DNA from: Macrostomum lignano
Lineage: Eukaryota
Reading direction: 5' to 3'
NCBI GenBank assembly: GCA_002269645.1
Contig: NIVC01000829.1
Span: 62,001-126,000, forward strand
Length of the DNA stretch: 64,000 nucleotides
Positions 1 through 64,000 of the stretch are shown piece after piece. The position numbers were made by a program, and so were the translations under genes. Each line of letters begins with the position of its first letter. The stretch's first letter is position 1. A model generated the notes under the pieces. That model worked only from the letters and a program-made list of their open reading frames with translations. It was not told where the DNA came from and did not search any database.

Positions 1-855
1 AGGCTTCTGGCTGTGGATTTCGAAGTTCTATGTTAGTAAAATCTGTTAGCTCGTAATATCTGCAAAATGTGTAATTTCCAGTACTCAAATTTAGCGCCGA
101 TCAAAGTTCGTTTTTTATAGCTAGCCTTATTATTCAAGAACTTCCACGCAATTTTGTTGTTTTTTGTTCAAGTACTCGTAAGTTTTGCAATGCTTTCGCA
201 GTCTCGAAGGTTTTTAAGTTTGTTTTTTTAAACCACAATATAAACGGCGGATTGCGTCACAAATAAGTTTCTTATTTTTCAAACGTTTTTATCTCCATTT
301 TTTAGTTATTTGAATATTAGTAAACATAAAGATCTTAAAGATTTAGTATATGAGCTAGGTGGATAGTTTCTATGTAAGCTCATTTTAGGTAGGTACTAGG
401 TAACTCATTTTCACTTTCTGTGATTATTCGCATGATTATACGATATGAAAACTGTCAGGCTAATGACTTTCTAAATTTTTAGATAATTTCAATTTATAAG
501 CATCTGATTTACTAAAACTCTCGCTGAATTTTTGTGAAATACTGAGCCCTTCTCGAGGAGCTTAAGCGTCTCAACACCGAATCAATGCTTTCCATCAAAT
601 CATGACTAATTTTTTTGCTTTCTTAGACTCAAAAATATGTGCAACCTCAGTACCAACCGAGGCACTGACCAATGAGAGGTTCCGATGCAGTACAGCATGG
701 TATGGTAGCAAGCTCAAGCCCTTGCATATATAGACAATTCGTTTTTTATCAACAATCACTTCTATTACAGCTTCAGCAGCGATTAGCATTTAGTATTTAT
801 ATATATTTTTAGTATTACTCGTATGCTCAGTAGCTAATATTTTCTCTTTTATGCT

Positions 856-2364
856 ATGACAACCGATAGCGTCGATGCAGAATCCGATGCACAGACGTGC
901 ACCATGACACATTGCACAGAGCCTTCGTCAGGTCTTGGAATATACTGGAGGGGGCAACTCTGCGAGCGACATCTCGCTAAAGATGAGAAGATTTTCGCAA
1001 AGAAAAACGCCGATGTTAAATCAGAGAACACTGAGGTATTATCGAAGACAGATGAACTGTTGAAAGCAAACAGGGTTGCTCTGTTTGAACTGACCAGCGA
1101 CAGAGCTGAGGCCGCTGACCTGTTTGACGCAATATTTCAGAGATTGCAGCAGTGCAGAGAAAATGTGATGAGCAGATTGGACTCTAAAATAGACAATGTG
1201 GAGCAGAATTTGAGAGCCCTCAGTTTCATAGAAAAGCTTTCTGTCGAGATCGGCGAGGAGGAAGCCAAAGGTGTTTCAACTAAAGGATTCAGGCTGCATC
1301 AAGAGGTCCAGATCTCGCTTGAAGATGCCCCGATATCAGAAGAGTTTGTCGATCCGGTAGACAACAGTGTGCACCAGGTACTGAGATTGCAACAAGCTGT
1401 TAGGACTTTTGCAGATGAGGCAGAGGATCCTGAGGATAAGAAACGAGAAAGTAGACTTAAGTCTGCCGTGCCCACTGTAAAAATGGCGCCTAATTTGTTA
1501 AACAATTTTTTGTTTATTCTCGCTGCTGTTTGCAGCAATACTGCTGGATACTATTTCTCAGCTCAAGCAGTCACGAAGACAAACCAAAACGGATTTCAAG
1601 CTCTACCTAGCGGAAGCACTTTTTGTGTGGCTAATAATTCGCAGTATTGGTTTTTCATGGTCTGTAATTCAGACATGCAAATAATCAGTCAGTGGAACCT
1701 TGGGAACAACGGAGTGCAGTTAGCTTCAGGCACACTTGTTGATCATCTTCAGCAGATATTTCTTCTTGGAACCAATCAGTTCCTAATTGTGACTGACCTG
1801 ACTGGCACCCAGTTGCGAAGTGTCCAGAATGTGCAGTGCCAAGCTCCAATAAGCCTCACTCATGACATGGAGAAGCTGTACATTCTCAGCAACGGTTGCG
1901 TGAACTGCCTCTCTCTGGAGTCACTTGAGCTGCAGCAGAGCTTGACGCTGCCTGATCATGTGAAGGACGCTCGCAGTGTAACAGCTTCCAGACACAGCTT
2001 AATTCTGGCTACTCCATCAGCTGTGCATCGATTAAACATCGGCACCGGTGGTGTGAAGAAGCTGATAGACAGTCAGAACTTTTGTGTCGCTGTCATTGAC
2101 TCTATATTGATTGCAGTGTGCGAAACTAATGGAAATGCTGTTTTTGTGAGCAGCTCAGGGCAGCGGTTGAGAAGTTTCACTCTTTCAGACTATGGTTTCA
2201 ACTACGTGAACTATTGTCAAGCGTGTGGACGGAGTAGGTACAATAATATCATCTGTCACTCTGTCATCTGCTGCGGATCCTATTTAGATTCCACAGGCTG
2301 TTTCGTTCTTCTTATGCACATGTCATGCGGACACCAACTCCTTGGGCGCGTTTCTATTAGTTAA
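856..2364 (+). CDS. TRIM-NHL-like protein without RING, paralogue 1 (Zn-finger/B-box-like motif, coiled coil, beta-propeller)
   Basis: Intact 502-aa single-exon ORF. N-terminal C-x4-C-x15-C-x2-H (CTMTHC..YWRGQLCERH), then a BBC-like helix (RAEAADLFDAIFQRLQQCRENVMSRLDSKI), then beta-strand repeats (VTDLTG, LTHDMEKLYIL). Colinear with two downstream paralogues. The family call is inferred from architecture. Confidence 0.65.
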   Translation: MTTDSVDAESDAQTCTMTHCTEPSSGLGIYWRGQLCERHLAKDEKIFAKKNADVKSENTEVLSKTDELLKANRVALFELTSDRAEAADLFDAIFQRLQQCRENVMSRLDSKIDNVEQNLRALSFIEKLSVEIGEEEAKGVSTKGFRLHQEVQISLEDAPISEEFVDPVDNSVHQVLRLQQAVRTFADEAEDPEDKKRESRLKSAVPTVKMAPNLLNNFLFILAAVCSNTAGYYFSAQAVTKTNQNGFQALPSGSTFCVANNSQYWFFMVCNSDMQIISQWNLGNNGVQLASGTLVDHLQQIFLLGTNQFLIVTDLTGTQLRSVQNVQCQAPISLTHDMEKLYILSNGCVNCLSLESLELQQSLTLPDHVKDARSVTASRHSLILATPSAVHRLNIGTGGVKKLIDSQNFCVAVIDSILIAVCETNGNAVFVSSSGQRLRSFTLSDYGFNYVNYCQACGRSRYNNIICHSVICCGSYLDSTGCFVLLMHMSCGHQLLGRVSIS

Positions 2365-4009
2365 TCCAATCGCTGTTGTACCGTTTTTTTCAGAGACTTT
2401 TGCTTTAATCTAGTAAGGTATTATTTCGAAAAAGCTCACTACTGACGCCGTTTAAAATTTATCAAAGACAAGGAGCATGTCTTTACGTTGCTAAAACACC
2501 TACAATAAAACCCCATAATTTTTCTTGCAAGGTGGTTGTAATATTAAGCGCGTGGTTATAAGTTTTCACGAAGAAAAATCAATGAGGAATTAGTTTTCAA
2601 CTATGTGAACAATTGCCACACTTGTCAACGGACGTTAGTATACTTAGTGGTCCCAGATATCATGGTACCATCTATTATAATTAGCATCCGCGCTAATAGT
2701 CAATTGACAAAATAGACAAAAATGTTGTCTAATTTTCTCAAGCTCTTCTATTGCCTACTCTCGGTATAGCTGTTTTTCTAATTTCTAATACTGTTACTCT
2801 TGTGAGTTACGTCGTAATACTGACTATGGTAACTAATGACTCTGTTTAAAAAATATATGAGGTAGCTAAGGAGCATTGTCATGATAATTATTACAATGAT
2901 AATGAAATATGTATTTTTAGTCCTTGTTTGCTGTAGATACGTCGATCGAATAAATTTTAATTTTTGTATTTTATTGTAGAGTTCACTGCGAAATGATTCC
3001 ACATTCAAACATTTACTCAAATAAAGCTTTTTTTAGAAATTTCTCTTAGCGCTAAATTTGTTGAATACATTATCAAAGCTAGCACATTAGTTCTATCTTT
3101 AACAATTAAAGCATGTGCGATTTTTAAATTTGCTTAAAACTTTAACTGTAGTACTGTTTAAAGGCTGTGTATTGTCAGTTTTGTAGTAGGTAAGTTGAAT
3201 TTACAATTCAATAAACGTGACTCGTCAGTGGAAATGTAAACTTTTAATTCGCTCTCCATGTACACGTCAAGCTATTGAAAATTTTAGCAACAATATCGTG
3301 AAAGGCACCTAAAATTGCACTAGCTACACAGACGAGGTTGAGTAACGTTTGCAATGCGTACAACCAGAGCCTGTAGTAATATAATGTATTTAAAACAATA
3401 ATTTTTTTGTAAATAGTTGTTTAAAATATTATGCATCAATATCTATGCATTAAAAACGTTCAAACATTGTTATTTTCAGTCACCTAACGATGCTGAGCAT
3501 AAACACGTTGTATGCCCAAGCGGCTTGTTCTCACAATTGCCTAAAATTTTATTTATTTTTTATATTTGTTGTTTTGTTTGCTTGTAAACTGTCTGATGAC
3601 TTTCTTATAAAAATACCAATTTTTTAAGATTTTCCCTTCGTCCGTCCGTCCAATGTTCTAGATATTGAACCATTTGAGCAGTTTTTATCTCGTTTGCGCC
3701 ATATTTATTTCTAATCTATTATTACAACTTATAATCGATAAAATAGTTAAATGTACACAATATTGATATTATTAAATTCTTTTTTATATTATTAACTCTT
3801 TCTAAATGTAGTTTTCCCGTTTTTTTGAGGTTAACTCGAAGGCAACGTTTTGTTGCCTTTGGCTGAATCTTGTTTTTAATTTTACAGATATTACATGTCT
3901 CATCAGCTAATTTTATTAAAATATTTAGTTACCAGAAAGTTTTTCGACGTGTTTGATAATTTCATTTTTAACATTTTGCTTAACTCGTAACTTTGTTCTT
4001 TATGGATAA

Positions 4010-4810
4010 TGACAAGCTGTTGAAACCCGGGGAATTTAAATCCCTGGAACTATTTTTGCATGTACTCGTATTCTAAAATCTGAGGTCAAACTCAAACAAA
4101 AACTTGCTAGTAGTTAGGATGGAGTTAAACATAAAATAGAGTATGTAAAATTAGGATTTGAGGCAAGAGATCCCAGCAAATATTTATATTGTTGGCTGGG
4201 GTGCTGCGAACAGGCAAACTCTGGCCTCCATGCCTCTCCTTATATCCCTTTCATCCTCAGAAACTTCCATCTTCTCTTCTGTTTCCTCTCTTCTCTCTCG
4301 TCTCTGTCTCTTCTCTCTCTCCTCTATCCCCTATTCTCTTGTCTATTCCTCTATTCTTTTATCCCTCCTCTCCTCCCTCCTCTCTACTCTATACTCTCCT
4401 CTCATCTCTTCTCTTCTTTCCTCTCTCCTCTCTTCTATCGTCTCCCTCACCTCTTCCCTCACCTCTCTTCTCTCTCGTCTTTGCTCTCTTATCTATCTAG
4501 TTGATCTTTGTTTATCAAAGTTTATCTTTGCTCTAGTCGAAGATTAATTGTTTCAAATTTGAAGAGGATCGGTAGAAGTGAAGCGGCGCTATGGAGGATC
4601 TAGTGAAAAAATCGCGCATTTTGAGTAGTTTTTTGCACTTTTAGGTGGGAAGACTCAGATTTAGGAAATTTTAAGGTAGCCTATGACACTTTCCGTACTG
4701 AATTTAGGGTGGGTGCAAAATTTGGTTGAGTGGTTTGGGAGTCTATAGCGAAGTAATTTGTACACAGACAGACAAACACACAGAGTTTTGATTTTTATAG
4801 GTATAGATTA
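4010..4810 (+). mobile_element. Possible non-autonomous Helitron/HINE-like element containing a CT microsatellite
   Basis: Internal CT-rich tract and a 3' end reading gtgcaaaatttggttga...acagacagacaaacacac...ttttataggtatagat, which resembles invertebrate HINE/Lep1-type ends as I recall them. Boundaries are approximate. Confidence 0.3.
4258..4495. repeat. CT-rich low-complexity tract
   Basis: Seen directly; it produces the spurious L/S-rich ORFs at 4158-4547. Confidence 0.85.
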
Positions 4811-4926
4811 TTGGTGTGTAAAAAATAGCATTTTCTAAATGACAAGTACGAGCTCCTACCTACATTTATTAGAAATGTATTATCGGAGTTTTAAAGGTTT
4901 TTCTTGACACTATATTATAGATTATT

Positions 4927-6474
4927 ATGAAAACAATGTACATAAACGCTTCAGCGATGGCAACAAAACGAAAATCAAGCGCAAAAAGCGACGAGCAGGA
5001 TCCACCAGCAAGCCGACTGTGCAGCCTCAGCCACTGCCAGAGCCCGGCTTCGGGCCGTGGACACTATTGGGCCGGGCCTCTCTGCGCTGAGCATCTCGAG
5101 AGTGACAAAGAGCAGTTTAAAAGTCGGTTCGCCAGCATTAAGAAGGAAACCGATTCGATACTCGCTAGTGCCTCGCAGCTCACAAACCGCGCTAAAGCTG
5201 CTCAATTTGAGCTGACGATTGACCGGGCTGAGGCGGCTGACCTGTTTGATGATATCCTTGAAAGAGTGAATCAGTGCAGGGAGAAAGTGCTTGGTAGATT
5301 AGACTCGAATATTGCAGATATGGAGCAGATCCAGAGGTCTCTCAGCTGTGTAGAGAAACTTTCGGTTGATATCAAGGACGCAGAAACTGGAAAGAATCTA
5401 TTGCGCAGTTATAACCTCAGAATGGAACTGCAGATGTCAGTCCCAAGCGCACTTGTTTCAAGTGATTGGGTCGATCCTGTGGACAGCAGTATTGTGCAGG
5501 TGAATAAACTACTACGGACTGTGGAGACCCAGGTCACCAATGCTGAGTCATTAAGTGACCAAGCCATGGTAGAGAGATTTAAGACGTGCCAACCAAGTCT
5601 ATCCGCCATCCACATGGATGTTAGATTATCAATTGCTTTCGTCGGTTTGTGCTACAAGACTGATGGATACTTTTACTCTGGTCAGTCGCTCTCTAAGACG
5701 TGTCAGCCTGGGTTTCAGGCCCTGCCAAGCGCTTGTGTATTCGTCTTTTGCAATTCAGGTCCGTATCCTAGATGCGTTTCAGTTTACAATTTCGATGGTG
5801 CTCTTCTCAGTCGATGGAACACTCAGTATGAAGTTGCTTCTGGCGAACTGGTGAATCATCTGCAGCAGTTTTTCCTGCTCAATGGCAGCCAGTCTTTGAC
5901 AGTGACTGATCTGGCGGGAACTCAGCTTCGCACTATTCAGCATGTGCAGCTTGGAACTGTACTCGGCCTGACTCACGACATGGACAAGCTGTACATTCTC
6001 GGACATAGTGGTGTCCAGTTCATGTCCTTGGAAACATGCGAGCTGCAGACGAAGATAAAAATATCGCATGATATTAAAGAGGCTCATAGCATCGTGCATC
6101 GAAACCGCAGTTTGATCATCACCACCTCATCGGCAGTTTATCGGATGAGTCTTAGAACTCATCAATTCTCGAAGCTGTATCAGAGCAGTGGCTCGAATAT
6201 TAGATGTGCAGCTGAACTCTGCTCAGAATTTCTGGCTGTGTGCGACAGTGATGGAAGTGTAAAAATTCTGGATGGCAACGGACGAGAGATTAAGGTAATT
6301 GAGTTGGTGTCGTTAGGTGCGAATTATTTCACTCGTTGTCAGAACTGTGGTATAAATTACCGCCTCGAGTCGGTTCGTTGCTGCAGTTTTAGCAGGGAGT
6401 CGACGAGCACTTTGCTGCTATTTCTCAGCTTGTCCTGCACCCATCGCGTTTTAGTGCGCCTCTGCATCTCCTAG
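4927..6474 (+). CDS. TRIM-NHL-like protein without RING, paralogue 2
   Basis: 515-aa ORF with the same motifs: CSLSHC..YWAGPLCAEH, RAEAADLFDDILERVNQCREKVLGRLDS, VTDLAG, LTHDMDKLYIL. Confidence 0.65.
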   Translation: MKTMYINASAMATKRKSSAKSDEQDPPASRLCSLSHCQSPASGRGHYWAGPLCAEHLESDKEQFKSRFASIKKETDSILASASQLTNRAKAAQFELTIDRAEAADLFDDILERVNQCREKVLGRLDSNIADMEQIQRSLSCVEKLSVDIKDAETGKNLLRSYNLRMELQMSVPSALVSSDWVDPVDSSIVQVNKLLRTVETQVTNAESLSDQAMVERFKTCQPSLSAIHMDVRLSIAFVGLCYKTDGYFYSGQSLSKTCQPGFQALPSACVFVFCNSGPYPRCVSVYNFDGALLSRWNTQYEVASGELVNHLQQFFLLNGSQSLTVTDLAGTQLRTIQHVQLGTVLGLTHDMDKLYILGHSGVQFMSLETCELQTKIKISHDIKEAHSIVHRNRSLIITTSSAVYRMSLRTHQFSKLYQSSGSNIRCAAELCSEFLAVCDSDGSVKILDGNGREIKVIELVSLGANYFTRCQNCGINYRLESVRCCSFSRESTSTLLLFLSLSCTHRVLVRLCIS

Positions 6475-8169
6475 GTAACGTCATATGACTTTTTAAGTTG
6501 ATGCGTTTTTCTGTTAGCTTTAATTTTTCAAACGAACAGGACGTGTTTTCAACATATCGAGTTGTCTGTTTTTTATGAAAGTTTATGCGGCTGATTTTCT
6601 ATAGACGATGAAGCTCTTATAGTGTTTCTAAAAGTTCAAGTACCACCATTCTAAGAAAATGTTTTTTTTGTTGTTCATTGTCTAATAAAGTCAGGCTCCT
6701 ATGAGGCTTTCTTTTGACAATTTTGAAAATTAAAGATTCAAAAACTTTAAATGATCAGTACGTGGTCTGGGCTGTCAGTGCCTCTATGGCTGTGGGCATC
6801 AGTGTAAATCTTGGATTGCGTATCATTGTTGCTTTTCTTTAGTCGCATAAGGCGTTTGCCTTTTGAGTTGATTTTCGAATGAAATAGAGCTAATAATTAA
6901 AAACAAAACAATGAATGTTTCGATCGAACGATGATGAAAGCCGACTGATACAGTTCATGAGAACGAATAGCTACTTTTTGTTTGCAGTTTTCATTCGTAA
7001 GTATTTTTTCAATAAACCAGTCTAATTTCCGGTGCCATCTTAGTGTTACCAATGCACAAACGTATTTTTATAGTAGCATTGTGGTGTTGGCGTTATAAAT
7101 ATTTAGAAAGTATTTATCGAGAAGTGCTACAGCTTGTTTCTACTTTTCTACTGTCGAAAACAGCTCAATATGTTTACGTTATTATTTTTTTGAATTACAT
7201 GTACCTAGTTATTTGCTTATAATCGTTTTCAATTAAATTTATTATGTATAAATTATATAGCTTTGGTATGTTTTTTATAATACTTATTGTAATAGTTAAT
7301 GGCTACTTTGGAGTATTAAACTCAAAGTTTTGAGCCACGCAATTTCTAGTTTTTTTATTTTTATCCATCTATAAGTTCTCAAATAAGTGATGAATCATTG
7401 GGGAAAGTTTTATTAGGTTCTTTAACAATGTGCGAATGGTAAGTACCTCTGTGTTTGTCTGAAGGTTGTTGATTTTGCACTCCACCATTTTTTAATTTTT
7501 AATATTAAGTATCACCTCCATTTTTCCCTAATCTCACTTACCTACGTTTGTGCAAGCAAGCACTATAATCCCCGGGCCCCCAACTTTACAGAAAGTGCAC
7601 ATAAAGTGGATTGAATAGTTTTAGTGAATATAAATTGTTATAGGCAAACAATAACCTTCTAATTGTTGTGTTGTGCAAAAGCTTTCATAGGGATATACGA
7701 GTAGAAGTTTGATGTTTTGTAATACTACTCAAAACTAGCGCTGATTAAAGCTATTAAAAATTCCATCTTTAAGCTAGCCATTTTTTCAGGAACTTTAGCG
7801 CATTTATTTTAGTTGTTTTTGCTCAATTAAATTTTGTTATGACTTTGCATTCTACATTTCATTAATTACTCACGAAAAATTTAGCCTTTTAATTGTATGC
7901 AGCATATCTTTTTGTTAGGTTTTGTTACTTCCTGTACTTAATAACCAACTATACGACTTGAAAAAACGATAAAGTTTTTCATGTGTGTTCTTCTAAAACT
8001 CAACATAAACTGGCGGATTACGTCACAAAAAATTGTCTCTTTTAAAACGTTCCTTACTGCTTAGTTCTTAGTTATTTGAATGATTAGTAAACATATACCG
8101 GTAGTTTATATATTCGCTCTGGGTACCTACTAGCCAGCTCAATTTTACCTTTGTATGTTTATTTTTCTC

Positions 8170-9180
8170 ATCAGGTCATTATAGTCGTTGATGCACCCCA
8201 TTTCTTGACAGCGACTCTCCACCTCCTTCGATCCAAGGCCATCTTGCTCAGCTGCAGCATCTGTTCACTCCCAAGTCCTTCAGATTGCCTGTCCAGTCAC
8301 CTTGCGGCTTGCCTCTGCCCATTTTTTCCCTTAACACCACCATCAACCACTCCATCGCTTTTCGCAACATGCCCGAAGAAGCGGAAATTCCTTCTCTTGA
8401 TCAGACCTACACAGCCTTCCACCTCCTTTCCGAAAATGCTTGTCACTTCCTTTGTTATCTAGTCGTTAGTCTTTTCCGGGAAATGTACAGCATTCTTCTG
8501 TAGGTCTTCATCATTATTTGTCATTACTACCGATCGCATCAATTTTATTTTTCATGTGAATGTTTTCTTGCTCGATACAAATGTTGTCCAGTTTTGCCAG
8601 CGGTCTTTTAGCTCTTTCATTTCGTATCCAAATTTCCATGTCTGACTTTCCATTGTCTTCTCTATTCCCGATACAAGGTAGGTAAAGCTTCTCATACACG
8701 TGTTCCAAATGTACACGATTAACCTTCACATTCACCAACTAATTCTCCGAGCCCCTCCTCGGACTGCTATCATCTTGCTTTCTTGCTTAGAATTCTCAAG
8801 GAGAAGAAGAATCTTCTTCTGAACCCAGCTTGGCCCTCGCTTAGAACTTTTATATTGGGTGTGATCCTTTTCAAAATTACTTTTATTATCACTTGACGTG
8901 TGACTGACAGCTTGATGGTTCTACATGTACTGTTAGTCTTTTGGTATGGTGATGATTGGAATACTTTCTGCCAACTAATTTGGCGACTCTTGTCTTCAGG
9001 TTCTTGTTGCAAAGCTTGTGCAGCACTTTCGCTGTGATTTCCCCACCATCTTCAATGAGTTATGTCTTGTTGTTGTCTTCTCCTGGTGCCTCTTTCTGCT
9101 TCAGTTCTTTGATGGAAGCTTTAACTTTTGACAATAAGATTTCTAGCTCTTTTTTCTTTTTTTATAGGAATCGAACAGAC
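8170..9180 (-). mobile_element. Degenerate RTE-like non-LTR retrotransposon fragment
   Basis: Minus-strand translations include KVILKRITPNIKVLSEGQAGFRRR (RT QAGFR motif), VNRVHLEHVYEKLYL...EIWIRNERAKRPLAKL (post-RT region) and MALDRRRWR (typical RTE C-terminus). These lie in broken frames. Confidence 0.65.
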
Positions 9181-9267
9181 TGAAGTTTTGGCAATTGCTA
9201 ACTATAATTGATACGTGTAGATAAGCTTCTCTGAAAGTTAGCTGTCTATGATAGCACAGTTTATGAT

Positions 9268-10830
9268 ATGCACTTTTCTTTAATGCATGCCATAGCAACT
9301 AGCAGCACACATAGCGATCTACCGAACGATGAAACCTCTGAGCAGGACAAGCAGTGCAGCCTGAGGAGTTGCTACAGTCAAGCTTCTGGTCAGGGACTCT
9401 ACTGGGAAGGTCCTCTGTGTGCTGAGCACATGAAGAAAGATGAGAAACAGTTCCAGCAGCAATTGAGCGCCATCAAAATGGAAACCGATGAGTCATTGGC
9501 CAAAGTGTCCCAGCTAATCAAAAGCACCAGAGGGGCCCAGTTTGATCTGGAAAGTTACAGGGCTGATGCGGCTGACATGTTCGATTCAATCATGGAGAGA
9601 GTGAAACAATGCAGAGAAAATGTGATCGGTAGACTGGACTCAAAGATCGCCGATTTGGAGCAGAGTCTGAGATCTCTAAGCTCTGTGGAGCAACTATCGG
9701 CTGAGATCAGTGCTGCAGATGCTGAAGGAAACGCATTGAGCAGTTTTCGATTGAGAAAGGAGTTTAATATGTCAATGGTAGATGCTCCAAACACAAATCC
9801 GTGGGCCAATATTGTTGACCGCGGTGTGCAACAGATAGAAATACTTCAACAGGCGGTAAATACTCTTGCAGCTGAAGCTGAGGAATCTGATGACGATCTG
9901 CAGAGCAGATGGAAATCTGCAGTGTGCGTAGCTAAGAGAACGCAGTGTTGTGCGGATTCTGATTGGATTTTCACTGATGTAATCACTAATACGGATGGAT
10001 TATTTTGCTCTAAACAATCAATATCCACTACACTGCAGGATGGTTTTTATGCCCTTCCTCATTCTTGTATTCTTTCTGTTGCCAATGACTTTAATATCAA
10101 TGATTGGTGGTTTCGTATCGATAGCATGGACTTGAATGATGTAATCTGCCAATTGCAAATACCAAACAACGGAATCAAATTAATTTCCGGAAGACTTGTA
10201 AACCATACTAAGAGGATATTTCTGCTTGGCAAAGATCAAGAAAATCTGTCTATGTCTATAATCATGACTGACCTGACGGGTGCAAAGTTGCAAACTGTCC
10301 AGGATGTGCAGTTCGGTGCCAAACCGAGTATTACGCATGACATGGAGAAGCTGTACATTCTCAGTGACGGCTATGTCAACTGCCGCTCTCTGGAGTCGCT
10401 TGAGCTGCAGCAGAGCTTGAAGCTACCTGATCATGTGAAGGACGCTTGTAGTGTGACAGCCTCAGGACGCAGCTTGATTCTGGCCACCCCATCGGCGGTG
10501 CACCGGATGAGTTTAAGCACCAGCGTTACAGTCAAGTTAATGGATTGCCTGGATCGGCTTGTTACTGGCATTGGTTTGGATTTTTTTACCGTGTGTAGCT
10601 CTGCTATGGGCTCTGCTGAAGTTTTCAGCCGCATGGGTCGGTGTCTTAAGGAATTCGACTCCAAACAGCTTGGTCTCGAGTTGCAGTGCGGAGAATGTTG
10701 TAGCAGTTCTAATATGAAGTGTATCTGTTGTAGCTCAACATATTTTCAATCATCCAATGTGCTTATTCTTTTAGCAGAACTTTTTTGCTGCTATAACGAT
10801 GTTTTTCTTGTTCAAATATCCTTTAAATAG
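9268..10830 (+). CDS. TRIM-NHL-like protein without RING, paralogue 3
   Basis: 520-aa ORF with the same motifs: CSLRSC..YWEGPLCAEH, RADAADMFDSIMERVKQCRENVIGRLDSKI, MTDLTG, ITHDMEKLYIL. Confidence 0.65.
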   Translation: MHFSLMHAIATSSTHSDLPNDETSEQDKQCSLRSCYSQASGQGLYWEGPLCAEHMKKDEKQFQQQLSAIKMETDESLAKVSQLIKSTRGAQFDLESYRADAADMFDSIMERVKQCRENVIGRLDSKIADLEQSLRSLSSVEQLSAEISAADAEGNALSSFRLRKEFNMSMVDAPNTNPWANIVDRGVQQIEILQQAVNTLAAEAEESDDDLQSRWKSAVCVAKRTQCCADSDWIFTDVITNTDGLFCSKQSISTTLQDGFYALPHSCILSVANDFNINDWWFRIDSMDLNDVICQLQIPNNGIKLISGRLVNHTKRIFLLGKDQENLSMSIIMTDLTGAKLQTVQDVQFGAKPSITHDMEKLYILSDGYVNCRSLESLELQQSLKLPDHVKDACSVTASGRSLILATPSAVHRMSLSTSVTVKLMDCLDRLVTGIGLDFFTVCSSAMGSAEVFSRMGRCLKEFDSKQLGLELQCGECCSSSNMKCICCSSTYFQSSNVLILLAELFCCYNDVFLVQISFK

Positions 10831-13444
10831 TTTCTGCTTTTGCTTTAGTCTGTTATCACTTTTGGCTAGGCTTTGATATATTTTGAGTTTTTTTACTCAA
10901 AAATGTTTGACTTTTCGCAGAATGCGCGTGGATTTTCGTCCTGATTCAGTTTAGTTACATGCAACTGCATATACACGTACTAACTTTGAGTCAGTTTTGC
11001 AATATAGGACTGGTCGAAGGAAGAAACACAGGAATACAGATGATTGCAGACAGCACGTGAACAACCTCTTGCCAATTATCGGGAATACAAAGAACTAAAT
11101 TGGGCCAGCGAGAGTTGATTAGACAACGCAAAGCTATAAAACACGGGTATAAAAGTCACCTGCACAGCGCACCAACCACCTCTCCCACGTACAGCAAACC
11201 CCTGCCTCGCACCAACTCCTAAACATAGGCCCAAGGCAGGCAGTCTTGGGGCGCCGCTAACTCCGATTGGCTGACCAAACTTATGCTATTTTTCATTGTT
11301 ATTACTTGTTATGGGTCCTGTCCTGTTATAGTATATTTTAGGAAGTTCGCGCTTTCTATGCACCTAAATATTTTATGTTGTACGTGGTTGTGTTTGGGGG
11401 GGGGGGTTATTTGCAACGTGCGTGTACAAAACCCAAACCCCACCCCAATCGTCGGCTTATAAAATATATCGATAGTCAGACCCGAGCGCCAAGTCTGATT
11501 TCTCACAATCAATCTTTGCTGGCTTTACAAATTGTTTTTTAGCCTTCTTGCTTTTGAGGATCTTGGGTGCGTATTAATATCGGATTTCACGATGACAACG
11601 TCAGATAGTCTAGCTAAATGCTGGAGCGGGGATATAGGGATATGTGATTTTGCAATAGGGGAAATCTATTGTCTTGGGCGCGGAGTCGCGTAGCCTTCCT
11701 CAGTGATCTCCGCTGGAATTCCGGTGCTGCGATAGAGATGTGGCTAAAACAAAATTTCTTCTTCAAATGAGTTTGTATGTATTTTGCTGCCGTTAAGAAT
11801 ATATCCCAGGACCCAGGCACAGACTGGCTAGCTGAAGTGTGCGTAGGATCTAGAGGAATTGTCAAAATCTTGAGTAAAGATCTCACAAAAGTAGTAAGAT
11901 AATGAAATGCCTTAATTTGGCACGGCTGGCAATTAGATGGGTCACTCGGCTCTGGTGCGGATCCAGGCAGTACAGGCTTCGGTTTCTTCGTGAGAGTTTG
12001 AGATCTGGGGAATCGACAAGCAACATTAAATTGAAGAGGGCCGGAATAACAGTTTCTATGGAAGAGATCAGAATGAACTTTTGGTCAAGATAAAATAGTG
12101 GGGAGCAAATCACGAATTCTAATGGGGTGGAGGGGTACGAGTACCAGTTCTTGACTGATAGGCACGCAATTGCTCGTTTCTATAAAATTCGAATGATGTG
12201 ACAAAAACGACATTGAACTGCCTCTTGACCTGCGCAGCCGAGTGACGCCACCTGCCTTGCTCTGATTGGTTAATGGAATGGGAATCAAAATGGGATGTCA
12301 CGTGACTTGGAGAAATATATATTACAGGAATGGGATTTCACTGGGTGCGTTTCGCTTAGATTATTTTGAACGAAAGCAAGGAGGCTGTGGTGGATGGAAG
12401 AGTGCGGTGGGCGTCATATGATTCATGGTGGCAAGAGACCTTAATTGATATCCTGGGTTGGATCGGGCAATAGGCGAGCATGAGAAGACAAACACAATGC
12501 GTTATAATGTGTTTAACACGTATAATGTGACAGTAGTCGATGCTTAACAAAATTTTTATGTGTACTTGACCTGCATTGCACTTGTAATGCTTTTTAAAAT
12601 CTTATAAATTCCGCTACACCGTGTTACTAAACCATCTCACTTCAAATTGTTTGAGCATGGTTCTCGCAGTAAATTACCGATGAATAACTCACAAAAATAT
12701 CGGATGCATGTATTTTGCTTCAAAAGCTGAAGCCGTTTGCTATATAATATACATGTGAAATTACTATCCATTTTTCATAAATATCAAACATCAAAAGGAC
12801 TCGCTTTTACGATGCATTTGTTTGCTGTTAAAATTATTTTGATTATACAAGCCAATTCCTCAAGCTTTAACAGTTTAATCCTACTCGAAGTAGAAATATT
12901 GGGATATAAGCAGTTTTTTGTGTTCATTTTTGGAGTCAGGCTATTTCTCATTCCAATCGGCGCGTGAAGATTCCTGTCATAAATCCAGGCAGTGGCTATT
13001 AATTTCTTACATGTAGTATCGCAATCAAGGGTTTAACATCAGTTTGTAAATTTGTACAAAATTAATTTAAAACAGTTCCAATGATTACTCGTATTAGTTA
13101 TTATTTGCTCCTCTGGCTTAGCAAGCCAATTTTAGACAGAACTAGCGCAAAATTTCACGGCTTAAACTTCGGTTCTTAACGTGCAGAATATCAGATACAT
13201 AGTTTTAGACAACGCTTTACATCCTTTCAAAAACATCTTCCTTTTATGTCCCCTATTGTTGAATTGCCCGTTCCAGTCGGCTCCTGTCTGCTGCCTTTGT
13301 CTTTAACGGAATTATATATCATGCTTGACATCAATCTGCGAGTCTTGATCTGCCACGATAAAAAGAGCTTATCACAGCCGTCAGCAAAGGATAATTATGT
13401 ACATAATAGGTGGCCATAGTTCCATACCGCGCATTTTCTCTACA

Positions 13445-14640
13445 TTAAGCGAAAACCCGTATGGTCAGCAGGGCTGACCATAGACTACTGCTATGTAAAA
13501 TTATAGTGCTGCTTTAACATCGCCAAAACCCGTTACTTGAGAGAGTGTGTTTGGAACACTCTGTCCCCTTCTTTGGGGTTTCAGCCATAGAACCTATCAC
13601 TGTGAACTGCTTCTGCCCTTCCTTCCTCGTACTGTATCACTATCCCTAGTAAGATTTTTCTCCTTTGCATTCAATCTAGATTGTTTACCTCTTCATTTTA
13701 AGAAGAATTGTCATATAATTTGCTATTTCGACGGATAAGTAATGAGTCTTCATCAACTTCTTACAAGCGACGAGTCCAACAGCTCATCGACTGAGTCAGA
13801 TCAGGACTCAGTTATTGAAGTAATTGAGGAGCCAACCTTGGAGATGGAGGATGAGGAAAACGAATGGACAATTGTCAACGACGGAGAAGATGACAGAGGA
13901 AAAAGACGGTGCGTCCACCCATCGCGTCCTGTTGCCGATGCTGTTCACTTGCCCAGTAAGCTGCCTGCCACACCTGGTAACCAGCGGCCTGCACGTCGCT
14001 GCAGAGTCTGCTATCGCAATGGCATCACCAAACGTACCGTCTTCGTCTGTCAGTGTCAGCAGTGCCCGGGTCAGCCCGGCTTGTGCATCCCTGACTGCTT
14101 TCGAGCCTGGCACTCGTAGGCTGAGAGGAGACTTGTTCGTTTTACTCCTGCTGACTACCTGTTATTGTCTTGCCTCACAATGCATAAAAGTTAGGTAGTG
14201 TAATAGCAACAGAAGTAAAGCTAAATTTACTGGATCTTTTACAAAATTTATTAAACAAGAACTCAAAGCAATGCTACATCTGGAAGCTAGAAATTCAAAA
14301 CATTGAGACCATTTCAAAGTTTTAACTACTAAGAACTTGAAAAAGTTTCAAAAAGTCGAAAACAGAACGTTATTTACTAGTTCAGCACCCTACTATTCAG
14401 GTGCGATTGAGCAGACAGCTTTGAGCTATGCACTTTCACTCTTTTAGCAGAGTGAGAAAAGGAATTTTAGTAATTCATGTTTTTTGTGAAATAAATTTTC
14501 ATGCTTTTGATATTTTTGACGATATTTTTGAGTTTTTGACATGCTTGAATGCATGTTTTCTCGTTATTATACTTCATATAGACTACTTACAGCCATGGTC
14601 AGCCAAGCTGACCACATGGGTTTTCGTGATGGGCTGTTAA
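13445..14640 (+). mobile_element. Internally deleted piggyBac-family DNA transposon
   Basis: TTAA at 13445-13448 and 14637-14640. Imperfect terminal inverted repeats (gaaaacccgtatggtcagcagggctgaccat versus the reverse complement of 14595-14626). The internal ORF has a piggyBac cysteine-rich domain. An alternative right end lies at TTAA 14735-14738. Confidence 0.7.
13742..14119 (+). CDS. Truncated piggyBac transposase: acidic N-terminus fused to the C-terminal cysteine-rich domain, no DDD core
   Basis: 125 aa. SDESNSSSTESDQDS...EW is followed by HLPSKLPATPGNQRPARRCRVC..T..CQQCPGQPGLCIPDCFRAWH, a PGBD4-type CRD pattern. Confidence 0.75.
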   Translation: MSLHQLLTSDESNSSSTESDQDSVIEVIEEPTLEMEDEENEWTIVNDGEDDRGKRRCVHPSRPVADAVHLPSKLPATPGNQRPARRCRVCYRNGITKRTVFVCQCQQCPGQPGLCIPDCFRAWHS

Positions 14641-15422
14641 GTGAAGACAAAAATTGAGTCTATGGCCATACGAGTTGGATTTTAGCTAAAGTGATGCATG
14701 GTCAGCCACGCTGACCATCGGATTTGAAGATGTTTTAACACGGCATATGCTTTAGGCATGGTAAGCGCTGTTTACCTTCAGTCAGTTTTCTAAAAAGTTT
14801 TAAATACTCCTGTCTGAGCAACCCAAGGCTGCCTGCCTTCACTACAGAATTGCACTTTATCCCAACTCAACGTCTTATACCCGCAGTTCGTGCTATAAAC
14901 TCCTTCCATTGTTTCAAGCATTTTTCCGTCTTCAGTCGCAGCTGCTAATGCATTCTATCCGGCCTTGGCCCAGCTCCCCGTCAGCCTCTTTCTCTTCACT
15001 CTTCCTATACTCCCCACCTCTCCTCCTTAACACGCTCGCGAATCCCAGGCCCTACCCCTTTGCCATACCCTCGTATACAGCTCCCATGCTTGAGCAGCCC
15101 GCCCGCGATTCACTCCCTGTCCGCTCATCCAACTCAACCCCTCCCCTCCTCCGCCGCTACCTGCCGTCTGTCTGCAGCGTGAGTCGCCTTGACAACCAGC
15201 GAGAATTCCACTGGGCTGGCTAATGGCCGCTCTGCAATTTTTTACCGACTGACTGGTTGAGCTGTAGCAGCTATAGGCTGCGATTCATCGGGAGGGAGGG
15301 AAGGTATAGTGGGGAAGGCAGAACTGCGGTGGTCACAATAACCGCCTACATATAAAGCTATAGTCTAGCTGGATTTGCAACTCTGCCATGCTGGGTATCT
15401 CCTGATTCCGAGCGCTAAAACT

Positions 15423-26855
<11,433 letters not shown>

Positions 26856-27691
26856 GAAAATATACTAACTGGATTTTGAATATTGATCAGCTATTTTGTG
26901 TCACACACTTTACAAAAAAATCAATCTAGTAATTTACTGTGTAGCAGGCAACCTTGCGTATTCACCTGTGTTTATTTATTATGACTTGAATTTCGTCTTC
27001 ACGTGAGCTTCTTATTATTCAATCAATCATGTACTAGTCTGTTTAGTAAAATGTACTTTTAATTTAGCAATCGACTGGCAGTACGACTTAACATTGATGT
27101 CACGCAAGGCCGATTTGAACAGCGTCACATTTCTTAAATTTGTTTAACTATCACATTGAATTCTTTATTTGAGCTTGTTATTACCATTCTTCTATACACT
27201 GATCTTATTTTGGAAACTTTTTTCTCACGTCACTTTCTCGACAATTCAAAAAATGTATTTATTTTGCGATCGTGTTTTATTAATTTTCTGACAAATATAT
27301 TTGCAACGGACGAGTTGATTTAATTTGGCTTATATATTATTGATTCAAGAGTCACTTAACATTGAATGCTTCAGATATTCTGTTTCTTTTGAAGACCGTC
27401 ACTAAAAGTAAAGAATTGTTGCAATATCGAGAACTGTCTCCACAAAATTGAATATGGAATCGTTTTTTATCAGAATATTTTTATAAACGTGTGCGACTAC
27501 GAGCTAAAAAAAAGCAACGCTAAATTTGGCTCCATTGATTTAAATATCTGTCAACAATTTTGTTTTAGTTTCTGCCATAGAGTTCGCATTAAAAAGCCCA
27601 CGCCAAGAAGTCTCAGCTTCTTTAATTCCCGGTCGGCTAGTGCTGCAGTGAAAGCAGCTTATCAGAAATATCAAAGGCAGCAGTTAGTGGA

Positions 27692-30600
27692 TTGAAAGTC
27701 AAATCAGCTGCTTTCGTCAAACAGATGGAGACAGATAGCAACAAGCAGCGGCAGCTTCAGGAGATGCTCGGCCTGCAGCTCCATAGCAGGGAACTGCACA
27801 CTGCCAAGTCAATCGTCAACCCGGATGCCAGTTTGCCGGGACAGTACGTAAATCAGACCAGCTATGCTCCTGCCAGGCCAAACAGACAACTTCGGCCACT
27901 TGTGGCCAGGCGGGACGACCAGATGATCAACTGTGGACCAGGAAATTACGTCCCAATGTCAGGTGGTGCTGCCACACCAAGCAAGACTGCCTCTACTCTG
28001 GTGGCACCTGTTTTAAATAGTAAATATTCGGACACCAAAGTTATAAATCAATCTATGGAAGAATCGTCTAACATTGTCAGAAGCGAGCCTCGAACGTTGC
28101 GGCCTGTGCCTCTACAGAATTTTAAACCAAGCAAACCTCAGAATTACATGTATTGCCCCATGGGAAACGAGTTGGAGAGGCTTAAATGCCTATCAAAACA
28201 ACACAATGATTTATGCAATCAAGAAAAGCAAGATGGAGCATGGAACAAATTGGCAGCTGAAGGAGTTCAAAGCGAACGAGCATCGACTCCACAAAATTAC
28301 GATTTCCGACAAAAACTTCTTGCTGACAAAGAGTTGGAGCTTCAACAGTTGTATCAATCTCAACAGCAGGAGAAGGACCGCAGTCAGATGTTGAAAGCTC
28401 AAGTGGAGAAGAACATTGAGCTGCAGCTAACCCAGGCTCGTCAAGAGTTGGAGCTTCAGCGACAACGAAATGCAGAGCTGGAAAAACGTCTGAAGCAACG
28501 GCAAGATGCCATCCAGCAGTTGGCTCTGGAACTAAATTTGAACTCGCAACTGGATGAAGAAGAATGCAATCCGAAATTGGACACCGCGCGTTTTCAGGTA
28601 GAGACTGGCCAGCAGCTGCGCCCGGTAGAAAAGCAGAGCAGAGTGCATCAGACGCAGAAGTCTGACCAACAGAGCCGCAATTTCAGCAAGTCTGTTCTAG
28701 AAACCGATACGCTGGACCAAATGCTCCACGAAATGCGCAGTAAATCTGCCAAGGAAAAAGACCGGTTGGATAAATTGTTGCTAATTAAAAAACTGGAGTC
28801 ACTGAAGCAGCAAGCTGACTATGAGCGACTGCGAGTGAGCGACAAGGAAGACAGACTAGTAAGGAGAGAGCAAAAAACGAAAAAGCAATTGGCTCTAATG
28901 TCTGAGTCTGAAATTGACAGTGACGTATCTTCACGATCGGAGAATTCACCGCAGCAGCAAAGACAAAAGAGCTGTAGAGGAGCACGGAGCAACTGGCAGG
29001 CACGTGACATCGGTGACGCTTTCAGGAACCAGTCATCACTGATGCAGCTAGTGGACAATGCAGCTGTTAATCTAACTCTTCGAAACGTACAAAGTCGAGG
29101 AGGCTCAGGTGAGACCGACGAATCACCGGTGCAGGAAACGGGACGGCGTCTAAGGAGTCGCGTGGATTATGACAGACCTCAGCAACAGCGAGACACGGGC
29201 GATGGCAGCAGACAACTGCAACATCAGAAAGATTGCAGCTATTCGAGTTTTCATGCAAAACACGGCCGACTAAAATTAGCGGCCGAAAATCTTGCTAGAA
29301 TGCCGGCTGCAAAAAGTCTGCTGCATGGCCATAGGATCCGGTCCAGATCGTGCGAGCGCATGGATTCCAGACGGAGAAATTCACCCGCTTTGATCATGTC
29401 ATCCTCCAGCGGTCGCCCGATCGGCATGGGCCTCAGTCGGCTCCTAGAAGAATCGCAGAGGGACTCGGATGACTCATCAAAAGGCTATAACGTGAGAAGC
29501 GCTATGGAGGTGGACGTCAGTTTCTCAAGCAGCGAAGAGAGCGGCGGCGAGGAAGAGCAGTTGGCAATCAAAAGGCAGAAGCGGCTGGCTCAGCAAAGAA
29601 AAAGCGAGGGCCCGCCCTCGACATCCCCGTCAGATGAGGACAGATTTGAGCAAAGGAATCCTGAGATGCAGAATCGCATTAGCTCCCGACGGTCCTCAGT
29701 AATAAACCAAGGCGAAAACAAATATCCAGGAGTGGACTCGGAAAAAAACTTACCCGGTAGCCACAGAGCTGCTCCTAGTAGACGCTCCTTTGGCAACAAG
29801 GATGACATGGACCACGCTGACCAGAGCAGACAGAGGAGACAGTCAGAAAAGTCAGTCGAAGGCACCAAGTCCTATCCTAGGCGGTCAGCTACAAACGATG
29901 TTGAACTGGCGGATGATGATGAGGAAAGCAAGCCACAAGTTTACACTGGAAAGCAAGTCGAAGTTCTCGAGAGAAGGCCTCGATTCAAACCAAGGCATTC
30001 GGTTGGAAACGAAGACGAAATAGACTATGCTGACCAAAACAGATCAAAGAGACATTCCGAAAAGCAATCGGAAAACCCCATGGGTTTGCCAAGGTCGAAT
30101 CCAAGACGTTCAGTTGGAAATGACAACGAACTGGATAACTATGACCAGAGCAGACCGATGCCGATTAAAAGCAGCAGTTCTCCGTCTGAAGCAGATCGAG
30201 GAAACAAATACCTGCCAGAAAGCAGTCGATTCGTTGGCAACAGAGCAGCTGCAAGGCCGACTTCAACAGACAATGGTATGGACTCGATGCCTGAAGAATG
30301 GTCAGGGAGGCCTGTACAGGCGCAGTACCCAAGCCCGAGCGATGAGAACACCAACACTGACGAAAACGAGGGGCGAAAAAGTGAGCCAAAAATGTTCAAG
30401 CTGCCAGAGGCTCCAAAGCCGGTGGTTCTGGATTCGGACGATGATGAAAACTGGGACGAGGACAGGCGGCGTCGAATTAGACGAAAGCAAAGCCGAAGAC
30501 CGTCTAAGCTTTCCATAGCATCCCATCTGTCCAGAAATCCGGACAATCATTCTGGCGACGATGAAGACGAGGCTCACGAACCGCCGAGAACACTGAACTC

Positions 30601-32026
30601 TGGCGCAGATGAGAATCCATCGAGTCGACCTCGCAGACAATCGGAAAAGTCAATCAAGTCTGTAGCTGAGACAAAAGCCGGTGAAAACGAGAATGTAGAT
30701 TCGAGATTTCAGGATTCGAACAAGGCTACTGACCCAGCTAAACTGTTAGCGTACGCTGATTCTGACGCAAGTCAGCTCGATGCCGAGACGTCAGACAAAG
30801 ACATCGAGTCGACGGACGCAACTGAAGCATCGGCGATTCAGCAACAAAAATTACAGTCGAAAAACGTTTTGAGAGACAACACAGATACTGATGTACAGCC
30901 GGCACTGAGGGAGAAAAGTCTCAACAAGAGTATGAAGTTGGGCATTGCTGGCGAGCAAACCGGATTACAGCAGCCGCAGGAAGGCGACGAGGGGCCGACA
31001 ACGGCAGCGCCTACTCAGCGGCACAGCTGGCGCAGCAAGCACAACAAGGCGGCGCCGGACTCGTACACGCAGGACTCCGAGCATCGCGGCGTTCTTGACG
31101 ATACGCGGGACACAGATTCGGACACGCGAAGTACCCAGCCGCCTCAGGGCTCATACGCGCTTCGACCAGAGACGGGCGGCAAAGTGCAACTGCTGGCTCG
31201 CAGATTCTTCCAGCATCAGGACCAGATGAAGCAGAAAAAAGCCGAGGCGGAAGCGCCCGACTCGGCGTCGGACCACGCAAAAAAGGAGGCAAGCAAGCCA
31301 GGCGCAGCCGCTACCGCAAAATTCAAAGACGAGAAGCCAACCGCTGCAGCGCAGGAAAAGAGGGCGCTGGTAAAGTCGGTCAGCCGACTACCAGCCACCG
31401 AGGGCGGCGCTATGCAGATTAAGCCAGAGGACACTCTGTCAGTGGAGGACATCGAAGCCTGCAAAAGTCGCGCCCAGCGAAAGAACGAAGAGCGCAGAAA
31501 GCGACGCGAGAACAAAGAGACTGGCCAGGTCGCCCCTGTCGCTCCCGTCTCAGACTTGGACGAAGATGACGACGTGGCGCCCGTGATGCAGCAGGAAAGC
31601 CTCGGAGAACAGCTCCGACGGTCGCACAAGGAGCCAGACCACAACGAAGTCGCTCCCATGACAGGCGACGAGCTGCCGAAGCCCGAGGAGAAGCGCCGCG
31701 ATAGCGAAGGCGTAATGGCGCTGGAGCAGGTGCGCGAGCAAGAGCCTCAGCAGCAGCCCAAGCCGCACCTATCGAATAGAGCGTCGAAACCCAAAGAGTC
31801 GGTGGCCGCCCGAGCGCCGGTCCCTGCTGTGACTAAACCGCAACAACGTCGACGGAAACGCCGGAGATCGAGCCGGCTGGAACCGGTTGCGAGGTCGATG
31901 TCGCTGCCGCCGCAGCCCACCGTCATCTACTGCTGTCTGCCGTGTCCTCCGGCGAACTGCTGCAGGAATCGGTGCGCGATGCCCAATTGCTACAGAGCAG
32001 CCGGCTACTGCTGCCGGCGCTGCTAA
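27692..32026 (+). CDS. Large intronless orphan protein (coiled coil, long disordered region with internal repeats, Cys-rich tail)
   Basis: 1444 codons without a stop. First ATG at 27725. Q/E/L coiled coil near aa 160-290; repeats of the form RRSxGNxDEL/IDxxDQxR; tail CCLPCPPANCCRNRCAMPNCYRAAGYCCRRC. No family recognised. Confidence 0.75.
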   Translation: MKVKSAAFVKQMETDSNKQRQLQEMLGLQLHSRELHTAKSIVNPDASLPGQYVNQTSYAPARPNRQLRPLVARRDDQMINCGPGNYVPMSGGAATPSKTASTLVAPVLNSKYSDTKVINQSMEESSNIVRSEPRTLRPVPLQNFKPSKPQNYMYCPMGNELERLKCLSKQHNDLCNQEKQDGAWNKLAAEGVQSERASTPQNYDFRQKLLADKELELQQLYQSQQQEKDRSQMLKAQVEKNIELQLTQARQELELQRQRNAELEKRLKQRQDAIQQLALELNLNSQLDEEECNPKLDTARFQVETGQQLRPVEKQSRVHQTQKSDQQSRNFSKSVLETDTLDQMLHEMRSKSAKEKDRLDKLLLIKKLESLKQQADYERLRVSDKEDRLVRREQKTKKQLALMSESEIDSDVSSRSENSPQQQRQKSCRGARSNWQARDIGDAFRNQSSLMQLVDNAAVNLTLRNVQSRGGSGETDESPVQETGRRLRSRVDYDRPQQQRDTGDGSRQLQHQKDCSYSSFHAKHGRLKLAAENLARMPAAKSLLHGHRIRSRSCERMDSRRRNSPALIMSSSSGRPIGMGLSRLLEESQRDSDDSSKGYNVRSAMEVDVSFSSSEESGGEEEQLAIKRQKRLAQQRKSEGPPSTSPSDEDRFEQRNPEMQNRISSRRSSVINQGENKYPGVDSEKNLPGSHRAAPSRRSFGNKDDMDHADQSRQRRQSEKSVEGTKSYPRRSATNDVELADDDEESKPQVYTGKQVEVLERRPRFKPRHSVGNEDEIDYADQNRSKRHSEKQSENPMGLPRSNPRRSVGNDNELDNYDQSRPMPIKSSSSPSEADRGNKYLPESSRFVGNRAAARPTSTDNGMDSMPEEWSGRPVQAQYPSPSDENTNTDENEGRKSEPKMFKLPEAPKPVVLDSDDDENWDEDRRRRIRRKQSRRPSKLSIASHLSRNPDNHSGDDEDEAHEPPRTLNSGADENPSSRPRRQSEKSIKSVAETKAGENENVDSRFQDSNKATDPAKLLAYADSDASQLDAETSDKDIESTDATEASAIQQQKLQSKNVLRDNTDTDVQPALREKSLNKSMKLGIAGEQTGLQQPQEGDEGPTTAAPTQRHSWRSKHNKAAPDSYTQDSEHRGVLDDTRDTDSDTRSTQPPQGSYALRPETGGKVQLLARRFFQHQDQMKQKKAEAEAPDSASDHAKKEASKPGAAATAKFKDEKPTAAAQEKRALVKSVSRLPATEGGAMQIKPEDTLSVEDIEACKSRAQRKNEERRKRRENKETGQVAPVAPVSDLDEDDDVAPVMQQESLGEQLRRSHKEPDHNEVAPMTGDELPKPEEKRRDSEGVMALEQVREQEPQQQPKPHLSNRASKPKESVAARAPVPAVTKPQQRRRKRRRSSRLEPVARSMSLPPQPTVIYCCLPCPPANCCRNRCAMPNCYRAAGYCCRRC

Positions 32027-32680
32027 CTCTGTTTTCTGTTTCCTTCCGAACTCCCCCCACCCGAGACGGCATCCGTGAATCATTTATTGCTTTTGTTTTC
32101 TTTTCAATAACAAAAATTCCAAGACACCGCTGCCATCCTTTTGTCAGCAACAAGTTAACCACCCGACAGACGTGCACTTCTGTATATAAAACTATAAGTT
32201 TCGTTTTTGAATCTAAACAGACACCGCATTATTAAATGAAGTGTGTTTTTCAAATCTACAATTTTGTTAAAACGCTTTTAAATTAGATCAGGAAATTGTC
32301 TTTTGTTAAATACTACAAAATATCGAGCTGTAAAATGACTGACTCCAAAACATCATAATTAGTCATGAGATGATTTACAAGAACGAGGAAATGGTAACTT
32401 TTAGAAAAAAAGCTTCATTTTTGGCCTATCAGAGGCCTATAAACTGGTGTTTTTATTGCTTAAAAACTTATGAAGTTCAACCATCACTATAGTTGATAGA
32501 CAGAGTATCGTAGAAGCGTGACCAGTCTAAGCAGCCAGAGTTCAATAAATGCTAGCTACCATCATGATTAAAAAAGTTTACTTAAATGCCGCGCACACTA
32601 CTAATACAGATTATTACAGTAGTATGCCAATACATGAGCAAATCAAGGTCTTTCTACTAAGTTTTCTATCAACAACGCGA

Positions 32681-33712
32681 TCAGTCCTCGTCGGAGTCAA
32701 TCACAGCTGGTCGCCGCCGACTCTTACCCTGATCCGTCGGGACTTCTCCGTCCGAGCCGGTCGATTTCTCAGCCTCGTCAACCTCGGCCTCATCATCATC
32801 CGAGTCGACTAGTTGAGCTCGGCGACCTCTCTGACTCTGACTCGGATTCTGAGTCGAAGTTGGTTTATCAAACGCTTCCAGTTCCTCTTCCGCATCGCTA
32901 TCTGCATCCTCAACATTTGATGAGGAATCATCTTTTGCAGTCTTCGTCGGCGACTGAGGCTCCTGCTGCTGCTGCTGCTGCTGCAAGTCGAAGGACTCTC
33001 CACTGTCGCTGTCAGCAGCTGCCGGCTGATCGCAAGCGGAATCTGCTCGACCATCATCAACGCCTGCCACAGCCGACTCGCTGTCATCCCCAGAGCGATT
33101 ATCGACAGATTTCTTAGACGGCGGCGCGGCAGCGATCCGAGCCTCATCATCAGCCTCTTCATCGTCCTCAGCCTCTCCTCCGCACAGGCCTGTCTGAGCA
33201 TTGGGCGGCAGTCCCGCCCGCATTCGCTTCAACGCATTCCTCACCGGCATCTGGCGGCCAAGACGTTCGAGTCGTTCAGCGGCGTCGTCGAAGGCGAATC
33301 GCGGATGCAGTCGGTGCAGCCAGAGCTCGTAGGCGCGCATAATCGAATTCAGATCGTCGAGTTCGCGGCCGGGCTTACAGGTGACCGGAGCTTTCTGCAT
33401 GGCCTCGAGCAGGCAGGGCAGGCCGCGGTCCCCTAGCAGGCGATTGGCGTCAAGCCGGAGCTGCGGCTGTTTCGGGCCTTTCCGCTTGGCCGCGCCCTCC
33501 TTGGCCAGCTTGTTCAGGCGTTCCAGCATCTCCACGTCTTCGGCTTCGTCTGCCGCGCCACCAACCTGGGTGGAATTGGCCGCGGCAGGGCCTTCCTGGC
33601 CTTCAACGTCGTCTTCGCCGGCTTCTTCCAGCAGCTCGTCATCGACGCCATCGTTGCCAGCTGCTACATCGCCGAATAGTGAATCAACGTCAAGGTCAAC
33701 GAGGTCTGCCAT
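32681..33712 (-). CDS. TIPIN: TIMELESS-interacting protein (Swi3/Csm3 family)
   Basis: Swi3 domain LRLDANRLLGDRGLPCL...GRELDDLNSIMRAYELWLHRLHPRFAFDDAAERLERLG with acidic flanks. Confidence 0.9.
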   Translation of the reverse strand: MADLVDLDVDSLFGDVAAGNDGVDDELLEEAGEDDVEGQEGPAAANSTQVGGAADEAEDVEMLERLNKLAKEGAAKRKGPKQPQLRLDANRLLGDRGLPCLLEAMQKAPVTCKPGRELDDLNSIMRAYELWLHRLHPRFAFDDAAERLERLGRQMPVRNALKRMRAGLPPNAQTGLCGGEAEDDEEADDEARIAAAPPSKKSVDNRSGDDSESAVAGVDDGRADSACDQPAAADSDSGESFDLQQQQQQQEPQSPTKTAKDDSSSNVEDADSDAEEELEAFDKPTSTQNPSQSQRGRRAQLVDSDDDEAEVDEAEKSTGSDGEVPTDQGKSRRRPAVIDSDED

Positions 33713-33835
33713 TGCTCAGCGAAAGTTATAATTGGAGTCTTGCTGAGCTGCGGGGATGGCGTGATTAGGGAGATGATGCACGATTCTTCGAAATCTTAAT
33801 TTCGAAGGGTTAATAAAGCTTAATTAAGGGTCAGA

Positions 33836-34857
33836 AACTGGGGAATGGGGTCAGGCACTGGGGAATCGGGTCAGGCACTGGGGAATGATGTCAGGCACTG
33901 GGGAATGGGGACAGGCACTGGGGAATGGGGTCAGGCACTGGGGAATGGGGTCAGGCACTGGGGAATGGGGTCAGGCACTGGGGAATGATGTCAGACACTG
34001 GGGAATGGGGACAGGCACTGGGGAATGGGTCAGACATTGGAGAATGGGGTCAAACACTGGGAAATGGGTTCAGGCACTCGGGAATGATGTCAGACACTGG
34101 GAAATGGGGTCAGACACTGGGAAATGGGGTCGAGCACTGGGGAATGGGGTCGAGCACTGAGAAATGGGGTCAGGCACTGGGAAATGGGGTCGAGCACTGG
34201 GAAATGGGGTCAGGCACTGGGAAATGGGGTCGAGCACTGGGAAATGGGGTCAGGCACTGGGAAATGGGGTCGAGCACTGGGAAATGGGGTCAGACACTGG
34301 GAAATGGGGTCAGACACTGGGAAATGGGGTCAGGCACTGGGAAATGGGGTCGAGCACTGGGAAATGGGGTCAGACACTGGGAAATGGGGTCAGGCACTGG
34401 GGAATGGGGTCGAGCACTGGGGAATGGGGTCAGGCACTGGGGAATGGGGTCAGGCACTGGGGAATGGGTCAGACATTGGAGAATGGGGTCAAACACTGGG
34501 AAATGGGTTCAGGCACTGGGGAATGATGTCAGACACTGGGAAATGGGGTCAGACACTGGGAAATGGGGTCAGGCACTGGGAAATGGGGTCGAGCACTGGG
34601 GAATGGGGTCAGACACTGGGAAATGGGGTCAGGCACTGGGAAATGGGGTCGAGCACTGGGAAATGGGGTCAGACACTGGGAAATGGGGTCAGACACTGGG
34701 AAATGGGGTCAGGCACTGGGAAATGGGGTCGAGCACTGGGGAATGGGGTCAGACACTGGGAAATGGGGTCAGGCACTGGGAAATGGGGTCGAGCACTGGG
34801 AAATGGGGTCAGGCACTGGGGAATTGGGTCAGGCACTGGGAAATGGGGTCAGACACT
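33836..34857. repeat. 20-bp minisatellite (GGCACTGGGAAATGGGGTCA)n
   Basis: Seen directly, between ZnT5 and TIPIN. Confidence 0.95.
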
Positions 34858-35494
34858 GAAGAATAGGGCTTAGACTAGTTTGCCACATTTATATAGTTTA
34901 GACAACTTAGTAAAGCTATCCTCATTTTTCAAGCAATGCAACAGGTAAAAAAAGACAAATTGCTGACAATTAAAAGTACATCTATCCAGTAAGCATTTTT
35001 ATTCCAAAGAGCAGATAAAACAGACAGGCCTGCAACTAACAAGCTAACATCAAATAAACGCATTAAATCAATTGTGAATATTTATATCAGACTGTCTATC
35101 CTAGAAGCAAATTAAATTACACTTAAGAATTTATAGCATGGCACAAAGTCGACACCAAACAAGTCAAGATTTAAATAAAATTGAACACCAGAAGACTAGC
35201 AAGTCAGGTATATGTTACGAGTATCTGAGTACTGAGTCCATCAAGTTAGACTTGGTACTTAAATTATGATTCAGGGCATACATTTTTGAGTTGCATATAA
35301 TCAGGCACTTAGAAGGAGTGGCAGGAGTTAACAGCCGCGTTGTGGATGGGTGCGATAAATCAGGTTGAACTCATACATATTCTCACAAAGGGGAGAGAGG
35401 AGAGGGAGTCGGATATGCTATGGAGTATGGATGAAAATATTTAAACTGGATAGAGAGCGATTGGAGACGGGGAATGGAGTGGGAGGGTGAGACA

Positions 35495-36030
35495 GGAGAG
35501 TATGAGAGAGGAGAGTGTGAGAGAGGAGAGTATGAGAGAGGAGAGTGTGAGAGAGGAGAGTGTGAGAGAGGAGAGTATGAGAGAGGAGAGTATGAGAGAG
35601 GAGAGTATGAGAGAGGAGAGTGTGAGAGAGGAGAGTGTGAGAGAGGAGAGTATGAGAGAGGAGAGTGTGAGAGAGGAGAGTGTGAGAGAGGAGAGTATGA
35701 GAGAGGAGAGTATGAGAGAGGAGAGTGTGAGAGAGGAGAGTATGAGAGAGGAGAGTGTGAGAGAGGAGAGTGTGAGAGAGGAGAGTATGAGAGAGGAGAG
35801 TGTGAGAGAGGAGAGTGTGAGAGAGGAGAGTATGAGAGAGGATAGTATGAGAGAGGAGAGTGTGAGAGAGGAGAGTATGAGAGAGGAGAGTATGAGAGAG
35901 GAGAGTGTGAGAGAGGAGAGTGTGAGAGAGGAGAGTGTGAGAGAGGAGAGTGTGAGAGAGGAGATTGTGAGAGAGGAGAGTGTGAGAGAGGAGAGTATGA
36001 GAGAGGAGAGTGTGAGAGAGGAGAGTGTGA
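35495..36030. repeat. 15-bp minisatellite (GAGAGAGGAGAGT[A/G]T)n
   Basis: Seen directly; two alternating unit variants. Confidence 0.95.
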
Positions 36031-36334
36031 GAGGGGAGTGAGAGGGGAGTATGAGAAGGGAGAATGAGAGGGGAGGCAGAGTGGGAAGAGTATAAAAGAC
36101 AGGTAAAAAGAAACCAATCAAAGAAATCAAACAATTCCAAAACAACAATATTACTCGCGCACAACACAAAATTGATACCAGAGGACCAATAAGGGGAAAC
36201 ACGCGGGGTTACAACCTACCGCATAATTCTACTTGTAGGTCCACAGGTGTCATTAGAAAAAGCATATGCACACAAACTAAGAGAAAATCACCCAAGTCCA
36301 GAAAGACAGGCACACAGCTCTCTCTCACACACAA

Positions 36335-42760
<6,426 letters not shown>

Positions 42761-44074
42761 CTGAAATTATTATATATGCATATTTTGAAAATTTTTATCT
42801 GCAAGGAGAAAATCATTTAAAAAAACAAGGTGTTAATTAGCACAGTAGAAGTAATTATATTAAACATGAAAGTATCAAAAACTTCCCTTATTTGACCTTT
42901 CAGAAATCTATATATACACATATATAATTAAATACCATATTTCAAGTTTATAGAATATATCGATTTAAATGGAATTCATAGAAAAATCAAAAATGACAAC
43001 AAATTTTTTGTTTCCAATTCCAAATTAAATTAAATACACAATTTTTGTTTATCTTTAACAACTAGGGCTTATAATGACTAGGCCCCTATATATCAAGGGT
43101 CTCTGGTCTCCTAATACAAAAGTCTAGAAATTAAAAAGGTTTATTAGCCTAGTTGTCCTTAGCTTTGCAAAAACTTTTTAGGCTATTTGCAGTTTTAATA
43201 AACTGAAACTAAAATAGCAAAAATTGCTAATTTGCAAAATAATTAAATTGCATAATTATTTTGCTTCAATTTATATATACCTTTAAAGATTATATTTAGA
43301 AACATTTTTGTATATCTTTAGTAGTCATATGCTAGACCTATGTAGCATGCATTATAGGTAGCAAAGGCTAGCAAGAATTTTTGATATGCCATTACACTTT
43401 TCTAAACTAGGCCTACTGTTAGCGCCATAATTATTAATAGGCCTACTACAGGCCTATGTGAATCTATGATTTATAACTTTTTGGTATATCCATCTCATCA
43501 TTTCCCTATATAACTATATTATCTAGTATTAGATTCCTTTCTATCTATCTCTTCTAAAATGTAGGCCTATTGACATACAATGTAGATAAAAATTCTTCTC
43601 TTATGTAGCATTTAAGCAAAAAATGTCACATAGCATACTTTATGTCTATAGAAAATACTTGTGCCAATTATGGGGTATTTCTTGACTATCCAATGACAAT
43701 CAATGTACTAAAAACCTAGAGTTATATATACTTGACTTTTATAAAAAATATTTAAAAAGTAAGTCATTTAGCTCATTAACTTTGAGGTGCTCTGGCTCTG
43801 GAGTCTAGGCAATCACTAGGGCTTAACCAGATACAGTGTGGGAAACACTGATGCCGATTCATTTTGCTGAACCCAGGATTCCTGGATGTAGCCTACATCA
43901 CACATATTTCAGGTATTTTTTCTATTTTTAGCAATAAAAATTAAGGACAAGGTGAACTAAATTTTTGAAAATTAACAAGTAGGCCTAGGCCTGAGGCAAT
44001 TATGTCGATTTCAGCAGCAGGTATATATGTAGGCCTAGGTTCCTGTTCCTCCAACAATATTTTCATTATTTTAC

Positions 44075-44338
44075 CATACATGCGCAACAGTCGGCCAACC
44101 AAGGTAAGTCGCAAAAATGCCTATCCCAAAAATAGACGTATTACTAATTAGATGACGAGGCATTTAGCCCTTATAAGACAGTCAATTTGCTCTTGTCGTT
44201 TACCCAAAATTGCGTTAATTTTGTTTTAGGGTTTCTTTCACAGGTAGCTAGGTGGCATTTTTGGCCAAAAACTACGTCGCATTTTTTGTTGAAACTAAGT
44301 CGCACGGCCGACCGAATTTTGGAGGTTGCGCATGTATG
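44075..44338. mobile_element. MITE of the same TIR family as 40930-41101
   Basis: Perfect 14-bp TIR CATACATGCGCAAC / GTTGCGCATGTATG. TTTTAC directly repeated on both flanks. Confidence 0.75.
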
Positions 44339-45890
44339 TTTTACAGTTTTAGGCATTTGTCCCACAGCCATATTTGTCACACCCAATTCCAAAATCTGAG
44401 CTACGCCTACGGTACTACCCTGTTTATTTACCTAACATATGCGTTGAATGAACTTCAAATAATGAAACTGTTTACCACTGCTACTGCTAATATAATCGTT
44501 CGTATCGTGTCGTGTCATATATATACGACGGCCGATAGTACAAGTCGTAGAAAAATGACATTTTAAATAGTTTAAAGTTTAAAACAAAGTTATTTTGAAA
44601 GAATTTAAAATTTTGCATATTTACGTAAAGTATTTCAAAGTTTGCTTAAAAAACAAAAACAAAAAACAAAGTTTTCCTATATTATAAATTAATTATTATT
44701 CTTTTTACAGATGTGAAGTAAATTACTGCTCCAAAAATAATGCATTTATAATACGTGATTTATAATAAATGCTTGTCCTTAGTACATGTACATATTTAGT
44801 GTTTTACCATGATTTTCAGAATTTTTTATAAGTAAAATCATTTACTTTGAATTTATAGTAGCTGGATATATTTATATGGTTTAGAACAATGCTGCTTTTC
44901 TCAATTTTCCGTCTGACCATTCATGAGGCTTAATTTGACTTGGGTTTGCGGGGGAGGGGTTAAATCAGTGAACAGCCGAACAGGTGCGGATCCAGAAAAT
45001 TTTGTACCTGTTATTACTAAGGTACATGTATATATACATGATGATGTGTTTTTTCATATAAAAAATAAAATGTGATCAAATCTCATGGGGCGCGTCCCCT
45101 TGTGTGGCGATCATGTCCATGAATTTAAAGTGAACAGAATACGCCAAAAACAAAATTTAACAGCAGAAAGTACGTCGTGCGTGATGACGCAACTTTTTTG
45201 CGTTAACATTTCCGAAGGCAGTTTTAAAAGTCAATGTAGTTTTGCTTGCTTTCGAATACTGTTACATGCACAAGGGGCCATTCTTAATTTATAAAGAATA
45301 TAAAATTTCTTCTGTACACTTAGTAATGACATGGTACATTAGCCTACTTTTACATATCCAGCTTTGTATAATGAATGTATCTGGGAGTGCTTAAGGGACG
45401 AACTAAAAATCAATAATTACATCAACTCTTCCCTCGTCAAACCAGGTTTAGCTAACTAGCAGGAGACATCAAATCTTATTAAACAAACTCCACAGATCGA
45501 GCATGTGATTTTATTGACATTAAAATCATTCTATAAACAAGGGTCGCTGTAAAGTGATTCTCAGTAAAATTTATTGCTGTATTATTGTGCATGTTTTATT
45601 GACAAGCAAGCATATATTAAAGACGAATAAAAGATTCAGGATTAGCTAGTTTTATAATATTAGAGCACTTATTGACTGATTAAAGAGATAACAACTTTTA
45701 GGAATACACAATCGTTATATCTGTGTAAATATATTTAGCTGTAGTCATCAACGCTAGCACGGTATGAATCAGTATTTATATTGCTGTTAGTTTTCCGTAG
45801 TTACGTAACATACACTTCAATGTTGTCAGTGTACTGAAAAAAATTTATTGACCAAATCAGTAGAAATAATACTGAGATTTTTAAAAAGCA

Positions 45891-48473
<2,583 letters not shown>

Positions 48474-48638
48474 CTGTGAATTCGGTAGGGTTAAGCTCAA
48501 TGACTATATAGTCAATTAGACAGACAAAGAAATTTTTTTCGAAAAAATACACCAAAGAGATAGAAACTTTTCATTTTTTAGCTCATAAGCTGTTATTTTT
48601 TCGATAGTAGGTAGACTCAATGATCATTTTTTTGATAT

Positions 48639-49676
48639 TGTGGCGGGTGCTTAATAATAACTGTATTCACGTTGCCTTCTTTACGCACAAATTTTGTTCC
48701 TGATAAAAACTTGACATCCATAAACGTAAAAATATTATTTTCTTAGTCATAGATATTCACATACCATTAATAATAGTAAATATGTTACTTAGTGGAATTT
48801 TTGTTTAAACATGTCCGCCATTTTTGCTGAAAAACATATAAATACAAGCGAAATAATTGACAGGAGACCATCTTCGGCCTCGTCTAGCACTCTCTGTTAG
48901 CTAGCAAAGGTTTTAATTGAGCATTGCCTGACTCACTGTTCTTTATTTAGGCGCTCAGCCCTCTCCCAAGGCCTGCTCAGCCGAAGCATACAGCCTCTCC
49001 CCCCCCCTCCCCAAGAAGGACCTGTTCAGCTATAAGCGTACAGCCTTTTCCCCCTTTCAACCCCGCAAACACGCGCAGTAATTACCTCACCCCCCCCTTC
49101 CCCAGTGAACAAGAGTTTCGTCCCTCTCTCTTCCCCTAACCCCAAACCCCAGAATTTGACCTGAAGTTCCGCCAACTCCCTATCCAGACCTACTGTTGCC
49201 CAGTTATTTGGTCGAACTCTAACTTCCGACTGACCCGGTATTCCGTTCCCCTACTTGGAAGTTTAACTATTAGAAATCTTAGCCCTCCCCTTTTCTCTTA
49301 ACAATTTCATTGAGCAGACTCTTCCCTATGAAGACATTCCCTATTAATTATTAGAAAATCCCACTGTGCGATAATCCACCAGGCAACTCTGATCCGCCGC
49401 GTAGCCCTCCCTCGGACAACTTTAATATATAGACAGTGTCTTGCCGCTCGGACACTCACGCCACCAGGAGCAACCATTGGCTTACTCCTATTAGTAATAA
49501 AACTAGCATATCTTTCAGAAATCCCAAGAATTCCATAACTTCCCCTCCCCCAAGACCCCTGTAACAGATCTTGGTAGCAACGTTGTGATTAAACCACAGG
49601 CGAAAGTTTACCCTGTAACAGAATTTGGTTGCAGCAGTGATAGGATTAGACAGAGAAGCCAAGAAGCCCTACAACA
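48639..49676 (+). repeat. 5' LTR
   Basis: Runs TGTGGCGGG...CTACAACA, with AATAAA at 49496-49501. Appears identical to the 3' LTR except for two C-run length differences. Confidence 0.97.
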
Positions 49677-49679
49677 AAT

Positions 49680-49698
49680 TGGTGGCAGCGGTGGGATT
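49680..49698 (+). promoter_or_regulatory. Primer-binding site complementary to the tRNA-Leu 3' end
   Basis: TGGTGGCAGCGGTGGGATT, 3 nt after the LTR, is complementary to ...AAUCCCACCGCUGCCACCA. Confidence 0.9.
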
Positions 49699-49762
49699 GG
49701 AATCTGGTGAAACGCGCACTCAAACCCCAGTATAATTTTCCATCCCCTATCCCCGAAATACA

Positions 49763-50731
49763 ATGGCCGCAGGAATCAATGAAGCCCTTGCGCTATTAGC
49801 TGAAGAGCTCCGCAACCGACTCGAATTAGGCCCCCTTAGACATGTGAAAATCCAGAAGTACCTTCCCAGCCAAGATATTAGAGTCTGGCTTACCGCATTT
49901 GACCAGAGATGTGAAAATGAAGGCATAGAAGAAGAAAACCGGAAGCAGGAACTGCTTACCAATCTAGACCTGAGTACTGCGTTTGCAGCAGTTCAACGCC
50001 TCAACCTCCCAGCTAATCTCCCCTATGAAGAGTTCAAAGAAAGACTAATCGAAAGATTTGGAAAAGTAGGTAGTTCCGCCGAATTTCGCGAAGAGTTTAG
50101 GAATCGCTGCCAAGGCAGAAATGAATCCACTGACAGCTTTGCCGATGCCCTGATAGAGTTAGCCTCCCGCGCATTCCTGAACATGGATGCTGAGCAGAGA
50201 GAGGAAGAACTGGTCGAACAGTTCATTAAAGGTGTGAGAACCCCTCCCGACACCCGTGAGAAGCTGATCTTTGCCCAACCGGCTAGTCTCCAAGCCGCCC
50301 GCAGAATGCTGCGCAGAATTGAAGCTGCTTATCAGATGTCCCACAAAGGAGGAATCCGAGTGACTAAGGAAGAAAAAGAGGAGTATAAAGGCAGAACTGA
50401 CCAGTTGATCATCAATCAGCAGAACCAGATTGATCGCCAAGAACGAGTCATCCAGGACTTAAAGAAGCAGCTAGCAGCGCAAAGCGCTCCGCCACCCCAA
50501 GCCTACCCCCAGCAACAGTATAGACAGCCACCCCCTCAGCAGTATAGACTGCCACCTCCTCAGCAGTACAGACCGCAACCCCAGCAGCAGTTCAGACAGC
50601 CACCCCAGCAGCTGATGAACCAACCGCCAAGACGTGAACCCCCAAGAAGAAATGAACGTCAGCCCCCTAACCCAAGATATGAGCCGCTGAAGTTCCGCAA
50701 CCCCCGTGACTCCCAGAAGTCGGGAAACTGA
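49763..50731 (+). CDS. gag: Gag
   Basis: 322-aa ORF after the PBS. Capsid-like segment (WLTAFDQRC...LIERFG...QGRNESTDSFADALIELASRAF) and a Q/P-rich end; no CCHC knuckle. Confidence 0.88.
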   Translation: MAAGINEALALLAEELRNRLELGPLRHVKIQKYLPSQDIRVWLTAFDQRCENEGIEEENRKQELLTNLDLSTAFAAVQRLNLPANLPYEEFKERLIERFGKVGSSAEFREEFRNRCQGRNESTDSFADALIELASRAFLNMDAEQREEELVEQFIKGVRTPPDTREKLIFAQPASLQAARRMLRRIEAAYQMSHKGGIRVTKEEKEEYKGRTDQLIINQQNQIDRQERVIQDLKKQLAAQSAPPPQAYPQQQYRQPPPQQYRLPPPQQYRPQPQQQFRQPPQQLMNQPPRREPPRRNERQPPNPRYEPLKFRNPRDSQKSGN

Positions 50732-53700
50732 GAAGCCAGGGTCGAGTTAAGAGGCCACGCCCCTCAGGCCAAAATTCTGCTTACTCTCCGGCCTCCCCAT
50801 CATTCGAAAATGCCCCCCAACCAAAATACCGGCAACCTCCCCAGTACGGTTTCCGTTATCCCCGCAAAACCTCCCATGTACAGCCAATGCCTGTGAATAA
50901 TGCGATATCTGTCTCCCCCAATAATTTTTCACTTCTTGCCTTTGACGAAATCGACGATGCCATGCCAAATGCCCCCCCTGACCCCCATGTGTACAATGAC
51001 CCCCATGCGACTACAGCTCACGCGACTGCTTCCCATGTAACCAATGCGATTTCTGCTCATCACGCGTCCGCACCCCATGTACCCACTGCGCTTGCACCCC
51101 ATGTATCCCATGCGATTAAAACCAATAATGCTTTATTCAGTGCTGAAACCCGCTCAAAGAAGCGACGAAAGCCAAAACCCAACTCCCCATCCCGAATCGA
51201 CCTGACTAAGCTAGAAGGTTATGAAGCTGTAATTGTCGGCGAAATCCAGAAAGAATCGATTGATTTCTTGCTAGACACAGGCGCCAGAAATAATTTCCTG
51301 AGCCGCTCAACCTGGTCTAAGCTATTCCGTGCCGATCAAATCCGAGACACTAGCAAAAGCATTAGTACATTTGACGGTACCCCAGTTCAATTAGAAGGAG
51401 AAGTATCCGCCCAAGTGAAGTTTGGCGATATCCAAATCGAAGTTGATTTCCTTCTATGCCGACATGATTGTGACAATATTCTAGGTATGGAATTTTTCCT
51501 ATCCCAATGCGAAAGCATTCAGCTAGCCAAAGGAATGCTAGTGCTTAATGAAGGTACCTGTATACCCATGCAGTATACCCGCCTCCCCGTGAAAGTTTGT
51601 CGAGTTTATACTCAAGAAAGAGTAATCATCCCAGCTAATAGTGCCCTTCGAATACCCGTGAAATTAGCCAAGAATTGTGAATCGAATTATGGCACTCCCA
51701 TGACCATTGAAGCCATTGGCGATACTGTCCGAACCCGTGATTTCTCATTAGAAATGGTTCCAACCCTAGTAACTATGAAAGAAGGCAAAGGAATTGTTGA
51801 AATTATTAACCGTCACCCAGTAGACGTGAATCTAACTAAAACTTCCCTAATTGGCCTAGCCAGACCCATGAAAGCTAAAGACCTAACCTATTGGCAAACC
51901 CAACCCCCCAGCTCCCAACCCCCTGTGAAAGTCAACCAGACTCAATGTACTGAAGATTCCTGGATTGATGAAGTGAGCCTTGGCCCTGAACTGTCGAATG
52001 AACAGCGAAAAGCAGTCATCGACTTGATGAAAGAAAACCGTGAAGCCTTTTCCCAGAATGAATTAGACATGGGCCTGACACACTTAGTAACCCACGAAAT
52101 CTCTATCAAAGACCCCACCCCCGTTAGAATCCCAGCTAGACGCATCCCCCCACACTTGCAAAAGCAAGTTGACGCCCAATTAGATGACATGCTAGCCAAA
52201 AACCTAATTAGACCCTGCTATTCAACCTACTCCACCCCCTAGTAATTGTCCCCAAGAAAGACGGTTCTATCAGAATTGTGAGCGATTTCCGAGTGCTCAA
52301 TTCAAGAGTTAATTACTACCCCTACCCCCTCCCCAATATTCAAGAGACCTTCTCCCACCTGACTGGTAGCCAATACTTTAGCAGCCTTGATTTAAACTCA
52401 GGATACTGGCAAGTCCCCATCAAAGAAGAAGATAAGCATCGAACCGCCTTCTCCACCCTAACTAGAGGCCAATTTGAATATCAAGTGATGGCCCAAGGAC
52501 TTTCCAATGCCCCTGGAACCTTCCAACGCCTAATGAATTTAGTACTATTAGGAATCCAACATAAGTTCGCCATGTCCTATATTGATGACATAATAACCTA
52601 CTCCCAAAATTTTGCCGACCATTTAGAGCACTTAAGAGAAGTGTTTAAGCGATTAATTGCCGCAGGTCTGAAGTTGAGACCCAAAAAGTGCAATCTTTTC
52701 CATCACGAGTTGAAATATCTAGGACACGTGATTGGCCGAAAAGGCATCAGAACAGATGAAGCCAAAATAGAAGCTATCAGAACTTGGCCCCGTCCCAAAG
52801 ACGTAAAAGAACTCCGCAGTTTTCTTGGCCTATGCAATTATTATTGCCGATTCGTGAAAAATTATGCCGAAGTGGCTCACCCCCTATTCCAATTAACTCG
52901 AAAAGGAGTCCAGAATTTCCAATCTAAGTGGAGCAAAGTGCATGACGAAGCCTTTGAGTCCCTGAAGCAGCGAATGATGTCCACTGAAGTGTTAGCCTAC
53001 CCCGAATATGTCGAAGACGAAAATGTGAAGATGGTGCTCGACACAGATGCCAGTGACGACAGGATTGGCGCATGCCTTGGCCAAATCCAGAGTGATGGCA
53101 TAGAGCGACCAATAGCCTATTTTAGTAGAGCAATGAAGGAATCAGAGAAGAGATACCCCATTACTCGGAAAGAATTGTTAGCCCTTGTCGACGCTATGAG
53201 GCATTTCAGATTTTATCTGATCGGCAAGAAATTCTTAGCCCGAACTGATCATAAAGCGATTATTTGGCTCATGAGACAGACAGAAGCAACCGGAATCCTA
53301 GGAAGATGGATAGAGCGCCTAAATGAATTCAGGTTCGACATTGAACACAGAAGCGGCGCAAAACATTCCAATGCCGACGGATTGTCGCGAAGACCAGCTG
53401 AGATAGCTGAAGCCCCTGAAATATCCCCTGAAGCAGCCCCCGAACTTGCTGAAACAGCACCTGAAGTCCCTGACGCAGCCACTGAGCCTGCTGAAGCGAT
53501 CCTTGAAACCCCTGAAGTATTTGAAGAAAATTTTAAGAAAATTGAGCCAATCCCTGAGAAAGTTGAGAAGTTAACCCCTGTTCCCCTGAGAGATGAGAGT
53601 GCTCCCGCTGAAACTAAGGACAACCCCATGTCCCAGTCACCTGAAGCTCTGACAGAAAGCGAGACCCAGCCTGAATATCCCGAATCTAGGATACAGCTGA

Positions 53701-55595
53701 ATGTCTCAGGTAGAGAAGTAGAAGTAGAAGAAGAGACAGGAAAGTGCGAGAAATTGTTAACTGATTATCTCCCCAGCCCCCTGAAGAAAGAACAAATCCA
53801 AGAAGCCCAAGCTGCTGACCCCATCATCAAAGCTCTGTTAGAAGCCAAGAAACAGAAGTTGAGCCAACCCCCCAAATCACCGGACGTGCCAGAAAAAATC
53901 AGCAAGCATTATGCACTGATGAAAATCGATAACGAATTATTAACAATTACTGAAGACGGAAAAGACAAAGTAGTTTTGCCCCCATCCCTAGATAAAGCAG
54001 TCTTTACCGACCTACACTGCAGCCCCCTCGCAGGACATCTAGGAAGAGATAAGACGCTCCAGAGAATCCGAGAAAGATTTTGGCGACCCGGACTGAGCAC
54101 TTCAGTTGAGCAATTAATTGCTAAGTGCATCCCCTGCCTTGAGAGCAAGAAAGGACACTTTGTTCAGGCCCCAGTCCAGTCATTCCCCATTGGCGAAGCA
54201 TTTAGCCGCCTGCATATAGATATCATCGGCCCAATCTCAAAAGAAAGTAAACGAGGTCATAAATATGTTTTAACAGTTGTTGATAGCACAACTAGATACC
54301 CCTTTGCTTTTCCCATTAGAAACCAAAAATCAGACACGGTTATCAAGATACTACTTGAACGAATAGTAGCAGAATATGGACAGCCAATGTGGATTCACAC
54401 AGATAATGGAAAAACTTTCGCTAATAAGCAATTTAAAGCTTTTTGCGAACTTTATAATATTCGCCACACCTTCACTACCCCCTACCATGCCCAATCTAAT
54501 GGACTAGTTGAACGTTTCAATAAGCAAGTCAAGTCAATCATCACCTGTCTGATCAATAAGGATCATGGTGATTGGGATTTACTAATTCCAGCAGCCCTAG
54601 TAGCAGTCCGCACCAGCCCCAATTCAACCACAGGTTTTTCCCCTCACTTCCTATTATTTGGCAGAGAAGCCACCTTACCTCTAGACACCCAGATCAGAAG
54701 TACAGCAGAACACGCTGACTATCCCGCCTACATTACTAAGCATGCCGAAAGATTAGAGGAAGCCCATAAGATAGTCAAGAAGAAGTTAGAAAAAGTAGTA
54801 GAGAAAAGACAGACCGCCGCTGAAACCAATAAGCTCCCCCCGAGAGTCCCCATAGGTTGTCTAGTTTTAATTAATAACCCCCAGTTAGATAGCGAAGAAT
54901 CCCACAAGTTCCACCGAAAGAAGAGATCCGCCTTTAGAGTTTTAGCCCAACTATCAGAAGTGGTTTTCAAAGTCCAGAAGGAAGAAGAAGGAGAATTAGT
55001 AGGAAGAGAAATGCTTGTGCATCGAGATAACTTAACTCCAGTCCCGAACTCAACCCCAGAACAAATCACTAAGGAAGGCCAGCGAGATACCCCTGATCTT
55101 GCCCCTAATTCAGCTCCCGTTCCCACTCCCGCTCCAATTCCCGCCTCTACTAAACCTAAGAGACAACCTGTAATTAAGGAAGGCCAACCCAGCCGAAATT
55201 CCCAAAAACTAACCTTGCCTGAACCAGTTGAATCTGAAGAAGAATCCGATGACGAAGAAATTAATTGGAAATGCCAAATTAGAGAAGCAGAGAATAAAGA
55301 GTTAGAAGAAGAAGATAATGAAATCCAGCCAGAAGAATGGAGTGAAGCCCAGACAGAGGAAGAGAATGAAATGACCGATGACTCAGAGAGTGAGGCCCCG
55401 AACGAAGAGATTCCTCAGCCCCAACCCCCCTCTCCTGCCCCCAAGCTCCAACCCCCCTCTGCCCCGCGAGATCCCGAACCCCCACGCCGTCATCCCTACA
55501 ATTTAAGGCCCCCACCCCAAAATAAACAGCGTTGCAACTGTCATCTAGACCGCCTACTATTAGCAATAAGATTCTTGCGCAACCTAGAGTTTTAA
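50710..55595 (+). CDS. pol: Pol (protease, RT, RNase H, integrase) in the -1 frame, with one apparent 1-nt deletion at 52235-52239
   Basis: FLLDTGA (PR); YIDDII (RT); LDTDASD and ELLALV (RH); H-x6-H...C-x2-C, LHIDIIGP, HTDNG and NGLVERFN (IN). Split between track ORFs 50887-52242 and 52278-55595. Confidence 0.92.
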
Positions 55596-55898
55596 GCCCG
55601 TCTACACCTTCCTACCCCACCCTCGCCGTCCCCATTCGCCCGACAGACCCCAAATTTTAGACAAAGAAAGCCCTCGACTAGACCCCTGCTATGCACAAAG
55701 AACCCCTCAATTTATCGATCCAGAGAAGAATGAGAGCACAAAGAACACAGAAATTGAGGTGGGTTACGAAAACAAAGAAGTATCAAATAACAGACTTAAA
55801 CGGATAGTAAATACAAAAGCTTTTGGTTGCACAACACTAACTGTCAACTCGACTTTTATCTTCCCGCTATCGATCCGAATTATACCTTGCAATCCGTC

Positions 55899-56837
55899 AT
55901 GAATCCCGAAGAACTCAAACGTCTACAAGACGAATTATCCCTAAGCGATAGCGATGATAGTGAGTTCAATGATGAGAATGAACTGCCAGCGCCAATGAGG
56001 CAAGCCACTAGGCCCAACCTACCGTGTCACAAGCCAAAATTAGCTTCAGTCGTCACTAAGCCGCCCCCTGCAGCTACGCCCAAGAAGCGCGCCCAGCTTT
56101 TGCAAAAGCAAGCTGACGCCCCAGTTCCCCTCGACCCTGAGGCCGTGCAACGTCAGCCCCCAGGTAGCAATCGATCAAAAGTGATTTCCCTGAAGGAGGC
56201 GCCGCACATAGTGAAGTCCGGTCGCCTTGGCCCACGAACTGGCTCGCCGTCACCTACTAGCGACTCCCGAGCCGCCGCCGTTTCCTCGACTGCCGACCCC
56301 AGAGAACGCTCTCGTTCGCCGATCGTAAAGCCGCCTGAAGATTACAGTATGCGGTCGCAGCATCAGCCACGGCACAGATCTTTGACCGACCCGATTGTCA
56401 AGAGCGAATCGTTTAAGGCTGAGATTCCGCCTCTGATGGCCGAACCAGCTCAGCGAGCCCAGCCTCAGCCGCCCCAGAACCTCGGCGAGTATTACAGTAA
56501 TGTAGTGGCCAATTTGCCCGACTACCAACGAGCCGAATTCCGTCATCACGTCACCACGCTGAAACTGTATCTAATTCGGGTAGCTCATTTTCGACCTGAC
56601 GGGCGCGATTTCCCTCAGCGCGAGGACGTTCGGCCCGCTCTGCGCATGTTGCGCCAAATGCCGCTGAATCAGGCCCTCGCTGCCTGGCGACGCGCCACTG
56701 TATACGCGTTGAGCGATTTAAATCGAGAACGTCGTGAGTACAACACTGAGAACGTCGTCAAAGAAGTTCAGTGGCTCGGTTACAAGTGCCGATGGCCACA
56801 CCCGGACCGGCTACCTGAAGAATTTCGCTTCATTTGA
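55899..56837 (+). CDS. Additional sense ORF3 of the LTR element, function unknown, not env-like
   Basis: Intact 312-aa ORF from ATG 55899, between the pol stop and the 3' LTR. Disordered S/P-rich N-terminus and a helical-looking C-terminal domain; no signal peptide or TM segment. Confidence 0.75.
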   Translation: MNPEELKRLQDELSLSDSDDSEFNDENELPAPMRQATRPNLPCHKPKLASVVTKPPPAATPKKRAQLLQKQADAPVPLDPEAVQRQPPGSNRSKVISLKEAPHIVKSGRLGPRTGSPSPTSDSRAAAVSSTADPRERSRSPIVKPPEDYSMRSQHQPRHRSLTDPIVKSESFKAEIPPLMAEPAQRAQPQPPQNLGEYYSNVVANLPDYQRAEFRHHVTTLKLYLIRVAHFRPDGRDFPQREDVRPALRMLRQMPLNQALAAWRRATVYALSDLNRERREYNTENVVKEVQWLGYKCRWPHPDRLPEEFRFI

Positions 56838-56980
56838 GTGAACTGAAATGCGTATATAACTGAACAGTCAAATTCGTATTTTTTTGCAATAATGTAGTTT
56901 TTTTCTTTTTCTTTTCCTAATCGTATAAATTTTTGCACTCATTAAAATTCATTTTAAAAATTTATTTCAGGAAGGCCAAT

Positions 56981-58018
56981 TGTGGCGGGTGCTTAATAAT
57001 AACTGTATTCACGTTGCCTTCTTTACGCACAAATTTTGTTCCTGATAAAAACTTGACATCCATAAACGTAAAAATATTATTTTCTTAGTCATAGATATTC
57101 ACATACCATTAATAATAGTAAATATGTTACTTAGTGGAATTTTTGTTTAAACATGTCCGCCATTTTTGCTGAAAAACATATAAATACAAGCGAAATAATT
57201 GACAGGAGACCATCTTCGGCCTCGTCTAGCACTCTCTGTTAGCTAGCAAAGGTTTTAATTGAGCATTGCCTGACTCACTGTTCTTTATTTAGGCGCTCAG
57301 CCCTCTCCCAAGGCCTGCTCAGCCGAAGCATACAGCCTCTCCCCCCCCCCTCCCCAAGAAGGACCTGTTCAGCTATAAGCGTACAGCCTTTTCCCCCTTT
57401 CAACCCCGCAAACACGCGCAGTAATTACCTCACCCCCCCTTCCCCAGTGAACAAGAGTTTCGTCCCTCTCTCTTCCCCTAACCCCAAACCCCAGAATTTG
57501 ACCTGAAGTTCCGCCAACTCCCTATCCAGACCTACTGTTGCCCAGTTATTTGGTCGAACTCTAACTTCCGACTGACCCGGTATTCCGTTCCCCTACTTGG
57601 AAGTTTAACTATTAGAAATCTTAGCCCTCCCCTTTTCTCTTAACAATTTCATTGAGCAGACTCTTCCCTATGAAGACATTCCCTATTAATTATTAGAAAA
57701 TCCCACTGTGCGATAATCCACCAGGCAACTCTGATCCGCCGCGTAGCCCTCCCTCGGACAACTTTAATATATAGACAGTGTCTTGCCGCTCGGACACTCA
57801 CGCCACCAGGAGCAACCATTGGCTTACTCCTATTAGTAATAAAACTAGCATATCTTTCAGAAATCCCAAGAATTCCATAACTTCCCCTCCCCCAAGACCC
57901 CTGTAACAGATCTTGGTAGCAACGTTGTGATTAAACCACAGGCGAAAGTTTACCCTGTAACAGAATTTGGTTGCAGCAGTGATAGGATTAGACAGAGAAG
58001 CCAAGAAGCCCTACAACA
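56981..58018 (+). repeat. 3' LTR
   Basis: Copy of 48639-49676, preceded only by a short purine run (AGGAAGG). Confidence 0.97.
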
Positions 58019-58327
58019 ATATTTTGTGCCTTTGATATTCTATTGGTATAGCTCCATTAATATTCATATAGCTTTTCATCCAGAAAATGAGGATTCTATG
58101 TTTATTTTTTATTCTATGTACAACTGTACATTCGTACATGCCATGTGCTTAAATACATTAAAATGGCACGGCTCGGCTCGGCTCGGTTTTATGAATCTAT
58201 TTTATTAGCTATTCTTATCTGACTGTGTGACAGTATGTGTAACAGAGATGATAATAGATTCCTAATGTACATAGGATAAAAAAATATAAAAAAAACCTCT
58301 CAAAGCAAAATATTTTCAGGAACATAC

Positions 58328-58794
58328 GCTTTCGTTGAACACTGAAGGAAAATTTGAACCCTTTTCTTCTGCCCGATCGGTCAGTTGCGAACTCGAGAGT
58401 GACACTGTGTGGAAAGTTTAGAACTGGCAGACTGCTAAGTTGTCCCGATAATGACAAAAGTGTGGCCGCATTAGTTTGCTGGAAATCACCGTAACTAATC
58501 TTTAAAACATCTTTGTCTTCTTCTGTATCAAACTCCGAAAAATGAATTCTGACGAAATATCCATATTGGCAATAAATGCTTTTAGCCACTTTGAAGTTGT
58601 TGGGATACTGGACTCCCCCACCGAAATTCGGATGGCTAGTCCTCCATCCGCTACTCTGTTTGATTAGCTCGGTCGAGGCTGAATTTTTTTTGCAAAAGAT
58701 CTGGCTGTTTAGAAGTTTAACTTGTCTTTGAAGAAAAAATTAGCACCGAACAGCATCAACCAGTGCACGGGTTACTACGAGTTCGTACGAGACC

Positions 58795-58863
<69 letters not shown>

Positions 58864-58879
58864 ATACTACTACTACTAG

Positions 58880-58917
<38 letters not shown>

Positions 58918-58984
58918 GTACTACTACTACTACTACTAGTACTACTACTACTAATACTACTACTACTAATACTACTACTACTAG

Positions 58985-59022
<38 letters not shown>

Positions 59023-59395
59023 ATACTCTCACCGGATATGGAGCTGATATATGACCTTCTAGAGTAATGTAACTTGATTCCGGAATAGGTGTACGATCCA
59101 TCGCTGGTAAAGTGAGCGAAGACAGGCCCTGTCAGAAAGTACTCTGAGTACAGAACATCTGAACCTGATCCTGACAAACGAAATGATTCCCGGTTTGAGT
59201 AAAAAAAATGCGTCGACCTCTCGTATATCGAAACTTTGTCATGATACGACTGAGTGCTAAACCTGCTGAATGTAATACTAACTACGCCTTGAACTTGAAT
59301 AATCCATTTAACATTTTCGTAGTTCGAATACGTGCTCCACCAAGCCGGGCATTCCATTGAGCCATAGGATGAATACTCGTGCTCGTCTGAACAGC
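58328..59395 (-). CDS. CUB-domain membrane protein, 5' part (two CUB exons)
   Basis: Phase 1-1 exons 59033-59395 and 58328-58678. CUB motifs: YSNYENVKWII..VSITFSRFSTQSYHDKVSIY...FTSDGSYTYSGIKLHY and HPNF..YPNN...IHFSEFDTEEDKDVL...FATDRSGRRKGF. The signal-peptide exon was not located. Confidence 0.82.
58797..59022. repeat. (ACT)n microsatellite between the CUB exons
   Basis: Seen directly. Confidence 0.95.
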
Positions 59396-60478
59396 CTGTA
59401 AGAATAAGAGTACGAGTATTTGTCAAAATAAGCAGAAGACGACGTAGTTTGATTTAAATGGCCCGTTTATGCTGGCGTCGCTAATCTGAGTTTTTTTACA
59501 TACCGGCTATTTGATCTAGGTAGCTGACCATTAGAAGAAACGAAATGATGGTTGCTTTTTTCAATCCAGTTCTAAAGCACATTGCTTCTATTGGGACAGA
59601 CTGTTGCACACGTATTATATTTCTGCTTTGTTCCAATTTTCCTACCTTTGCACCACAGTGAAATATGCAGATTTGTATGTCTCCAGCATTTATCAAGGAG
59701 CTGGGACGGAAGTCTGTCCGAATTTTCATGCTTATCGATTTCCTATATTTATGAATTTCTACTGCATGTATGCCTCGCAGCTATAGGAAACTCTCAATAT
59801 TACTAGGTAACTAAATTAAAGAGCGACAATTTAAAAGTTACCCAGGAAATAAATATTCATAAAGTGTCTATTTGTATTCTGAATAAATATAGTAACAGAA
59901 TGGCGCTTTGTTTAATAGGAAAGCCGTCAGATTGTGAGTGAATAACGCTCATTAAGGTGAGTTTGGTACATCTGCTCTGCAGCGCACTGCAGGCTATTGT
60001 ATATACGTTTTGACCTTAAATATAATGTACTCGAAAATTTCTTTGTAAATTAGACTATTATTCTCTAGAAAAATTAAACAGTAAATTATGAGAGGAATTG
60101 TGAGAGATTATGACAGTTGTTATACGGAAATGCGTAATAAGATTACTGAAAAACAGTTGTTTAATTAATTACATAGCTAATACACCGGGCATGAACAGTG
60201 AATTACAATGAGCGCATCATTTTTTTTAGATTCTTGATATGAAAAACTCGCCTGAGAATATACTGTAGGAAGGCCTATATAACTTATAGGGAAGTTTTCC
60301 TAAATATTGGTTAATTTGGTATTTATAATTAATCTCCTCTCCTCCTGCATCAGCGAGCAGGCAGTTGACGAAAAGCCAAGTAGCCTCGTCGCTAGAACTG
60401 TGCTCGTAACTGCAGCAACAGCATCAGCCCCTACTGCACCGCCTGTAGGCAGTAGGACTGAAAGATCTCTTTTTCTAT

Positions 60479-61356
60479 TGTAATATTACGTACATATCAA
60501 ATACGTGTACTTGTTATTGATGGGTTTCGACCTTTGGGCCCCCTTGTGGGGAAGCCTTCGGGCCTCAGGTCTCAGAAATAAATCAATTAGAGTCCTGGCC
60601 CCCACTAATGTCAGATGGTCAGCCCCATGGTAGCTTGATCGTGTGGCGAGCAGTCTAGGTCCTATAGCTAAGAGAGGGACAGCGAGAGACAAGCAGGGAG
60701 AATTTTGAAGGTAGAAATTAGCGCTAATCCGTAGATTAACTAACCCGCTGCCACCAGCCCGTGCGCCCTGGCTCACCACACCGGGACTCTCGAAATCGGG
60801 CTTCCGACTAGAAGGAGCCTTGTACTTACCTGCCAACTAGTGTCTTTTTGCTGTCAATCTCGAAGTCATAGCCGATGATAAGGGACACTGCTGGGACTTG
60901 GTCGCATTGGCCATGCAGGTACAGAGGGGACTTGTGTAGGGGATTCTTGCAGTGGCGAGACTATGGGGTAGCTACATGTACTATTACATTGCTAAATACG
61001 AAGATATGTACTTTTGGCCTTCAACGCGCCAACCAGCCTCTCCTAGCGCTGATGATAGGCTAACTCGAACATCGGAGACCGCATGGTTCATTACCCGAGC
61101 CGCTTGGCTAACCTAGAGTGCACAGAGTACATCTCTGGCGCCGATTCTGCACTATTGGCAATTTCGCTAACTGATTTGATAGATTGATCGACTGAGAACT
61201 GCCTTGCCATTGGTCCACTGTGACCGGCGCCTACTAGCTTAGCTACTCATCTGAGCCATCGGCGAACAAAGAAATAAAACCGATAAAAATAACTGTCATA
61301 TTTAACCTTCTCCTTAGATCACTTCACACTTCAGATTGAATTGGAGTTTCAGACTA
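60479..61356 (+). mobile_element. Candidate solo LTR nested in the remnant of a second LTR element
   Basis: Starts TGTAAT, has AATAAA near 61275, and is flanked by CTAT on both sides (60475-60478 and 61357-61360). It ends in TA rather than CA. Confidence 0.4.
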
Positions 61357-61416
61357 CTATTAGTAAGTGATTTTGAAGTGTTTGTTGTCTTGCCTGTTGT
61401 TGTCTAGAGGCGTTCC

Positions 61417-62915
61417 ATCCCACCGCTGCCACCAGTGAAGTACAGGCTTCTGCGATGTCGACTGGAGAGGGCCTGGAAGGTCTCCTGGCGCAGGGCGGTG
61501 ACCTCTAGCTGCCGGTTTCTTAGAAACTAGTTCTCGTAGCGTAGGTAGTGCTGCCACCAGCTTCGCAGAGTCGCAGCCTTCGGTGAGGTGCTGAGTTCGT
61601 AGAAGCAAATAACTAAGACGAGAGAAAGAGACTCGCACTTCGTGCAGATTTAGCAGTTCTCGCGCAGAGGTGCCCACCGTCAGTAGTCCCTGCCGGGCTG
61701 GTGCGGGGTGAGAGCGAAAGGGCACAGAAAGGCTTGTCTGAGCCAAGCCATGAGAGGGGCTGCATTTATAGGGAGGATCGATTGCACCATAGCACGAAAG
61801 ACCCCCACTGAGAGTCATAACTGACTCTGTTGCTATTTTTAGCAACAAACAAGCGGGCCCTGCCTCAGAGGAGGCAAGGGGGTCCGGGCGCACGTGATCT
61901 CCCCATAAACACGAGCCCAGCGTACAATGATGAAATCATTGCACTTCGGACTAAAGAAGGAAGAAGGCCTTGTCATGTGACTGGCTCACATGACAAGGGG
62001 AAAAGGCCCACAAGTGAAGGCACTCGTGACCGTGGGACCGGAAAAACAGGACAGCACTCCAAATTTGGAGATGCCAAACAAGGAATGAAACAGAGGCAGG
62101 CCAGACCAAGCTGTCTGGGCACAGCGAAACAAGAACACGAGGCAAACGGGGGCAAACGAGGACAAACAAACAGACAGGCAAACGGGCGAGGGACAGGCCA
62201 GAGGACAGGCGGGAGGGACAGGCAACTGCCCAGCGGCAGACAGAAGCCCGGGGCGAGGGGCGAGGGCAACAGCTGACTAGTGCAGCGCCTAACTAAACTA
62301 GCGACTCACTATAATTTCTACCTCAGTAACAGCACTACTGAACAAAATGAGCAAAAGTGTGCGCCTAATCCAGCTACTGAAACAGGGGACAGATAAGGGA
62401 TCACCCAATCAAGCAAGTCTATGTAGCCTCTCACCCAACCAATCAGAAACTCAACAGCCGGAGACCAGGTAATCCACAGTGACCGAATCGGCTTAGTGCT
62501 TCGCACTGTAGACCCGGGATGATGCTGATGTTTCAACCTTCGCAGATAGCTAGCAGGTGATGCTCTTATCTTTGACTTTCACTGCTGATGACCGGGGGAA
62601 TTCGTACTTGATGATGACGGGGAAAGTCGCAATCCGGAGATCAAGAAACGACGGTCAGGCCAGAGAGAGAGAGAGCGAGTTCCTGGCCGGTGGAGCCAAG
62701 TGTCACCCAGTTGCAGTTCGAGCGGGCCAAAAACACCGGTTTAAATAGCCGCCAACTGGACCGCAGTTTGTTATAATGGAACACGTCGATTCTGATTGGC
62801 TGAGCCGATTTGTTATAACGCACGTCGAATTTTCTGATTGGCTGAGCTTGTTGCTACCCAAAGTTACGTGACCGGGAGATCCTATCAGTTCCCTCAAAGC
62901 CATAAAAACATAACA
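61417..62915 (-). mobile_element. Second LTR element remnant: 5' LTR (~61436-62915) plus tRNA-Leu PBS; internal region truncated
   Basis: Minus strand reads TGTTATG...CTTCA, a 1-nt spacer, then TGGTGGCAGCGGTGGGAT (61434-61417). No gag/pol and no second LTR found. The distal LTR boundary is inferred. Confidence 0.6.
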
Positions 62916-63648
62916 GGTGCGGCCATAAATCACTCAAAATAGCTACATAATGATTTATGACTTTTCGCGTAGGAATGACAAAAATTAATGAAAGAATATA
63001 CATTAGAAGGCTCTTATTAAGTAGAAAGTGATGACAATGAAATGAAATTGCTAATTGCTAATCCTAAAGTACTTTTAGAGGTAAAACGCATAGCTGTCAA
63101 AGCTGTCACACGCTTGAGTGAATCCTAACAATAAGCCCTGACCTCATAAATCTGATGGCCTGTCAAAAATGATGAAAAAAAGTTATCATGCGCATCCCCT
63201 CAGACCATCCGGCGCCAGCCTCAGCACTGAGTGAGGCGCAGGTGGCTGTCAGACCAGCTTCACAAGCGATGATTTATGACCCAAAAAGCCGCGCCTATGT
63301 TATTATGTCTGCTAGTATGGCAAAATCATATATCTAGTATGAATTCTATGATAATTCGCATAAACAGGAGAAAAAATGCCCATAGCCTGCTGTTAGTAGG
63401 CTAGTTAGTTTGGAACCCATGTGCGAGCGTGGAATTCGGGAAAAAGTGCATCGTCATCAATATTTTTGTTGAGTTTTGCTAATTTAACATACATTCTGAT
63501 CTTCTAAAAGATGATAAATCCCAAAATACCAAACACACGCAAATTTTTGACCTTAATAGAATTACGTAATTCGGCTTTGATTATTACTACACTGTGACGA
63601 TTTTGCTAAGTTGATAAGTTTTGTAGCAGTCTATTATTATTTATTAGA

Positions 63649-63872
63649 CCCCCGTAAATCTAGCCGCATGCCATCCTCATAAAAAATTTAAATATTTGCG
63701 ACAGCTAAAAACCAGGGTATTTTGCAAAGACTTAGACACTTTATTTATGCAACAGAAGGTTCAAAGCATTACAAGCACTTGGCTTGTCTGTGGGGGGGCG
63801 TTAAAAATTCGTTACGTGCGGATTAGCATTTAAATTTTTATTGACGATGGCATGCGGCTAGATTTACGGGAG
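63649..63872. mobile_element. MITE with ~45-bp TIRs (Tc1/mariner-like CTCCCG...CGGGAG-TA end)
   Basis: cccccgtaaatctagccgcatgccatcctcataaaaaatttaaat pairs with the reverse complement of ~63828-63872. TA follows the right end; the left flank is GA. Confidence 0.7.
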
Positions 63873-64000
63873 TAGTATTAGGTAGTATAGACAGTAAGCT
63901 TAGTCGAATTACTGGAAGCGGTAGAAATACTGTCGAAAACAACTGCGAATTATTTAATATATTTACATGTATCTACTGTATCAGAGCCAGCACAAAGCCG

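Follow-up and report, generated by a model that had tools for sequence, protein, structure and literature searches.

We analysed a stretch of 64,000 nucleotides of the flatworm Macrostomum lignano (contig NIVC01000829.1), in the following called the window. It contains a complete LTR element at positions 48639-58018, the features of which are collected in Table 1. With its LTRs, primer-binding site, gag and a pol gene in the order protease, RT, RNase H and integrase, the element belongs to Ty3/gypsy (Metaviridae). Its two LTRs align with 1037 identities, 0 mismatches and two one-base gaps, and the element is flanked on both sides by the 4-bp sequence ATAT. The position of the LTR TATA box suggests a short U3 of ~220 bp and a long R. 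The primer-binding site is one that we take to be complementary to tRNA-Leu. No CCHC knuckle was seen in the Gag protein, and pol is probably entered by a -1 frameshift at the slippery heptamer in the gag-pol overlap. A frameshift near 52.24 kb, with a stop at 52240-52242, disrupts pol in the window copy; the original prediction had missed this. As that prediction had stated, an intact sense reading frame of 312 codons (ORF3) without internal stops lies between the end of pol and the 3' LTR.

Table 1. Positions of the features of the LTR element within the window.
Feature	Position	Strand	Remark
Target-site duplication, left	48635..48638	.	ATAT
5' LTR	48639..49676	+	1038 bp, TG...CA
U3 motif TTGTTTAA	48801..48808	+	candidate response element (ORF3 or host factor), 36 bp before LTR TATA box
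YY1-like word GCCATTTT	48817..48824	+	in 7 of 27 U3s, 1.0 expected
LTR TATA box	48837..48844	+	
Primer-binding site	49680..49697	+	tRNA-Leu-like
gag	49763..50731	+	322 aa; matches Retrotrans_gag weakly (E 0.0018, below cut-off)
Slippery heptamer GGGAAAC	50722..50728	+	at gag-pol overlap
pol	50710..55595	+	protease, RT, RNase H, integrase
pol-ORF3 spacer	55596..55898	+	predicted internal promoter
ORF3	55899..56837	+	312 aa
ORF3 C-terminal domain	56472..56834	+	part of ORF3
U-rich 3' spacer	56838..56968	+	ATTAAA at 56941-56946
Polypurine tract	56969..56980	+	
3' LTR	56981..58018	+	AATAAA at 57838
Target-site duplication, right	58019..58022	.	ATAT

The ORF3 protein

The acidic start, the disordered Pro/Ser/Arg-rich middle with its RSRSP site and the helical C-terminal domain that had been described for ORF3 are all present. 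In the window protein they correspond to an acidic amphipathic N-terminus (residues ~5-22), a basic, low-complexity, RS/SP-rich linker with conserved short linear motifs (32-39, 64-75, 109-113 and 137-141) and a five-helix domain (192-312). SP/TP sites number only 4. Signal peptide, furin site and transmembrane segment had been declared absent; this holds for the first and the last, while RERR at residues 276-279 formally fits the furin motif. The best 19-residue Kyte-Doolittle mean is 0.27 for the window ORF3 and does not exceed 1.11 in any of 45 long homologues, the read-through copy L038 being left out of this set. The reported excess of GC and CpG was confirmed: ORF3 has a GC content of 56% and a CpG observed/expected ratio of 1.18, compared with 45-51% and 0.59-0.74 in gag-pol, and it lay above pol in both measures in 12 of 12 copies tested.

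The acidic character of the N-terminus is general. In all 23 lineages with a clear start the first 39 residues carry a net charge of -6 to -12, and 17 of them contain the helix motif hydrophobic-x-x-hydrophobic-hydrophobic (2.9 expected). A rule for activation domains (PMC10550315, eq. 3), the stated sensitivity of which is 36-45%, is satisfied by 9 of the 23 N-termini, and the stricter original rule by 3. With a charge of -7 the window N-terminus fails the rule by one charge, and a nuclear-export-signal pattern fits it better. Such a pattern occurs within the first 35 residues in 14 of the 23 lineages (4.2 expected), the window's family included.

The C-terminal domain (last ~120 residues) was modelled confidently as five helices (pLDDT 89.5, pTM 0.85). 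Its conserved residues are Y, R-x-D, P, L, E-x-x-W, WP and P, which include an R-x-D...P loop and two tryptophans, and its net charge is positive in 30 of 31 lineages. Pfam provided no match for the window ORF3 and only matches with E above 0.02 for 34 members; among the sequences of solved structures the best E was 0.054. A Foldseek search of the domain model against PDB and BFVD gave nothing at E <= 0.001. The best match of a VIA fold search was the Gle1 CTD (Z 7.8, rmsd 3.3, 115 residues aligned), and Cul4B reached Z 6.2 (rmsd 4.2, 108 aligned). Both scores are within the range of common helical arrangements, and the absence of a clear match is not proof of a new fold. No DNA- or RNA-binding fold was recognised in the searches of PDB, BFVD and VIA, nor was an F-type or gB-type fusion fold among the matches to this small five-helix bundle. 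A J-domain (DnaJ) identity was rejected: the tripeptide HPD is found only in the C-terminal tail of the window copy, is not conserved and comes with no DnaJ match in Pfam. In one further copy (L044:6959-8032) the last ~33 residues of ORF3 are tandemly duplicated.

Occurrence, selection and relatives of ORF3

ORF3 is a regular component of these elements. At least 86 of the 96 integrase matches with at least 70% identity are followed by an ORF3 match at a distance of 1.5-3.6 kb; for 4 of them the match lies further away, and for 6 there is none. The count of 86 is a floor, since ~120 of the 289 ORF3 matches in the genome entered the comparison. One integrase locus with no ORF3 match nearby (L115) is cut by unrelated DNA. 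A genome search with the C-terminal domain matched 139 of 150 scored candidates down to ~25% identity, and with a divergent member as query all 150 scored candidates matched. For an estimate of selection we used nine disjoint, closely related pairs that differ at least somewhat; two pairs that are identical and nine at or near saturation were excluded. The nine pairs have 17 non-synonymous and 33 synonymous changes over ~270 and ~85 sites, i.e. a dN/dS of ~0.16. ORF3 is under purifying selection. It is element-specific, occurs across divergent LTR families and has a dN/dS below 1; to look for these features with the C-terminal domain had been proposed as a check of the original prediction.

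Between families, the ORF3 tree follows the RT+RNase H tree (family A 99/98; F+G 100/100). Since the gene tracks the deep pol tree, a recent capture, one of the origins considered initially, is unlikely. That ORF3 is an env remnant, a recently captured host gene or a neutral passenger might be read from its env position and from a base composition unlike that of pol. We regard this as highly improbable and largely refuted. No signal peptide or membrane segment was found in the 45 homologues, the gene is under purifying selection and agrees with the deep pol tree, and most of the inspected full-domain copies lacking an upstream pol are followed by a polypurine tract or an LTR. The observations that might have overturned the initial assignment were looked for as well: the sister-family frames are open, no host donor gene was found and env features are missing. 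A non-env accessory protein, conserved and specific to the element, is what remains.

No ORF3 relative outside Macrostomum lignano was found in the searches of public sequence sets. A profile search of 1.84 billion representatives returned 6 hits, five of which are clusters named Macrostomum lignano; one of the 6 is identical to the ORF3 of L122. Searches of the 5.8-billion set gave no homologue of the domain, of the full-length alignment or, among longer proteins, of the outgroup domain. The ESM Atlas gave nothing, or weak TPR-like leads below the recognition mark. Two metagenome hits were rejected as relatives, being chance matches by profile score.

Within the genome a sister clade (L091-L095, L103, L131-L160; RT 61% identical) carries an acidic ORF3 of 240-290 aa with 85 matches. 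Its domain is a probable remote homologue. It aligns along its length to that of the window type with an hhalign probability of 68% (E 4.9e-5, 101 columns), or 21% when a wider alignment is used, and is modelled as a similar helical bundle. A more distant clade (L096-L102, L161-L174) has an ORF3-like tail that is mostly in frame with pol and has only short motifs in common with ORF3; here hhalign gave probabilities of 0.1% for the domain and 7% for one motif.

Extra reading frames as such are a known kind of gypsy feature; the ORF3 family and the regulatory cassette proposed below are new and unusual. Bdelloid rotifer LTR elements carry ORF3s that encode captured enzymes (GDSL, DEDDy) or env (PMC5408684), and TRP28 of plant Retand elements comprises antisense frames with a proposed regulatory role (PMC11963269). 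Both lie between pol and the 3' LTR like the gene studied here, which unlike TRP28 is a sense frame and which has no Pfam match to any of them. The env gene of Oikopleura Tor3b/4b elements is transcribed from a promoter inside the element, which lies in or behind pol (PMC4402516); this is likewise a gypsy third gene with an internal promoter (for ORF3 a predicted one), but it encodes a membrane glycoprotein, whereas ORF3 is soluble. Flatworm env elements are described with the order gag-env-pol (PMC13524379). For Macrostomum lignano itself, Ty3/Mdg4 families of the Mag, CsRN1, Gmr1/Osvaldo and Mdg3 clades have been catalogued (PMC12801592), in a main text in which the terms 'ORF', 'accessory', 'non-autonomous' and 'internal promoter' do not occur.

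Expression of ORF3

Splice signals ahead of ORF3 had been taken to suggest a subgenomic RNA. The branch-point-like CACTAAC is indeed found at 55835-55841, and there is no AG from 55820 until 55910, but this AG is located after the ORF3 ATG (55899). The branch-point word is not conserved, a conserved acceptor is missing, and in the window copy the interval from the conserved upstream box to the start codon lacks an AG. The start codon itself and the N-terminal motif of ORF3 are conserved. Judged by the conservation of branch-point word, acceptor, ATG and upstream boxes, a spliced origin of the ORF3 mRNA is not supported. Public contigs from eight runs, which cannot show transcript starts, contained no canonical splice joint into ORF3.

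The spacer contains promoter-like elements instead. Four sister families have CCAAT boxes together with a TATA box 70-110 nt before the ATG, an arrangement that was equalled by 0, 1, 0 and 0 of 500 shuffles. The CCAAT-TATA pair is absent in 6 of the 10 copies of the shuffle test, the window among them. Over 26 copies, a TATA-like box 60-200 nt before the ATG was found in 18 and a CCAAT box in 11; in groups F and G, 14 copies have a further word directly before the site of the TATA box. In the window spacer a CCAAT box is lacking and the TATA-like box, TAAATACA at 55808-55815, is weak; it is accompanied by an ACGAAAA box at 55766-55772 and by TTGCACAA at 55827-55834. These three boxes recur at near-fixed spacing in 8 of 9 copies of the window's family. 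Because acceptor and branch-point word are not conserved, while the ATG is, and because TATA and CCAAT boxes precede it, an internal promoter fits the data better than splicing. ORF3 is thus likely transcribed from its own predicted internal promoter, a reading that is weaker for the window's family than for the sister families.

Behind ORF3 the U-rich region with its ATTAAA is present as had been described. Tandem repeats of ~24 bp are located between the ORF3 stop and the polypurine tract in L062, L074, L065 and L066; a scan of 30 regions detected strong tandem repeats in L062 and L063 only.

Old ORF3 types on a shared gag-pol

Copies whose RNase H is 96-100% identical to that of the window have ORF3 domains that are only 41-55% identical to it, compared with 79% for copies of the same type. 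Synonymous divergence between types is 1.4-3.2 or saturated for ORF3 versus 0.07-0.39 for RT/RNase H. The 30 copies of the window's family fall into 7 ORF3 types. Likeness between and within types is nearly the same for gag (0.93 and 0.92), RT (0.93 and 0.95) and RNase H (0.95 and 0.96), but drops from 0.82 within to 0.46 between types for ORF3 and from 0.75 to 0.61 for the first 150 bp of U3. The end of integrase is intermediate, and it is ORF3 together with its 3' spacer and the beginning of U3 that goes with the type. On the RT+RNase H tree the types are not clustered (66 of 200 shuffles were as low). In the LTR the first ~700 bp are mostly unalignable between types and the last ~340 bp are common to the family. 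Single copies deviate: L078 has the window's ORF3 type and a different first 150 bp of U3, and L042 has LTR bases 398-907 in common with the window. A type-bound ORF3 on a shared backbone is also seen in families F and G and hence in at least three families.

Pairwise counts provided no sign of positive selection on ORF3, dN/dS being low and synonymous sites being saturated between types. Saturated synonymous sites, low dN/dS and unclustered types point to the swapping of old cassettes rather than to fast adaptive change. The pattern, as read from the alignments, is that of old cassettes comprising internal promoter, ORF3 and U3 that are exchanged onto a recombining gag-pol. The pairing of ORF3 and U3 may reflect plain linkage together with a lack of homology for crossing over and would then involve no functional coupling.

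Many deeply diverged types on one backbone would also be expected from an arms race, in which ORF3 would act in anti-silencing or counter-defence, either like VANC or by antagonising a small-RNA or chromatin protein of the host. The conserved short linear motifs would suit binding to host proteins, and tandem repeats are present behind ORF3 in a few lineages (L062, L063). VANC proteins of Arabidopsis VANDAL DNA transposons, which diverge together with their targets (PMC5735166), provide a precedent for an element-encoded factor that diverges between related elements along with non-coding DNA. As described there, that system concerns plant DNA transposons, DNA methylation and tandem target repeats; most ORF3 lineages are without repeats, and we found no homology. 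Given also the missing positive selection, we consider a counter-defence role unlikely, noting that it overlaps with an activator role if derepression is specific to the LTR.

Elements without pol retain ORF3

We identified 13 elements with a truncated Gag derivative, at most 160 last codons of pol and an open ORF3 domain, in which no RT, RNase H or integrase core was found. The LTRs of 12 of them are 98.6-100% identical. All 9 elements with resolved ends have 4-bp target duplications, which indicates that they transposed in the pol-less form. Among the 12 in which it was inspected, ORF3 is full-length in at least 9 and has its N-terminal part out of frame in 3. Across types the middle parts resemble one another, whereas the ORF3 and LTR of a given element match the same autonomous family (for instance in the pairs L121-L107, L124-L108, L127-L109, L119-L117 and L129-L106). 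The Gag derivative is under purifying selection (dN/dS ~0.12-0.14). It has ~200 aa and consists of the N-terminal half of Gag and a new C-x2-C...H-x-C tail (L068, L069, L118-L127, L129). One element (L129, oriented 3652-5850) contains an inserted ORF of 733 aa that by eye resembles a DNA transposase.

That these elements borrow Pol but keep ORF3 agrees with an ORF3 function tied to the type of LTR. A general suppressor of silencing, which could be borrowed in trans, would not need to be kept. Alternatively, these elements may owe their ORF3 to recombination events that captured the 3' end time and again.

Retention of both ORF3 and the conserved truncated Gag would also suit a particle or integration accessory, the domain of which works with Gag or integrase in assembly, nuclear entry or target choice. 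The similar tail of the more distant clade, mostly fused in frame to pol, points in the same direction, but its hhalign probabilities (see above) are very low, and the ORF3 types are uncoupled from gag and integrase and coupled to U3. We hold this role to be decidedly improbable.

LTR motifs and candidate sites

The words upstream of the LTR TATA box were examined in 27 U3s. The motif TTGTT(W)1-2AA occurs on the sense strand in 22 of them (36 seen versus 4.7 expected), at fixed distances before the TATA box. Of 22 internal promoters, 6 contain it as well, with 7 occurrences compared with 1.6 expected. It is almost absent from ten outgroup copies and is missing from the sister-clade LTRs. Its spacings to the TATA box cluster with a period near 9.2 bp rather than 10.5 bp; the rows are related and this is not counted as evidence. 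The motif, which is common to different types, may bind ORF3 or a host factor, in the latter case perhaps of the Sox/Fox type. The label YY1 in Table 1 is our assumption. Words that we take to be E2F-like are seen in the U3 of 8 of the 27 lineages (14 seen versus 4.0 expected); together with the CCAAT boxes they hint at the use of a cell-cycle programme. Type-specific words common to an internal promoter and its own U3 were not found in excess (p 0.43, 25 own versus 600 other pairs, words with fewer than 3 G/C being left out), and Rfam detected no structured RNA element.

The type-specific part of the LTR reaches well into the inferred R, as would suit a protein that acts on RNA. ORF3 might be an export adaptor like Rev or CERV, which binds the element RNA at its U-rich 3' end or R and exports the full-length RNA via the leucine-rich signal in its N-terminus. 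The enrichment of the signal pattern and the basic RS/SP-rich linker agree with this. The pattern is, however, absent in 9 of the 23 lineages, no conserved splice acceptor precedes ORF3 that would cause a retention problem, and a structured element was not among the Rfam results. The precedent is CERV of the C. elegans element Cer1, an export factor made from a spliced mRNA (PMC10309623). It is, like ORF3, a non-env accessory protein of an animal gypsy element with phospho-sites and a candidate export signal; it differs in being large and three-domained, whereas ORF3 is a single uninterrupted frame with one small domain behind a predicted promoter. On this evidence an export function is rather unlikely.

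ORF3 as a candidate activator of its own LTR

The acidic N-terminus, the basic domain and the predicted separate promoter together would fit a nuclear activator of the matching LTR type, comparable to foamy-virus Tas and encoded by a non-env third gene with a likely internal promoter of its own. We give this reading slightly less than even credence. Activation of the own LTR appears to fit the anatomy somewhat better than the anti-silencing, targeting or chaperone roles that had been considered originally. In such a mechanism the internal promoter would make ORF3 first. The target of the basic five-helix domain would be either the promoter region of the LTR or the nascent RNA at its 5' end, with the U3 motif TTGTT(W)AA as one candidate site, and the acidic amphipathic N-terminus would recruit co-activators, whereupon full-length RNA would be made as with Tas. 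If the activator is type-specific, recombination could spread a common gag-pol among elements whose ORF3-LTR cassettes remain separate, and elements lacking the enzymes could borrow Pol while keeping their own ORF3.

In foamy viruses Tas is made from the internal promoter and activates both promoters (PMC12789967). Going by that source, Tas/Bel1 and ORF3 have in common the location of the frame between the enzyme genes and the 3' LTR, the internal promoter and the anatomy of an activator, the latter two being predicted for ORF3. Differences are that ORF3 resides in a Ty3/gypsy element without env, that many types co-exist on one gag-pol, and that ORF3 has no sequence or fold match in Pfam, PDB or BFVD. 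That no site common to the internal promoter and the own U3 was detected argues against the likeness, since Tas acts on both. Activation of cognate copies by an element-encoded protein is also described for transposases (bioRxiv 10.64898/2026.08.24.746577).

It is characteristic of complex retroviruses to encode transcriptional activators that have a promoter of their own. If the activator reading is true, regulation of this style arose separately in a simple LTR element. A wider scenario, which we find doubtful as a whole, is that a gypsy lineage evolved a Tas-like private activator independently of retroviruses as a specificity key. Ancient ORF3-LTR pairs would be kept on a shared recombining gag-pol like self-recognition alleles, and a long-lived satellite lineage with truncated Gag and no Pol would repeatedly capture such keys, switch itself on and borrow the enzymes. 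In a literature search, mostly outside subscription papers, we found neither an earlier description of the ORF3 gene nor a gypsy counterpart of a self-encoded activator with its own promoter. Whatever the function of ORF3, the analysis yields a new protein family without a clear fold match, clearly shows for at least three families that old cassettes are polymorphic on a homogenised backbone, and identifies a satellite lineage that keeps the accessory gene. LTR reporters have been used before in Macrostomum lignano, a transgenic laboratory model (PMC12801592), which makes the function directly testable in the host.

Further observations at the locus

The last ~40 Pol residues (55476-55595; Y-N-L/T-R ... 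C-x-C-x-L-x-x-L) are kept across several families, whereas the preceding stretch is not. Just outside the element, beside a TAC microsatellite, there is a reading frame on the minus strand (58740-59453) that looks CUB-domain-like by eye. The LTR end (49553-49676 and 57895-58018) consists of tandem modules, each comprising an LTR end and a degenerate primer-binding site. Such arrays are also present in L031, L034, L036, L042, L046, L050, L075 and L080, where the number and order of modules vary by copy; they may have arisen by repeated mis-priming or may serve as decoys for tRNA fragments.
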